Below are positions 1 to 64,000 of a DNA stretch of 64,000 bases, piece by piece. The notes beneath the pieces were generated by a model. The model made no database searches, was not told the origin of the DNA, and was given only the letters and a program-made list of their open reading frames with translations. Source of the DNA: Acholeplasmataceae bacterium (GTDB lineage Bacteria > Bacillota_I > Bacilli_A > Acholeplasmatales > Acholeplasmataceae). The translations under genes were made by a program, and so were the position numbers. Position 1 is the first letter of the stretch; each line of letters begins with the position of its first letter. The stretch covers positions 992,001 to 1,056,000 of the forward strand of contig OY775910.1 of assembly GCA_963675245.1 (NCBI GenBank), written 5' to 3'.

Positions 1-1
1 T

Positions 2-358
2 ACTGAGTTCAAAAGAGATGTGCGTTGTTTAGGTAAGAAGAGCAATGTAAAAGTAATGTTTTCATATGATTTTCAAGATAGGTACAACGCTATTAACTAT
101 TTGTTATCAAAATATAATATTTCAGATAATCAAAGTATCGAGAAAAAAGATATCAAAAATAAAATTATCAAAGAAATCAATTTCGAATCACAAGGAAATG
201 TTGATTTAGATTTACTGCAGATTGTTAGAATCGTGTATAAGTGTTTTGACTTCGATAAGCACAAAACAAAGGGGTTTTTGATGTCAAAAGATGGTGGATA
301 TACACCGAGAGAAATAACACATGCGTTCAATAAATTAAGTAAAGAGGTAACAATATGA
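2..358 (+). CDS. Hypothetical element protein, 5'-truncated by window edge
   Basis: Frame of ORF 20..358 is open back to base 2 (TEFKRDVRCLGKK...); stop overlaps next ATG. Confidence 0.6.
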   Translation, partial: TEFKRDVRCLGKKSNVKVMFSYDFQDRYNAINYLLSKYNISDNQSIEKKDIKNKIIKEINFESQGNVDLDLLQIVRIVYKCFDFDKHKTKGFLMSKDGGYTPREITHAFNKLSKEVTI

Positions 359-708
359 TTTCAATGAATATAATGAATATCAATAATCAAATCAAGTCTT
401 TATTAAGCCATATAAATATTTATTCTTTAAAACGTGAAAAAGCGTTTGAAATCGTTCGTGATTCCATTAGAGATGACATGGGAAAGATCTCAAGATTTGG
501 AGCAGTGCGCACATATAGATTAGCTTTTGAATACTTTCAAAATGAACCAATAACAGATTGCTATATGCTTTCAGAATTCGAAGGATACACGAGATCGGAT
601 ATTAAACAAATAAAGTATCAAATGAATAGGAGAATAAAAGTGTTTTCTGAAAATGTGACAAGTCAACATCAAATTAATCAAATATTAAAAATTGTTGGTT
701 GGGACTGA
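355..708 (+). CDS. Hypothetical element protein
   Basis: 117 aa ORF, AGAGGT RBS, ATGA overlap with upstream gene. Confidence 0.6.
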   Translation: MISMNIMNINNQIKSLLSHINIYSLKREKAFEIVRDSIRDDMGKISRFGAVRTYRLAFEYFQNEPITDCYMLSEFEGYTRSDIKQIKYQMNRRIKVFSENVTSQHQINQILKIVGWD

Positions 709-852
709 ATAGTACAATATTAATAAATAGTTGATGTGCGTCGTAGAATATTTTATTATAAATATATGTTCATATTCCATATGAACTATATTATATAAAA
801 CATCTCAATCCTATTTCATAATGTGATAAAATACATTTAAGGTGGGGTTGAG

Positions 853-1236
853 ATGAAAAGAACTTATATTTATGAGTCAATTGACAAGAGAAAAGGTGAA
901 ATTGATTTTTATTATGAACATCACTATTATTCATTTAAACATGTTATGAATAACCGTAAACGGATTTTAAAACTGATTGATTTAAAGTGTAATACCGACC
1001 ATGTTAAATGGGATAAAAACCCAACAGATGAGGAGATAGCGTTTATCCTAGATATGTCATCAATCAACTTATCTAGAGTTATCAATGGTAGAGTCTCACT
1101 TTCAGTTGATGTGTTATTAAAACTATCCTGGTTTTGTGATGTGTCAACGGATAAGATAATTGCTTTTGAAAAAGAATTGGGTCATATAATAAAAAATAGT
1201 GATTTAATTGATTTTGATATCCTCAAGGAGACTTGA
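853..1236 (+). CDS. XRE-family HTH protein (C-terminal HTH)
   Basis: TDEEIAFILDMSSINLSRVINGRVSLSVDVLLKLSWFCDVSTDKII fits HTH_XRE pattern. Confidence 0.7.
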   Translation: MKRTYIYESIDKRKGEIDFYYEHHYYSFKHVMNNRKRILKLIDLKCNTDHVKWDKNPTDEEIAFILDMSSINLSRVINGRVSLSVDVLLKLSWFCDVSTDKIIAFEKELGHIIKNSDLIDFDILKET

Positions 1237-1246
1237 GGTTTTTTTT
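1221..1246 (+). terminator. Intrinsic terminator
   Basis: CCTCAAG-GAGA-CTTGAGG followed by T-run. Confidence 0.75.
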
Positions 1247-1354
1247 ATGTACATTAAATCTTAACATTGATGATAAAATAACAAAGTCAAAATTAAACAG
1301 ATTTAACGTGGCATATTAAACTAAAAGAAAATCAATTATAAAGGAGTGTCAACA

Positions 1355-2227
1355 ATGCTATTCACAGATTTATTTAAGAATTATTTGGAGTATAGTTTAC
1401 TACACAAAGCAAGAGGAACTTATGATTACGAGAGAGCGAAGATAAATAGGCTTAATATCGTTTTGAACGATATGGGTGTGATTGATACCACTCGATTTGA
1501 CAGAAACGCTCTAAATCGCCTCATTTTATATCTTAAAACGAATATTAGTAATAAGACGATTAATAAATATTTACTAATTATGAAAAATGCTTATAAAATC
1601 AATGATCTTGACTTTGAATATCTACAAAAGTTTAAAAAATTAAGAGAGAATAAAGTTCACTTTGAAATTATTGACAAAAATGAACTTAAAAAAATAATTA
1701 ATTGGGCATTGAGATTAAAAAGCAATCAAGATAATAACTTAATGTATCAAACCATTATTTTTTTATTACTGGAAACGGGTGTTAGAGCAAATGAGCTAAT
1801 AAACATTGAAATAAAAAACATAGATTTAGAGAATAAGTCTATACTTTTAACCACTACGAAAACAAAAAAGAACAGACTTGTATTCTTTACAAATTTATCA
1901 AAAAAATATATTGTAGATATGATTGACTTGGGACCGAAGAATCGCAAGTTTTTGCTCTTTAATAGATTAAAAAAAAGACAAACGCTATTTAGAGATATTA
2001 AATATACGATTGATAAGATTAAGCACGAAACTAATATCATAAAATTGCACCCTCACATGTTTAGACATACATTCGCAACACTAGCTTATGAAAATGGTAT
2101 GGATGTCTTTGTTTTAAAAGAGTTATTAGGACATGAAAATATAGAAACAACAATGATTTATACTCACATTTCTGAAAATAGATTAAATCAAACATATAGG
2201 AAGGCATTTGAGAACGATATATTTTGA
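1355..2227 (+). CDS. Tyrosine recombinase/integrase
   Basis: Catalytic set present: [44 protein letters not shown] favours ATG at 1355 over GTG at 1346. Confidence 0.92.
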
Positions 2228-2295
2228 ATAACTGTGTATAAGAGTACATTAAAGTACATTAAAGTGCAAAAAAATGCTTAAAAAAGTAAAAAAAA

Positions 2296-2325
2296 TTGTA
2301 CTTTTCCACAATATTTTGTTATAAT
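2296..2325 (+). promoter_or_regulatory. sigma-A promoter for candidate small RNA
   Basis: TTGTAC-N18-TATAAT with extended TG (TGTTATAAT). Confidence 0.65.
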
Positions 2326-2330
2326 ATGTA

Positions 2331-2392
2331 TGTAAACTTTGTGGCTATGCACACAAAAAGAAAAAGAGGTTTTAGAGGAACCTCTTTTTTTT
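2331..2392 (+). ncRNA. Candidate ~60-nt antisense small RNA
   Basis: Lies between promoter and terminator with no ORF; first 28 nt complementary to the 5' UTR of the convergent YjzC-like mRNA. Confidence 0.6.
2355..2392. terminator. Bidirectional intrinsic terminator
   Basis: AAAAAGAGGTT-loop-AACCTCTTTTTTTT, with T-runs on both strands. Confidence 0.8.
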
Positions 2393-2441
2393 CCGAAACT
2401 TTCAATCATCAGTGCTGTGATTTAAACGGATTTAATTAAAA

Positions 2442-2624
2442 TTATTTTGTATGTTTGGTCGGATCAACTAAAACATAAATCTGATTTGGCTTGGGTGTTG
2501 GAGGTACTTTGTTGCCTTTTATTAGGGTTACCTCGTTCTGAGATATACGACCGTTTGAAAAACCTATCGCATACTGTCCAGAAACATCCGTAATTTGACC
2601 ACTTTTTATTGTATGTTTTGTCAT
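2442..2624 (-). CDS. YjzC-like small protein (60 aa)
   Basis: KSGQITDVSGQY...VTLIKGNKVPPTPKPNQIY resembles YjzC family; RBS AAAGGTGG 9 nt before ATG 2624. Confidence 0.7.
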   Translation of the reverse strand: MTKHTIKSGQITDVSGQYAIGFSNGRISQNEVTLIKGNKVPPTPKPNQIYVLVDPTKHTK

Positions 2625-2742
2625 TTGCAAATTCCACCTTTCTTATAAAATTATTTATAAGCAAGATGACTGTAAACTTTGTGGCTATATACACAAAACC
2701 GTTTCGGAAATCAACAAATAATCATGTCTAAATCACAACAAC

Positions 2743-2771
2743 ATTATAACATAAATAAGGCGATTTGTCAA
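2743..2771 (-). promoter_or_regulatory. Consensus sigma-A promoter for YjzC-like gene
   Basis: TTGACA-N17-TATAAT with extended TG on minus strand. Confidence 0.8.
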
Positions 2772-2856
2772 TGTTGAGCTGATATTGTCAATACTCGTAT
2801 TAAAAATAAAAAAGTAGTAATAGTAATAATTTTCCAGATAAAAAAAGAACGAACAT

Positions 2857-3072
2857 TTATTGCTCGTTCTTTTTATCATCATCTATTAAACCGAGTAAAT
2901 AATCTGCTGAACATTCAAGAACCTTAACAAGATGTCTTATTTGCTCTTCATTCAACCTGTAAACACCATTTTCATAGTTGGAAACATTGCTTTGTGGGAC
3001 ATCTAAAATCTTTGATATTTGAACTTGTGTCAAACCCTTTTTAATTCTTGCCTCTTTAAGTTTGTTACTCAT
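2857..3072 (-). CDS. XRE-family repressor
   Basis: KLKEARIKKGLTQVQISKILDVPQSNVSNYENG...SADYLLG; GAGGAG upstream of ATG 3072. Confidence 0.9.
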   Translation of the reverse strand: MSNKLKEARIKKGLTQVQISKILDVPQSNVSNYENGVYRLNEEQIRHLVKVLECSADYLLGLIDDDKKNEQ

Positions 3073-3097
3073 ATTAACACCACTCCTCATTTTAATG

Positions 3098-3126
3098 TTG
3101 ACTCCTGTATCGCTTTGAGCTATAAT
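3098..3126 (+). promoter_or_regulatory. Outward-facing sigma-A promoter divergent from xre
   Basis: TTGACT-N17-TATAAT. Confidence 0.65.
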
Positions 3127-3225
3127 TAAGGTGTTAAGGAAATATTGCTTTAAGCGATATTCAACGGTTAGAGTGCTTAATCATGATGTCACTCGTTCAT
3201 ATTCAAACGGCTTGTATAATTAGTA

Positions 3226-3299
3226 TGGCAGGCCCAACAGGATTTGAACCTGTGGTGAGGGAGTCAAAGTCCCTTGCCTTACCCCTTGGCTATGGGCCT
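3226..3299 (-). tRNA. tRNA-Gln(TTG)
   Basis: Cloverleaf AGGCCCA...AGGGA-CTTTGAC-TCCCT...TTCAAAT...TGGGCCT-G-CCA. Confidence 0.95.
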
Positions 3300-3569
3300 G
3301 TATGGCTAAACAGGTGAATATACTTTTAAAAGGAGAGATATATTTTTAGTTCAGCATTTATGATTTTAGCATAATGTTAATCAAAACTCAACTATAAAAA
3401 GCGATAAAATAACTGTTAAGTTATATTACCCTAATTTCTAATGGATTTATTCATCTAAAATTACACTATAATATGTGATATGATGTATATCAAACATTTT
3501 TAGATAAATGGGTTTATAATAAAAATATGAAAGCGTTTTATATTTTTGTTAAAGGAGATATGAATAGTC

Positions 3570-4619
3570 GTGAAGATGACAGCGGTTATTAAAGACAAGA
3601 AAGATGTAGGATGCAAGGTCGTTGAGAAAGAAGTACCAGAAAAATTGGGGGAAAAAGATGTTTTAATCAAGGTTTTGGCGACCTCTATTTGTGGTACAGA
3701 TGTCCATATTTTTAAGTGGGATAAATGGAGCCAAGGTAGAGTGAAACCACCGAATATTATGGGACATGAATTTGCAGGTGAAGTCATAAAAATCGGTTCT
3801 GAAGTAACAAAAGTTAAAATCGGAGATATTGTATCTTCTGAAACACACATTGTATGTGGTGAATGTGAGTTCTGCAAAAGAGGAGAATACCACATATGTG
3901 AAAACACAAAAATTATCGGTGTAGATATTGATGGTTGTTTTGCTGAATATATTAGAATGCCTGAGTTTAATTTAATCGTGAACAACAACGGTATTGATCC
4001 TAAGTATTTATCGATTCAAGAACCACTTGGTAATGCCGTTCACACCATGTTGCATTTTGATATCAAAGACAAAGATGTTGCAGTTATAGGTTGTGGACCT
4101 ATTGGTTTAATGGGAGTCAATATCGCTAAAGCAGTTGGCGCGAAAAAAGTGATTGCTATTGAAATTCAACCATACCGTATAGCGATGGCAAAAATGTTAG
4201 GTGCTGATGTTGTTATAAACCCTCGTGAAGAAGACGTTGTTAAGCGTGTATTAGATGAAACAAATGGTAAAGGTGTTGATGTCATAGGAGAGTTTTCTGG
4301 TAACGAATTCGCGATCGAAGCTGCATTTAAATATATTAAACGTGGTGGTAAAATGGCGATGCTTGGTATCACGCCTGATAACGTGACATTTGATATTTCA
4401 AATGATTTTGTATTTAAAGGAATTACGATGTATGGTGTTGTTGGTAGAATATTGTTTGATACGTGGGATAAAGTCGGCTATTTGATTGACAACCATATGT
4501 TGGATTTAGATAAAATTGTGACACATGTCCTACCACTTGAAGAAGTTGAAAAAGGTATGGAGATTATGATGTCAGGACAGAGTGGAAAAGTAGTATTAAT
4601 ACCAAATCATAAGGAGTGA
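3570..4619 (+). CDS. tdh: L-threonine 3-dehydrogenase
   Basis: [28 protein letters not shown] motifs; paired with kbl. Confidence 0.93.
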
Positions 4620-4620
4620 G

Positions 4621-5793
4621 TTGATGGGGTTTTTAAAAGAAAAAATTGATGAATTAAAAGAAGCGGGTGTATATCGCACATTACCAGTTAATGATGGTCC
4701 ATGTGAAGCTGAAATCATCTTAAATGGTAGAAAGGTAATTAATTTATCTTCAAACAACTATTTGGGTTTCGCAAATCATCCAAGATTAAAAGAAGCTGCT
4801 AAAAAAGCGATTGATCAATATGGTGTAGGTGCAGGAGCGGTTAGAACAATTGTCGGAAACATGACAATTCATGAAACGTTGGATGAAACGATCGCTGCAT
4901 TTAAAAAAGAAGAAGCGGCTGTCGTGTTTCAATCAGGGTATAACGTTAATGCAGGCGTCATACAAGCGATCACAACCAAAAATGATTTAATCATATCTGA
5001 TGAACTTAATCACGCATCCATTATTGATGGTGTGAGATTATCAAAAGCGTCACGTACCGTTTTTAAGCACAGCGATATGATTGATTTAAAACGTGTTTTA
5101 GAAGAAAATAAAGGGAAATACGAACATACTTTTATTATTACCGATGGTGTATTTTCAATGGATGGGGATTTAGCGAAACTACCTGAAATTGTCAAACTAG
5201 CTAAGCAATATAATGCGTATACATATGTCGATGATGCTCATGGTTCAGGTGTTTTAGGTGATAGAGGAAGAGGAACAGTGGATCATTATCATCTGCACGG
5301 CCAAGTTGATTTCATTGTAGGTACCTTATCAAAAGCGATTGGTGTCGTTGGCGGTTATGTGTGTGGCTCAAATGATATGAGAGAATGGCTGTTACATCGT
5401 GGTAGACCATTATTATTCTCAACTGCTTTAATGCCTAGTGCAGCTGCCGCTATTATTGAAGCTTTTCACATGCTTGAATCATCTTTGGAGTTTACAGATA
5501 AACTATGGGAAAATGGTCGTTATTTCAAACAAAAGTTATCACAATTGGGATTTGATATCGGTCATAGTGAGACACCTATCACACCAATTATGGTAGGAGA
5601 TGAAGCATTGACGATGACGTTTTCAAAAGATCTATTAGATCATGGTGTTTATGTATCAGGCATTGTTTTTCCGACGGTACCTAAAGGTAAAGGTAGAATA
5701 AGATGTATGGTTTCTGCACTTCACACGAAGGCACAACTTGATCAAGCGGTTAAGATTATTGAAACTTCAGCAAAATCATTAGAAATCATTTAA
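4621..5793 (+). CDS. kbl: Glycine C-acetyltransferase (2-amino-3-ketobutyrate CoA ligase)
   Basis: [29 protein letters not shown] (PLP lysine). Confidence 0.9.
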
Positions 5794-5855
5794 TGTATAA
5801 AAACAAATAAAGGCCTTATCGATGGATAAGACCTTTTTCTATGTTTAAATATTTA

Positions 5856-5932
5856 TGGGGCGGCCGAAGGGAATCGAACCCTCGAATGTCGGGACCACAA
5901 CCCGATGCGTTAACCACTTCGCCACGGCCGCC
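5856..5932 (-). tRNA. tRNA-His(GTG)
   Basis: Cloverleaf with G-1, anticodon loop TTGTGGT, CCA end. Confidence 0.95.
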
Positions 5933-6048
5933 ATGTCGTAGCGCAATATCTATTATACAATAAATTATTTTATTGTAAAGTAAAAATATGTAAAAACAGG
6001 TTTTTTGTTGTGTATTAATCTCTTTTCTAGTATCATATATAGGAGGAT

Positions 6049-7113
6049 GTGATTATTATGGGAAAATGGGTTGGCAGATTATTTTATGCCATCGTAATTG
6101 TCTTTATGACGTTCTTCATTATCCAGAGTGCATATGATTCTAGAAGCAATGCTTATTTAGTAGAAAATATGAATGGTGAATGGGATAATGAAGCACAGTT
6201 TTTCAAAGGTGTTAATACACTTTTAGACTTAGATTTTATGACAGCAGATCCAATTACAACTGCTTATGTAGATAATGCAGGTGAACACCAATTAACATTA
6301 CAGTTTTTCGGTATAGGTTATACAGACCAAGCAGGTAATCATCTTGATGGTATCATGGTGTTTGTTAATCATGTTAAAATATTTGAACCAGATGGAACGA
6401 CGGGTCGTTTAAAAGAAGTTGAAACACCATATATAAAACTGACCATTTATACGGATGAACCATTAAATGCGACATCTACTGACACTGTATCATATTCAGG
6501 CTTCGAAGGTCAGAATTTCGCAGCTGGATTCCTTTTTGATCAAGAAAGTGAAGAAGTTGCTTATGATTTAACGTATTATGTTGATCAAGACGGAAATTAT
6601 CTTTCATCAAATAGTGCTGATATTCCAAGTGACACGACTAGTGTACCAGTGATAGCATCTATTACACGTGTTGATGTTGATTATTCAAATGGTGAATCTG
6701 TCGGTGGTGATTTCACATATGCTACTGAATCATTGATGATAGTATCTAATCAAGTGATTGATGATCCAGTTTTTGATGATAGCTTTAAATTTACAGATTT
6801 TAGTTATGATCCACAACTGTATAGATTACAAGATGATTTAACCGAATGGCCAGTAAAAGAAGCTGAAAAAACGGCTTTAAATTTATTTACAGATCGTGAT
6901 GATTTATCAGCTTATAATTGGGAAATGGTACGTGTTTATCTTCTCTATGCAGGTTTCGTTCTAATTGTGACATATCTATTGTTCTTCCATAAGAAAACGA
7001 TGATATATATACGCACAAGACGCAATGCAAAAAAGAATAATAATATCATAGACGCTGAAGTAGTTGAATCAAAACCACAAGAACAAATATTTGAAGATAA
7101 AGAACCTAAATAA
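6049..7113 (+). CDS. Hypothetical membrane protein (N- and C-terminal TM, acidic extracellular domain)
   Basis: 354 aa ORF with AGGAGG RBS and two hydrophobic segments. Confidence 0.75.
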   Translation: MIIMGKWVGRLFYAIVIVFMTFFIIQSAYDSRSNAYLVENMNGEWDNEAQFFKGVNTLLDLDFMTADPITTAYVDNAGEHQLTLQFFGIGYTDQAGNHLDGIMVFVNHVKIFEPDGTTGRLKEVETPYIKLTIYTDEPLNATSTDTVSYSGFEGQNFAAGFLFDQESEEVAYDLTYYVDQDGNYLSSNSADIPSDTTSVPVIASITRVDVDYSNGESVGGDFTYATESLMIVSNQVIDDPVFDDSFKFTDFSYDPQLYRLQDDLTEWPVKEAEKTALNLFTDRDDLSAYNWEMVRVYLLYAGFVLIVTYLLFFHKKTMIYIRTRRNAKKNNNIIDAEVVESKPQEQIFEDKEPK

Positions 7114-7196
7114 GAAGATGGAAAATAATTCCATCTTTTTTTTCGGTTTGAATTGCATAAAGGCTTCTTAATATGCTATACTTATACATGCCGTTT

Positions 7197-7271
7197 AGGG
7201 ATATGGTGTCAACGGTAGCACAGCGGTCTCCAAAACCGTTAGTTCGGGTTCGAATCCTGATATCCCTGCCA
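7197..7271 (+). tRNA. tRNA-Trp(CCA)
   Basis: AGGGATA...GCGGT-CTCCAAA-ACCGT...TTCGAAT...TATCCCT-G-CCA. Confidence 0.95.
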
Positions 7272-7281
7272 TATTATTATT

Positions 7282-7355
7282 AGGCCCATAGCCAAGTGGT
7301 AAGGCAGAAGGCTCTGAACCTTCCATCGCTGGTTCGAATCCAACTGGGCCTGCCA
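7282..7355 (+). tRNA. tRNA-Gln(CTG)
   Basis: AGGCCCA...GAAGG-CTCTGAA-CCTTC...TGGGCCT-G-CCA; one C.A mismatch in T-stem. Confidence 0.9.
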
Positions 7356-7438
7356 CTTATTTTATAAGACCAATAAGGTCTTTTTCTTTTTAGTAAAAAA
7401 GAGGCTTCATGCTTATTATTAAGCAGGAGGAATGAAAT

Positions 7439-8980
7439 ATGAAAAAGATTTTAATGGCAATAATGATTATGTTATGTATCGGTTTTGGGATTACAACAAG
7501 CCAAGCGAATATTGATACTGAAGATATTCCAGGGGGTAAGAATTTATTAAATTTAAGGACTGTCTATACAATTGATCCAAGTAATGAAGGATATAGTAGT
7601 AGGCATTATGTAGGTGTTCATTCAGGTTCAACGTACACGTTTGTTATGGACTATGCTTATTATGATAGTTGTTCGTATGTATCTTTAGGGTTTGAATATG
7701 AAGAATATCCTTCAGGTAATCCTGGATGGGTTGAATATCAATTTGATGAAGTCAATCAAAGAGTTTATGCAGAGTTTATACCAAATGCAGATTATATTAA
7801 TATTTATGCAATGCCTGTTCCTAGTGGGCCATATGTCATGAGTTACAATGTCATGATATATGAAGGTGACTACGTTGATTTTGATGGTTTTGAACCATAT
7901 GTTTTAGATGGATTTTCTTATCAAGATGCAGGTACTTTAGAAATCAATTATGATAATATGTTAACACTTGAAGACATTGAATCGTTAATTATAGCAAAGG
8001 ATCCGGATGGTAATACGATTGATAAAACAATCATTTCAAATTCGTTTAGTTCAAGTGATAAAATGCCTGGAGAATATCAAATTATTTTTCAAGCGATGAG
8101 TAACATGATTGCGAGAACTTATTTGTTAAGTATTGTTGTTTACGATAATACACCACCTGTCATTGTTGGTGAAGATACCTTAACGTATGAGTTCACAAAT
8201 AGACCGTCTATTGAAGCTATTACGGCTTTATACACGGCAACGGATAATGTTGACGGGTCTGTTCTAGTGTATGTACTTAATCAAACATATGAAAGTGCAT
8301 CGATGATCGGTTCATATATTATCGAATATGAAGCAATGGATTCTAGTGGTAATTCATCAACGAAAGAAGTCATTATAGAACTAGTAGATACAACACCACC
8401 CACCTTCAATGGACCTACGGATTTATATATTTATACAACAGACATACCTTATACAGATGCTGAACTATTAGCAACACTCTCGGCCATTGATGAAATCGAT
8501 GGATCTTGTGAAGTGACGATCGCGTCAAACAATTATAATCAAACCCAATTAGCAGGTGTTTATGAAGTTGAATTCATCACAAGCGACGCACTAGGCAATA
8601 GTGTTATAAGAGGTGTCTGGATTCACGTCATTGACAACAGAGGACCTTCGTTTGAGACCAACGAATTAATTATTGAAACGACACCGTCTGAATTACTTTC
8701 GGAAAGCGATGTTTTGTCAACGTTTACGTCTCATATGGCAACGTTAAATATGAAAGTAGATAACGTTAAAATTCAATATAGTGAATATGATACACATGAA
8801 AATGAAACTGGAAATTACTATGTTTATTTGTCATATGATGTTGATGGCGTTACACAAACAACAAGGGTGCTAATTACAGTTAATAATGAAGGGTTATCAT
8901 TTTCGCCTTATTATTTATTAGGTATTGTTCCAATCGTAGGTTTAGCGGTTTACATTTTCATTAAAAAAAGACCATTTTAA
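7439..8980 (+). CDS. Surface protein with tandem Ig-like (DUF5011/HYR-like) repeats and C-terminal TM anchor
   Basis: Signal peptide; repeated D(N/T)TPP.(I/F).G...A.D..DG...G.Y motifs; C-terminal TM plus KKR. Confidence 0.75.
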   Translation: MKKILMAIMIMLCIGFGITTSQANIDTEDIPGGKNLLNLRTVYTIDPSNEGYSSRHYVGVHSGSTYTFVMDYAYYDSCSYVSLGFEYEEYPSGNPGWVEYQFDEVNQRVYAEFIPNADYINIYAMPVPSGPYVMSYNVMIYEGDYVDFDGFEPYVLDGFSYQDAGTLEINYDNMLTLEDIESLIIAKDPDGNTIDKTIISNSFSSSDKMPGEYQIIFQAMSNMIARTYLLSIVVYDNTPPVIVGEDTLTYEFTNRPSIEAITALYTATDNVDGSVLVYVLNQTYESASMIGSYIIEYEAMDSSGNSSTKEVIIELVDTTPPTFNGPTDLYIYTTDIPYTDAELLATLSAIDEIDGSCEVTIASNNYNQTQLAGVYEVEFITSDALGNSVIRGVWIHVIDNRGPSFETNELIIETTPSELLSESDVLSTFTSHMATLNMKVDNVKIQYSEYDTHENETGNYYVYLSYDVDGVTQTTRVLITVNNEGLSFSPYYLLGIVPIVGLAVYIFIKKRPF

Positions 8981-9036
8981 ATAGTTGTGCAAAAAGAATT
9001 GACACATGATTAAAAAAAAGGTATAATTCTTTTTGC

Positions 9037-9121
9037 GCGGGTGTGGCGAAATTGGCATACGCACTAGACTTAGGATCTAGCGCCTCACGGCATGCAGGTT
9101 CAAGTCCTGTCACCCGCACCA
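9037..9121 (+). tRNA. tRNA-Leu(TAG)
   Basis: GCGGGTG...CTAGA-CTTAGGA-TCTAG, long variable arm, CACCCGC-A-CCA. Confidence 0.95.
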
Positions 9122-9244
9122 TACAACATATAAAAGGACTTCAAATCATGAAGTCTTTTTTTGTGTTTGTGAAAAAATGTACGATTTAAGATTGATTATT
9201 CTATGTATAGTTGATATAATCTATTAAACAAAACATTCGCTCAA

Positions 9245-9586
9245 ATGGGGGACATCATGCCGAATTACAGAACTTGGATCAAATATGTAAGTGCCAATAT
9301 TGTTTTTCATTTAATCACTTTGTTTATGATTGTGATGTTACTTATTTTTGGTAAATACACGATGATCAGTAGTGTCGTGACCGCTATGTTTATTTGCTTA
9401 GTAATGATTAGTCTAAATGGTTTAGCGGTATATGCCATAAAGAGAAGTCAAAAACGTCAAATTCAAATATGCAAACCTGCAAAATTGGTTGCGATCATTT
9501 CGCTAGTAGGTCTCATTATAGTTACGCTATTTGGTGTAAATCCTAGTCAGATAACAACGGATATAATTATGGAAGATAAAAATTAA
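9245..9586 (+). CDS. Hypothetical membrane protein (3 TM); start may be ATG 9257
   Basis: Hydrophobic ORF followed by terminator. Confidence 0.65.
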   Translation: MGDIMPNYRTWIKYVSANIVFHLITLFMIVMLLIFGKYTMISSVVTAMFICLVMISLNGLAVYAIKRSQKRQIQICKPAKLVAIISLVGLIIVTLFGVNPSQITTDIIMEDKN

Positions 9587-9613
9587 AGGCATCCATTTGG
9601 ATGCCTTCTTTTT
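9586..9613. terminator. Terminator between convergent genes
   Basis: AAGGCATCCA-T-TTGGATGCCTT then T-rich. Confidence 0.7.
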
Positions 9614-10878
9614 TAGTTTTCAGGAACGATTTCTTTTTTATATTCGAAATCAGGATAACTACTTGATAAACCATGTTCTAATAAGTCAAGTCCTGTAATT
9701 TCCTCTTCAGCAGATACGCGAAGACCAACCACAAGATCAATTACCTTAAATAGTACATAAGACGTTGTTAATGTCCATAATGCTACCGTTAATACACCAA
9801 GTGATTGAACGCCTAACATCATCGCACCGCCACCATAGAATAAACCACCTTCGGTTGCGAAAAAACCAACTAAGATTGTACCAACTGCACCACTTAAACC
9901 ATGAACGGCAATCGCCCCAACCGGATCATCAATTTTAAGCACAGAATCAATAAATGCTGATCCAAATACGATGACTAATCCAGCAATCGCCCCAATAGCT
10001 ATTGCACCACCAGCATCAACGATATCACAACCAGCAGTAATCGCGACTAAACCACCAAGTGCACCATTTAACGTGGCACCTACTTCAGGTTTTTTACTAA
10101 TGAACCAAGTAACACCCATTGTTACAATGGCACCTGTTGCTGCTGCTAGATTTGTTGTCATGAAGATATGAGAAGCAGAAGCACCACCATCACTGCTAAC
10201 ACCTAACGTTGAACCAGGATTAAAACCAAACCAACCAAACCAGAGAATGAATACACCGAGCGCGCCAAGTGTCAAACTATGTCCACTTAATTTATTGGCA
10301 CTACCATCTTTATTGTATTTGCCAATTCTTGGTCCTAATACAGCGGCACCAACTAATGCAGCCCATCCACCAACAGAGTGAACAACGGTAGATCCTGCAA
10401 AATCATGGAATCCGCCACCGATTTGACTTAACCAACCGCCTCCCCAAATCCAATGACCGACGACTGGATAAATAACGAGTGTAATAAAGAAGCTATAAAT
10501 CAAATAAGATACGAATTTTGTACGTTCTGCCATGGCACCTGAGACGATGGTTGCTGCAGTCGCTGCGAACACAGTTTGGAAAATCATAAAAGCAGGTAAA
10601 GGAATCGTTAATCCTAAATGTTCATAAAGTGAGTTAGAAAATAAATATATTTGTCCAAACACACCTCCAATACTTTCCCCGAACATAATGCTAAAACCAA
10701 AAATGAAATAAATGACAGAACCAACAGCAAAGTCCATTAAGTTCTTCATAATAATATTTCCGGCATTTTTAGCTCGTGTAAACCCAGTTTCTACCATCGC
10801 AAACCCAGCTTGCATAAAGAACACAAGTGCAGTAGCAACTAAAACCCAAATTGTATCAATGGCCATACTATAATCCAT
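9613..10878 (-). CDS. amtB: Ammonium transporter
   Basis: LVFFMQAGFAMVE, DFAGSTVVH, WFGWFGFNPGS, DDPVGAIAVH; start MDYSM at 10878 after AGAGGGA. Confidence 0.95.
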   Translation of the reverse strand: MDYSMAIDTIWVLVATALVFFMQAGFAMVETGFTRAKNAGNIIMKNLMDFAVGSVIYFIFGFSIMFGESIGGVFGQIYLFSNSLYEHLGLTIPLPAFMIFQTVFAATAATIVSGAMAERTKFVSYLIYSFFITLVIYPVVGHWIWGGGWLSQIGGGFHDFAGSTVVHSVGGWAALVGAAVLGPRIGKYNKDGSANKLSGHSLTLGALGVFILWFGWFGFNPGSTLGVSSDGGASASHIFMTTNLAAATGAIVTMGVTWFISKKPEVGATLNGALGGLVAITAGCDIVDAGGAIAIGAIAGLVIVFGSAFIDSVLKIDDPVGAIAVHGLSGAVGTILVGFFATEGGLFYGGGAMMLGVQSLGVLTVALWTLTTSYVLFKVIDLVVGLRVSAEEEITGLDLLEHGLSSSYPDFEYKKEIVPEN

Positions 10879-11276
10879 AAAAATCCCTCTTTCTTTACAA
10901 TAATATGTTGAAATCTTACTATAAAAGCAATCAATATACAACATAAAATGTAAATAAACTATAAAACTTTACATTGAAAATGTTTTCAAAGCTTATTCGT
11001 TTAGTATACGATTGCATATTTGGGTGTATTTATATTAAATATAGGGTAAATATGTAAAGTTCACTATAAATCATGAAAATTGCAAGAAAGGCTTTCATAT
11101 TGTTTGCCAAAGTGCTACAATTGATAAACGGTGGGGCATACCCTAAATGTCTTTTTTACAATGATTTTTAAAATCATTCTAATGTGGCTAAAAATTGAAA
11201 AAGGTCTTAAAAAAAACGACCTTTTGTAATATAATAAACATGTTAGTAATAAAGCGATGTAAAGGAGTATGAATAG

Positions 11277-11738
11277 ATGCTAAAAGCAGGCGTGAAAGCT
11301 GAACAATTCAGTTTGCCTGATGCTGATGGAAATATTCATAATCTATCAGATTATCGGGGTAAAAGAATCGTCTTATATTTCTATCCAAAAGATATGACAT
11401 CTGGATGTACGACACAAGCATGCGCATTTCGTGATGTGTATGATGAATATAAGGAAAGAGATCTGACATTGATTGGTATCTCAAAAGATGATGGGAAAAG
11501 CCATAAAAAGTTTATCGAAACACATGAACTTCCTTTCCTATTATTAAGTGATGTCGATACAGCAGTATGTAAAGCATATGGTGTATGGGTTGAAAAATCA
11601 CTTTATGGCAATAAATATATGGGTATTCAACGTGCAACATTCATCATCGATGAAGAAGGTACGATTATTAAAGTCTTTGAGAAGGCATCTCCAAAAGAGA
11701 ATGCAAATAATATACTTAAGTTTTTAGATCATTACTAG
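11277..11738 (+). CDS. bcp: Thioredoxin-dependent thiol peroxidase
   Basis: YFYPKDMTSGCTTQAC. Confidence 0.93.
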   Translation: MLKAGVKAEQFSLPDADGNIHNLSDYRGKRIVLYFYPKDMTSGCTTQACAFRDVYDEYKERDLTLIGISKDDGKSHKKFIETHELPFLLLSDVDTAVCKAYGVWVEKSLYGNKYMGIQRATFIIDEEGTIIKVFEKASPKENANNILKFLDHY

Positions 11739-11747
11739 GAGGTTAAC

Positions 11748-14700
11748 ATGGTTACAAAAAAAGTAATTAAGTCTATGGATGGTAATGAAGCTGCTGCTTA
11801 TTGCGCATATGCATTTACTGAGTTAGCAGGTATCTATCCGATTACACCATCCTCCCCAATGGCACAATTTATTGACCTTTGGGCATCGCAAGGCAAAAAG
11901 AATTTATTCGGTATGCCTGTAAAAGTAGTCGAAATGCAAAGTGAAGCTGGTGCTGCAGGTACTGTTCACGGTTCACTCCAAATGGGTGCATTAACAACAA
12001 CATTTACTGCATCACAAGGTTTATTATTAAAGGTTCCTAACATGTATAAAATTGCTGGTCAATTATTACCAGGAGTTATTCATGTTGCTGCTCGTTCAAT
12101 TGCCGCACAAGCATTATCAATCTTTGGTGATCACCAAGACGTCATGGCTGCTCGTCAAACTGGATGGGGTATGATTGCTTCCACATCTGTACAATCTTCA
12201 ATGGATTTAGCAGGTGTTGCTCACTTATCCGCAATCAAATCAAGCGTACCATTTGTTCATTTCTTTGATGGTTTTAGAACGTCACATGAAGTTCAATCGA
12301 TCGAAGTAATGGATTATGAAGTGTTTGATAGATTGTTAGACCGTGAAGCAGTTGCTAAATTTAGATCTATTGGATTAAATCCTGAACATCCAATCACACG
12401 CGGTACTGCACAAAGTGATGATGTCTATTTCCAAACACGTATTTTACAAGCATCACATTACGAACAAGTTCCTGATGTTGTTAATGACTATATGAAAGAA
12501 ATTTCTAAAGTCACGGGTCGTGATTATGCACCATTTGTATGGTATGGCGATCCAGAAGCAACTGATGCTATTGTTGCAATGGGATCAATTTGTAGTTCCG
12601 CTAAACAAACAGTAGACTATTTAAATGCAAATGGCAAAAAGGTTGGTCTTTTAACTGTTCACCTTTATCGTCCATTCAGCACGAAATATTTCTTAGATGC
12701 AATGCCAGCATCTGTTAAACGTATTGCTGTTTTAGATAGAACAATTGAACCAGGATCTATTGGAGAACCATTATATTTAGATATCAAATCATTATATTAT
12801 GATGCTGAAGATAAACCACTTATTCTTGGTGGTCGTTATGGCCTTTCTTCAAAAGATACAACACCTGCAATGGTCAAAGCGATTTATGACAACTTAGAAG
12901 GTGAACAAAAAGATCACTTTACGATTGGTATTGACGATGATGTCACACATACATCACTTGAATATGATAAGACACTTGATCTTGTTGATGAAAATACAAC
13001 AGAATTATTATTCTTCGGTTTAGGTTCTGATGGTACCGTTGGTGCCTCAAAGAATATTACGAAGATTATTGGTGACCACACAGACTTATTCTCACAAGCT
13101 TATGCATCTTACGATTCTAAAAAAGCTGGTGGTATTACGAGAATGCATTTACGTTTCTCTGATAAACCAATCCGTTCTACGTATTTAGTTAATTATCCAA
13201 ACTTTGTCTCTTGTTCAACAGATACCTATTTGAAAAAATATGATATGCTTAAAGGTCTTAAAGACGGTGGTACATTCTTACTTAATACACAAACACCTGT
13301 CGAAGATATTGAAGCACATCTTCCAAATCGCGTAAAACGTCAATTAGCACAAAAGAAAGCGAAATTCTATATTATTAACGCTGTAGATCTTGCTTATGAA
13401 ATTGGTTTAGGACGCCGTATTAACACGATTATGCAATCTGCATTCTTCAAATTAAACGAACATTTAATGAACGCTGAAGATGCAAATAAGTATATGAAAG
13501 AATATGCTAAGAAGACTTATGGACGTAAAGGTGACGCCATCGTTAAGATGAACGCTGCTGCAATTGATGCCGGCTATAAGAACTTAGTTGAAGTTAAAGT
13601 CAATCCTGATTGGGCACTCCTAACAGATGACGTTAAAGCTGAAGATAACGATCGTCCAGATTTCGTTAAGAAAATCGCAGATGTCGTTAATGCAATTGAA
13701 GGGGATTCACTTCCAGTTTCTGCGTTCTTAGGCTATGAAGATGCACATATGACAAACGGTACAACAGCATATGAAAAACGCGGTATCGCAAACTTCGTCC
13801 CTGAATGGCGTAGTGAAAATTGTATTCAATGTAATCAATGTGTATTCGCATGTCCTCATGGCGTCATTAGAGCATTCTTGGCAGATGAGTCTGAAGTTGC
13901 TGGCGCACCTGAAAGTGCTAAAATGTTAGATGCTAGAGGAAAAGACATGGCTGGTATGAAGTTCACAATTCAAGTGTCAACACTTGATTGTACAGAATGC
14001 GGACTATGTGTTGAAGTATGTCCTACAAAAGAAAAATCACTTGCTATGGTACCAATTGGCGATCAACTTGCACTTGGTTCACAACAAACAGCTGATTATT
14101 TCTTCAATGAAGTTACTTATAAAGATATGGGTACAAACAATCCTAAGAACCTATCATTTAATCAACCATTATTTGAATTCTCAGGTGCTTGTGCAGGTTG
14201 TGGTGAAACACCTTATATTAAGGCGTTAACCCAATTATATGGTGATCACTTAGTGATTGCTAATGCAACGGGTTGTACATCTATTTATGGTGCGTCATTC
14301 CCAGCAACACCTTACACAACAAACAAAGAAGGTTTTGGTCCTGCTTGGGCTAACTCACTCTTTGAAGATAATGCTGAATTTGGATTTGGTATGCGTATTG
14401 CTTATGAAACCATTAGAGATAGAGTACAAACACTCTTCGCTGATCATTTAGATGACATGCCTGCTGATTTAAAAGAAAAAGCACAATCATGGATTGAAAA
14501 CAGATCAAGTGCTGAAATCACAAGATCACTGAAGAAAGATTTAGTTGCAGGTCTTGAAAAAATTAATAAACCATTCGCCAAAGAATTATTAAGTATTAAA
14601 GAATACTTTGGAAAAGTTTCTCAATGGATTATCGGTGGAGATGGTTGGGCTTATGACATCGGTTATGGTGGATTAGATCACGTTATCGCAAATAACGAAG

Positions 14701-15290
14701 ACGTTAACATCCTCGTATTAGATACTGAAGTTTATTCTAACACTGGTGGTCAATCTTCAAAAGCAGCTCCAATGGGTGCGATTGCTAAATTCGCAGCTGC
14801 TGGTAAGCCAACTAAGAAGAAAGATTTAGGTGCAATCGCAATGAGTTATGGTCATGTTTATGTGGCTCAAATTTCACATGGTGCATCACCTGCTCAAGTT
14901 GTGAAAGCATTTAAAGAAGCTGAAAGTTATAATGGTCCATCAATTATTATTGCTTATGCACCATGTATTGAACATAACATCAAAGGTGGATTAACAAATT
15001 CATTTGCTCAAGCTAAACTTGCAACACAATGTGGGTACTGGCCAACTTATCGTTTTGACCCACGTTTAGAAGAAGAAGGAAAGAATCCATTCCAACTTGA
15101 TTCACGTGAACCAGTTTGGGATATGTATCAAGACTTCTTATTAAATGAAGGACGTTTCTCTCAACTTACACAAATCAACCCAGATCACGCAGCTGAGTTG
15201 TTAGATGCAAACATGAAAAATGCACAAAAACGTTGGCGTATGTATCAACGTTATAAAGCAATGGATTATTCACTTTCTGAAGAAGAATAA
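11748..15290 (+). CDS. nifJ: Pyruvate:ferredoxin (flavodoxin) oxidoreductase
   Basis: IYPITPSS, CIQCNQCVFACP, CTECGLCVEVCP, FSGACAGCGE, GGDGWAYDIG. Confidence 0.96.
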   Translation: MVTKKVIKSMDGNEAAAYCAYAFTELAGIYPITPSSPMAQFIDLWASQGKKNLFGMPVKVVEMQSEAGAAGTVHGSLQMGALTTTFTASQGLLLKVPNMYKIAGQLLPGVIHVAARSIAAQALSIFGDHQDVMAARQTGWGMIASTSVQSSMDLAGVAHLSAIKSSVPFVHFFDGFRTSHEVQSIEVMDYEVFDRLLDREAVAKFRSIGLNPEHPITRGTAQSDDVYFQTRILQASHYEQVPDVVNDYMKEISKVTGRDYAPFVWYGDPEATDAIVAMGSICSSAKQTVDYLNANGKKVGLLTVHLYRPFSTKYFLDAMPASVKRIAVLDRTIEPGSIGEPLYLDIKSLYYDAEDKPLILGGRYGLSSKDTTPAMVKAIYDNLEGEQKDHFTIGIDDDVTHTSLEYDKTLDLVDENTTELLFFGLGSDGTVGASKNITKIIGDHTDLFSQAYASYDSKKAGGITRMHLRFSDKPIRSTYLVNYPNFVSCSTDTYLKKYDMLKGLKDGGTFLLNTQTPVEDIEAHLPNRVKRQLAQKKAKFYIINAVDLAYEIGLGRRINTIMQSAFFKLNEHLMNAEDANKYMKEYAKKTYGRKGDAIVKMNAAAIDAGYKNLVEVKVNPDWALLTDDVKAEDNDRPDFVKKIADVVNAIEGDSLPVSAFLGYEDAHMTNGTTAYEKRGIANFVPEWRSENCIQCNQCVFACPHGVIRAFLADESEVAGAPESAKMLDARGKDMAGMKFTIQVSTLDCTECGLCVEVCPTKEKSLAMVPIGDQLALGSQQTADYFFNEVTYKDMGTNNPKNLSFNQPLFEFSGACAGCGETPYIKALTQLYGDHLVIANATGCTSIYGASFPATPYTTNKEGFGPAWANSLFEDNAEFGFGMRIAYETIRDRVQTLFADHLDDMPADLKEKAQSWIENRSSAEITRSLKKDLVAGLEKINKPFAKELLSIKEYFGKVSQWIIGGDGWAYDIGYGGLDHVIANNEDVNILVLDTEVYSNTGGQSSKAAPMGAIAKFAAAGKPTKKKDLGAIAMSYGHVYVAQISHGASPAQVVKAFKEAESYNGPSIIIAYAPCIEHNIKGGLTNSFAQAKLATQCGYWPTYRFDPRLEEEGKNPFQLDSREPVWDMYQDFLLNEGRFSQLTQINPDHAAELLDANMKNAQKRWRMYQRYKAMDYSLSEEE

Positions 15291-15454
15291 TAACATACAC
15301 AACAAAAGGCTTCAATCTTTATAGATTGAGGTCTTTTTTACATTATTATCCATTTGAATGGTAATTCAAAGCAAAATATCGAAAATAAATTGAATTTCAC
15401 GTCATTTTATGATAGAGTATTATTATCCTAAAAATATGGAAGAACGGTGAAGTT

Positions 15455-15661
15455 ATGCAAGAATTTATCAAAAAATATAAATTTCTCTTAATTGTGATAG
15501 GGCTCGTCTTGATCTGTCTATTACCGACACTTATTCTATTCAGCATATTACAACGTGAGTTCGTTGATATCGGTTTATTATTTACAGCAATTTTGTTTGT
15601 TATACTCATCTTACCGATTAGAAGTGCTCTTAATAAATATAAGGAATCTAGAAAAGATTAA
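15455..15661 (+). CDS. Small 2-TM membrane protein
   Basis: 68 aa, two hydrophobic helices, basic ends. Confidence 0.55.
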   Translation: MQEFIKKYKFLLIVIGLVLICLLPTLILFSILQREFVDIGLLFTAILFVILILPIRSALNKYKESRKD

Positions 15662-15914
15662 TAGATACAAATTAGGGCGGGCGTAAATCCCAATATACTT
15701 TCTATATTTATATGCACACGTGAAAAAACGTCAATTCAAAACTGAAAGTGCAAAATCTTAAATTATTTGAAAGTTATTTGTAAAAACACCCTAAAGTGAC
15801 AAAGTTATTAAAAAAATCGTATGAGTAAACGTTTTCAACATGAGAAAATAGTCAAAATAAGGTTTTTTTGGTATAATACATATAAATATTTTTTTAAAAG
15901 GAGAGAAAAAAGTA

Positions 15915-18878
15915 ATGAAAAAAATTTTATCAATTCTATTCATCTTATCTTTCGCATTCGCACTCGTTGCATGTCAAGATGAACCTGAACCAGATCCAGT
16001 TAACACTGCTCCAGTGATCTCAGGTGCTGTTGACGTTCCTGACTTAGTGCATGGTACTGCCTTTGATCCACTTGAAGGTGTAAGTGCTGCAGATGCTGAA
16101 GATGGAGATCTTACATCATCTATCGTCGTATCAGGCGATACAGTTGATGTAAATGTAGATGGTGTATACGAAGTTACATACACTGTTGAAGACTCAGAAG
16201 GCTTAACAGACTCAGTGACGATTAATGTTACAGTCTACACACCTAACAGAGCTCCAGTTATTTCAGGTGCTTCAAGTTCAGCTATTGAAGTTGGTGGAAC
16301 ATTTGATCCAACTGCTGGCGTAAGTGCTGCTGATGCTGAAGATGGTGATATCACAGCTGATATCGTTGTTACAGGTTCTGTAGACAGTTCAGTTCCTGGT
16401 AGAAACCAAATCACTTACTCTGTTGAAGACTCAGAAGGTTTAGTTGGTTATGCAACTATCAACGTATTAGTCGTTGAAGATGTTGATGCACTTTATAGTG
16501 GTACATTAAATCTTAAGTTTGCTAGTTCCGACACTAAAAACACTTTCTTTGCTGCTGCTGAAAGATACTTATTAGATAACATGGTTGGTGGTATTCCATT
16601 CTATGTTGCTAACTCATTCTCATTGTTAGCTGCTCGTGTTACATTACCAGTTGATTCATATATTCCATCATATGGTTGGGGTACTCGTTATGCTCAAGTA
16701 ACTGCTGATGACTCACAAGTATTAAATGTTAGTGGTCAATTCGGCGAAGCTGGTGAATATACATACCGTGCTTGGGATACTCAAACATTCTCAACACTTA
16801 ATTACTGGATTTATGATGATTCAATATCAGCTGACTACATGGCTTATATTAACGGTGGTTTCTACGTTCAAGCATTAAATGATGCTCAAAACGGTTGGGA
16901 ATTCGTTCCTGAACTTGCTGATGGTGCTCCAGTTGCTGTAGGACCAACGGTAGCAGAAATTAACGGTAAAGTTACTTCTAAGTCATGGCAAATTTCACTT
17001 AAAGATGGCTTACAATGGGCGTTTAATTCAGGTATTGATACAACAGGATTTGATTTAGTAATCGATGCTAATGACTTCATCTGGACATATAAAGAAGCAT
17101 TAACACAAAATTACTTCCGTGCTATTTCTGGTGGTGGTGACTTCGTTTCTGAAATCGCTGGCGCTGAAGCATATTCACAACGTGCTGCTGAAATTTACGG
17201 TGGTGACGCTGAACCTACAGCTGCTGAACTTGCTGAATTAGAAACATTATGGGCTTCAGTAGGTCTTAAGAAAATTGATGACCTTACACTTGAATTCACA
17301 ACAATTAATGCTAAAGGCACATTCGATGCTTATTATCTATTAGCTTGGCCAGCAATCCAACAAGATCTTTATGACCAAGATCCTGAATCTTATGGTACTG
17401 ATGAATTACACATCGCTTCAAGTGGTGAATATGTAATGACTTCATTCGAAGCTGGCAAACTTACACAATTTAGAAAGAATCCTCTTTATCCAACTGATGA
17501 TGTTGGTGTAACACAATGGACTGGTTATGATATCTTTATCTATGAATCAGCTGAAGTTGCGTTCCAAGCATTCTTAGATGGGAAACTTGAAATGAGCGGC
17601 GTTCCAAATGCTCGTATCCAAGAATTCATTTCGGATCCAAGATTACTTCAAACACCAGATGCTACAACATGGAGACTTAATGTTAATGGTTTAAAAACAC
17701 CAGAACAACAACAATCTGAATTCCCTGGTTCAACATATGATCCAGAACCAATCTTAGGTTATACAGACTTTAGAAAAGCCCTTTACTACATCTTAGACAG
17801 ACAAGACTTACAAGAAAACTGGGTTCCTTCATCTGGTCTTGGTACAACTTACTTCTCAAATGCATACTATGTAGATCCAGAATCAGGTATTCCTTACCGT
17901 TCATCAGAACAAGCTCTAGAATTATTCAATGACTTTGGTGGTGAAACTTGGGGTTACAATAAAGGCTTAGCATTATCTTACTTAAGAAGTGCTGTAAGTG
18001 AAGCAATTGCAGATGGTTTCTATGAAGCAGGTACTGCTCAAGAATATAATGAAATCAAACTTGAAGTTCGTTTCATGAATATTACGCAAAGTGATGCAAC
18101 TAAAGTACGTTCAGACTTTGTCAAACAAGCATTCGAATTATTAGTTGATAACACAAACTACGTTAAAGTAGTCGTTGACATCGTTGACACACCATTCCCA
18201 TCAATCTATTATGATTACATGATGACTGGTGACTTTGATATCGCTATTGGTGGTATCCAAGGTTCAGCACTTGATGCTTCTTCATTCTTAGATGTATTCT
18301 CATCAGATAATCGTGGTGGCTTCACAATTAACTGGGGCTTTGATTCATCACTTCCTGAAGTTCCAGTAACTTGGGATGATGACAATGATCCACTTACACC
18401 AGATGTCACTAAAGTATTCTCATATGATGCGATTGTTACTGCTCTTAACGGTAAAGCAACAATTTCATTAGGTGATGACGTACCTCCAACGCTTGACGCT
18501 GGCGAATACGCTGACTGGGATGCTGTTAAATCAGAAATCGAAGACTTTGTTGATCCATATGCTTATCCAGAATTTACCGGTGGACCATTCGAAATCATTG
18601 AAGATGAATCTGCTCTTGGTGGTATTTGGATTGTTCTTCCAGAAGGTACAACATTCGCTGATGTTCAAACAGCATTTGCTACTTGGCATTATTGGACAGA
18701 AGAAGAGTATGAAGGCGATTGGGGTGCAGAATTCGAATCACCATCAGGTACATTCGTAATTTATGGACCAGATTGGACTGTTGAAGATTCAGCAGGTGCA
18801 GACTATGCTGCTTACTATGGCATCGTCGTTCCAACAGATAACGAAGGTAACCCACTTCCATCACTCTTACTTTACTAA
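15915..18878 (+). CDS. oppA: Oligopeptide ABC transporter substrate-binding lipoprotein with two N-terminal Ig-like domains
   Basis: Lipobox LVAC; two APVISGA...DAEDGD repeats; family-5 SBP core (PELA...LKDGLQW...ANDF); heads oppBCDF. Confidence 0.85.
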   Translation: MKKILSILFILSFAFALVACQDEPEPDPVNTAPVISGAVDVPDLVHGTAFDPLEGVSAADAEDGDLTSSIVVSGDTVDVNVDGVYEVTYTVEDSEGLTDSVTINVTVYTPNRAPVISGASSSAIEVGGTFDPTAGVSAADAEDGDITADIVVTGSVDSSVPGRNQITYSVEDSEGLVGYATINVLVVEDVDALYSGTLNLKFASSDTKNTFFAAAERYLLDNMVGGIPFYVANSFSLLAARVTLPVDSYIPSYGWGTRYAQVTADDSQVLNVSGQFGEAGEYTYRAWDTQTFSTLNYWIYDDSISADYMAYINGGFYVQALNDAQNGWEFVPELADGAPVAVGPTVAEINGKVTSKSWQISLKDGLQWAFNSGIDTTGFDLVIDANDFIWTYKEALTQNYFRAISGGGDFVSEIAGAEAYSQRAAEIYGGDAEPTAAELAELETLWASVGLKKIDDLTLEFTTINAKGTFDAYYLLAWPAIQQDLYDQDPESYGTDELHIASSGEYVMTSFEAGKLTQFRKNPLYPTDDVGVTQWTGYDIFIYESAEVAFQAFLDGKLEMSGVPNARIQEFISDPRLLQTPDATTWRLNVNGLKTPEQQQSEFPGSTYDPEPILGYTDFRKALYYILDRQDLQENWVPSSGLGTTYFSNAYYVDPESGIPYRSSEQALELFNDFGGETWGYNKGLALSYLRSAVSEAIADGFYEAGTAQEYNEIKLEVRFMNITQSDATKVRSDFVKQAFELLVDNTNYVKVVVDIVDTPFPSIYYDYMMTGDFDIAIGGIQGSALDASSFLDVFSSDNRGGFTINWGFDSSLPEVPVTWDDDNDPLTPDVTKVFSYDAIVTALNGKATISLGDDVPPTLDAGEYADWDAVKSEIEDFVDPYAYPEFTGGPFEIIEDESALGGIWIVLPEGTTFADVQTAFATWHYWTEEEYEGDWGAEFESPSGTFVIYGPDWTVEDSAGADYAAYYGIVVPTDNEGNPLPSLLLY

Positions 18879-19058
18879 GATTATTAATTAATTTTAAATA
18901 ATTAAATAGTTAGAACACGTAGGGAATAAATCATCCTTTCAAAAAGAGGATGATTTATTCCTATGTGTAACTATAAAGACAAAAAAAGACAAATATTGCG
19001 TTTCTTGGTATAATGTCAATAAGCACAATATTAACTAGATTTAGATTGGAGTTATACT

Positions 19059-20186
19059 ATGTTAAGATATTTCCTAATGCGTCTCTTATGGGTGTTTATC
19101 ATCTTGTTTACAATCTTAACAATAACATTCTTATTTTTGAAAATTCAACCAGAGTTTCCACCAACAAAATATGATGAGAAAAAATCTTGGTTAGCCAGAC
19201 AGTGGACTGATGGCTATATGACAAGAATAGTTATTGATATTGATTATAAACCAACACCGGATTCGCTTCCATTAAACAGAAACACTCTAGCTGCTTTACA
19301 AGATGAATATGTAAACAATTCAGAATACTATACAATTTATACAGATCAAGATCCTAATAATCCGCAGCGCACACTGTGGGTCTTTGAACGTGTGCCAATT
19401 TCCCAGCAATATGGGACATGGCTAAACAAAGTTTTTACCGAGTTTGACTGGGGAACCTCCACGAGAATTCAAACAAATGTTGACGCGACCTACATTTTAA
19501 ATCGAACATTCAAATATACAATTGGTGTCAATTTAATCGTTTTACTATTACAAATTCCTATCGGATTAATTATTGGATCTGTAGCAGCCATTAGGAAAGA
19601 TAAATTATTTGATAATATAACGTCAGTTGTTATTATGGTATTTATTTCTTTACCTGCTTTTGTTGTTATTATGTTGTTAATGAAATGGTTTGGATCTGAC
19701 CTCGGATGGGTACCCTATCAGTGGCCACCAGATAACGATCCATTAGCGACAAGAATTTTAGGATATTTTATTCCGGTAATTTCACTTTCGTTAGGTGGTA
19801 TAGCTGGTCTTTCACGTCGTGTAAGAGCAGAACTAGCAGAAGGCTTAACGCAAGATTTCGTATTATTAGCAAGAACAAAAGGTCTCTCAAAGAGACAAGC
19901 TATTTTCAGACATGCTTTAAGAATGAGTTTGACACCAATTATTCCGGGTCTATTCTTTAGTTTCGTAACACTACTTGGTGGTGCTGGTATCACTGAAACT
20001 GTTTATGGTATTCCTGGTGCTGGTCGTATGTTTATTCAAGCGAGTTTAAGAGGTACACCTGATTATAACGTTATTATGTATGATACTGCATTCTTCGGCT
20101 TTATTGGCCTATTTACAAGCATTCTCATTGATATGTCTTACGGCTTAGTTGATCCGAGAATCAAGATGGGAGCGCGCAATGGATAA
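19059..20186 (+). CDS. oppB: Oligopeptide ABC permease
   Basis: QDFVLLARTKGLS...RHALR, YGLVDPRI. Confidence 0.9.
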   Translation: MLRYFLMRLLWVFIILFTILTITFLFLKIQPEFPPTKYDEKKSWLARQWTDGYMTRIVIDIDYKPTPDSLPLNRNTLAALQDEYVNNSEYYTIYTDQDPNNPQRTLWVFERVPISQQYGTWLNKVFTEFDWGTSTRIQTNVDATYILNRTFKYTIGVNLIVLLLQIPIGLIIGSVAAIRKDKLFDNITSVVIMVFISLPAFVVIMLLMKWFGSDLGWVPYQWPPDNDPLATRILGYFIPVISLSLGGIAGLSRRVRAELAEGLTQDFVLLARTKGLSKRQAIFRHALRMSLTPIIPGLFFSFVTLLGGAGITETVYGIPGAGRMFIQASLRGTPDYNVIMYDTAFFGFIGLFTSILIDMSYGLVDPRIKMGARNG

Positions 20187-22125
20187 TAAACATATAGATA
20201 AAAATAAATTTGAATATGTAAAAGTCGATCAAAAGATTTTCGATACTAAATTCGAAGGCAAACCACGTTCGTTTTTGAGCGACGCTATGGTCCGTTTTGG
20301 TAAAAACAAGTTAAATGTTATTGCCACAACAATCGTTGTTATGGTTATCTTCTTATCCATTTTTGTACCAATTTTGACACCGAAGGATTATTTATCAGCT
20401 AATCTCGCTAACACTAAATTTTTACCACCAAGAGTTCCATTACTTGAAAATATGGGTATCCTTGACGGTACGATTAACGTTGTTAATTACGAGGCTGACT
20501 TAGAAAATTACATGCTCATAGATGAAACATTGGGTGATGTAGATGGTAATCGTTTGTATTTTCCAAAGAGTGACCAATACAACCCATTTTCTAATGAGTT
20601 TGTCAAATTAGATACACTCACTAATCTTCAGATTATTGGTGGTAATAAATCACCATCTTATGTTGGTGGGACCAATGATATTCTTTTAAGAAATCAAACG
20701 ACACATATGATTGGTTATATAGAAAACGCAGTTTATCTAAATTCTACGTTGACTTTTGATATTAATTCCATATCAGAAGGTAGTTATCTTGAAGTTATGG
20801 TTAGACCAAACAATATTGAAGAACTATTACCAGATGGTGTGACAATTACAGATTTAGAAAGCATGGATTATTATGTTTCTCTTGGTACAATCGACACTGC
20901 TGGTGTACATGAAATCACAAGCAATTTCGCTGTACAAGGCGCTTTGATGCTTGTCTATAGAGGAGAAGAAACTGGTAAAACACTTTCTATTAACTCTATT
21001 GGTGCTGAGCTATCTATTGGTGAAAGTTATTATTTTGAAGGGTATGAATTATCAGAATGGCCTTCAATTACAATGGAAACTTTTGGTGGTTCATGGATTA
21101 GAAGTAATGCAATTTACACAGTTACTTCATTTACTTATTATAAGTATAATGATATTTTTGCTGATCGTGAATCAACTATGGCAAACGAAGATTATGATGC
21201 TTTGTTAGCAGCAAATCCAGGTATGGCTGAATCAATCGTATACAACAATCCAGATAACCCTCTTGAAGGCTGGACTTTTGGCGAAGGATATCCGCTTGTT
21301 GCAGTTGTTTCTCAATCAACTCCACAGGTAGGACCTGATGGTGTCGAATATTTCTCATATCGTGTACTTAACAACGGTCTTATTTCTGCTGGTTTTGATC
21401 AATTACCATATTTTATCTTTGGTACAGATGGTAAAGGTAGAGACTTGTTTGCAGAAGTATGGTTATCACTTCGTACATCATTATTATTAGGTATTATTGT
21501 TTCCGTGATTAACATCATTATTGGTGTTATATGGGGATCTATTTCTGGCTACTATGGTGGTTGGATTGATTTCGGTATGGAAAGATTTGTCGAAGTACTT
21601 GCGTCATTCCCTGGTCTGACCGTTCTGGCCATACTGTATTTAGAATTTGGTGGCGGGTTCGCATTACTCCTTATTTATCTCACCTATTCTGGTTGGATAG
21701 GCGTCGCTAGGTTGACGCGTGTTCAGTTCTACAGGTATCGTGGACGAGAATATGTATTAGCATCTAGAACATTAGGTGCTGGTAATGCTAGACTTATTTT
21801 CAAACATATCCTACCAAATGGTATTGGCTATATTATTACATCAGTTGTCTTATCAGTACCAGCAATGATTCTAACAGAAGCATCACTATCATATCTTGGA
21901 TATGGTCTTGGTGAAGGTGCTGTATTAGACTTTGGTATATTCCAATTAAGTGGGTTATCATTAGGTATTATCCTTTATAATGGTCAATTAAATATGACCG
22001 CTCCTGGTCGATTCTACTTAGTTTTAATTCCAGCTATTATAATCATTATCATCATGATCGCATTTAACCTATTTGGTAATGCATTACGTGATGCAATGAA
22101 TCCATCATTAAGGGGGCAAGAATAA
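20179..22125 (+). CDS. oppC: Oligopeptide ABC permease with large extracytoplasmic insertion
   Basis: FGTDGKGRDLF, EYVLASRTLGA...KHILPN, GNALRDAMNP. Confidence 0.9.
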   Translation: MDNKHIDKNKFEYVKVDQKIFDTKFEGKPRSFLSDAMVRFGKNKLNVIATTIVVMVIFLSIFVPILTPKDYLSANLANTKFLPPRVPLLENMGILDGTINVVNYEADLENYMLIDETLGDVDGNRLYFPKSDQYNPFSNEFVKLDTLTNLQIIGGNKSPSYVGGTNDILLRNQTTHMIGYIENAVYLNSTLTFDINSISEGSYLEVMVRPNNIEELLPDGVTITDLESMDYYVSLGTIDTAGVHEITSNFAVQGALMLVYRGEETGKTLSINSIGAELSIGESYYFEGYELSEWPSITMETFGGSWIRSNAIYTVTSFTYYKYNDIFADRESTMANEDYDALLAANPGMAESIVYNNPDNPLEGWTFGEGYPLVAVVSQSTPQVGPDGVEYFSYRVLNNGLISAGFDQLPYFIFGTDGKGRDLFAEVWLSLRTSLLLGIIVSVINIIIGVIWGSISGYYGGWIDFGMERFVEVLASFPGLTVLAILYLEFGGGFALLLIYLTYSGWIGVARLTRVQFYRYRGREYVLASRTLGAGNARLIFKHILPNGIGYIITSVVLSVPAMILTEASLSYLGYGLGEGAVLDFGIFQLSGLSLGIILYNGQLNMTAPGRFYLVLIPAIIIIIIMIAFNLFGNALRDAMNPSLRGQE

Positions 22126-23528
22126 TGAATAAAGAAAAAGTTATTCAAGTAAAAGATCTTGCCGTATCTTTTAGAACTAATCAAGGGCTTGTACATGCTG
22201 TTAGAGGTGTATCATTTGAGCTCTATAAAGGCGAAACATTAGCAATCGTTGGTGAATCTGGTAGTGGTAAATCAGTATCTTCTCGTTCTATTATGGGTAT
22301 TTTGGCTGGTAATGCGATTGTTGAAGGTGGCACGATCATTTATAAAAACCAAGATTTATTAAAGATTGAAGAAGAAGATTTCCACAAAATTCGTGGTAAT
22401 CAAATTGGTATGATCTTCCAGGATCCAACATCATCACTTAATCCAATTATGCGTGTCGGACATCAAATCACAGAAGCGATGATCTTAAACGGTAAACATA
22501 AGAAGAATAAACAAAAAGATCTTTATCATGATGCTGAAGTTTCATTGATTAATGCGAATGTCAAATATCGAGATATTCTGGATAATGAAAACCTGGATAG
22601 ACTAGAAAAAAATAATCTTTTAAAACAACAAAAAGCTGTCATTAAAGAAGCTAAAAAAGCGTTAAAGATTAGTAAAAAAGAAGCGAAAGCTAAAATTGAA
22701 GAAGAGTATGTTGCTTATAAAGAAAAATACAAAAATGATCGCAGAGAACTTATTAAGAACCATTCTTCAGGCTCAAAAGAAAACTTATTAAAAGAACTTG
22801 CAGATTTAAAAGATCAATATGAAAGAAAAATAAGAGTCACTAAAAGAGAAGCACGTGAAGAAGCTTACAAGATTATGACTGAGGTTGGTATTCCTGAACC
22901 TGAAAAACGGTTCAATATGTATCCTTTCCAATTTTCTGGTGGTATGAAACAAAGAATCGTTATCGCGATTGCGTTAATGGCTAAACCAGAAATTCTAATT
23001 TGTGATGAACCAACAACTGCACTTGACGTGACTATTCAAGAACAAATTCTTAAATTGATTAAACGCATTAAACGCGACAGAAACTTAAGTGTTATTTTCA
23101 TTACGCATAATCTAGGTGTTGTTGCGAATGTAGCAGACCGTGTGGCAGTGATGTATGCTGGTAAAATCGTTGAGTATGGCACATTGGATGATATCTTCTA
23201 TGATCCAAGACACCCATATACATGGGCACTCATGAGTTCTATGCCAGATATTAACAGTAAAGAAAAGCTCCAGACGATTTCTGGAACGCCACCAAACATG
23301 CTTTATCCACCTGTGGGTGATGCATTTGCTCAGAGAAATCCATATGCTATGCATATTGACTTTGAAGAACAACCACCGGTATTCCAAATCTCTGATTCAC
23401 ACTTTGCAGCAACTTGGCTGCTTCATCCAGATGCACCTAAAACAGAATTGCCTCAAACAATCAAAGATCGTATTCTTGCGATGAAGGAAGAGGTCAAAAA
23501 GCTAGGAGGTAAAGACAATGCAAGATGA
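22125..23528 (+). CDS. oppD: Oligopeptide ABC ATPase
   Basis: GESGSGKS, FSGGMKQR, DEPTTALD; Lys/Glu-rich insert. Confidence 0.92.
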   Translation: MNKEKVIQVKDLAVSFRTNQGLVHAVRGVSFELYKGETLAIVGESGSGKSVSSRSIMGILAGNAIVEGGTIIYKNQDLLKIEEEDFHKIRGNQIGMIFQDPTSSLNPIMRVGHQITEAMILNGKHKKNKQKDLYHDAEVSLINANVKYRDILDNENLDRLEKNNLLKQQKAVIKEAKKALKISKKEAKAKIEEEYVAYKEKYKNDRRELIKNHSSGSKENLLKELADLKDQYERKIRVTKREAREEAYKIMTEVGIPEPEKRFNMYPFQFSGGMKQRIVIAIALMAKPEILICDEPTTALDVTIQEQILKLIKRIKRDRNLSVIFITHNLGVVANVADRVAVMYAGKIVEYGTLDDIFYDPRHPYTWALMSSMPDINSKEKLQTISGTPPNMLYPPVGDAFAQRNPYAMHIDFEEQPPVFQISDSHFAATWLLHPDAPKTELPQTIKDRILAMKEEVKKLGGKDNAR

Positions 23529-24930
23529 CATCATTTTAAAGGTCGAGAACCTCAAACAGCATTTTAAAACTGGACATGGTAAATATAAGATTTACAATAA
23601 AGCAGTCGACGGTGTTTCGTTTGAAATTAAAAAAGGTGAAGTATTCAGTTTAGTTGGTGAATCCGGTTGTGGCAAAACGACGACTGGACGTACGATTATT
23701 AAGATTTATAAACCAACTGATGGCTCTGTTCATTTATTAGGTGAACGAATTGTAGCTGGTACTTTAGGTTACAAACAAGAAATTAATAAAATTAAAGCTG
23801 AAGTAAAACAAAAAGTAGCTGCATTAAAAGCATCTCATGTTGCAGATGCAAGCGAACAAATTAAAGCTTTAAACGATGAGAAAAAAGAAAAAATCAAAGC
23901 TTTAAAAGTTGAAATTAAGCAAGCTAAAATTGACCAAAAAGCGAAGTACAAACCAGATCCTGTCGAATATGCAAATGTAAAAGCAAAAGCACAAAGAGAA
24001 GTTGCTAAATTACGTCAACAAATCGTAGAAGCAAATAAAGAGTTTGCTCTATTTAAAGCAACCGCCTTCAAAGAAAGTGATAGCTTACCAGCTGGCACGC
24101 CTAAAGAAGAACGTGATGAAGTTCATGCAAAAGAACTTGCTGAATATCGCAAGCGTCGTGCTGATAAACAAGCATTGGTTAATAAGCTTTCAGATGAAGC
24201 TGTAAAAACATCTTTATCACCTAAATTCTTTAATCGTCCACTTCTTAATAAGATGCAGATGATTTTCCAAGATCCAATTGATTCATTGGATCCAAGAATG
24301 AGCGTTAAAGACATTATTGCAGAAAGCTTGTATATTAACGGTATCAAGAACGATAAGGTCGTTTTAGACCGTGTATACGATGTTCTAAAGCTTGTTGGGT
24401 TGCAACCAGACCACGCAGACCACTATCCTCATGAATTTTCTGGTGGACAACGTCAACGTATTGGTATTGCGCGTGCAATTATCTCTGAACCACAACTTAT
24501 TATCGCTGATGAACCTATTTCTGCTTTGGACGTATCCATTCAAGCACAGGTTATCAACTTATTAAATGAATTACGTATTAAATTAGGATTAACACTACTA
24601 TTTATCGCGCATGACCTTTCAGTTGTTAAATTCTTAAGTGATCGTATTGGTATTATGTATTTCGGTCATATCGTTGAAATGGGTGATAAGGATAAAGTCT
24701 TTAACAATCCATTACATCCATATACGCTATCTCTGATTTCATCTATTCCGATGCCTGACCCTAACTATGAAAGATTGCGTCAAGATACAGGTAGATATGA
24801 TCCACGTGTCCATGATTATTCTGTTCAAGGACCTACGATGCGCGAAATTGAACCAGATCACTTTGTACTAGCAAACGATGAAGAGTTCGAAAAGTATCAA
24901 AAAATTATCGCAGGTAACAAAAAGAAATAA
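23518..24930 (+). CDS. oppF: Oligopeptide ABC ATPase
   Basis: GESGCGKT, FSGGQRQR, DEPISALD; coiled-coil insert. Confidence 0.92.
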   Translation: MQDDIILKVENLKQHFKTGHGKYKIYNKAVDGVSFEIKKGEVFSLVGESGCGKTTTGRTIIKIYKPTDGSVHLLGERIVAGTLGYKQEINKIKAEVKQKVAALKASHVADASEQIKALNDEKKEKIKALKVEIKQAKIDQKAKYKPDPVEYANVKAKAQREVAKLRQQIVEANKEFALFKATAFKESDSLPAGTPKEERDEVHAKELAEYRKRRADKQALVNKLSDEAVKTSLSPKFFNRPLLNKMQMIFQDPIDSLDPRMSVKDIIAESLYINGIKNDKVVLDRVYDVLKLVGLQPDHADHYPHEFSGGQRQRIGIARAIISEPQLIIADEPISALDVSIQAQVINLLNELRIKLGLTLLFIAHDLSVVKFLSDRIGIMYFGHIVEMGDKDKVFNNPLHPYTLSLISSIPMPDPNYERLRQDTGRYDPRVHDYSVQGPTMREIEPDHFVLANDEEFEKYQKIIAGNKKK

Positions 24931-25355
24931 TGAATGATCAAGAACAACACGTATCAAATAAATTAACCAATAAGCAAATAGCCATTAGAGCAGCCATTAG
25001 TTTTGCTGCTTTAGGCCTTATTTCACTCATAGTCCTGTGGTCTGTCTATGACTTTGAATGGTCACTTGATACGGTTAGTAATAGTGTGTTTATCGTTAAT
25101 GTACCAGTATTTTTAGTTGCTGTGGTCATGCAAACTGGTGCAACTAGAGTGACGATTGGAATGACGTATGCAACACGTATGTTCTTCACGTATCGCAAGA
25201 TGAAAGAAGAGTATGATGGTTATGGTGAATATTATGATGAAAAATCACCTGGTCATACGAAAAATATGGTTTATATCATGATTGCAGCTGGATTATGGAT
25301 TGCTATTGCATTTATCTTGTCTGCTCAGTATTTAGCTGATACACCTAACTTTTAA
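24930..25355 (+). CDS. Membrane protein, DUF3899-like
   Basis: 3 TM helices; coupled to oppF, a typical context for this family. Confidence 0.6.
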   Translation: MNDQEQHVSNKLTNKQIAIRAAISFAALGLISLIVLWSVYDFEWSLDTVSNSVFIVNVPVFLVAVVMQTGATRVTIGMTYATRMFFTYRKMKEEYDGYGEYYDEKSPGHTKNMVYIMIAAGLWIAIAFILSAQYLADTPNF

Positions 25356-25382
25356 TAAAAAAAGGAGCAAGAGATTTTCATC

Positions 25383-26150
25383 TCAAGCTCTTTTTTTATG
25401 CTTTTGTTTAGTGGGTTTTTCGAGTTTTGGATTACCGGTTAACTCGAAGATCAGATCAACTGCTTCTTGATAGTTCCTATTCGGTACATATTGTTTACTA
25501 TAAAGGAAATAAGCAAGATGGTCTGACAAACAAAGCCCAACATTAATTTGTGTGAACGTTTGTCTAGAAATCGTGTAAGATACAACTTCGCCGATTGCTT
25601 TCAAATCATCTTCTGTCATATCTTGATATTCCTTGAACGCGACAATCGCATATTTATTAGGAATTTCCTTTTTACTAAAAATGGTTTGTAATTTGGCGAT
25701 ATCATCATGAAGTCGCTTATCGAAAAAATCCAACGTTGATGTCGTAATAATAATGACAATCTTTAAATGATATCTTTTTCTGACGTTAGGCGTCTTATCT
25801 TGATAGTGATTATAGTATAAACGATAATTGCTTGTTGCAGTATAGAGGGTGTACTCTTTATTAAGAGGAGCTGGTTCTCTGACGATATTCTTTGTAAAAT
25901 GAATAGGGTCAGACTGCTTTCTCACAACCATCGCGATTCTCACTAGGTTATTATAACCAAGTAACGTAGATCTAAACGCCAATGTGACTAAAGCAAAGAT
26001 AAACACCAATATAATATTAATAAGTGACATGGTGTTATAATCTTCAATGTTTCTAAAAACGAGAATGATAGCAGTTGAGAATATCGCAACCACAATCAGA
26101 AAAAATATTAAGACAATGTTTCTTTTTTTAATAATTTGATTTGAATTCAA
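25383..26150 (-). CDS. Hypothetical membrane protein
   Basis: 255 aa, two N-terminal TM, TTG start with GAAAGG RBS. Confidence 0.7.
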   Translation of the reverse strand: MNSNQIIKKRNIVLIFFLIVVAIFSTAIILVFRNIEDYNTMSLINIILVFIFALVTLAFRSTLLGYNNLVRIAMVVRKQSDPIHFTKNIVREPAPLNKEYTLYTATSNYRLYYNHYQDKTPNVRKRYHLKIVIIITTSTLDFFDKRLHDDIAKLQTIFSKKEIPNKYAIVAFKEYQDMTEDDLKAIGEVVSYTISRQTFTQINVGLCLSDHLAYFLYSKQYVPNRNYQEAVDLIFELTGNPKLEKPTKQKHKKRA

Positions 26151-26170
26151 AATAATCTAACCTTTCAAAG

Positions 26171-28477
26171 TTAGTCTCCGTTTAACACACCAGCTAATGT
26201 GTCATTGTCAAATAAATCGGAAACTAGAATTTCGTGATCAGGAGCTACACCGAATTCATTGACTGTGTATGTACCATCTGATTCGCGTAATGCGTTTAAG
26301 CTGTTACTACTCATCGTGAAGAATGTGCCATCTGGCAATAGAATTGGTGTAATAGAAGCAGCACCGCCACCTGTTGTACGACCTATTATAACACCTAACT
26401 CGTTTTGTTTAAAGATAGTGACGAGTTCATTAGCAGCAGAATAAGTAACTCTACTTGTAAGTAAGAACCAATTAAACTCTGTATAAGAGTCATAACTTGT
26501 AGTGATATATGTTGTTGAATAGTAGTCTGTATCACGATCGTAACCAGATACAGCAAATGGTTGATCAGTAATGAGACCTACAATACGATATAAAGCACCA
26601 ACATTACCACCACCATTAAATGTGAGGTCTAAACCAACGTTTGTAACGCTAGCATGATTTTGTTTGATTTCAAGTAACATTGTTTCCAAATATACTGCTG
26701 AATCAGAATCAATTAATCCACGAATATCGCCTTTGATTTTCCATGCCGCATCATATGTAGAAGGAAGAGTTGTTGTTAAACCAATATAAGCTGTATTATA
26801 TGTGGCATTATACGAGATAGAAACCATATAATCTATGTCATTTATAGTCTTAGTAAAATAACCGTTTTTGTGGTAATCAGTTGGTGTATCTTGATATACA
26901 TATGTCCAATCATCATTAATTAAAGAAATGGTATAAGTTGAAACAAATGTGTTTGTTAAGCCCCAAATAAGTGTTTCGGAAGCATCATCTTTATCATCTG
27001 ATTGATTGTAAACAAAATAACGCGAACCGTTATCGACAACAGGCAAAATATTAGTTTCATCAAATATAGATTGATAGGCTTCATCACTCCAAGTGAGTGT
27101 TTCTTCAATGTCTGATGTGACGAATCCATCAAACGAAATGACAGCTGAACTATCATCAATTAACCAATAATCAGGGCGACTCGAATGGGAATAAGACCAA
27201 CTTGTATATGAATCTGGTACGTTCCATTTGTCAGCGATTGCTTCATCAACTGCTAAGTAACCTTCTCTATAAAAATCATTAAAGCGTTCACCATAATTTG
27301 CAAGTGCATTCGTCGGTGGGTTATATGAAGTAGATGCATAATATCCTGAGAAACCATAAGATGTATGTGGATCATCTATGACTTTTAATAAGACATCAGC
27401 AATTGCTTGTGAAACGACTTCATAATCACTTGAAAGAAGATCTAATCGATAATCAACTAATACATCATAATATGAATCAACTTCAGCGATATCTTTTAAA
27501 CCATAGAAGTAATCTAGGTCAAAAGCGAACATATCATAACTGTGTTGCAACACATCTGATGGTGGAGTGGTTGAATTTAAGGAAGAACGACGGATCTTCA
27601 TGTAATCGAGTGATCCTGCTGAAATAGTACCATAAATACCACTTAAATCTTCACCATTGAAATAAACATTGTAATAACTTGATCCTGCAAATAATTGGTT
27701 AACAAGGTAGAATGGTGCGACCACACCACCATCGTAATAAGCTAAATCAAGATTATAGAGGTTTAAGTTATAAATAACATCCTCTTCTCCACCGATTTCT
27801 TCATTGTTTTCATCATCGTATAAATATTCAATATTTCTACCATAATTTGTTTCTGTTGAATAAATATAAGCCCAATAAAAACCTGGATCATTGGTTGTGA
27901 TAAGGTTCGTTTCTACATCAAATCTATTTTCTAGGTCATAGGTTGTATCTGAATCTTCATCATAATATTGATAAAATAGGGTGATACCTGTCTCATCTTC
28001 AGTAATGGTGAATTCGACTTCAGGATCAATAAATCCAGTGAGTAAATCAAAAAAGTCTGTCAATTTAACATAAGGAACATGTCCGTTTGCTGTGTAATAT
28101 AAATCTACAGATCCATCTTCAACATCAAACTCTGTCGTTAGATTAGTAAAATCATATGTAGTTGATCTTGATAAGACAACATCACTTGTTGACCAAAGTG
28201 CTGTTAATTTGATATCAGCAATCACTGGTGTTGAAAAATCATATGGTACATTGACATTGTCTAAATACCAATAACGAAAAACATAGTTAGATCTTGTCGG
28301 ATCTTCAGGTGCGACAGCTGTTTGGTTCGCTACAACTGATTGAGCGTCAACTGTACTTCCACCCGCAGAAGCATATGTTACTTCAAATGTTGATTCTTCA
28401 GGTTCAACTTCTCCTTGACAAGCAAATAAAGTAAAAGATACTGTGAATAAAAGAATGATTAGTAAATATTTTTTCAT
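26171..28477 (-). CDS. S41-family peptidase lipoprotein with InlB B-repeat domain
   Basis: Lipobox LFAC; PEDPTRSNYVFRYWY...LTALW; DPHT, DLTFNGGG, TYSAANE, IIGRTTGGG, GVAPD. Confidence 0.85.
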   Translation of the reverse strand: MKKYLLIILLFTVSFTLFACQGEVEPEESTFEVTYASAGGSTVDAQSVVANQTAVAPEDPTRSNYVFRYWYLDNVNVPYDFSTPVIADIKLTALWSTSDVVLSRSTTYDFTNLTTEFDVEDGSVDLYYTANGHVPYVKLTDFFDLLTGFIDPEVEFTITEDETGITLFYQYYDEDSDTTYDLENRFDVETNLITTNDPGFYWAYIYSTETNYGRNIEYLYDDENNEEIGGEEDVIYNLNLYNLDLAYYDGGVVAPFYLVNQLFAGSSYYNVYFNGEDLSGIYGTISAGSLDYMKIRRSSLNSTTPPSDVLQHSYDMFAFDLDYFYGLKDIAEVDSYYDVLVDYRLDLLSSDYEVVSQAIADVLLKVIDDPHTSYGFSGYYASTSYNPPTNALANYGERFNDFYREGYLAVDEAIADKWNVPDSYTSWSYSHSSRPDYWLIDDSSAVISFDGFVTSDIEETLTWSDEAYQSIFDETNILPVVDNGSRYFVYNQSDDKDDASETLIWGLTNTFVSTYTISLINDDWTYVYQDTPTDYHKNGYFTKTINDIDYMVSISYNATYNTAYIGLTTTLPSTYDAAWKIKGDIRGLIDSDSAVYLETMLLEIKQNHASVTNVGLDLTFNGGGNVGALYRIVGLITDQPFAVSGYDRDTDYYSTTYITTSYDSYTEFNWFLLTSRVTYSAANELVTIFKQNELGVIIGRTTGGGAASITPILLPDGTFFTMSSNSLNALRESDGTYTVNEFGVAPDHEILVSDLFDNDTLAGVLNGD

Positions 28478-28576
28478 AAAGAGTCCTCCCGGTGTTTTAT
28501 TATGTCAATTATAGCATAATTGATGATAAAAAGTCGTATTAATAAAGCAGACATATAATAGAAAGCGTTTTTTAAT

Positions 28577-28730
28577 AAAAAAAGACCTCAATTAAGAGGT
28601 CGCTTTAAGGGAGTTACCTTGTTTCGTTAGTCTAGGATGGCGTTTAGACCAACATGCGTAAGGTTAACGCTATTGGGAGAAAAATACATAAAAGGTGTAA
28701 TGCGAATGACTAAAAGGTTTCGCGATTACA
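28577..28730 (-). ncRNA. Candidate ~150-nt structured small RNA
   Basis: TATAAT at 28741-28736, three hairpins, two CTCCC motifs, GACCTC/GAGGTC terminator with T7; no ORF. Confidence 0.55.
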
Positions 28731-28886
28731 GAAGTATTATACAATATATTTATGAAAGTTTGTGAAAAGTTACATCACTTTTTCATTGAAAACGTTTCCC
28801 TTGTTTTTCATCCTTTATTTAGTGTTTCAATAGCAATATATAACGTATTATTATATAATAGTTATGGTAATTTTAAGGAGGAAGAC

Positions 28887-29654
28887 ATGGCAAAATTAGC
28901 AATTGAAAACCTTCATGTCGAAATTGAAGGAAAAGAAATATTAAAAGGTGTAAACCTTACGGTGAATTCAGGTGAAGTTCACGCGATTATGGGGCCAAAT
29001 GGTACTGGTAAATCAACGTTAGCAAGCGCACTTATGGGGCACCCTAAATATGAAGTTACAGCAGGTGTAGCAACACTTGATGGTGAAAATCTTCTTGATA
29101 TGGAAGTGGATGAAAGAGCACGTGCAGGCTTATTTTTAGCAATGCAATACCCTGCAGAAGTACCTGGTGTTACAAATAGTGATTTCATGCGTACTGCTGT
29201 TCGTGCGACATCTGGAAAAGATGTCGGATTATTCCAGTTTGCACTGGATTATGAGAAAAAAGTGGAAGAATTAAAGATGCGTCCTGATCTTGCACATCGT
29301 TACTTAAATGAAGGTTTTTCAGGTGGAGAACGTAAGCGTAATGAAATTCTTCAACTTAAAGTTTTAAAACCTAAATTTGCCATTTTAGATGAAATTGACT
29401 CAGGATTAGACGTTGATGCGCTAAAGATTGTAGGTCAAAATGTATCCGATATGGTGAACCCTGATTTTGGTTGTATTTTAATTACACATTATCAACGTAT
29501 TTTGGATCATATTAGTCCAACCAATGTCCATATTATGATTGATGGCAAAATTGTTTTAAGTGGTGGAGAAGAACTCATTAAGAAAATTGATGCTAATGGT
29601 TATGAATGGATAAAAACCGAACTTGGTATTGATTTTGAAGAGAGCGAAGCATAA
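28887..29654 (+). CDS. sufC: Fe-S cluster assembly ATPase
   Basis: GPNGTGKST, NEGFSGGERKR, LDEIDSGLD; AAGGAGG before ATG 28887. Confidence 0.95.
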   Translation: MAKLAIENLHVEIEGKEILKGVNLTVNSGEVHAIMGPNGTGKSTLASALMGHPKYEVTAGVATLDGENLLDMEVDERARAGLFLAMQYPAEVPGVTNSDFMRTAVRATSGKDVGLFQFALDYEKKVEELKMRPDLAHRYLNEGFSGGERKRNEILQLKVLKPKFAILDEIDSGLDVDALKIVGQNVSDMVNPDFGCILITHYQRILDHISPTNVHIMIDGKIVLSGGEELIKKIDANGYEWIKTELGIDFEESEA

Positions 29655-30529
29655 TGGTTGAGCTCATCGTTAAAGATCACCGAATTGAATCTAATCTTCC
29701 TGAAGGATTCACATTTGAAGAGGAAACATTAAATATTCCTGCAAACAAGGTCTATGACGATCCAGTTAAGGTGGTCATTAAAGACGATAATCATGAGGCC
29801 TTAAAAATTGTTGTCGGAAAAGGAACAAATGTCAAAATAATACTTGAAGTAGCTAGCGAACAAGCAGCGAAACATGATTATAATATTGAGCTTATTGCAA
29901 AACAGAATTCACATGTTAAATATTTATTGGTGTGTGAACTTGCAAGCGAAGAAGCACTATTAGCACATTATTTCACAGTTGAAAGAGATGCTTACCTTGA
30001 TTTAGTAGGTGGATTTGTTTCTAATGTGATAGACGCAAAAATGCATGTTGACTTAATTGGTCAAGGTGCGGAAGTGAAGATGCGTGCTATTGCTGTATCT
30101 TCAGATACACATAAACAAAATATTGATGTCTTAATCATTCATAAAGCGCCCTATACGATTGGTCACATGACGAATATCGGGATTGCCAATAAACATGGTA
30201 AAATAATATTAAACGGTGTCGAAAAAATTGAGAAAGGCATGAAACAAGCGAACGCTTTCCAGACTTTAAAAGGTATTATTACTTCTGATAATGCTATTGT
30301 TGAAGTTAATCCAATTTTATTAATTGATGAGTATGATGTTCAAGCTGGACATGGCGCAACCATTGGTAAGATTGAAGAAGAACAACTATACTACTTACAA
30401 AGTAGAGGCTTAACGAAAGCCGAATCTGAAAAATTAATCATAAACGGGTTTTTAACACCGATTATTGATGAAATTGAAGATGAACCGTTAAAGGAAAGAT
30501 TTGTAAACCTTGTGAATTCAAGAATATGA
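29654..30529 (+). CDS. sufD: Fe-S cluster assembly protein
   Basis: PILLIDEYDVQAGHGATIG...LYYLQSRG; operon position. Confidence 0.9.
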   Translation: MVELIVKDHRIESNLPEGFTFEEETLNIPANKVYDDPVKVVIKDDNHEALKIVVGKGTNVKIILEVASEQAAKHDYNIELIAKQNSHVKYLLVCELASEEALLAHYFTVERDAYLDLVGGFVSNVIDAKMHVDLIGQGAEVKMRAIAVSSDTHKQNIDVLIIHKAPYTIGHMTNIGIANKHGKIILNGVEKIEKGMKQANAFQTLKGIITSDNAIVEVNPILLIDEYDVQAGHGATIGKIEEEQLYYLQSRGLTKAESEKLIINGFLTPIIDEIEDEPLKERFVNLVNSRI

Positions 30530-31731
30530 TTGATGTTAAAAAAGTAAGACGTGATTTTCCTACATTTACACACCACCCTGAACTTGTGTATTTAGACTCT
30601 GCGGCATCTAGTTTAAAAGTGAGTAGTGCCATTGAAGCAGTCAATAATTACTACACACATTTAGGTGCAAATGTGCATCGTGGTAGTTATAAACTCAGTT
30701 ATGAAGCGACGAATTTATATGAAGATTCAAGAGTTGATGTCGCAAAACTCATCAATGCGAATCCTAATGAAGTTGTTTTTACAAGAGGAACAACATCCGC
30801 GCTTAATATGATTGCACATATGTATAGAGAAACATTAAAACCTGGTGATGAGGTTATTACGAGCGAACTTGAACATCATTCATCTGTCTTACCGTGGGTT
30901 ATAGCCACTAAACGTAGCGGGGCTACCCTGCGTTATGTACCTTTAAATGAAGAAGGTCGAATCACGGTTGAAGGCTTTAAAAAAGTATTATCTGATCATA
31001 CAAAAGTGGTTGCTTTAACGTATGTATCAAATGTTTTAGGTTATATTACACCAATCGAAGAGATTATCAAGCTTGCGCACGAAAAGGGTGCAATGGTAGT
31101 CGTTGATGCTGCACAAGCAGTTCCGCATATGCCAGTTGATGTGAAAAAGATTGATTGTGACTATATGGCGTTTTCTGGACATAAGATGTTTGGTCCAACA
31201 GGTATTGGTGTTCTTTACGGCAAAGAAGCATTACTTAATCACCTTGAACCATGTGAATATGGTGGAGAGATGGTTGAGGATGTCACGAAAGATCAAATTA
31301 TATTAAAAGAAGCACCAATCAGATTAGAAGCTGGTACACCGATTATTGCTGGTGCGATTGGTCTTGGTGAAGCAGCGAAGTATATATTAAAAGTAGGTGC
31401 AAAAAACATTCATGCACATACACTTAAATTAAAACATTATGCGCAGGAAAAGTTAGCCCTAGTAGAGGGCGTAACGATTCATAATAAATCAGCTGAAACA
31501 GGCATCTTAACATTCAATATCGATGGTGTTCATCCCCATGATGTTGCAAGTGTCTTAGATGAATCCAATATTGATGTGAGAGCAGGTAAGCATTGTGCTT
31601 ATTTGATTCACCAGAAATTAGATTTGTCATCAACGGTTAGAGCATCTTTTCATATTTATAATAATGAAGAGGATTGTGACCAATTGATTAAAGCAGTTAT
31701 TCAAGCTAGAGATTTCTTTAATGGCTTTTAG
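30526..31731 (+). CDS. sufS: Cysteine desulfurase
   Basis: YLDSAAS, EHHS, FSGHKM, RAGKHC. Confidence 0.93.
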   Translation: MIDVKKVRRDFPTFTHHPELVYLDSAASSLKVSSAIEAVNNYYTHLGANVHRGSYKLSYEATNLYEDSRVDVAKLINANPNEVVFTRGTTSALNMIAHMYRETLKPGDEVITSELEHHSSVLPWVIATKRSGATLRYVPLNEEGRITVEGFKKVLSDHTKVVALTYVSNVLGYITPIEEIIKLAHEKGAMVVVDAAQAVPHMPVDVKKIDCDYMAFSGHKMFGPTGIGVLYGKEALLNHLEPCEYGGEMVEDVTKDQIILKEAPIRLEAGTPIIAGAIGLGEAAKYILKVGAKNIHAHTLKLKHYAQEKLALVEGVTIHNKSAETGILTFNIDGVHPHDVASVLDESNIDVRAGKHCAYLIHQKLDLSSTVRASFHIYNNEEDCDQLIKAVIQARDFFNGF

Positions 31732-31739
31732 GAGTAAAT

Positions 31740-32183
31740 ATGAGAATTGAGCAACTATATCGTGAAGTCATCATGGATCATTATAAACACCCTAGAAATA
31801 AAGGTTTAGTTGATGATGCATCATATCTTACGATTCATTTAAATAATCCCAGTTGTGGTGATGAATTAACGATTCAACTCCATGTATTAGATCACGTGGT
31901 TGTTGATGTCAAACATCAAGGAACTGGATGTTCCATTTGTTGTTCATCAGCAAGTGTCATGTCAGAAGCGATTAAAGGTAAAACCGTTTCTGATGCATTA
32001 CATATTATTCATGAGTTTTATGAAATGATTAAAGGTTATCCTTATGATGATAAGGTGTTGACTGGAGAACCAGTTGTATATCAAGGTGTTTCACAATTTC
32101 CAGCACGTATTAAATGCGCGACTTTGGCATGGAAAGCTGCTGAGAAAGGTCTTGAAACTAAAGGAGGAGACAAAGAAACATGA
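31740..32183 (+). CDS. sufU: SUF sulfur-transfer protein
   Basis: NPSCGD, GCSI, RIKCA. Confidence 0.93.
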
Positions 32184-33592
32184 TGGATGAAAACAAGAAA
32201 AAAATAGATGCGATAGTCGGTGATTATAAATTTGGTTTTATAACCGACTCGAAAGCAATTGTTGATACAGGTAAAGGGATAAATGAGGATGTTGTACGCG
32301 CTATTAGTGCCTACAAAGGCGAACCTGAATGGATGCTCGATTACCGTTTGAAGAGTTATCAGAAGTTTTTAGAAAAGAAAAACCCAACATGGGGTCCTGA
32401 TCTCTCATTTATTAATTTTGATGAATTCACTTACTTCTTAAGAGCAAGTGAAAGAGCTGAAACAAGCTGGGATGAAGTACCTGCCAATATTAGAGATACG
32501 TTCGAAAAATTAGGCATTCCTGAAGCAGAACGTAATTTTTTAGCAGGTGTATCGACACAGTTTGAAAGTGAAGTCGTTTATCATAATACGATGAAAGAGT
32601 TAGAAGAATTAGGCGTAATCTATGTTGATACAGATACAGCTTTAAGAGAATACCCAGAATTATTTAAAGAATATTTTGGTAAAGTGATTCCTTATAGCGA
32701 TAATAAATATGCAGCTTTAAATAGTACTGTTTGGAGTGGTGGGTCATTTATTTACGTACCTAAAGGTGTAAAAGTACCTAAGCCATTACAATCATATTTT
32801 AGAATTAATTCTGATCAAATGGGTCAATTTGAAAGAACATTAATCATTGTTGATGAAGGTGCATCAGTTAATTATGTTGAAGGTTGTACGGCACCTGTTT
32901 ATTCCAAAGATAGTTTGCATGCAGCGATTGTTGAAATCATAGTTAAAAAAGATGCGACATGCCGTTATACAACCATTCAAAACTGGTCTAATAATGTCAT
33001 TAACTTAGTTACAAAGCGTGCATTTGTTTATGAGAATGGACACATGGAATGGATTGATGGTAACATTGGTTCAAATGTCAATATGAAATACCCTTCATGT
33101 GTATTATTAGGTGAACGTGCTAAAGGCACGACGATTTCAATCGCTTTTGCAGGAAAAGGTCAAATCCAGGATGCTGGTGCAAAAATGATTCATGTAGCAC
33201 CAAACACGACATCAACAATTATTTCTAAATCCATTTCACGTGGTGGTGGCTCTGTCAATTATCGTGGTAAAGTTGATTTTGGTAAGAAAGCTAAAGGTGC
33301 GAAGGCACATGTCGAATGTGATACGATTATCCTTGATGATTTCTCATTTAGTGATACGATTCCAACGAATGTTGTTAAGAACTCAGATGTTTTCTTAGAA
33401 CATGAAGCAACGGTTTCTAAAATCTCTGAAGAACAACTTTTCTATTTGATGAGTCGTGGTCTTTCTGAAGAAGAAGCTACCGAAATGATTGTGATGGGAT
33501 TCATTGAACCATTCGCAAAAGAACTACCTATGGAATACGCCATTGAACTTAACCAATTGATTAAATTGGAAATGGAAGGTTCAATTGGTTAA
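32180..33592 (+). CDS. sufB: Fe-S cluster assembly protein
   Basis: [33 protein letters not shown]. Confidence 0.96.
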
Positions 33593-33663
33593 TTGTCTCA
33601 TATTAATTTGTGGTAAAATGAGGGAGAGCCTTGCTTAGGCTCTCCTATCTTTATTTTGGTGAT

Positions 33664-34455
33664 ATGATGAAAAAAGGTATATTATTTGTTTTAATTATGT
33701 TAATCAGTTTTTCATTGGCAAGCTGTCAACCATTAACATATGATGAGATTAGATCATCATATGGTTCTTTTATCGCGGATAATGCAGATGATTATAATGA
33801 ATTAGTAAGTATTTACAATCATATCAGTAGTGAAATCGTTAAATCGACAGTGATGATCAAAAACACAATTAGTATACTTGATTTTTCATCGTTAGGTTCT
33901 GGTGTCATTTTTGATGAAGATGACACATATTACTACGTCATGACAAACAGCCATGTCATCGGTGCAGATGACACATATATTCATAACATTACGGTTACTT
34001 TAGTTAATGGTGATGTGATTGATGCGACACTAGTTTCATATGATATAGCTTATGATATAGCCGTTGTTAAATTTATAAAAGGTACACGAGATATAGATGT
34101 TATCATGATGGCAGATGAAAATGCTCATCAGGATGAAACAGTCATCATTTTAGGACATCCTAATGGACAATTACAAGCGATGACGATCGGTTATTACTTA
34201 GAAATGGTGACGTTAACACTTGATGATAACGCCATTGGTCAAGTAGAATTTCCAGTATTCCGTTTAAGTGCCCCAGTTCAATCAGGTAGCAGTGGCAGCG
34301 TCGTTATCAATGAAGAATTTGCCATGGTTGGTCTTGTTTTTGCTGGTAATTTTGTTGGTACCGATACATCTACACACTACTCTTATGCGATTCCCATTGA
34401 AAAAGTATACGAATTTCTTGCACTATATCCATTGACTGGTGGTGAAACATCATGA
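33664..34455 (+). CDS. Trypsin-like serine protease lipoprotein (no PDZ)
   Basis: Lipobox LASC; triad TNSHVI / DIAVV / GSSGS. Confidence 0.85.
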   Translation: MMKKGILFVLIMLISFSLASCQPLTYDEIRSSYGSFIADNADDYNELVSIYNHISSEIVKSTVMIKNTISILDFSSLGSGVIFDEDDTYYYVMTNSHVIGADDTYIHNITVTLVNGDVIDATLVSYDIAYDIAVVKFIKGTRDIDVIMMADENAHQDETVIILGHPNGQLQAMTIGYYLEMVTLTLDDNAIGQVEFPVFRLSAPVQSGSSGSVVINEEFAMVGLVFAGNFVGTDTSTHYSYAIPIEKVYEFLALYPLTGGETS

Positions 34456-35162
34456 GAAATATATTTACTTTATTCGTTTTATTGTTAAGTATGTTTTTGC
34501 TTGTTGGTTGTATGGAAGAATTACCACCTGAAACATTAGCGCTTCAACAGCAATATGATGATTATCGAACAAATGAATTTTCTGATTTCGATCATTTTGT
34601 AACCTATATGAATACATTTTCCCTTGAAACCTCACATGCTGGAGTTTATATAGAAGCATCCTATAGTGTTAATCCTTTGACGAGAGTGTCTCATGAATCA
34701 ATGGGTGTGATTATTCATGAAGATCAAAATTATTATTACGCTGTCACAGATTCTCATCTTTTTGATGATGGTGAACGAAATTATCGAATCACAGTTACAG
34801 ATACTTATAACCATGTCATTATTGGTCAAAGAATCGCAATTGATAAAATACTCGAAATCGCGTTGATCAAGTTTACAAAACCTGCAAAAGCGCTTTATGT
34901 ATTAGAAGCCGCACATGCGTTGCCGATTAATCAAGAACCTGTTTTATTATTATCATCATTAGGACAGATTAGACAGCATGTATCACTTGGTAACCTCATA
35001 TATGACGGTAATGTATTAGGTGTCACTGTTGATTTACCATTAGATGACGGCATTGTTGGAGGTGCAGTGTTTGATGTGAATCTTCGTTTAGTCGGTATGA
35101 TTGTGTCAGAAGATGGATTAAAAATGGCAACATATTCAGATATTTGGACATTACTTGAATAA
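34452..35162 (+). CDS. Trypsin-like protease homologue lipoprotein, probably inactive
   Basis: Lipobox LVGC; TDSHLF / EIALI / GIVGGAV (no nucleophile Ser). Confidence 0.7.
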   Translation: MRNIFTLFVLLLSMFLLVGCMEELPPETLALQQQYDDYRTNEFSDFDHFVTYMNTFSLETSHAGVYIEASYSVNPLTRVSHESMGVIIHEDQNYYYAVTDSHLFDDGERNYRITVTDTYNHVIIGQRIAIDKILEIALIKFTKPAKALYVLEAAHALPINQEPVLLLSSLGQIRQHVSLGNLIYDGNVLGVTVDLPLDDGIVGGAVFDVNLRLVGMIVSEDGLKMATYSDIWTLLE

Positions 35163-35186
35163 CGTTTGTTATAATGGGCTTAAAGG

Positions 35187-35777
35187 ATGGATGGCATGTA
35201 TCGATACTTAATCATTGAAAGTATATCCCCAATTGAACAAAACGAATCAACGCTGCTTGCGTTTTTTTCAGATATCATAAGAATTGATGATGTCACTAAA
35301 AGGCAACATCAAATCACACTCTTTTATCAAGGAGACGCTGAGGTATCGTTTAAGGATATCATCATCAATTTATCTTCAGATACATTAACTGATTTTAGAT
35401 TGTTTGAGTCATGTCATTTTAAAACCGAACTTGAACGATATAAGAATTACGAGCATATTCTTGGATTGTTAAAAAGAATTGAAATAGTAGGCCACCCATA
35501 TGTATCAGAACAGGATATTGTTTCTTTATTGATTCATGATTTAACAGATCAAGATATATCATGTTTTTTAAAATCATATGCGAAAGATCAAACCATGCTC
35601 AACAGTGTTAAAATCTATTTGGAATGCAATCAAAATACGAGTGTAGCTGCAAAACAATTGTTTGTCCACCGTAACACATTAATTCATCGTATTGATAAAT
35701 TTATAGATATAACTGGTTTTGACATTAGAGAGTTTGTTCCAGGATATTTAATATACAGCTTATTAACAAGCCATTAA
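35187..35777 (+). CDS. PucR/CdaR-type C-terminal HTH protein
   Basis: NQNTSVAAKQLFVHRNTLIHRIDK. Confidence 0.8.
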   Translation: MDGMYRYLIIESISPIEQNESTLLAFFSDIIRIDDVTKRQHQITLFYQGDAEVSFKDIIINLSSDTLTDFRLFESCHFKTELERYKNYEHILGLLKRIEIVGHPYVSEQDIVSLLIHDLTDQDISCFLKSYAKDQTMLNSVKIYLECNQNTSVAAKQLFVHRNTLIHRIDKFIDITGFDIREFVPGYLIYSLLTSH

Positions 35778-35858
35778 AAAATGTGCATGATGCACATTTT
35801 TTTATATGCTATAACTTGTTATAATGAATGTAACTTGGGAAAAAGAAAGGATACATTT

Positions 35859-37031
35859 ATGGCAACTTTAAAACTGACAGATATAAATAAGATTTACCCT
35901 AATGGCGTACAAGCGGTATTTGATTTTAACTTATCAATTAGAGATAAAGAGTTCATCGTATTCGTTGGACCTTCTGGATGTGGTAAATCAACAACACTTC
36001 GTATGATAGCTGGTTTGGAAGAAATAACTTCAGGTGAGTTATTCATTGATGATGAACTCGTTAATGATAAAGCACCTAAAGATCGTAACATCGCGATGGT
36101 TTTCCAATCATATGCGTTATATCCACATATGACTGTATATGATAATATGGCATTTGGTTTGAAACTGAGAAAAATGCCGAAAGACATCATTGAAAAGAAA
36201 GTAAATGATGCTGCTGAAATTCTTGGTTTAGTACCTTACCTTAAACGTAAACCAAAAGCTTTATCAGGTGGACAAAGACAGCGTGTGGCATTAGGACGTG
36301 CGATTGTTCGTGATGCTAAAGTATTCTTAATGGATGAACCATTATCAAACTTAGATGCAAAATTACGTGTGCAAATGCGTGGTGAATTAATTAAACTTCA
36401 TAATACGATTGAAACAACAACTATTTATGTTACCCATGACCAAATTGAAGCGATGACGATGGCACATAGAATTGTTGTTATGAAAGATGGTTATATTATG
36501 CAAGTTGGTGCACCAAAAGAAATTTATGATAAACCAGAGAACTTATTTGTTGCTGGATTTATCGGAACACCACCTATGAACTTCTTACATGGACAAATTG
36601 ACAATAAAGGTTTCTTTAGAGCTGGTAAATACAGTGTGAAGGTTCCTGAAGATAAACTTGAAATCGTTAAATATCATAAGATGATGGAAAAAGATATCAT
36701 CCTTGGAATTAGACCAGAAGATATTCATGATTCTAAAATAGTTATGGAAACATACCCTGAATCTGTTCTCAATATCATTGTTGATGTAGCTGAATTATTA
36801 GGTTCAGAAACTAATGTTTATACACAAATTAATGATGATCATATTTGTGCTGTGATTAGTGCACGTGCAGGTGTTCATATTGGGGATGAAATGAAATTAA
36901 CACTCGACATGAATAAAGCACACTTCTTTGATCCAGATACAGAAAACGTATTAAAATTGAATGAACCATTAAAACCTAAAAAGATAATGGTTTCTGAAGA
37001 AGAAGCTGAAGCAGCAGCAAAGAAAAAATAA
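35859..37031 (+). CDS. msmX: Multiple-sugar ABC transporter ATPase (MsmX/MsmK/UgpC type)
   Basis: GPSGCGKST, VFQSYALYPHM, LSGGQRQR; start MATLK at 35859. Confidence 0.88.
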   Translation: MATLKLTDINKIYPNGVQAVFDFNLSIRDKEFIVFVGPSGCGKSTTLRMIAGLEEITSGELFIDDELVNDKAPKDRNIAMVFQSYALYPHMTVYDNMAFGLKLRKMPKDIIEKKVNDAAEILGLVPYLKRKPKALSGGQRQRVALGRAIVRDAKVFLMDEPLSNLDAKLRVQMRGELIKLHNTIETTTIYVTHDQIEAMTMAHRIVVMKDGYIMQVGAPKEIYDKPENLFVAGFIGTPPMNFLHGQIDNKGFFRAGKYSVKVPEDKLEIVKYHKMMEKDIILGIRPEDIHDSKIVMETYPESVLNIIVDVAELLGSETNVYTQINDDHICAVISARAGVHIGDEMKLTLDMNKAHFFDPDTENVLKLNEPLKPKKIMVSEEEAEAAAKKK

Positions 37032-37066
37032 TTAAAGGCCGATAGGCCTTTTCTTTTGGAGAAAAA

Positions 37067-37483
37067 ATGATGATTGATTATATCACTAACGAGAAAAATC
37101 ACACTTATATTTATCAAGAAAACAAAGTGAGCATACATGCTATATCCAATCTGTCATATGTGAAACAGATGTGCATGAATCATTTATTTACTTATGAAGG
37201 GTATATTAAATCGGTAAAAAGAATGTTTGGTTATCACTATAAGATTCCCATTTTTTTGCATGAAGGTTTACAGTTGATTGCGACTAAATCAGTGAGAAAC
37301 TATGACAATATTTGGATTAATTATGCAAGTGTTGAATCAATTGATTACATAGGTAATCGCATAAGACTAACGTTTACCAGTCATCGAATTTTAATTATTG
37401 AGATAAGCAAGCAAGCATTTAACGAACAAATCAAGCGACTTGAAGTGATAAAGTTGCATATAAGTAAACATTTTCATATATAG
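37067..37483 (+). CDS. ComK-family protein
   Basis: YEGYIKSVKRMFGYHYKIPI...TKS...NIWINY resembles ComK pattern. Confidence 0.65.
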   Translation: MMIDYITNEKNHTYIYQENKVSIHAISNLSYVKQMCMNHLFTYEGYIKSVKRMFGYHYKIPIFLHEGLQLIATKSVRNYDNIWINYASVESIDYIGNRIRLTFTSHRILIIEISKQAFNEQIKRLEVIKLHISKHFHI

Positions 37484-37566
37484 ATTTATAGAAAATCACA
37501 CGCAATAGTGATATAATATATACGGTCAAAAGTAATCGCTTTAGATGAATTAGAGGAGGAGAAGAA

Positions 37567-38763
37567 ATGCCTAAAAAAACGCTGCGTGACATTGATGTCA
37601 AAGGCAAGAAGGTTTTAGTGCGAGTTGATTTCAACGTCCCACTAAAAGATGGCAAAATCAGTGATGAAAATCGTATTGTACAAGCTTTACCAACCATTGA
37701 ATATATTTTAGAACATGGTGGACGTGCAATTTTATTTTCACACTTAGGAAGAATCAAAGAACCATCTGATTTAGAAAAGAGCAGTTTAAAAATTGTTGCA
37801 GAAAGATTAAGTGAACATTTAAAACAACCTGTTAAATTTGTTCCAGAAACAAGAGGTAAAGCTTTAGAAGATGCGGTTGCTGCATTATCTGATGGTGAGA
37901 TCCTCATGTTTGAAAACACACGTTTTGAAGATTTAGAAGGTAAAAAAGAATCAAAAAATGATCCTGAACTTGGTCAATATTGGGCTTCACTTGGTGATGT
38001 TTTCGTCAATGACGCTTTCGGTACTGCACATCGTGCACATGCATCAAATGTCGGTATTGCAAGCAATATTAAAGAAACAGTTGCAGGCTTTTTATTAGAA
38101 AAAGAAATTAATTTTATCGGTGGTGCATTGGAGAATCCAGAACGCCCATTCGTTGCCATTTTAGGTGGTGCGAAAGTATCTGATAAAATTGAAGTCATAA
38201 AGAATTTATTGAAAGTCGCTGATAAAGTATTAATTGGTGGCGGTATGGCCTACACATTCTTTAAAGCACAAGGTTATGAAATTGGTACAAGTTTACTTGA
38301 AGCCGATAAAATTGACTTAGCAAACGAATTACTTGAGTTAGGTAAAGGAAAAATCGTTCTAGGTAGCGATGTTGTTACAGCTAAAGAATTCAATGCTGAA
38401 AGTGAAAAGAATGTTAGAGCAGTCAATCATATTCCAGCAGATGAAATGGGTATGGACATTGGACCAAGCACGATTAAAACGTTTGAAAATGTCATTAAAG
38501 ATGCGAAGACAGTGGTTTGGAATGGTCCTGTTGGTGTCTTTGAATTCCCTAGATTTGCAGAAGGTACAAAGTCAGTTGCGAAAGCACTTGTTCAAATTAA
38601 GGATCAAGCAACAACCATTATTGGTGGTGGCGACTCAGCAGCAGCTGTGATTCAATTTGGACTAGCAGATGGATTTACACATATATCAACTGGTGGTGGC
38701 GCATCATTAGAATATTTAGAAGGAAAATTGCTACCTGGTATCCAGTGTGTTGATAATAAATAA
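37567..38763 (+). CDS. pgk: Phosphoglycerate kinase
   Basis: [26 protein letters not shown]. Confidence 0.97.
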
Positions 38764-39305
38764 TGGTTAACATCGGAAAAAAGATCCGTGCATTGCGACT
38801 ACAAAATAATTTAACACAAGAAGAACTCGCAAATCGATTGGAACTTACGAAGGGTTATATTTCACAAATCGAAAATAATCTCACGTCACCCTCGATGCAA
38901 ACCCTCTTCTCGATACTTGAAGTTTTAGGAACAGATGTTCACGAATTCTTCAGTAACGAAGAAGAACCAACAGTTGTCTTTAAAAAAGATGACTTCTACG
39001 AAAAGGAAAACGAACAGTTAAAACACATGATTAGCTGGATCGTTCCGAATGCACAAAAATATGAAATGGAGCCAATCATCATTGACATCGAACCTGGTGG
39101 TCAATCAGAAATTGATGACCCACATGCAGGTGAAGAATTCGGGTATGTACTTGAAGGACAAGTAACACTCATTCTAAACAAAAAGCGTCATGTCATACGT
39201 AAGGGTGAAACATTTTATTACCGTGCAAATAAAGAGCATTATCTTATGAATACTTATCATACTCGCGCAAAAGTGCTTTGGATAAGTACACCCCCAATGT
39301 TTTAG
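38763..39305 (+). CDS. XRE-HTH plus cupin transcriptional regulator (PuuR-like)
   Basis: LTQEELANRLELTKGYISQIEN; HAGEEFGYVLEG. Confidence 0.88.
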   Translation: MVNIGKKIRALRLQNNLTQEELANRLELTKGYISQIENNLTSPSMQTLFSILEVLGTDVHEFFSNEEEPTVVFKKDDFYEKENEQLKHMISWIVPNAQKYEMEPIIIDIEPGGQSEIDDPHAGEEFGYVLEGQVTLILNKKRHVIRKGETFYYRANKEHYLMNTYHTRAKVLWISTPPMF

Positions 39306-39322
39306 AAAAGGAGTATCACAAA

Positions 39323-39568
39323 ATGGAAAAAGAAATTGTTATTAAAAGTACAACAGGATTACATGCCAGCTTAGCAGCAAAAGTTGTTCAAACTGCTTCA
39401 AAATATGCGGTAGATATTGAACTACATTATGAAGATAAAATCGTAGACTTAAAATCAATCCTTGCACTTATGTCACTTGCAGTCCCTTACGGTGAAAACG
39501 TCAAGATCGTTGCGAAGGGAGCACGTGCTGAAGAAGCGATTAAAGATGTTTCTTCAATTCTCGGCTAA
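39323..39568 (+). CDS. HPr-family phosphocarrier (atypical)
   Basis: GLHASLAA and VDLKSILALMSL; AAGGAG before ATG 39323. Confidence 0.85.
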   Translation: MEKEIVIKSTTGLHASLAAKVVQTASKYAVDIELHYEDKIVDLKSILALMSLAVPYGENVKIVAKGARAEEAIKDVSSILG

Positions 39569-39570
39569 TC

Positions 39571-40326
39571 ATGCGTATACCAGTCATTGCAGGTAATTGG
39601 AAAATGTATAAGACGCGTGATGAAGCACTCGCGTTCATTTATGCAGTTAATCAATTAGTACCAGATTTAGAAAGAGTCGAGTCAGTCATTTGTGCACCAG
39701 CAATCTTCTTAAGGGACTTAGTTAAAAGAGCTGGCGAAAATCTTCGTATTGGCGCACAAAATATGCACTATTTAGATGAAGGTGCTTATACAGGTGAAAT
39801 CTCACCTAATATGCTAAAATCATATGGTGTTGATTATGTTGTTTTAGGACATAGTGAACGTCGTGCTTACTATAATGAAACGGATGCATCTGTTAATTTA
39901 AAAGTACTTAAAGCGATTCAATCAGAACTTAAACCAATTGTATGTGTTGGTGAGTCACTTGATATACGTGAAGCAGGAACAACAAATGCGTTTGTTAAAG
40001 AACAGGTTGTTAAAGCATATGCGAATGTAAGTGATATCGATGCGTTAAAAACAATCGTTGCATATGAACCTATTTGGGCGATTGGTACTGGTAAAACAGC
40101 AACCCCAGAAATGGCGAATGAAACAATTAAAGCGATTCGTCAAGTATTAGCAGAATTATACAATCAACAATCTGCTGATAAAATCCGTATTTTATATGGT
40201 GGTTCAGTGAAACCAAGCAATGTGGATGACCTGCTTGCTGAATCAGATATTGATGGTGCTTTAGTCGGTGGTGCATCACTCGATCCTGAGTCATTCTTAA
40301 CACTTGTTAAAGCAGCCATTAAATAG
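39571..40326 (+). CDS. tpiA: Triose-phosphate isomerase
   Basis: AGNWKM, GHSERR, AYEPIWAIGTG. Confidence 0.97.
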   Translation: MRIPVIAGNWKMYKTRDEALAFIYAVNQLVPDLERVESVICAPAIFLRDLVKRAGENLRIGAQNMHYLDEGAYTGEISPNMLKSYGVDYVVLGHSERRAYYNETDASVNLKVLKAIQSELKPIVCVGESLDIREAGTTNAFVKEQVVKAYANVSDIDALKTIVAYEPIWAIGTGKTATPEMANETIKAIRQVLAELYNQQSADKIRILYGGSVKPSNVDDLLAESDIDGALVGGASLDPESFLTLVKAAIK

Positions 40327-40387
40327 AAAAAGTATTAGAAATAAAAGATACCTTATAACATGAACTTTTTGAAAAAAGACCTTGTTA

Positions 40388-40431
40388 TGAAGTGAACCCC
40401 AAAAGTAGACTCGTAAAAAAAGTCTATTTTT
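40388..40431 (+). mobile_element. Isolated IS3-family (IS150/IS861-like) terminal repeat remnant
   Basis: TGAAGTGAACCCCAAAAGTAGAC...GTCTATTTT resembles IS150-subgroup ends; no transposase follows. Confidence 0.55.
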
Positions 40432-40934
40432 ATTTTAGAATATACTTTTAGAAACATTGATTACAAAAACAAGTGATTAGCAGATTAAAATAACGATATC
40501 AAATAAACAATAACTTTTTAATTGAAAATAACTAATTTTAACATATGTGAAAATATATTTTAGTAATATTTTATACTTAAAAATAACTATTAAAGTCAGC
40601 ATTTAAAGATAAATTATAATCTTACTACGAAAGAATCACTAACCGTTCAAAAAACATGTTTTTCAACTATAGTTGATTTTTTTTATTAAATATATATAAT
40701 GAAGTTAAAATAAGCGATAATGACATAGGGGAGAGGATAATGAATGGTTTATATGGATGTTCTTTATATAACATTTTTAATATTATCTTTCTTATGTATC
40801 AAGTATGAAAATACTTCGTTAATCAGCAATAACATCAATTGTGTAAAAGAACAACAATATTAAAAATTGATAATTTGAAAGTAGTTACAAGTGTAAACAT
40901 CGCATATATTGAATAGACTATTATGGAGGAATAA

Positions 40935-41534
40935 ATGGTAAAAATATTTAAAGTATTTTCACTTATAACTTTAACTATTGGGTTGATACCAGTTATGTCA
41001 GCATGCAAAAATAACAAGATAGTTGAACAAAAAGCAGATGAAATGATTAATATTGAGACTATTTATTGGAATAGTACTTTTAGTATTGCTGGATATACCA
41101 TTAGTTTTGAACCGCCAGTAATGGAAGAAAATATAATTTTTTCAGTAACTGTTGATCAAGGTACGTTAAGTATGCTTTCTAATTCAAATGGGGTTGAAAC
41201 AGTTACAGTCGGTGAAACAGGAACAATTAATACTGATGGAAGGATAGTTTGGCGAAATGTTACGTATATTGATTCTTCTAAATTTAATTACGATGATATT
41301 GATGAAGCATTTATTGATATTATTGTTAAAGAAGACAATCATATCATTGGATATGCAGTTGTAAGAGTGTATATCACCAGTATTCCGTCGCAAGTAAATT
41401 CTAGTACATATATGGAAGTCTATACAGGAGAAATTCTAATTTCTTCGTATTTTCCAAAACAAAATGGAGAGTATCAGTTAATCGATGATGCGTTAATAAC
41501 TTCATTAATAAGTAAAATAAAAGAGGGGAACTAG
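40935..41534 (+). CDS. Hypothetical lipoprotein
   Basis: GGAGG RBS, signal peptide ending MSAC. Confidence 0.7.
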   Translation: MVKIFKVFSLITLTIGLIPVMSACKNNKIVEQKADEMINIETIYWNSTFSIAGYTISFEPPVMEENIIFSVTVDQGTLSMLSNSNGVETVTVGETGTINTDGRIVWRNVTYIDSSKFNYDDIDEAFIDIIVKEDNHIIGYAVVRVYITSIPSQVNSSTYMEVYTGEILISSYFPKQNGEYQLIDDALITSLISKIKEGN

Positions 41535-41543
41535 GAAGATTCA

Positions 41544-42023
41544 ATGAGAAAACAAATTGTTAGATTGTGTGTTATATTTTTGTTGTCTTTTGTTATGTTT
41601 ATTTGTATAAGTATAAATGTCGAGGCTGATGAGTTTAATGTAGAAAAACATGGTACTTATACTGAACAATATCAAAGCGCATTTTTGGACAAGACTTTAA
41701 AATCTAAAACAACGACTGAACATTTAATTGAGTTATTAATAATGAATGAAAAAGAAGCTTTGGAGTTTATTGCGTTTAGAGGAATATTGATTCCAAACGA
41801 ATTAAATGATAGACAAATTACATTAATTGAAGATCATGCCTTTTATGAAAATAATGGATTGAATTATATAACATTTTATACCGATGTACCACCAACAATT
41901 GATCATTTCATAGATGTTTCTGAATTAACTATTTACGTCCCTACATCATTACTAAACATTTATCGAAGTGCAATAGGATGGGTGAATTATTCAGAAATAA
42001 TCACCGAGTTACCAATAAATTAA
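41544..42023 (+). CDS. Secreted protein with BspA-like LRR C-terminal fragment; possibly internally deleted
   Basis: Signal peptide; ITLIEDHAFYENNGLNYITF and TIYVP...Y..AIGW cap. Confidence 0.55.
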   Translation: MRKQIVRLCVIFLLSFVMFICISINVEADEFNVEKHGTYTEQYQSAFLDKTLKSKTTTEHLIELLIMNEKEALEFIAFRGILIPNELNDRQITLIEDHAFYENNGLNYITFYTDVPPTIDHFIDVSELTIYVPTSLLNIYRSAIGWVNYSEIITELPIN

Positions 42024-42147
42024 AAAAATATAAATTAATTATAAAGACTATAAAAACACGCTATATTTAGTGTGTTTTCTTTAATTGTATGACATATATG
42101 CCATACTTTTTTTGATTCACTTCCATTAAACTATTAAAAAGAAAGGA

Positions 42148-42597
42148 GTGCTAGCTATGCGTGCATACTATCTTGTAAAACAACATATGATTGTGAATGC
42201 AAAGACAATTATTGCAGATGAGAAGAATAATTTACTTTATCAACTCACAACGGATGGCATAAAGCACTCGTGGTCTTTAAAGACGTATGAAAAAGGATAT
42301 ACGCTTATTGTATTTGAACATGGATTTACACAAAGCTGCATAAGATTCAAATATTTAAATCATATATATACAGTTAAGAAAAGCGCATGGACTGCAAAGT
42401 ATCTTGTCAGTTGTTCAACAATTCAAGATTGTACATATACATATAAAAACGGATCATATAAAAGTCATTTCTATATTAATGATGAAGAACAATCCTATTA
42501 CGATGAAGACTCATCAATTATCGCAACCAATGAAAAAGACACAGTATTCTTATTACTCGTTCATTTAGCGGTTTACATCATCATGCATAGAACTTGA
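42148..42597 (+). CDS. Hypothetical protein, possibly LURP-one/Tubby_C-like; start probably ATG 42157
   Basis: YLVKQHM...IADEKNNLLYQL N-terminus and C-terminal hydrophobic helix. Confidence 0.5.
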   Translation: MLAMRAYYLVKQHMIVNAKTIIADEKNNLLYQLTTDGIKHSWSLKTYEKGYTLIVFEHGFTQSCIRFKYLNHIYTVKKSAWTAKYLVSCSTIQDCTYTYKNGSYKSHFYINDEEQSYYDEDSSIIATNEKDTVFLLLVHLAVYIIMHRT

Positions 42598-42678
42598 TAA
42601 CTAAAAGTACCCTTTCTCTCCAGGGTGCTTTTTTGTATAAAAAAACAGGTGATTTCCATCACCTGTTTGATTTGTCTA

Positions 42679-43278
42679 TTATCTGTTGTAGAATTCGACG
42701 ATAAGCTGTTCATTAACTTCTTGAATAATTTCATGTCTTTCTGGATAACGAACATATGTGCCTACGCCAGTGTCTTTGTTGTAATCTACGAATTCAGCAG
42801 TTGCAAATTGAGCTTCTAAAGCTTCTTGAACGACTTTTAAATTCTTTGATTTTTCTCTAAGTTGTACATTTTGTCCTGGTGTGAGACGGTACGATGGAAT
42901 ATCCACTTTCTTGCCATCGACAAGAATGTGACCATGGTTAACGAGCTGACGCGCTTGAGCTCTTGTACGAGCAAGTCCTAAACGGTAAACGATATTGTCT
43001 AAGCGTGATTCTAAGTAAGTTAAGAATACAACACCATGTTTACCTTGTGTACGGCCTGCTTCATCAAATGTTTTTCTGAATTGTTTTTCAGAAAGACCAT
43101 AAGTGAAACGTACTTTTTGCTTTTCTTGAAGTTGTAGACCATAACCACTGATTTTAGTACGACGTCTGCCATGTTGCCCTGGTGCATAAGGACGTTTTTT
43201 AAGTTCTTTACCAGTTTCAGAAACTGAGTAGTTTAAACGTCTTGATATTTTCCATGTAGATCCTGTGAAACGTGACAT
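42679..43278 (-). CDS. rpsD: 30S ribosomal protein S4
   Basis: [29 protein letters not shown]. Confidence 0.98.
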
Positions 43279-43289
43279 CTTTTATACCT

Positions 43290-43437
43290 CCTTTTTAAGT
43301 TGGTCGTAAAAGATACAAATAATTAAATGATGAGTATCCCGATATTCTTTTCGCCTTCAAGCAGTAGAAGGTTACTAAGGGCTCCAAGTGGTAGGGATCG
43401 CAGCATAATCAAATATTTGCCTGCTTTTTACCGACGC
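43290..43437 (-). promoter_or_regulatory. Probable S4 autoregulatory leader
   Basis: Long structured 5' UTR (GTCGGTAAAA...TTTTACGAC closing helix, GTAACC and CCTTC/GAAGG hairpin) upstream of rpsD. Confidence 0.55.
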
Positions 43438-43450
43438 AATCTATTTTACC

Positions 43451-43909
43451 CTATAGGGTATGCTTTGTCAATTGTTTTATGATGATTTGTGAAAAGTCTT
43501 CTAAAAAGCCAACTAATGTGTCATCAAAACGGTTTAATACGGGGCTATCGATATCTAGAACCCCATATAATTCACTACCTAAATAAAGCGGAACAACGGT
43601 CTCTGAGCGACTATTAGCATCGCATGCGATATGATTAGCGTGATTTAACACATCAGCAATTACCATTGTTTCATTCTTTTTAGCAGATTCCCCACATACA
43701 CCTTCACCTAATTTAATCGTTGCACATGCGACTCTACCTTGAAATGGACCCACGTTTAAGACGTGACCATCAAAAAGATAAAAGCCTACCCAATTGAGTT
43801 CATCTAATATCTCATAGAGATAAGCAGATGCGTTCGCAAGAAGGGAAATGGCAGTTGGTTGTTCATTTAAAAGACTTTCTGCTGTTTCTAAAAATTCATT
43901 ATAATTCAT
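43451..43909 (-). CDS. GAF-domain free methionine-R-sulfoxide reductase (YtsP/MsrC-like)
   Basis: NWVGFYL, GPFQG..AC, GVCG, HIACD, LDIDSP. Confidence 0.85.
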   Translation of the reverse strand: MNYNEFLETAESLLNEQPTAISLLANASAYLYEILDELNWVGFYLFDGHVLNVGPFQGRVACATIKLGEGVCGESAKKNETMVIADVLNHANHIACDANSRSETVVPLYLGSELYGVLDIDSPVLNRFDDTLVGFLEDFSQIIIKQLTKHTL

Positions 43910-43965
43910 TAATATCACCGAAACCATTATAGCATAACATGTTATAATAGTTGTGGTGATTAAGG

Positions 43966-45225
43966 ATGAAAAAACAGATTTTAATACGCTTCGGTGATTT
44001 AGTTCTTAAAGGAAGAAATAAAGGTTTTTTTATTAAGGCCATTAGAACCCATGTCAAACATGCATTAAATGGGTTATCGGTTGATTTTAATAATACACAC
44101 GATCGGATGTATATTAAATTTCACGAGTCAGATCAAGATGAAATTATTAATAAACTTAAGAAAATTCCAGGTCTATATTCTTTCAGCTTAATTTATGAAA
44201 CAACAAATCAATTAGAAGATATTATAAAAACAGCCATAGTGGCTGCTAATGAACAATTAACAAATGAAACGTCAATTAAAATTGATACGAAACGTGCGGA
44301 TAAAACATATCCGCTTACAAGTTTAGAAGTTACACAAAAAATAGCTGGTCGTATTTTAGCCGGTGTTGATCACAAGATGGTTGTTGATGTGAGGCATCCA
44401 GATGCAGTGATTTATATCGAAATTAGACGAGATGTGTCATTTGTCTTTATAGGTCAAATATTTGGTATGGGTGGATTTCCATATGGCACTGCAGGTAAAG
44501 GGCTTGTCATGATGAGTGGTGGAATTGATAGTCCGATTGCTGCGTATTTAGCAATGAAACAAGGTATTCGTGTGGAACTATTCCATTTTGAATCGACGCC
44601 TTTAACACCGCTCGAGAGTGTTCAGAAAGTGATTGATCTTGCTAAAATATTATCAACCTACTCAGCCAATGGATCGATTAAATTGCATTTAGTACCGTTT
44701 ACGAATATTCATGAAAATTTATTGAAGAATGTGGCGGATTCTTATATTATTACCATCATGAGAAGAATGATGTATCGACTTGCTGAACGCTATGCAAACG
44801 AACAAGAAATCAATTGTTTGATTAACGGTGAATCTGTTGGTCAGGTCGCGAGTCAAACGCTAGCAAGTATAAAAGTTGTTGAAAATGTAACTAATATTCC
44901 TATCTTAAGACCCGTCATTACATATGATAAAAATGAGATTATTAAGTTAGCTTATGCGTTAGAATCATTTGACATATCAACAAGACCATTTAATGATTGT
45001 TGCAGTATATATGTACCAAGAAACCCGGTCACTAACCCTAATGTTCTATTCGCTGAAAGAGAAGAATTTAAGGTTGATTTTAGTTTAATGGATGAAGCAC
45101 TAGCAAACATTGTATCACTTGATATAACACCAAAATTAGATTTTGAAATCGCAAACTATGGATTTAGTGCGAATGAAGCGTATCAAGCGTTTAGAGAAGA
45201 TAAAAGAAAGAAGTATGATGAATGA
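43966..45225 (+). CDS. thiI: tRNA 4-thiouridine synthase
   Basis: LKGRNK, THUMP domain, SGGIDSP, GQVASQT, DCC. Confidence 0.93.
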   Translation: MKKQILIRFGDLVLKGRNKGFFIKAIRTHVKHALNGLSVDFNNTHDRMYIKFHESDQDEIINKLKKIPGLYSFSLIYETTNQLEDIIKTAIVAANEQLTNETSIKIDTKRADKTYPLTSLEVTQKIAGRILAGVDHKMVVDVRHPDAVIYIEIRRDVSFVFIGQIFGMGGFPYGTAGKGLVMMSGGIDSPIAAYLAMKQGIRVELFHFESTPLTPLESVQKVIDLAKILSTYSANGSIKLHLVPFTNIHENLLKNVADSYIITIMRRMMYRLAERYANEQEINCLINGESVGQVASQTLASIKVVENVTNIPILRPVITYDKNEIIKLAYALESFDISTRPFNDCCSIYVPRNPVTNPNVLFAEREEFKVDFSLMDEALANIVSLDITPKLDFEIANYGFSANEAYQAFREDKRKKYDE

Positions 45226-45920
45226 TTGAATCAAGACAAAATAAACAAATAAAGATTTGGATAAAATTGAAACAGAAAAAATACAGAGATCAATTTGACC
45301 GTTTTTTAGTTTATGGAGAACACCTCATTGAAAGAGCAAAAGCAGTAGGTGCACTTGAAGAAATCATCACAGACAATCCAGATAAAGAAGGGACATTGAT
45401 TGCACCTGAATTAATGAAAGAATTACAACAAACAGCAAGTTATATTGATCAAATTGGTGTTTGTAAAATGACAAATAAACCGATGAAATCGGATGCTGTT
45501 TTAGTATTAGATGATGTCCAAGATCCCGATAATGTTGGTGCACTTATGAGAAGCGCAGTAGCATTTGGATTTAATCATGTCATCTTAAGTTATGGATGTG
45601 CTGATATGTATAACGAAAAAGTTATCCGCGCATCTAAGGGTGCTTTGTTTGATTGTTATGTAGAAAGAAAACCGCTTGATAAAGCGTTATCCAGTTTAAA
45701 AGAAAATGGCTATCAAGTGCTTGCTGCAGATGCACATCAAAAAGGATCATTGAAAGAAACACATAAAATTGCACTTATATTGGGCAATGAAGGACATGGT
45801 ATATCAGATGATGTTTTACCGTTTGTTGATCAATTTGTTACAATAAAAACAAAGACGGTTGAAAGTCTTAATGTCAGTGTTGCAGGTGCAATTATCATGA
45901 GAGATTGGAGTTTATTATGA
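45222..45920 (+). CDS. TrmH/SpoU-family RNA methyltransferase
   Basis: VQDPDNVGALMRS, GNEGHG, ESLNVSVA. Confidence 0.9.
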   Translation: MIESRQNKQIKIWIKLKQKKYRDQFDRFLVYGEHLIERAKAVGALEEIITDNPDKEGTLIAPELMKELQQTASYIDQIGVCKMTNKPMKSDAVLVLDDVQDPDNVGALMRSAVAFGFNHVILSYGCADMYNEKVIRASKGALFDCYVERKPLDKALSSLKENGYQVLAADAHQKGSLKETHKIALILGNEGHGISDDVLPFVDQFVTIKTKTVESLNVSVAGAIIMRDWSLL

Positions 45921-46822
45921 AAGCGAAACTAACAGCGTTTTTTGATCACGATGGCAAGCTTCCATTAGAAGATAGACTAGCGTTAGCTAAGCATCATGGT
46001 ATTGATTCAATAGGATTAAGAAGTTATCAAAATAAGCCATTAATCGAAATGACAGAACGTGATGCGAAAGATGTTTATCAACTGTTTAAACAAGCCAATA
46101 TGAATCTGTCATTTTTGGATGACAACATCGGTGATTATGATTTGAATAGTGATTCTAAATATAAAGAACACTTAGAGCAATTCAAATTTCTAATTGAATT
46201 ATCTGATCGTTTAAAAACAAACACGTTATGTTTAAGACTTCCTCAATTTACGAAAGTGATTGATGAATTTGAAAATATAAGTTTTAGACTCACACCTTTT
46301 TTTGAAGCAGCTAGTAAAAGAAGAAAACGGATATGGATTGTACCTTCTAATGATTATAAGGCAAATACATATGCGTATATATTTAAAAAGATGAAAACAT
46401 CACATGTCGGCATGTTATTTGATCCAGTATACTTTATGGATATTAAACAATCGAATACAACCGCTTATCGCTTATTAAAACGATATATCGACGTGTTTGC
46501 ATGTCATGATAAAGATCATAAAGGTAATCCTAGACTTTTAGGATATGGAAAAACTGATGTCATTGGATTATTTAAACGTTTAACGAGGGATCGTTATAAT
46601 GGGATGTTGTTAGTGGATAATGATTTTTATCATCAAGTGTTTGCCGAACCAGCAACAAAAAAAGGCCTTTTTGGTTTCGGCTATAAGAAACAGCAAAAAC
46701 AAAAAGATGCCTTACAGAAAGAACTTTCACATGTGCTCTTCCCAAATGAACAGACAAGAGTCTGTACATATGATGATGTTTTATCAAATCAAATTCGTTT
46801 GGTTAAAGTATTGTTTTCTTAA
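45917..46822 (+). CDS. Sugar-phosphate isomerase/epimerase-like TIM-barrel protein
   Basis: MLFDPVYF, HDKD, LGYGKTD resemble AP_endonuc_2 fold motifs. Confidence 0.6.
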   Translation: MKAKLTAFFDHDGKLPLEDRLALAKHHGIDSIGLRSYQNKPLIEMTERDAKDVYQLFKQANMNLSFLDDNIGDYDLNSDSKYKEHLEQFKFLIELSDRLKTNTLCLRLPQFTKVIDEFENISFRLTPFFEAASKRRKRIWIVPSNDYKANTYAYIFKKMKTSHVGMLFDPVYFMDIKQSNTTAYRLLKRYIDVFACHDKDHKGNPRLLGYGKTDVIGLFKRLTRDRYNGMLLVDNDFYHQVFAEPATKKGLFGFGYKKQQKQKDALQKELSHVLFPNEQTRVCTYDDVLSNQIRLVKVLFS

Positions 46823-47403
46823 ATCTCAGCGTCTTCTTCGTTTTCTGGAATTTCAAAGGCAGGCGCTGCATTTGGAATGTTTGGGAAGAGTTTAGAGGTG
46901 AAAAGAATACCATCCAAGTGATCAAGTTCATGTTGGAAAACAATACCCACATAACCTTCTAGATGAAGTTTGATAGGTATCACTTTATCTGCCGGTATAT
47001 CATAAGACAAAGCTTCTAACGTAATTGTTTTATAACGTGGTGTGAGACCAATTGTTTCACGGTCGACGGATAAACATCCTTCACCACCAGGTACATAAAT
47101 AAGCTCACTACTCTTTTCTGTAATAACAGGATTGATGAGTGCGAAAGAATAAAGCGTCCCATCAAAGTCTGTGACATGTACAGCATACATTCTTTTAGAC
47201 ACGTTGACTTGTGGCGCAGCGATACCAACGGCAGGTCTTAGTTCGTATTTTTCAACCATGTCAGGATCCTGAGAGTTTTTAACAAATTGTAGTAAATCGA
47301 TTAGTAAACGTTTATCAGCCACTGATAAAGGAAGTTTCACTGGTTTAGCGACTGTCACGAGGGTTTTATGCCCTTCTCGAATGACATTTTTCATAGTTAT
47401 CAT
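46819..47403 (-). CDS. def: Peptide deformylase
   Basis: GIAAPQ, EGCLS, QHELDH. Confidence 0.95.
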   Translation of the reverse strand: MITMKNVIREGHKTLVTVAKPVKLPLSVADKRLLIDLLQFVKNSQDPDMVEKYELRPAVGIAAPQVNVSKRMYAVHVTDFDGTLYSFALINPVITEKSSELIYVPGGEGCLSVDRETIGLTPRYKTITLEALSYDIPADKVIPIKLHLEGYVGIVFQHELDHLDGILFTSKLFPNIPNAAPAFEIPENEEDAEI

Positions 47404-47518
47404 AAATCATCCACCTCATTCATATTATAGCATAGGAAGTTATGGCATGCTATTAGGATGTGTGGTAGGTCACATGATACAATATAAGTATGAAAAAAAA
47501 TAGTAAAAGGAAAAAATT

Positions 47519-47911
47519 ATGACAGATATCATTTTACAAGCATATAATGTTTTGGATGAAATTGTGAAAGATCCTGATGTTATAGCTTTAAAAAAATTAA
47601 ATAAAGAAATTGATGAAAAATTTTCCAATGAAATCAAAGCTTTTAGTGAAGCTAAGAATGTCTATGATGATGTGATGTCAACAGGTGGGCATTATCATCC
47701 GGATTTTAAAAAAGTGACACTAAAGTTATCTGAGGCAAAATCAACACTCTATCAAAAACCTGAAGTAAGTGATTATTTAAAGTTAGAGAAAAAAGTTGAG
47801 ACAAAACTAAATGATTTATTAAGAGAAATGACAAATCGTATTTCGTCACATATCCCAACACCAAATGCAATCGGTATCGTGAAAAAGGGAGGTAGTTGCC
47901 ATGTTGGTTAA
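47519..47911 (+). CDS. YlbF/YmcA-family regulator
   Basis: GHYHPDF motif, C-terminal GGSC; upstream of YlbG-like gene. Confidence 0.75.
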   Translation: MTDIILQAYNVLDEIVKDPDVIALKKLNKEIDEKFSNEIKAFSEAKNVYDDVMSTGGHYHPDFKKVTLKLSEAKSTLYQKPEVSDYLKLEKKVETKLNDLLREMTNRISSHIPTPNAIGIVKKGGSCHVG

Positions 47912-48137
47912 TCGTATGAGCTATGTGGTTTTCTTTAAAGGAAATCAAGTAGTTAACAAATTGGCAGAGCTGCCAGTAAATGTCACATATGTTTCAAAAA
48001 AGAAAAGGTTCGCGATTATTTATACGGATAAAGCTAACGAAGAAAGCATTAAAAAAGCATTAAAAAATATTAAAGGGTTTAAAGGATTTACACCATCACA
48101 AACCTTTGATGAAAATTTAAATTTTGATGTTAAGTAA
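47901..48137 (+). CDS. YlbG/DUF2129-family protein
   Basis: NRMSYVVF...YVSKKKRFAIIY. Confidence 0.75.
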   Translation: MLVNRMSYVVFFKGNQVVNKLAELPVNVTYVSKKKRFAIIYTDKANEESIKKALKNIKGFKGFTPSQTFDENLNFDVK

Positions 48138-48207
48138 AAAACCTTGACACTAACGGTTTTTTATGTATAATAGGAATGTACATTTGTTTTAGAAAGAGAG
48201 TGAAAAT

Positions 48208-48450
48208 ATGGCAGTAAAATTAAGATTACAACGTTATGGTACACACAAGACACCTTATTATCGCGTCGTAGCAAGCGATTCACGTCGTTCAAGAGATGGA
48301 AAATTCTTAGAAATTCTTGGCACATATGATCCGCTTAAAGGCGTTGTATCAGTAGATGCAGACAAAGTCCAAAAATGGATATCAAATGGTGCACAACCTA
48401 CAGATACAGTTAAGAGTCTTATTAAGAAGTATCACGTACTAAGTAAATAA
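48208..48450 (+). CDS. rpsP: 30S ribosomal protein S16
   Basis: MAVKLRL...[14 protein letters not shown]...GAQPTDTV. Confidence 0.97.
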
Positions 48451-48466
48451 ATAGGGGGTTTAGAAA

Positions 48467-48721
48467 ATGGCAATAGATTTTGAAAAACTAATCAAAAATA
48501 TCGTTGTGCCATTAGTCGTTAACCCGGATGACGTTTTAGTAAAGATTATATCAGATGATGGTGATATACTTGCCATTCAACTGCTAGTCAATGAAGCTGA
48601 TTTAGGTCGTGTTATTGGTAAAGGCGGAAAGATTGCTAATGCTATGCGCACAATTGTTTATGCAGGTGCTTCGAAAGAAAATAAGCGCGTGCATATCGAT
48701 ATTGACTCTTATCAGTTTTAG
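48467..48721 (+). CDS. khpA: KH-domain RNA-binding protein
   Basis: DLGRVIGKGG; located between rpsP and rimM. Confidence 0.88.
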   Translation: MAIDFEKLIKNIVVPLVVNPDDVLVKIISDDGDILAIQLLVNEADLGRVIGKGGKIANAMRTIVYAGASKENKRVHIDIDSYQF

Positions 48722-48724
48722 GGA

Positions 48725-49219
48725 TTGAGTATGTATCTGATTGGCCGGATTGCGAGTACTCATGGTATTCGTGGTGAGCTAAAAGTCGACAGCTTAAGTG
48801 ACTTTGAACGCTTTAAGCCGGGGAAAACAGTCTATATTGAAGAAAACGGCATGCACATACCCTTTGAGATTGAAAGTGTCAGAGAGCATAAGAACAGGTA
48901 TCTTGTTAAGTTCGTTGGTAAAGATAATATCAATGATGTCTTAATGTATAGAGGTTTAAAACTATATGCAGAAGATAAACCTGAAGATGTGCTTGAGGAA
49001 GATGAGTATTATTACGAAGACCTTATAGGGAAACTTGTGAAAACGGATCAAGGCGAAGACATTGGTGTTATTTCAAGTTTAATTGAAGTACCACAGGGTC
49101 ATTTACTAGAAGTTAAGAAAACTAATGGTAAAAAAGTGTTGATACCTTTTGTCTCGTTCTTTGTAAGTCGTGTTGACGATCAAACGGTCGTGATTAAACC
49201 GATTGAAGGGTTATTATGA
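48725..49219 (+). CDS. rimM: Ribosome maturation factor
   Basis: THGIRGELKV, EYYYEDLIG, LIPFV. Confidence 0.93.
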   Translation: MSMYLIGRIASTHGIRGELKVDSLSDFERFKPGKTVYIEENGMHIPFEIESVREHKNRYLVKFVGKDNINDVLMYRGLKLYAEDKPEDVLEEDEYYYEDLIGKLVKTDQGEDIGVISSLIEVPQGHLLEVKKTNGKKVLIPFVSFFVSRVDDQTVVIKPIEGLL

Positions 49220-49941
49220 AGATTGATATCCTAACAATATTTCCAGAGTTTTTTGACGCATTTTTAAATACATCGAAGATTAAGCACGCTATAGAAGATG
49301 GACAAGCAGTAATTACTTGTCATCAACTTAGAGATTATGCAGTTAGAAAACACGGCAATATCGATGACACACCTTATGGTGGTGGTGTTGGTATGCTCAT
49401 GCAATTTCCACCTTTTTATGAAGCGATTAAATCGCTAAAAGAAAAAGATTCGAAAATTTATTTGATGAGCCCACAAGGAAAACTCTTTAATCAAAAAATG
49501 GCACAAAGCCTTTCACATGAAAAGCATATGATATTGTTATGTGGACATTATGAAGGTGTGGATGCAAGAGTCTTAGACATCATTGATGGTGAAATATCTA
49601 TTGGTGATTATGTCTTAACAGGTGGAGAAATTCCAGCGATGATCGTAACAGATGCCGTTGTGAGATTACTTCCTGATGTGATTCATGAAGCATCAAGTGC
49701 GACGGATAGTTTATCGAATGGCTGGTTAAAATATCCCCAGTACACCAAACCGGAAACCTATAAAGGTTACTCGGTTCCAGATATCTTATTATCAGGACAT
49801 CATGCGAATATTGAAGCATGGCGTAAGAAAGAATCCATGACATCAACGTATAAAAAACGCAAAGATCTTATTAAAAAGATTAAAATGACTGATGAAGAAA
49901 AAGATATATTAGAAACAATCAAATTGGAACATAAACGATAG
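49216..49941 (+). CDS. trmD: tRNA (guanine37-N1)-methyltransferase
   Basis: DDTPYGGG, CGHYEGVD, SIGDYVLTGGE. Confidence 0.96.
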   Translation: MKIDILTIFPEFFDAFLNTSKIKHAIEDGQAVITCHQLRDYAVRKHGNIDDTPYGGGVGMLMQFPPFYEAIKSLKEKDSKIYLMSPQGKLFNQKMAQSLSHEKHMILLCGHYEGVDARVLDIIDGEISIGDYVLTGGEIPAMIVTDAVVRLLPDVIHEASSATDSLSNGWLKYPQYTKPETYKGYSVPDILLSGHHANIEAWRKKESMTSTYKKRKDLIKKIKMTDEEKDILETIKLEHKR

Positions 49942-49997
49942 TTGAAGATTTAACTAGAGTTTGTTATAATAAATAAGCCTATATCAAGAAAGAATGC

Positions 49998-50032
49998 AAT
50001 GGTCCGCTGTTAAAAAGAGTAACAAGAACATT
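49998..50032 (+). promoter_or_regulatory. L19 leader
   Basis: ATGGTCCGCTGTT...AACAAGAACATT just upstream of rplS. Confidence 0.65.
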
Positions 50033-50056
50033 GGAAAGAAAGAGAGTGAGTCAAAC

Positions 50057-50413
50057 ATGGCAAAATTAAAAGGGCAAGCGCTAATCGCTGAAATCACGAA
50101 AGGATACATCAAAGAAGTTCCTGAATTTAATGCTGGCGATACTGTTAAAGTATACGTAAAGATTAAAGAAGGCGACAAAGAACGTATCCAGCTTTTCGAA
50201 GGTCTTGTGATTAAAAGACAAGGCGGCGGTGTATCAGAAACATTTACAGTTCGTAAGGTTTCTTATGGTATTGGTGTGGAAAGAACTTTCCCAGTTCATT
50301 CACCAGCAATTGATCATATCGACGTTGCAAGACGTGGTAAGGTCAGACGTGCAAAACTACATTACATCCGTACATTATCAGCTAAGGCATCAAGAATTAA
50401 AGAAAAGCGCTAA
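50057..50413 (+). CDS. rplS: 50S ribosomal protein L19
   Basis: [29 protein letters not shown]. Confidence 0.97.
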
Positions 50414-50558
50414 AACATTAAAGGAGCTCATGCTCCTTTTTTGTTAAATGAATATAAATGAAAAAACTTTCATAAACTTTCATAAAACTATTGAAAGCCT
50501 TTTCATATTATGATACAATAGGTTTGAAGTTTTGAAAAATTTAAAGGAGTGATTTTAT

Positions 50559-51554
50559 ATGAGTAACGCAACTATATATGATGTCGCAGGCGCAGCTGGT
50601 GTCTCACTTGCTACCGTCTCACGTGTACTCAATAATCCTGAAAAGGTTAAAGAAGAAACTAGACAACGTGTATTGAAAGTCATCAAAGAATTAGGGTATC
50701 GTCCAAACGTGATTGCAAGGGGCTTAGCAAGCAGAAAAACAACCACTGTAGGCATCGTTATTTCTGATGTCACAAGAGCTTCAGTATCTGAAATGCTTGG
50801 TGGTATTAGTGATATTGCTCATAATTATAAGTATTCAATCAAATTGTTCTCAATCCGCGAAGATATGGATGTTATGGATGTCTTAAAAGATATCGTGGCT
50901 GAACAGGTTGATGGTGTACTTTATTTAAATGACGAACTTAATGAAAATAGAGTAGAAGAAGTGAAAGGTATTTTCCAAGATAATCAAATTCCATTTGTTT
51001 TCGCGAATGTTGTTTCTGATGATCCTGAAGTACCAATGGTCTCTATTGATTATGAAAAAGCTGGTTATGAAATCACGAAACTTATGTTAGATGATAAACG
51101 TAAAGACGTTTATTTATTATCAACTGCTAGACGTTACTCAGTAAATGATAAAAAAGAAGCTGGTTATACAAAGGCGATGCGTGAAGCTGGCCTAGAACCA
51201 AAGATCTTTAGAACAAGCGGCGATACACATATTAATCGTCAACACTTTAAAACGTTTTTCAGTGACAAACGTATCGATGCTGCGATTGGCGTCAGAGACT
51301 CAATTGCTGTATCATTTATGAATGTCTCAATTGAAGAAGGTGTTAAAGTACCTAAAGCATTATGTGTTGCAGGTTTCCAAAACACGAAATATGCATTATT
51401 AAGTCGTCCCAACTTGACATCTATTGATGTTCCAGTGTATGATATTGGTGCAGTTTCAATGAGACTGTTAACGAAGTTAATGAGCTCTAAAGATGTTGAT
51501 AATATCAGAATTATTTTGCCACATTATATCGTTAAACGTCAAACAACAAATTAA
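50559..51554 (+). CDS. ccpA: Catabolite control protein A (LacI family)
   Basis: TIYDVA..AGVSLATVSRV, ARGLASRKTTTVG, YDIGAVSMRLLTKLM. Confidence 0.88.
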   Translation: MSNATIYDVAGAAGVSLATVSRVLNNPEKVKEETRQRVLKVIKELGYRPNVIARGLASRKTTTVGIVISDVTRASVSEMLGGISDIAHNYKYSIKLFSIREDMDVMDVLKDIVAEQVDGVLYLNDELNENRVEEVKGIFQDNQIPFVFANVVSDDPEVPMVSIDYEKAGYEITKLMLDDKRKDVYLLSTARRYSVNDKKEAGYTKAMREAGLEPKIFRTSGDTHINRQHFKTFFSDKRIDAAIGVRDSIAVSFMNVSIEEGVKVPKALCVAGFQNTKYALLSRPNLTSIDVPVYDIGAVSMRLLTKLMSSKDVDNIRIILPHYIVKRQTTN

Positions 51555-51559
51555 TCAAT

Positions 51560-51748
51560 CGATGAAACAATTAAAGTAGATTTATTTAAACCTTAAATAG
51601 AGATTCCATGAGAGTGTAACATGGAAAGAAAAAATAAATTGAAATACGCTTGTGGAGATTATATAAACATTTGAGGGCTAGGAAACTAGAACTAAGGTGG
51701 TACCGCGATAATATGTCGTCCTTAGATTATTTTAAGGACGATCTTTTT
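51560..51748 (+). promoter_or_regulatory. T-box riboswitch (Tyr)
   Basis: AAGGTGGTACCGCG at 51694-51707, specifier TAC at 51645-51647, terminator TCGTCCTTA...TAAGGACGA-TCTTTTT. Confidence 0.9.
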
Positions 51749-51767
51749 ATGAAAAAAGGAGAACAAG

Positions 51768-53012
51768 ATGAAATTATATGATGAATTAATATGGCGAGGA
51801 CTCATCAAGGATGTTTCTGATGAAACGCTTGCTAGAAAATTATTAAACGATGAAAAAGTTAAATTCTATTGTGGTTTTGATCCTACGGGTCAATCACTTA
51901 CTGTTGGACACTTAGTTCAAGTGGTTCGTATTTTACTATTGGAAAAATATGGCCATACGCCTATTGTATTAATTGGTGGTGCAACGGGTTTGATCGGAGA
52001 TCCAAAACAAACAGCCGAAAGAAAGTTATTAACCGTTGAAGAGTCTTTAGCGAATGCGGAAAAGATTAAAATTCAACTCAGCCAGTTTATTGATCAAAAC
52101 AAGGCTATTTTTGTAAATAACTACGATTGGATTAAAGAAATTGATATGATCGCATTCTTACGTGATTACGGAAAACTCTTTTCTATTAATTATATGTTAG
52201 CCAAAGATACGGTTCAAAGAAGACTCGATATTGGTATTTCATATACAGAATTTTCATATATGTTATTGCAAGCAATTGACTTCTTAAAGTTATATCAAAA
52301 TGAAGGATGTCAAATGCAATTTGGTGGTTCTGATCAATGGGGTAATATCACCACAGGACTTGAAATGATTAGGAAGGTTGAAGGTGATAAAGCTGAAGCA
52401 GTTGGTTTATCATCACCACTCTTATTGAAAGCGGATGGAACGAAATTTGGTAAAAGCGAATCAGGCACACTTTGGTTAGATGCTGATTTAACTAGTCCTT
52501 ATGAACTCTATCAATATTTCGTCAATGCAGCAGATGCAGATGTTGATCACTACTTAAAGATGTTAACACTTCTTGAAAAAGAAGAGATCCTACGTTTAGA
52601 ACAAGAAGCAAAAGAAGCACCTGAAAAACGTGAAGCACAAAAAACGTTAGCTGGTGAAGTAGTTAAATTAGTTCATGGCGAAGAAGCGCTTAATGAAGCG
52701 ATTAAAGTCACGGATGCGTTGTTTAGTGGCGATTTTAATGATCTCTCTGAAAAAGCATTCAACATGTTAGCCAAAACGTTAGATACAGTTCAAGTATCAG
52801 ATGATGTGAATATTGTTGATGCATTGATTGATGCGAAACTCGCATCATCAAAACGTGAAGCAAGACAATTTGTTGAAGGTCATGCAGTATCGGTTAACGG
52901 TGAAAAACAATCAGATTTAGCGTATATGCTATCGGCATCTGGTGCGTTTTATCAAAGATATACAGTGATTAGAAGAGGTAAGAAAAAGTACGCTTTAATC
53001 GCGTTTAGCTAG
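51768..53012 (+). CDS. tyrS: Tyrosine--tRNA ligase
   Basis: [26 protein letters not shown]. Confidence 0.97.
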
Positions 53013-53021
53013 GAGGCTACG

Positions 53022-53873
53022 ATGGACGTATTATTGTTTAATCCATTATCAAGAAATGGTAAGGACCCAGAGTTTGTCAACAAGATAGCAAAGCATCTAG
53101 AACATGAAGGTAGATCTGTACGTGTAGAAGACATTTTACATGTGGGAAAGGTCAATGATTTTATTAAAAGTTTAAATCCTGAAGATCGTGTGATTTTAGT
53201 TGGTGGAGATGGGACGCTTAATCGTCTTGTTAATGTTATACACGGTATTCCATTTACACAAGATTTGGATATGTATCAAGCAGGTACAGGAAATGATTTT
53301 ATTAGAAGTTTAAATACATCTGACCGAATTGTCTCAATCAAACCCTATATTGAACGTGTACCAGAAATCACATTAAATGGCAAAAAAAGACTGTTCCTTA
53401 ATGGTGCAGGTATTGGCATGGATGGGTTTATCGCAAGACTCGTCAATAATGACAAAGGTAAAAAAAACAAATTCAATTATTTCAAGAATACGTTAAAGGG
53501 ATTTGTTTTATTTAAACCTATGAAGATTAAATTCAAAGTGGATGGTCAATCATACGAGGATGAAAAAGTTTGGCTTGCATCAGTGATGAATGCACCTTAT
53601 TTTGGTGGTGGAATGAAAATTGCACCAGATGCGAATAGGTCAGAAGATGAATTACAATTAGTACTCGTTAAAAAGATTCCCAAATTTATGTTATTTCTTA
53701 TTTTTCCAACGATTTATTCAGGGAAGCATGTTAAGTTTAAAAAATGGGTCAATATATATAAAGGAAAACATTTTGAATTAGAATTTGAAAAAGAAACATA
53801 TATGCAAGTAGATGGCGATGATGAATATCCAATCAAGAAGATTAACGTTGATGCATATGAAGACAAAAAATAA
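53022..53873 (+). CDS. Diacylglycerol/lipid kinase family protein
   Basis: NPLS, GGDGT, GTGNDF, QVDGD. Confidence 0.88.
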   Translation: MDVLLFNPLSRNGKDPEFVNKIAKHLEHEGRSVRVEDILHVGKVNDFIKSLNPEDRVILVGGDGTLNRLVNVIHGIPFTQDLDMYQAGTGNDFIRSLNTSDRIVSIKPYIERVPEITLNGKKRLFLNGAGIGMDGFIARLVNNDKGKKNKFNYFKNTLKGFVLFKPMKIKFKVDGQSYEDEKVWLASVMNAPYFGGGMKIAPDANRSEDELQLVLVKKIPKFMLFLIFPTIYSGKHVKFKKWVNIYKGKHFELEFEKETYMQVDGDDEYPIKKINVDAYEDKK

Positions 53874-53897
53874 ATGAGGCAAATTTTGCCTCATTTT
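53872..53897. terminator. Bidirectional terminator
   Basis: AAATGAGGCAA-ATT-TTGCCTCATTTT between convergent genes. Confidence 0.75.
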
Positions 53898-54895
53898 CAT
53901 TTAACTCTACCTAAACCGATTTTTTTATAGACTTTATACATTTTCTTGCGAGCGATTTGACTTGCTCTGTCTCTACCCTTATCTAAAATTTCATCAAGAA
54001 CAGGGTCTTTAATCAATGCGTTATAGCGATCTTGAATCGGTTTGATCGTATTGACAACAACTTCAGCGAGATCCGCTTTAAAATCCGCATAACTTTTATC
54101 TTCATACTGTTTTACGATATCTGTAATAGTTTGATTTGTCAAAGAAGCATAAATCGTAAGTAAATTAGAAATACCTGCTTTTTCTTTTAAATCATAACGA
54201 ATTGTGCGGTCAGAATCAGTGACAGCACTTTTAATTTTATTTCTAATCACATTTAAATCATCTAAAAGTAGAATGTAAGCTTTTTGATTATCATCTGATT
54301 TACTCATCTTTTTTGATGGGTCAACTAATGATTTAATACGAGCACCAGTCTTAGGGAAGAATCCATCAGGTACGACAAATGTTTGACCATATATGTTGTT
54401 AAAACGTTCTGCTAAATTTCTTGTTAATTCTAGATGTTGTTTCTGATCATCACCAATTGGCACAATATCCGCATCATATATCAAAATGTCTGCAGCCATC
54501 AGAGCGGGATACGTCAGGAGAGATGTACGTATCCCATCTGATTGTTTAAGCCGTTTGTCTTTGTATTGTGTCATGCGTTCCATTTCACCGACATATGCGG
54601 TCGATTCCATAATATATCCTAAGCTTGCGTGTTCGCTCACTTCTGATTGTACAAATAAATTCACTTTTTCTGGATCTAATCCGCAAGCCACATATAAAGC
54701 TGCCACACTTTTAATAGCGTTTCTTAAAGAAACCCTTTCCTGTGGGGTTGTGATGGCGTGAAGATCAGCGATAAAAATGAAGAATTCTGTGTCTTCTAAT
54801 TCATCTTGTAAGGCAACGAATTGTTTAATCGCACCAATGTAATTACCTAATGTTAATTGACCTGTAGGCTGAATGCCTGATACTAATCGTTTCAT
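53897..54895 (-). CDS. trpS: Tryptophan--tRNA ligase
   Basis: SGIQPTG, TLGN, GDDQKQH, KMSKS. Confidence 0.97.
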   Translation of the reverse strand: MKRLVSGIQPTGQLTLGNYIGAIKQFVALQDELEDTEFFIFIADLHAITTPQERVSLRNAIKSVAALYVACGLDPEKVNLFVQSEVSEHASLGYIMESTAYVGEMERMTQYKDKRLKQSDGIRTSLLTYPALMAADILIYDADIVPIGDDQKQHLELTRNLAERFNNIYGQTFVVPDGFFPKTGARIKSLVDPSKKMSKSDDNQKAYILLLDDLNVIRNKIKSAVTDSDRTIRYDLKEKAGISNLLTIYASLTNQTITDIVKQYEDKSYADFKADLAEVVVNTIKPIQDRYNALIKDPVLDEILDKGRDRASQIARKKMYKVYKKIGLGRVK

Positions 54896-54911
54896 GATTA
54901 ACTCCTTTATT

Positions 54912-55110
54912 AAAATAAAAACGTCCCTAGATAAAATATCTAAGGACGATTAATCGCGGTACCACCTTAGTTCCAGATATATCTCTGGCCCTCAAACCGT
55001 TATAGCCGGTATACTGTTAGCTCCAAGGGTCCATTCATTAACAATAACATCGTTGGCTTACACTATCCCAACTCGCTTAACATGCTAGTTATTAATTACT
55101 TATTCCTTTT
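54912..55110 (-). promoter_or_regulatory. T-box riboswitch (Trp)
   Basis: Minus strand AAGGTGGTACCGCG (54968-54955), specifier TGG (55033-55031), CGTCC...GGACG-TTTTT terminator. Confidence 0.9.
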
Positions 55111-55136
55111 CTTTGCTTATATTCATTATAGTTTAA

Positions 55137-56906
55137 TTAGTTAAGTTCGTCAAGCGCTTTTTCAAGTTCATCGAGTAAAACATTGTAACGTTTTGTGACT
55201 GCGTTAAACGTTTCTTTATCTGTTAAATCAGCACCTGCTTTAGCTAGTAAGTTCACTGGGTAATCTGAACCACCTGACTTAAGAAGCTCTTTATAACGTG
55301 CCATTGCACCTGGTTTATTAGATTTTACATCATCATAAAGTTTAAGTGATGCTGAGAAAGATGTCGCGTATTGATAGACATAAAATGGGGTTCTAAATAG
55401 GTGAGGGATATATGCCCAAACATATGCTTTACCATCCTCTTTTGTGATGTCTAAGTCATAATAATGTTTGTATAAATCAATCATAATCTTTGATAATTGT
55501 TGATCATTAATAGGTACACCTTTTTCGACAAGTTCGTTTGCTTTATATTCATAAGTCGCGAATAATGTTTGGCGGATAAAGGTTGCCATAAAGCCATCAA
55601 GTGCCTTTTCTAATAAGGCAATTTTTTGTTTTGGAGAAGTCGCATTTTTGACAAGGTAATCAAGTAAGATGTGTTCATTAAATGTAGATGCGACTTCAGC
55701 TACGAAGATGACGTAATCAGCTGTAGCCATAGGTTGTGCTTTGTTAGAAAAAATCGTGTGTGCACTGTGTCCTGCTTCATGTGCTAATGTGAAGACTGAA
55801 TCTAGTGTATCATCATGATTTAATAAGATATGAGGATGAAAACCATAGAATCCTGAAGAGTAAGCACCATTGCGTTTACCATCTGCTTGAAAGACATCAA
55901 CGAAACCATCAGCGATTGCTTCATGTTGATTAGCTACGTATTCTTCGTCCATACCATCTAGAGCAGAGAAGAATAGGTTTCTTGCAGTATCATAATCATA
56001 TTTAGTGTCGTCTTTCACGATTGTCATAAAACGATCATATGTATGATATTCATCAAGTTTTAAAGCTTTCTTTCTAAGTTTTATATAACGTCTTACTGTT
56101 TCATTTGACTCATAAGCAGCGTCCATTAAATTCTTATAAACATCTAAAGGAATGTTATTGCCGAATAAAGCTGCTTCAAGTGCTGAACTATATTCACGTG
56201 ACGTATAGTTTGCTTTTGCTTGTTGTAAGACTAAATTATAAATATTAGCAAATGTAGTTTTATTATCTTTAAAACGTTTGAAAGCAGCTTCAAAGATAGT
56301 TTTACGATCTTCAGCATTTTCCGCATTCGTAATTAAAGAACGGAAGTTTGTTAATGTAACAACCTGTTTTTTACCATTTGATAAAATGACTTCTTCGTCT
56401 TTAGCATCAACAATGGATAATGCTTGATAAAGTTGTGCTGGTACAGAACGAAGCGTACCGAAGTTTGCAAGTAAACTTTCTTTGTCATCGCTTAGCACAT
56501 GCGCTTGTTGTGCAAATAATCTTTGAAGAGGGAAGCGATAGGTTTTAAGTAAATCATCTTTTTCAACAAATGACATGACTTTTTCTTCACCTAATGCGAT
56601 AAGCTCTGGATTGACATAACTAACTTTCTGATTAAGCTCTGAGAACTGCAACATAATTTGTTGGTTCTTTGCCATCTTATCTTGATCTTTTAGGTTTAAG
56701 TCACTTGCTAAATGAATATAAGCGAATAAGCGATAAAAGAAATGTGATGCTTCTTCATCTGCTTCATAAAAAGCTTTAAAGGAATCAAAATCTCCTAATT
56801 TACCTTTGAATGATGCTAGTTTTTCAATATAGCTTGGTAATTTTTCTAAATCTTTTTCCCAAGCTTCAATATTTGGATAAAATTGTGATAAATCCCAGTG
56901 TGACAT
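55137..56906 (-). CDS. pepF: Oligoendopeptidase F
   Basis: WDLS, GKRNGAYS, TLAHEAGHSAH, AEVAS, FYVYQYA; start MSHW at 56906. Confidence 0.93.
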   Translation of the reverse strand: MSHWDLSQFYPNIEAWEKDLEKLPSYIEKLASFKGKLGDFDSFKAFYEADEEASHFFYRLFAYIHLASDLNLKDQDKMAKNQQIMLQFSELNQKVSYVNPELIALGEEKVMSFVEKDDLLKTYRFPLQRLFAQQAHVLSDDKESLLANFGTLRSVPAQLYQALSIVDAKDEEVILSNGKKQVVTLTNFRSLITNAENAEDRKTIFEAAFKRFKDNKTTFANIYNLVLQQAKANYTSREYSSALEAALFGNNIPLDVYKNLMDAAYESNETVRRYIKLRKKALKLDEYHTYDRFMTIVKDDTKYDYDTARNLFFSALDGMDEEYVANQHEAIADGFVDVFQADGKRNGAYSSGFYGFHPHILLNHDDTLDSVFTLAHEAGHSAHTIFSNKAQPMATADYVIFVAEVASTFNEHILLDYLVKNATSPKQKIALLEKALDGFMATFIRQTLFATYEYKANELVEKGVPINDQQLSKIMIDLYKHYYDLDITKEDGKAYVWAYIPHLFRTPFYVYQYATSFSASLKLYDDVKSNKPGAMARYKELLKSGGSDYPVNLLAKAGADLTDKETFNAVTKRYNVLLDELEKALDELN

Positions 56907-57114
56907 AATTAATACCTCTTTCGTTATTGATATGGTTCCATTATACATGAAATAGGGTTCAAACATGAACTTTGATAGATGCTAAATTATGAAAAATAAA
57001 TGGAAAAACGCTTCCACAGGTTGCAATATAAGGCCATCCATAATATAATGAAACTTGCAGGTGGAGACCATAAGTGCTATAGGCTAATACCTATGCTCCA
57101 AGAGGAGGAAGACA

Positions 57115-57576
57115 ATGATTACGATTTATACAACACCTAGTTGTTCATCTTGTCGGAAAGCGAAAAAGTGGCTCGATGATCATAAGATCAACTATGAGGA
57201 AAAGAACCTTTTCAATTCTCAAATCACTGAAGAGGATATTGACCGCATGCTCGAGCATTCGGAAAATGGATTTGAAGACATTATCTCAACGCGTTCAAAA
57301 GTATTTAAAGAAAATGATTTAGATATTGATGATATGCGTATTAGTGAATTAAAATCCTTTATCTTAGATAATCCAAGTGTTTTAAAGAGACCAATCATGA
57401 TTGATGGTGGCAAACTTCAAGTTGGTTACAATGATGAAGAAATACGCGTATTCATTCCAAAACGCCTGCGGGAAATGATTATGTGTGTTGATTGTCCTAA
57501 TGGTGATAATTGTGATTACCAATCTATTTTGAAACAATATTTCGCAGAAATTAAAGAGAAGCAACAGTCAAATTAA
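57115..57576 (+). CDS. spx: Spx-family transcriptional regulator with Cys-rich C-terminal extension
   Basis: IYTTPSCSSCRKAKKWL, LKRPI, VGYNDEEIR. Confidence 0.9.
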   Translation: MITIYTTPSCSSCRKAKKWLDDHKINYEEKNLFNSQITEEDIDRMLEHSENGFEDIISTRSKVFKENDLDIDDMRISELKSFILDNPSVLKRPIMIDGGKLQVGYNDEEIRVFIPKRLREMIMCVDCPNGDNCDYQSILKQYFAEIKEKQQSN

Positions 57577-57650
57577 GACGGAAGAGAACTTCCGTTTTTT
57601 TGTAGATGATTTGTCAATTATCGTTCAAAAAAAAGAACCATTAAAGGTTC

Positions 57651-58046
57651 TTATTTATTAGTGAATCTTTTCTTAATTGGTCCAAAGAATCCAGCCACTG
57701 ACGTAGCGACCATAAGGACAAGACCTAAAAGATATATCGTTTTAACAGTTGGTGCAAAATTTGAAGTCACATAAGGTGAATTAACCAATACACCAATATG
57801 TTCAATGTGTAATGCAGCGAATACCGCAAACAAAGAAGCACTAATTAAAACCATAGTTTCATCTTCAAAATACCAACCAAACCATAAAATGGCAACTGGA
57901 ATAATATAATAATAATAGTCGAGAAGGACAATGTCTGCATAGTCAGGTTCTTGGAAAAACTTAAAAAAACGAATGACGATTGACATGACGAGTAATATAC
58001 TCGCTATTATAGCGGTGATGAAATACAGTATGTTGCGATCTTTCAT
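57651..58046 (-). CDS. Hypothetical 4-TM membrane protein
   Basis: GGAGG before MKDRN at 58046; hydrophobic. Confidence 0.7.
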   Translation of the reverse strand: MKDRNILYFITAIIASILLVMSIVIRFFKFFQEPDYADIVLLDYYYYIIPVAILWFGWYFEDETMVLISASLFAVFAALHIEHIGVLVNSPYVTSNFAPTVKTIYLLGLVLMVATSVAGFFGPIKKRFTNK

Positions 58047-58136
58047 GATAACCTCCAGGACATAATACCTTATTCTAATTATATGTTTAAAGCCAATAAA
58101 TGTCAATTTTTTATCAGAAAAAATAGCCCTTTTAGG

Positions 58137-58685
58137 CTATCTTCTGCATGTAAAGGCTCTTTCGCTCTTTCTTTTTATAGGAATTGGTGTAATATTGCAA
58201 TTTGAAAGCAATTTTTCAAAAACGATTTTACCATCTTCATAATTGTTAGCTTCATACTCTAATTCATAATCTGTCACGTTGCAATAATCACAACGATCAA
58301 GGAATAATGTGCCACCTTCGTAAGGTGTGCTTACACGGTAATTATCCAAACTGACTTGGAAAGTGACAAATTCATCTATATCATCAAAAAACTCTTTTGT
58401 ATAAAAGCCATTTTCAATCATATCCATCGCTTTTTCTTTTTTTAAGACAAAATGTTTCTCATAAGCTTCTTTATCACTTTGACATTTTAAAGTAACCTTA
58501 AAAAGTTCACCTTTTTGTCTAATGCGAAGAACAATTTGTTTTTGACTCAAAATATATTCATTTGTGTCAAAATAATGATTTATTTGTTTGAAAACATTAT
58601 TTTCAAGATCAAATTTTTTAAGTAGATACTGGTATGTTTCCAGCGGTATAATCGTTTTAAATTCGATTTCAACGTTTTGTGTCAT
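58137..58685 (-). CDS. CYTH-domain protein (YjbK-like)
   Basis: EIEFK, QINHYFDT, LRIR, DYELEYE. Confidence 0.88.
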   Translation of the reverse strand: MTQNVEIEFKTIIPLETYQYLLKKFDLENNVFKQINHYFDTNEYILSQKQIVLRIRQKGELFKVTLKCQSDKEAYEKHFVLKKEKAMDMIENGFYTKEFFDDIDEFVTFQVSLDNYRVSTPYEGGTLFLDRCDYCNVTDYELEYEANNYEDGKIVFEKLLSNCNITPIPIKRKSERAFTCRR

Positions 58686-58856
58686 CTTTTACTCCGATCA
58701 TGTACAATTTGCCCCTATACATTATACCAAAATTACCCATATTTTTAAAGAAAAAACGTTTACATTTAAATCAAATATTCTAATTATTTGTTTTTAGTTA
58801 TAGTAATGGTAAAATAGTGATGAAGAAATAATCCACTCAAGGAGGAAATTATAATA

Positions 58857-59867
58857 ATGGCTATTAAAGTAGCAATTAATGGGTTCGGCCGTATAGGTCG
58901 TCTCGCTTATCGTTTGATCTCAGATGATCCAACGTTTGATGTCGTTGCAGTAAACGACTTAACTGATGCAGAAACACTTGCATATTTATTGAAGTATGAT
59001 ACAGCACAAAGACCTTTCAGCAAAGAAGTAACTTTTGAAGGTAACGATTTAGTGGTTGCTGGTGACCGTTTAACGGTTTTATCAGAAAGAGATCCTAAAT
59101 TATTACCATGGAAAGAACTTGAAGTCGATGTTGTATTAGAATGTACTGGATTCTTTGCAAGTAAAGAAAAAGCGTCATGGCATTTAGAAGCAGGTGCTAA
59201 AAAAGTTGTTATTTCTGCACCAGCTGGTAGTGACGTTAAGACAGTCGTGTATAACGTTAATGATGATGTATTAAGTGCAGATGATGATATCGTAAGTGGT
59301 GCTTCATGTACAACAAACTGCCTTGCTCCATTATTGAAAGTATTAGATGATAACTTTGGTGTTAAAGGTGGATTCATGACAACTGTTCATGCTTACACTG
59401 CTGACCAATCACTTCAAGATCAACCACACAAAAAAGGCATTCTTTCTAGACGTGGTCGTGCAGCTGCTGAAAGTATTATTCCATCTTCAACTGGTGCTGC
59501 AAAAGCGATTGGCCTTGTATTACCTAACTTAAAAGGTAAATTAGATGGTACTGCTTTACGTGTACCAACAGTCACTGGTTCTATCGTTGACTTAACAGTA
59601 GAAGTTAAAAATCATACAGATTTAGAAGCGGTTGATAAAGCATTCAAAGCAGCAGCAAACGAAACATTAGCTTATGTCTTTGATCCAATCGTATCAAGTG
59701 ATGTTATCGGCACAAGATTTGGTTCATTATATGATGCACACACAACTCAAGTTGTTAACTATGATGATAGACAATTAGTTAAAGTTATGGGTTGGTATGA
59801 CAATGAAATGAGTTATACATCACAATTAATTCGCACAGTTCAAAAATTAGCAAGTTTGATTAAATAA
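58857..59867 (+). CDS. gap: Glyceraldehyde-3-phosphate dehydrogenase
   Basis: INGFGRIGR, ASCTTNCL, WYDNE. Confidence 0.97.
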   Translation: MAIKVAINGFGRIGRLAYRLISDDPTFDVVAVNDLTDAETLAYLLKYDTAQRPFSKEVTFEGNDLVVAGDRLTVLSERDPKLLPWKELEVDVVLECTGFFASKEKASWHLEAGAKKVVISAPAGSDVKTVVYNVNDDVLSADDDIVSGASCTTNCLAPLLKVLDDNFGVKGGFMTTVHAYTADQSLQDQPHKKGILSRRGRAAAESIIPSSTGAAKAIGLVLPNLKGKLDGTALRVPTVTGSIVDLTVEVKNHTDLEAVDKAFKAAANETLAYVFDPIVSSDVIGTRFGSLYDAHTTQVVNYDDRQLVKVMGWYDNEMSYTSQLIRTVQKLASLIK

Positions 59868-59919
59868 TGTAAAGAATTGGTAATTAAAATCCCCAAAAAC
59901 GGGATTTTTTACTTTTTCC

Positions 59920-59948
59920 TTGACATTGTAAGTTAAATCTACTAAAAT
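59920..59948 (+). promoter_or_regulatory. sigma-A promoter of riboswitch operon
   Basis: TTGACA-N17-TAAAAT. Confidence 0.75.
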
Positions 59949-59983
59949 AAATTGGATAATATAGAGTATTATCGAAACTAGAC

Positions 59984-60059
59984 AGATGTAAAGAGCAAAA
60001 CTAGAGGGATCTAGTGACGCAAAGCTATAGGGCCTAGACAAGGTAGCCAGTTGCCATTT
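59984..60059 (+). ncRNA. GEMM-I cyclic-dinucleotide riboswitch, A20 variant
   Basis: GCAAA-ACTAGA-GGGA-TCTAGT-GACGCAAAGCTATAGGGCCT...TAGCCAGTTGCC; P1 AGATG/CATTT. Confidence 0.9.
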
Positions 60060-60109
60060 AGAATTTTAAAAATGGTAATTTGACTCGGCTCTGATTAATC
60101 TCATTAAGC

Positions 60110-60144
60110 AAAGGTCAACATTACCAAGTTGACCTTTTTATTTT
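60110..60144 (+). terminator. Riboswitch-controlled terminator
   Basis: AAAGGTCAAC-ATTACCAA-GTTGACCTTTTTATTTT. Confidence 0.85.
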
Positions 60145-60171
60145 CAAATATTTTAGTAAGGGAGGCATGCC

Positions 60172-60759
60172 ATGAAATCACGTCGGAGTATACAGTACAT
60201 GGTTATTGTACTACTCGTGGCCGCATTAGGGTTTACATCATCAGCAGCAGTAGCATATTGGAATGATGTAAGAAATGTATCTAATGTTGTTATTAATTTC
60301 TCTGACGAAGAAGCAGAACTACTAATTGAACAGACAAGTGAAGACTTCACCGGAACATTAGTGCCTCATTATTATGATTTCTTTGAGGGGCAAACAGATG
60401 AAGCAATATTCACTTATACGGTTGCAGTAGATAAAACGCTTGTCAAAGAAGTTAAATTGATTGTAGAAGCAATCAACATTCAAATTGGGGGATCTGATCA
60501 GTATACTAACCTTGTACATATCAAGATCAACGAGAATGACATGTATCATGTGAATAATTTATTCAATTCAGAGGTGACGATCACGGTAGTTGTAACACTA
60601 GATGAACCGATTGATCAGCAAGAAGCTCTCGATAGAGGGTTAGATGAGAGTTTCGTTAATGTCACGGATTCAGTGGCTGCGTACGAGACCATAAAAGGTG
60701 AGGTTATAAGTTTCACACTCAGCTTTTTAGTAGAGCCAAAAGAAACTTCAGAAACATAA
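60172..60759 (+). CDS. Secreted protein with SipW-type signal peptide (TasA/CalY/TapA-like)
   Basis: ...SSAAVA/YWND...SNVVINF; beta-rich and acidic; GGGAGG RBS. Confidence 0.65.
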   Translation: MKSRRSIQYMVIVLLVAALGFTSSAAVAYWNDVRNVSNVVINFSDEEAELLIEQTSEDFTGTLVPHYYDFFEGQTDEAIFTYTVAVDKTLVKEVKLIVEAINIQIGGSDQYTNLVHIKINENDMYHVNNLFNSEVTITVVVTLDEPIDQQEALDRGLDESFVNVTDSVAAYETIKGEVISFTLSFLVEPKETSET

Positions 60760-60762
60760 ACT

Positions 60763-60847
60763 CAAAAAATCCAATGTAAAAAAACAATGTAAAAAACAAA
60801 AATCCAATGTAAAAAAAAACAATGTAAAAACAAAAATTCAATGTAAA
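60763..60847 (+). repeat. A-rich tandem repeat with 5x CAATGTAAA
   Basis: Copies at 60772, 60785, 60805, 60820, 60839, separated by A-tracts. Confidence 0.9.
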
Positions 60848-60867
60848 TAAGGAAAGGGAATTTAAAA

Positions 60868-61431
60868 ATGAAAAAAAGAAATTTAGTTATTGGTTTATTA
60901 GTTACTTTAGCGGTTGCATTAACAGGAGCAACATTTGCGTTTTGGGCAGGCGGCATTAGCAATGCAGATATAACAAATACAGGTACAATCACAATTGGGG
61001 ATGCTGATGCAGTAACTACTGCTGTGAGTACAAGTGACTATGTAGTTGCGGGTAGTTCATTAGTTCCAGTAGGTTATGAGGATGCTGGTGATAGTGAAGT
61101 TAGCAGTGTAGATTTAGAATTCGTCGTTATGTGGAATGGTACAGGTGCTGAAGGTGCGCTTGGTACACTTAACGTTACAGTAGATTCTGTTGTTATTAGT
61201 GGTGGTGCTTCAGATGGTCAAGAAGTTGAAGTTGGCGCAGCTAGTAGTTGGGATCTATTCACAGTTGATTTAAGTAATGTAACTGGTGTTGCAGTTGTTA
61301 ATGGTACTGCTACAGGCACACTTTTAATCACTGTTACATTTACAAATGAACCTGCTGATGCAGCTCAATATGCAGCAATTGCAACTAATAGTATTATCGT
61401 TACTTTAAGCTTTGACGTTACAGCTGCTTAA
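60868..61431 (+). CDS. Secreted TasA/CalY-like fibre subunit with SipW-type signal peptide
   Basis: MKKRNL...TGATFA/FWAG...NTGTITIG; ends IIVTLSFDVTAA. Confidence 0.7.
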   Translation: MKKRNLVIGLLVTLAVALTGATFAFWAGGISNADITNTGTITIGDADAVTTAVSTSDYVVAGSSLVPVGYEDAGDSEVSSVDLEFVVMWNGTGAEGALGTLNVTVDSVVISGGASDGQEVEVGAASSWDLFTVDLSNVTGVAVVNGTATGTLLITVTFTNEPADAAQYAAIATNSIIVTLSFDVTAA

Positions 61432-61500
61432 TATAGTTAACAATATCATCTAACGAATCATGGTCGAAAGACCATTTTCGTGCGTAAGGAGGTCTCATAG

Positions 61501-62793
61501 ATGGAAATAAGAATACTAAACTTAAAACAAATATCATCATTGATTATTCTTTTCATGCTATCTATGTTCCTCACAACATTTACTTATGCTACCTGGATCA
61601 CAGGAATCGAGGATGGCTTAGGTACAGGTTTAGGTACCATTTCCATTGGTGCATGGACACAAGAACCAGAAGGTATTGATGCTTATAGTCCTACAATTGG
61701 TTATAGTAGTGGTGCGCTTGTCTGGTTTGAAGGTGATTTCTGGATTTATAAAGGTAATTATTCGTTTGGATTAGACCCTTCAATTGCTAATGGATGGACA
61801 TATTTAAACGATCTTAATTGGTATTCAAATATCATTTATCAAGCAAACGAAGTCGTCTATACAAACGGTATTGTATTCCAAACTTCTGGATATACTGTTG
61901 GTGATAATCCACTTGATGGTGCACCGTGGAATAGCATGATGAATAATCAAGTACAGTGGATTACCGGTCAAGCAGTTACCTTAAATGAAATTGTATTTTA
62001 TAATGGTCAATTATGGATATATCACGATTATTATACGACGTCACAACCGGGGTCTAATTCTGGTTGGGGATTAGTTGGTGATTTAACCTATTCAAGTGGA
62101 TTTGTTTATAATACAGGTGATGTAGTTATATATAATGGTACGTATTACATTGCTACAGGATATGCAAAAAATAAGAGACCAGATAAGAATAATAGTCCAT
62201 TTAACGTTCTAAATACTCCAACTTGGTCAAGTAGTATTCCAAATGGTACGACGCATGTACTATATAATGGATTGCTTTATGAAGCACTTATTACTAACAT
62301 AACAACCCTACAAAATGTAGTACCAGGTAGTTCATCATCATATGGTGTGTGGTCTGCGATTAATACACAAACATGGCAACAATACAACACGTATTCATCA
62401 AACGATCTCATTATGTATAACACAGATGTTTTCATGCTTGTCAATGAAAGTAACTCTACAATTATACCGGGTACTGCTGGCAATTCATGGAATTTAATGA
62501 ATAATATGGAATATGATCCATACAGTACATATAGCAATGGCGATTTTGCAGTTGTAAATGGTATTGTTTACGAAGTTGTGAATGCGTCAAATGCGAATTT
62601 ATATGCACCTGAAGTTGCTGCGAATTCATGGAATCGTTTAAGTGGTTATGATTGGTATTGGTTTAACAATTATGACGTTGGTGATATTTTATTCCATGGT
62701 AATGGCGTATATATTGCATTAGCAGCTTCAACCAATATTGAACCAGGTACCTCAGGTTCAGATTCATATTGGAGTTTATACAACGAAAACTAA
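61501..62793 (+). CDS. Secreted adhesin with eight CBM5/12-like (chitin-binding) repeats and SipW-type signal peptide
   Basis: TFTYA/TW...GTISIG; repeated (W/Y)....Y..GD.V.YNG..Y.A...P....W units. Confidence 0.75.
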   Translation: MEIRILNLKQISSLIILFMLSMFLTTFTYATWITGIEDGLGTGLGTISIGAWTQEPEGIDAYSPTIGYSSGALVWFEGDFWIYKGNYSFGLDPSIANGWTYLNDLNWYSNIIYQANEVVYTNGIVFQTSGYTVGDNPLDGAPWNSMMNNQVQWITGQAVTLNEIVFYNGQLWIYHDYYTTSQPGSNSGWGLVGDLTYSSGFVYNTGDVVIYNGTYYIATGYAKNKRPDKNNSPFNVLNTPTWSSSIPNGTTHVLYNGLLYEALITNITTLQNVVPGSSSSYGVWSAINTQTWQQYNTYSSNDLIMYNTDVFMLVNESNSTIIPGTAGNSWNLMNNMEYDPYSTYSNGDFAVVNGIVYEVVNASNANLYAPEVAANSWNRLSGYDWYWFNNYDVGDILFHGNGVYIALAASTNIEPGTSGSDSYWSLYNEN

Positions 62794-62885
62794 TAAAAAA
62801 AAAAATCACACTTCCATTAATCGTTTGACTATTTTATATGATATAATAGCATTGAAAAGCGGTTAAACGGGAGTGTGATTTTCTA

Positions 62886-63452
62886 GTGAAAAGAAGAAAA
62901 AGCAAAAAAACCAGAGTAATTTTACTATCTGGAATCTACAGTTTAATAGGTATATTAGTATTACTGATTGTATTGCTTGCAGCAGCACCTAGTTTTATGC
63001 TCAATACGCTTGGTTTTAGAACATATGTTTCACACTATGATCAAATGGCACCAACGATTGAATCTAACTCACTCGTGTTTATCACGCAAGTTGATTTAAT
63101 GAATATTGAAAGCAATGATTTAATCACATTCCAATCTAATACAGATTTAAATGATGATGGTCGGAATGATTTGATCACTGGTTATTTTGATCGTACGAAC
63201 GGTACAGGAGATGCTGCTGATTATTATTTCAGAAGTGAAGGTTCCGTAGGAGATTGGGCAGTTATTCAATCAGGTAATATAATTGGTGGTTATGGATTCA
63301 GCATCCCTATATTGGGATTAATTATTGATTTTATTGGTAGTCCATTTGGCATTGCAGTTGTTTGTGTAAATATTGCCATCATTTCAGGCATTGTGTTTAT
63401 AGTGAAACAAGGTAGTAAAAAAGAACCAAAAGAAACACAAAAAGAACAGTAA
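62886..63452 (+). CDS. SipW/Sec11-like signal peptidase homologue lacking catalytic residues
   Basis: GFRTYVSHYDQMAPTIESNSLV...NDLITF...NIIGGYGFSIPILG...SPFG follows SipW layout. Confidence 0.75.
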   Translation: MKRRKSKKTRVILLSGIYSLIGILVLLIVLLAAAPSFMLNTLGFRTYVSHYDQMAPTIESNSLVFITQVDLMNIESNDLITFQSNTDLNDDGRNDLITGYFDRTNGTGDAADYYFRSEGSVGDWAVIQSGNIIGGYGFSIPILGLIIDFIGSPFGIAVVCVNIAIISGIVFIVKQGSKKEPKETQKEQ

Positions 63453-63460
63453 GAGAGATT

Positions 63461-64000
63461 ATGAATCAAAGATTATTAACAACAGATGAATTACTTGATC
63501 AGTTAAAGGAGTCTCTTAGTGATTCCTATCAAACGCAATTAATACATCACAAACATAAAAAAATACAGTATTATATATTTTGGGGCATTGTAGCTATTGC
63601 AGTGCTTCATTTGTTATTGGTTTCATTACCGCTTATGATAGGTGTAAAAAATACAGTGAATGTTATCGGTCAAGCAAGAGTAGTTGGGATCCCTTATGTT
63701 CCTGGAGAAGTTCTTGAACGAGAAGGTCATACGATTGTTTTAAATCGATATGATGTGAGCAACATAGCAATTGATGACCATGTTGTGATCTATGGTATAT
63801 TAGATACAACATATTATTGGGATGTTATCATTACTGATTTCGATGTGAGTCAAGAAATTGTGAGTGTATCATACGATGGTTTGTATTCACTTGATTATTC
63901 GTTTAATGATATTCAAGGTGTTTATGTAAGAGATGCAAACTTCATGGGTATCATTATGTTTGTTTCTTCAAGAATTACAGGATTGATCACAACACTAGTT
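63461..64000 (+). CDS. Membrane protein, possibly second divergent SipW-like protein; 3'-truncated by window edge
   Basis: Open from ATG 63461 to end: MNQRLL...TM...DVSNIAIDDHVVIYG...DIQGVYVRDANFMGIIMFV. Confidence 0.6.
   Translation, partial: MNQRLLTTDELLDQLKESLSDSYQTQLIHHKHKKIQYYIFWGIVAIAVLHLLLVSLPLMIGVKNTVNVIGQARVVGIPYVPGEVLEREGHTIVLNRYDVSNIAIDDHVVIYGILDTTYYWDVIITDFDVSQEIVSVSYDGLYSLDYSFNDIQGVYVRDANFMGIIMFVSSRITGLITTLV

Follow-up and report, generated by a model that had tools for sequence, protein, structure and literature searches.

Natural and engineered GEMM-I riboswitches that carry A instead of G at position 20 (numbering of the Vibrio cholerae Vc2 aptamer) have been described before. 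In Geobacter, the GEMM-Ib class, represented by Gs1761 and by the pgcA and omcAHG leaders, combines A20 with C92 in terminator-based switches that are turned on by their ligand and precede genes for extracellular or surface proteins (PMC6456294, PMC6140456). The RNA that we describe here, from a member of the Acholeplasmataceae, shares the two bases, the kind of downstream gene and, by our prediction, the ON direction. In the account of PMC6140456, strong selectivity is confined to the Geobacter RNAs, with 0.53 nM vs 660 nM for the cGAMP-selective Gs1761. Geobacter has the Hypr GGDEF enzyme GacA with Ser348 (PMC6456294), whereas the Acholeplasmataceae genome encodes GGDEFs of the Asp type only, and where the contact list of Gs1761 gives U13-A14-C15 (PMC7288161), our RNA reads G-A-G.

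A20 variants of GEMM-I outside Geobacter are already known and they are mostly bispecific. The Vc2 G20A RNA (PDB 3MUM and 4YB1, cited in PMC6140456), which has the identical single change in an otherwise canonical pocket, binds c-di-GMP at 53 nM and cGAMP at 120 nM, and Cbe 1-2, a natural A20 RNA of Clostridium beijerinckii with a stably protonated adenine, binds them at 30 nM and 463 nM, respectively; Keller et al. (2018) write of 'widespread bispecific binding behavior' (PMC6140456). Vc2 G20A was engineered, whereas the Acholeplasmataceae RNA is natural and conserved in most of its genus. Like Cbe 1-2 (PMC6140456), it is a natural, non-Geobacter A20 GEMM-I aptamer from a low-G+C Gram-positive lineage, but Cbe 1-2 comes with measured affinities and its host and regulated genes differ from those of our RNA. 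Overall, the Acholeplasmataceae RNA is closer to Cbe 1-2 and Vc2 G20A than to Gs1761.

The window, i.e. the whole stretch of 64,000 nucleotides that was analysed, belongs to a genome consisting of one contig (1,626,300 bases, 33.9% G+C, 99.96% complete). Among sequencing runs, the DNA was found in 4 runs of a single study and in no RNA run. The host is a small wall-less relative of Firmicutes, since homologues of the first riboswitch-controlled protein, of 195 aa, occur in Acholeplasmataceae, Mycoplasmatota, Tenericutes, Mariniplasma and Peloplasma. The riboswitch unit, the operon behind it and the gene in front of it are made up of the following features:

58857 to 59867, + strand: gapdh, glyceraldehyde-3-phosphate dehydrogenase (Pfam Gp_dh_N, E 2e-36; Gp_dh_C, E 1e-54), outside the riboswitch unit
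59886 to 59908, + strand: terminator-like hairpin of the gapdh transcript, an 8-bp stem followed by a T run (consensus scan)
59920 to 59948, + strand: promoter-like site, TTGACA, 17-nt spacer and TAAAAT (11 of 12 consensus matches; consensus match only)
59984 to 60059, + strand: GEMM-I aptamer (RF01051, our covariance model R1 and pair counts), with P1 formed by 59984-59988 and 60055-60059 as read from the sequence
60049 to 60080, + strand: anti-aptamer hairpin, 11 bp between 60049-60059 and 60070-60080, which rivals P2 and P1 of the aptamer
60073 to 60126, + strand: antiterminator, 13 bp between 60073-60085 and 60113-60126 with a bulge at C60119; the anti-aptamer hairpin shares part of its 5' strand
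60110 to 60145, + strand: intrinsic terminator, a 10-bp stem (60110-60119 with 60128-60137) and a T-rich tail (consensus scan and folds)
60160 to 60759, + strand: GGGAGG (60160-60165) as ribosome-binding site, then the first regulated gene (60172-60759), 195 aa (ORF list)
60868 to 61431, + strand: second gene, 187 aa, signal peptide with ...ATFAFWAGG (ORF list)
61501 to 62793, + strand: third gene, 430 aa, with a carbohydrate-binding module 5/12 (Pfam CBM_5_12, 40.1 bits vs a cut-off of 26.2)
62886 to 63452, + strand: fourth gene, 188 aa, with weak similarity, below cut-offs, to SipW/archaeal-type signal peptidase I
63461 to 64000, + strand: fifth gene, 214 aa in the genome, running past the end of the window (ORF lists)

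The hairpin at 59886-59908 sets the riboswitch unit apart from the upstream gapdh gene, and boxes resembling TTGACA and TATAAT are found at the equivalent place in several orthologous leaders.

The identity of the aptamer was assessed with covariance models. Infernal aligned the Rfam model RF01051 (c-di-GMP-I) at full length (model positions 1-87) to 59984-60058 of the + strand, with a score of 58.1 bits vs a gathering score of 35 and an E-value of 9e-9 across the whole window, and our own model R1 gave the aptamer 87.5 bits. In the R1 alignment of 43 orthologous aptamers, which is fitted to the model, 98.8% of the cells of the 17 pairs were paired, vs 11-45% in slid controls, and compensatory changes on both sides were observed at 7 of the 17 pairs. 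The junction motifs GCAAA, GACGCAAAGC (with the equivalent of A47, which is A60021 in the aptamer at 59984-60059) and AGCC were invariant in alignment A1. The RNA has the two-helix GEMM-I architecture with conserved junction bases, supported by covariation, and with its covariance score and an expression platform coupled to the aptamer it is a GEMM-I (RF01051) riboswitch.

The first-pass annotation had proposed such a riboswitch with A at position 20, and the alignment bears this out. In the string G59988-T-A-A-A-G59993-A59994-G-C-A-A-A, the covariance model places A59994 on model position 11, which is G20 of Vc2, carries a consensus G and lies just 5' of the paired G12-C13; G59993 falls on model position 10, i.e. 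on position 19 of Vc2, and not on position 20, as the competing register would have it. C60054 immediately precedes C60055, the partner of G59988, and as the G59988-C60055 pair corresponds to G14-C93, described as closing P1 under the ligand in GEMM-I (PMC3764141), C60054 is the equivalent of C92, whose conservation had also been claimed. The aptamer therefore carries the base combination of GEMM-Ib, A59994 at position 20 with C60054 at position 92.

The expression platform is coupled to the 3' strand of the aptamer, and the anti-aptamer, antiterminator and terminator structures are mutually exclusive. The minimum free energy (MFE) and centroid folds both contain the 11-bp anti-aptamer hairpin, which is incompatible with a folded aptamer. 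When the 3' strand of the aptamer was kept out of pairing, the 13-bp antiterminator was the MFE structure of 60060-60127 (-16.4 kcal/mol; -14.1 kcal/mol as duplex energy by Duplexfold), and with the strand free, the anti-aptamer hairpin formed first, followed by the terminator (-25.3 kcal/mol at full length). In 9 of the 10 orthologous leaders, G003 being mis-parsed and uncounted, a middle segment has two alternative partners: the 3' strand of the aptamer, at -7.1 to -11.2 kcal/mol, and the 5' arm of the terminator, at -12.0 to -16.2 kcal/mol. The two pairing sites of this segment overlap by 9-14 nt, two distinct sequence designs are seen among the leaders, and the intrinsic terminator is kept in all ten.

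We infer from these folds a transcriptional ON switch, in which the ligand would turn the operon on. Without ligand, the aptamer 3' strand (60049-60059) would pair with 60070-60080, which would sequester the antiterminator strand and allow the terminator (60110-60137) to form. With ligand, P1 and P2 would hold 60049-60059, and the segment 60073-60085 thus freed would capture 60113-60126 (terminator 5' arm plus loop), so that RNA polymerase could read into the operon. The argument for the ON direction is a kinetic one, since the terminator and antiterminator folds differ by just 0.5 kcal/mol at full length and the terminator is still present in the full-length thermodynamic fold when P1 alone is forced; the antiterminator appeared in folding only once transcript length was considered.

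The association between the riboswitch and the first regulated gene extends well beyond this genome, as homologues of the 195-aa protein are encoded at 45 loci of Acholeplasmataceae/Mycoplasmatota and a riboswitch lies upstream in 43 of them. The protein has a signal peptide ending in ...GFTSSAAVAYW, followed by a predicted beta-sandwich domain. Neither this nor the 187-aa protein has a match in Pfam or NCBIfam, and the genes behind the other riboswitches of the genome have none in NCBIfam. The structure model of the 195-aa protein (pLDDT 71) consists of a signal helix and a beta-sandwich. A Foldseek search of the model against the PDB returned nothing at E <= 0.001, the best matches being a CLIPPER adhesin domain (3.3e-3) and the TasA fibre (3.9e-3). 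The best VIA-align Z value, 7.4, is within the range common for unrelated sandwiches, and the matches to a PapG pilin domain (Z 7.2), RbmA (Z 6.6) and the TasA fibre (8aur, Z 6.2) are weak and non-specific; we assigned no fold family to this protein. The fourth protein scores 32.4 bits with NCBIfam NF046067 (cut-off 190) and 28.6 bits with TIGR02228 (cut-off 51.85). Beyond the window, the 214-aa gene is followed by a gene for a 249-aa signal peptidase I with SGSMEP, whose N-terminal 90 aa score 44.3 bits with TIGR02228 and 38 bits with SipW.

Operons of the Bacillus tapA-sipW-tasA type likewise encode a SipW-type signal peptidase alongside secreted proteins with an aromatic motif at the end of their signal peptides. 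The likeness to our operon lies in the SipW-type peptidase, the aromatic-ended signal peptides (AYW, AFW) and the weak fold match to TasA; the differences are that there is no sequence-family match here, that the TasA fold match does not rise above unrelated beta-sandwiches and that our operon is regulated by a riboswitch. Furthermore, all four riboswitch-controlled loci of the genome encode proteins with SipW-class signal peptides. Because of the proteins with such signal peptides, the CBM5/12 protein and the SipW-like signal peptidases, the content of the operon points to a surface or matrix function, which would be switched on at high c-di-GMP, and the 195-aa product may plausibly have a role in adhesion.

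The enzymes that make and degrade cyclic dinucleotides bear directly on the nature of the ligand. The genome has 10 GGDEF and 6 EAL matches. Half of the GGDEF matches (5 of 10) keep an intact GG[DE]EF motif and all of these read ND..GH..GD, the final D corresponding to D344 in an alignment to PleD; the remaining five are degenerate and have lost the motif. The Hypr signature is described as Ser or Thr at the specificity position (348 in GacA) in addition to GGDEF (PMC6456294, PMC7288161). None of the five intact domains is of this type, since all five have Asp at the position of PleD D344, and the pattern ND..GH..G[Ser/Thr/Cys...], which sees only domains with the ND..GH..G motif, was found in none of the 10 genomes of the genus. 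The search for HD-GYP proteins with PF13487 (HD_5), the sole HD family searched, gave no match in this 99.96% complete genome. Thus, of the genomic setting of GEMM-Ib, a housekeeping cGAMP synthase of the Hypr GGDEF type and a cGAMP-specific HD-GYP phosphodiesterase, neither enzyme was found.

A third kind of enzyme that the first-pass annotation had listed for a genome search, a CD-NTase, does exist here, though in a defence setting. The sole CD-NTase of the genome is encoded outside the window (PADLOC cyclase, E 6e-22; Pfam DncV-like_NTFase, 31.1 bits vs a cut-off of 24.9) and is followed by genes for an E1-E2 protein (PADLOC E 6e-18) and ThiF (Pfam 42.4 bits). Beyond E1-E2, JAB-like and membrane-protein/effector genes were read from motifs only, and a transposase lies nearby. 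Judging from its genes, the locus has the layout of a type II CBASS and is a CBASS-like defence operon. By protein query, the CD-NTase was found in one of the 10 genomes of the genus, and CD-NTase families are sporadic among 61 related genomes (SMODS in 3; DncV-like NTase in 4, G000, G001, G008 and G051).

One could imagine that the CBASS enzyme supplies a second input, such that the riboswitch would respond to c-di-GMP in normal conditions and also to cGAMP produced by the CD-NTase during phage attack. A20 aptamers do bind both ligands in vitro (PMC6140456) and the genome does encode a CD-NTase, but the protein query recovered the CBASS operon from this genome alone of the ten. As eight species have A20, the riboswitch did not evolve with CBASS. 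We consider such a bispecific sensor, a purely inferential proposal, highly improbable.

The conservation of positions 20 and 92 was followed across the order. RF01051 matches were found in 41 of 61 related genomes, including all 10 of the genus. We defined the orthologous locus by the conserved 195-aa gene behind the riboswitch (50-79% identity); at this locus, eight of the 10 species of the genus have A20 and two have G20, with C92 in all 10, whereas the orthologous aptamers outside the genus are G20/U92 in 34 of 34 species. In a quick-method tree built from 44 rows for the downstream protein, the genus branches from within the G/U lineages; the change from U92 to C92 is needed once, at the base of the genus, and position 20 needs three changes. 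At the base of the genus, the 195-aa-gene locus exchanged G/U for A/C. At the locus of a 218-aa protein, nine species could be typed, seven with G/C and two with A/C (the tenth is unclassified, its downstream ORF being cut short), and G/A interchange is also seen at a third riboswitch locus of the genus, hence at three orthologous loci in all.

Within the genome itself, six aptamers were found, three with G20 and three with A20, and three of the six are arranged in tandem, with 20/92 states G/C, A/C and A/C. A triple-tandem GEMM-I array in front of a surface-protein gene is also known from Bacillus thuringiensis (Bc3-5, PMC4759541); unlike in Bc3-5, the members of the Acholeplasmataceae arrays differ at positions 20 and 92.

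For the whole order we counted 144 aptamers in the 61 genomes, using covariance model R1, as a prior regex scan had given two false positives and missed some copies. These are 144 of 147 Rfam matches, those on G060 contig 24 and G035 contig 72 (truncated, sub-threshold) and an overlapping G015 copy missed by R1 being excluded. The pairs of bases at 20/92 were G/C in 75, G/U in 47, A/C in 20, C/C in 2 and A/U in none (Fisher's test for A or G vs C or U, 2e-4, uncorrected for relatedness). At the 195-aa locus, A20 in eight of the ten species within the genus and G20/U92 in 34 of 34 outside it suggest that these bases are not drifting freely, a pattern that would fit a distinct ligand as well as a tuning of thresholds.

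These counts can be held against the proposal that A20 is a neutral polymorphism of an ordinary c-di-GMP switch, in which G/C, G/U and A/C would form a neutral network linked by single transitions and no tuning would take place. Indeed, within a single genus three orthologous loci show both G and A at position 20, and every change observed is a transition. Many mutants are reported, according to the abstract of Smith et al., to keep biologically relevant affinity. Positions G20 and C92 are, furthermore, described as less conserved than A47 (PMC9049102, citing Smith et al. 2010). However, free drift should mix states within one locus, and what we see is a state that is locus-specific and stable, with G/U in 34 of 34 species outside the genus, A/C in 8 of 10 species at the 195-aa locus and, at the 218-aa locus, G/C in 7 and A/C in 2 of 9. 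We find neutrality an unlikely account.

The same counts return us to the suggestion, made in the first-pass annotation, that 3',3'-cGAMP may serve this organism in the control of adhesion. In its full form this would be a dedicated riboswitch like GEMM-Ib, in which A20 would read the adenine and C92 the guanine of a housekeeping signal made in the Acholeplasmataceae by an unrecognised synthase. Besides the presence of A20 together with C92 and the selectivity of Gs1761 (PMC6140456), it can draw on the retention of A20 in eight of ten species at the locus and on the observation that one reader base is altered, but never two, in the 144 aptamers (G/U 47, A/C 20, A/U 0). The exchange of G/U for A/C would also be meaningful, given that both combinations are formally complementary to one A and one G if cGAMP binds either way. 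The lack of A/U is, however, equally expected for c-di-GMP, for which the G20A/C92U double mutant has an affinity of 4.9 uM, from 0.011 nM (figures quoted in PMC9049102). Moreover, the same operon stands under a canonical G20/C92 aptamer in two sister species, and the enzymes expected of a dedicated circuit are not those found: Asp in five of five intact GGDEF domains and no Hypr pattern in the genus, no HD_5 match, and CD-NTases that are sporadic, in CBASS context, missing from six of the eight species whose orthologous locus has A20 and present in one of the two with G20. We regard a dedicated cGAMP riboswitch as quite unlikely; the structural part of the first-pass annotation (GEMM-I, A20, C92) stands, and cGAMP signalling in the control of adhesion is unsupported.

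A broader version of this idea would have the Acholeplasmataceae run a second circuit, in which any GEMM-I aptamer with exactly one altered reader (A20/C92 or G20/U92) would respond to a dinucleotide with one A and one G, for instance 3',3'-cGAMP, in either orientation, the signal being made by a synthase that lacks the known signatures. The exchange of G/U for A/C, the absence of A/U from 144 aptamers and U92 in 34 of 34 species outside the genus are observations that fit it. We think it very unlikely in this specific form; a second-ligand reading as such is also improbable, and we keep it because the states are stable at each locus and G/U and A/C are both formally complementary to one A plus one G.

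We consider it probable that the RNA is a GEMM-I transcriptional ON switch of a secreted-protein operon, with c-di-GMP as its most likely ligand and A20 lowering its affinity. This is the simplest account because of the canonical enzyme set, the sporadic CD-NTases in defence context, the lack of HD-GYP (HD_5) matches and the canonical aptamer in two sister species. The five canonical GGDEF cyclases would make c-di-GMP and the EAL phosphodiesterases would degrade it; A20, in protonated form, would recognise the alpha guanine, as in other A20 RNAs, with a c-di-GMP affinity below that of a G20 aptamer, and 3',3'-cGAMP would probably be accepted in vitro too. Against this account, the RNA shares its A20/C92 combination with the cGAMP-selective class of Geobacter, and one CD-NTase is present in the genome. 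If all 144 aptamers read c-di-GMP, the absence of A/U would be explained by the drop in c-di-GMP affinity caused by the double change G20A/C92U. The stability of the states at each locus (U92 in 34 of 34 species, A20 in 8 of 10) suggests, in addition, that the variant bases are under selection, and the most economical reading would be that operons differ in their c-di-GMP thresholds.

On a practical matter, A20 alone should not serve to annotate cGAMP signalling. The first-pass annotation had itself cautioned that A20 alone does not guarantee selectivity, and rightly so, given that A20 GEMM-I RNAs bind c-di-GMP at tens of nM (PMC6140456). If the plain c-di-GMP reading is true, the variant adds little, as its genome encodes the normal c-di-GMP enzymes. 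Among the known outputs of c-di-GMP signalling in these small wall-less genomes, c-di-GMP riboswitches appear to be the main one. In a literature search for Acholeplasma with c-di-GMP and riboswitch, none of the papers listed named Acholeplasma, which is not proof of absence in print.

We believe that the leads of most value are the order-wide pattern at positions 20 and 92 and a Cys-variant GGDEF in two other genomes. The former is a natural series with which to ask whether single reader changes set operon-specific c-di-GMP thresholds or mark a second ligand. As for the latter, a GGDEF with Cys at the specificity position was observed in two genomes of another family of the order, and 3 of the 5 A20 aptamers that lie outside the genus come from these two genomes.

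The availability of aptamers from 61 related genomes allowed us to follow the ligand-reading bases at positions 20 and 92 (Vc2 numbering) beyond the A20/C92 riboswitch of the window. In the genome that contains the window (G000), a second locus, L002, carries an array outside the window:

G000:C1:1397816-1398143 (L002 1501-1829), tandem array of three complete GEMM-I aptamers

The 20/92 pairs of this array are G/C, A/C and A/C, and it lies directly 3' of two GGDEF-EAL genes and 5' of the gene for a 253-aa protein. Tandem aptamers at this locus, in two to four copies, were found in all ten genomes of the genus, with 20/92 states that vary, for example G/U,G/U,G/U or G/U,G/U,G/C,G/C.

U92 is frequent, occurring in 47 of the 144 aptamers (alignments A2, A3 and A5) and with G20 in every case. 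This register presupposes the G14-C93 pair; judged by sequence alone, the U may instead be bulged out and the register shifted. Outside the genus, U92 is fixed in the orthologue of the window riboswitch (34/34 species), and an A/U pair at 20/92 was found in none of the 144 aptamers from the 61 genomes. Two near-identical aptamers, L129 (G047) and L140 (G057), combine C20 with C92 (motif ..AATCGCAAA..), a combination for which we know of no ligand assignment.

Three of the five A20 aptamers found outside the genus sit in two genomes from another family of the same order, G037 and G041, each of which encodes a membrane GGDEF protein with Cys at the specificity position:

L190 772-1854 (G037), membrane GGDEF protein
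L191 772-1854 (G041), membrane GGDEF protein

In both proteins VGGDEF is intact and the Cys occupies the position of PleD-D344 / GacA-S348 (NDKYGH[H/R]YGC). Because the two genomes belong to one genus, this co-occurrence with A20 counts as a single event.

G000 also carries an operon outside the window:

G000:C1:851432-854800 (L023), CBASS type II-like operon

Its products are a CD-NTase of 306 aa, an E1-E2/ThiF protein, a JAB-like protein in which HSHP..S..D can be read, and a membrane protein. Nearby, at 845634-846794, lies a transposase-like gene.

All four riboswitch-controlled loci of G000 (L001, L002, L004 and the window) open with a signal peptide whose C-terminal end is an aromatic motif, A[YF]W / AWF. 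An NCBIfam scan of the products at these four loci gave no family match, nor did a Pfam scan, run only on the window's riboswitch-controlled products with this signal peptide. The 195-aa gene has an orthologue within the genus, in a single genome (L149 1501-2079), that contains an in-frame stop leaving an ORF of 144 aa, and the A20 riboswitch upstream of this orthologue is intact. The 188-aa SipW-like protein (window 62886-63452) reads ..YDQMAPTIE.. at the place of the signal peptidase S-M-x-P, and judging from this motif it may lack the catalytic Ser; its 249-aa paralogue, just past the window end, has SGSMEP.

The Rfam scan also placed other RNAs in the window:

54939-55122, minus strand, T-box leader (99 bits vs GA 93)
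3229-3299, tRNA gene
5859-5931, tRNA gene
7197-7268, tRNA gene
7282-7352, tRNA gene
9037-9118, tRNA gene
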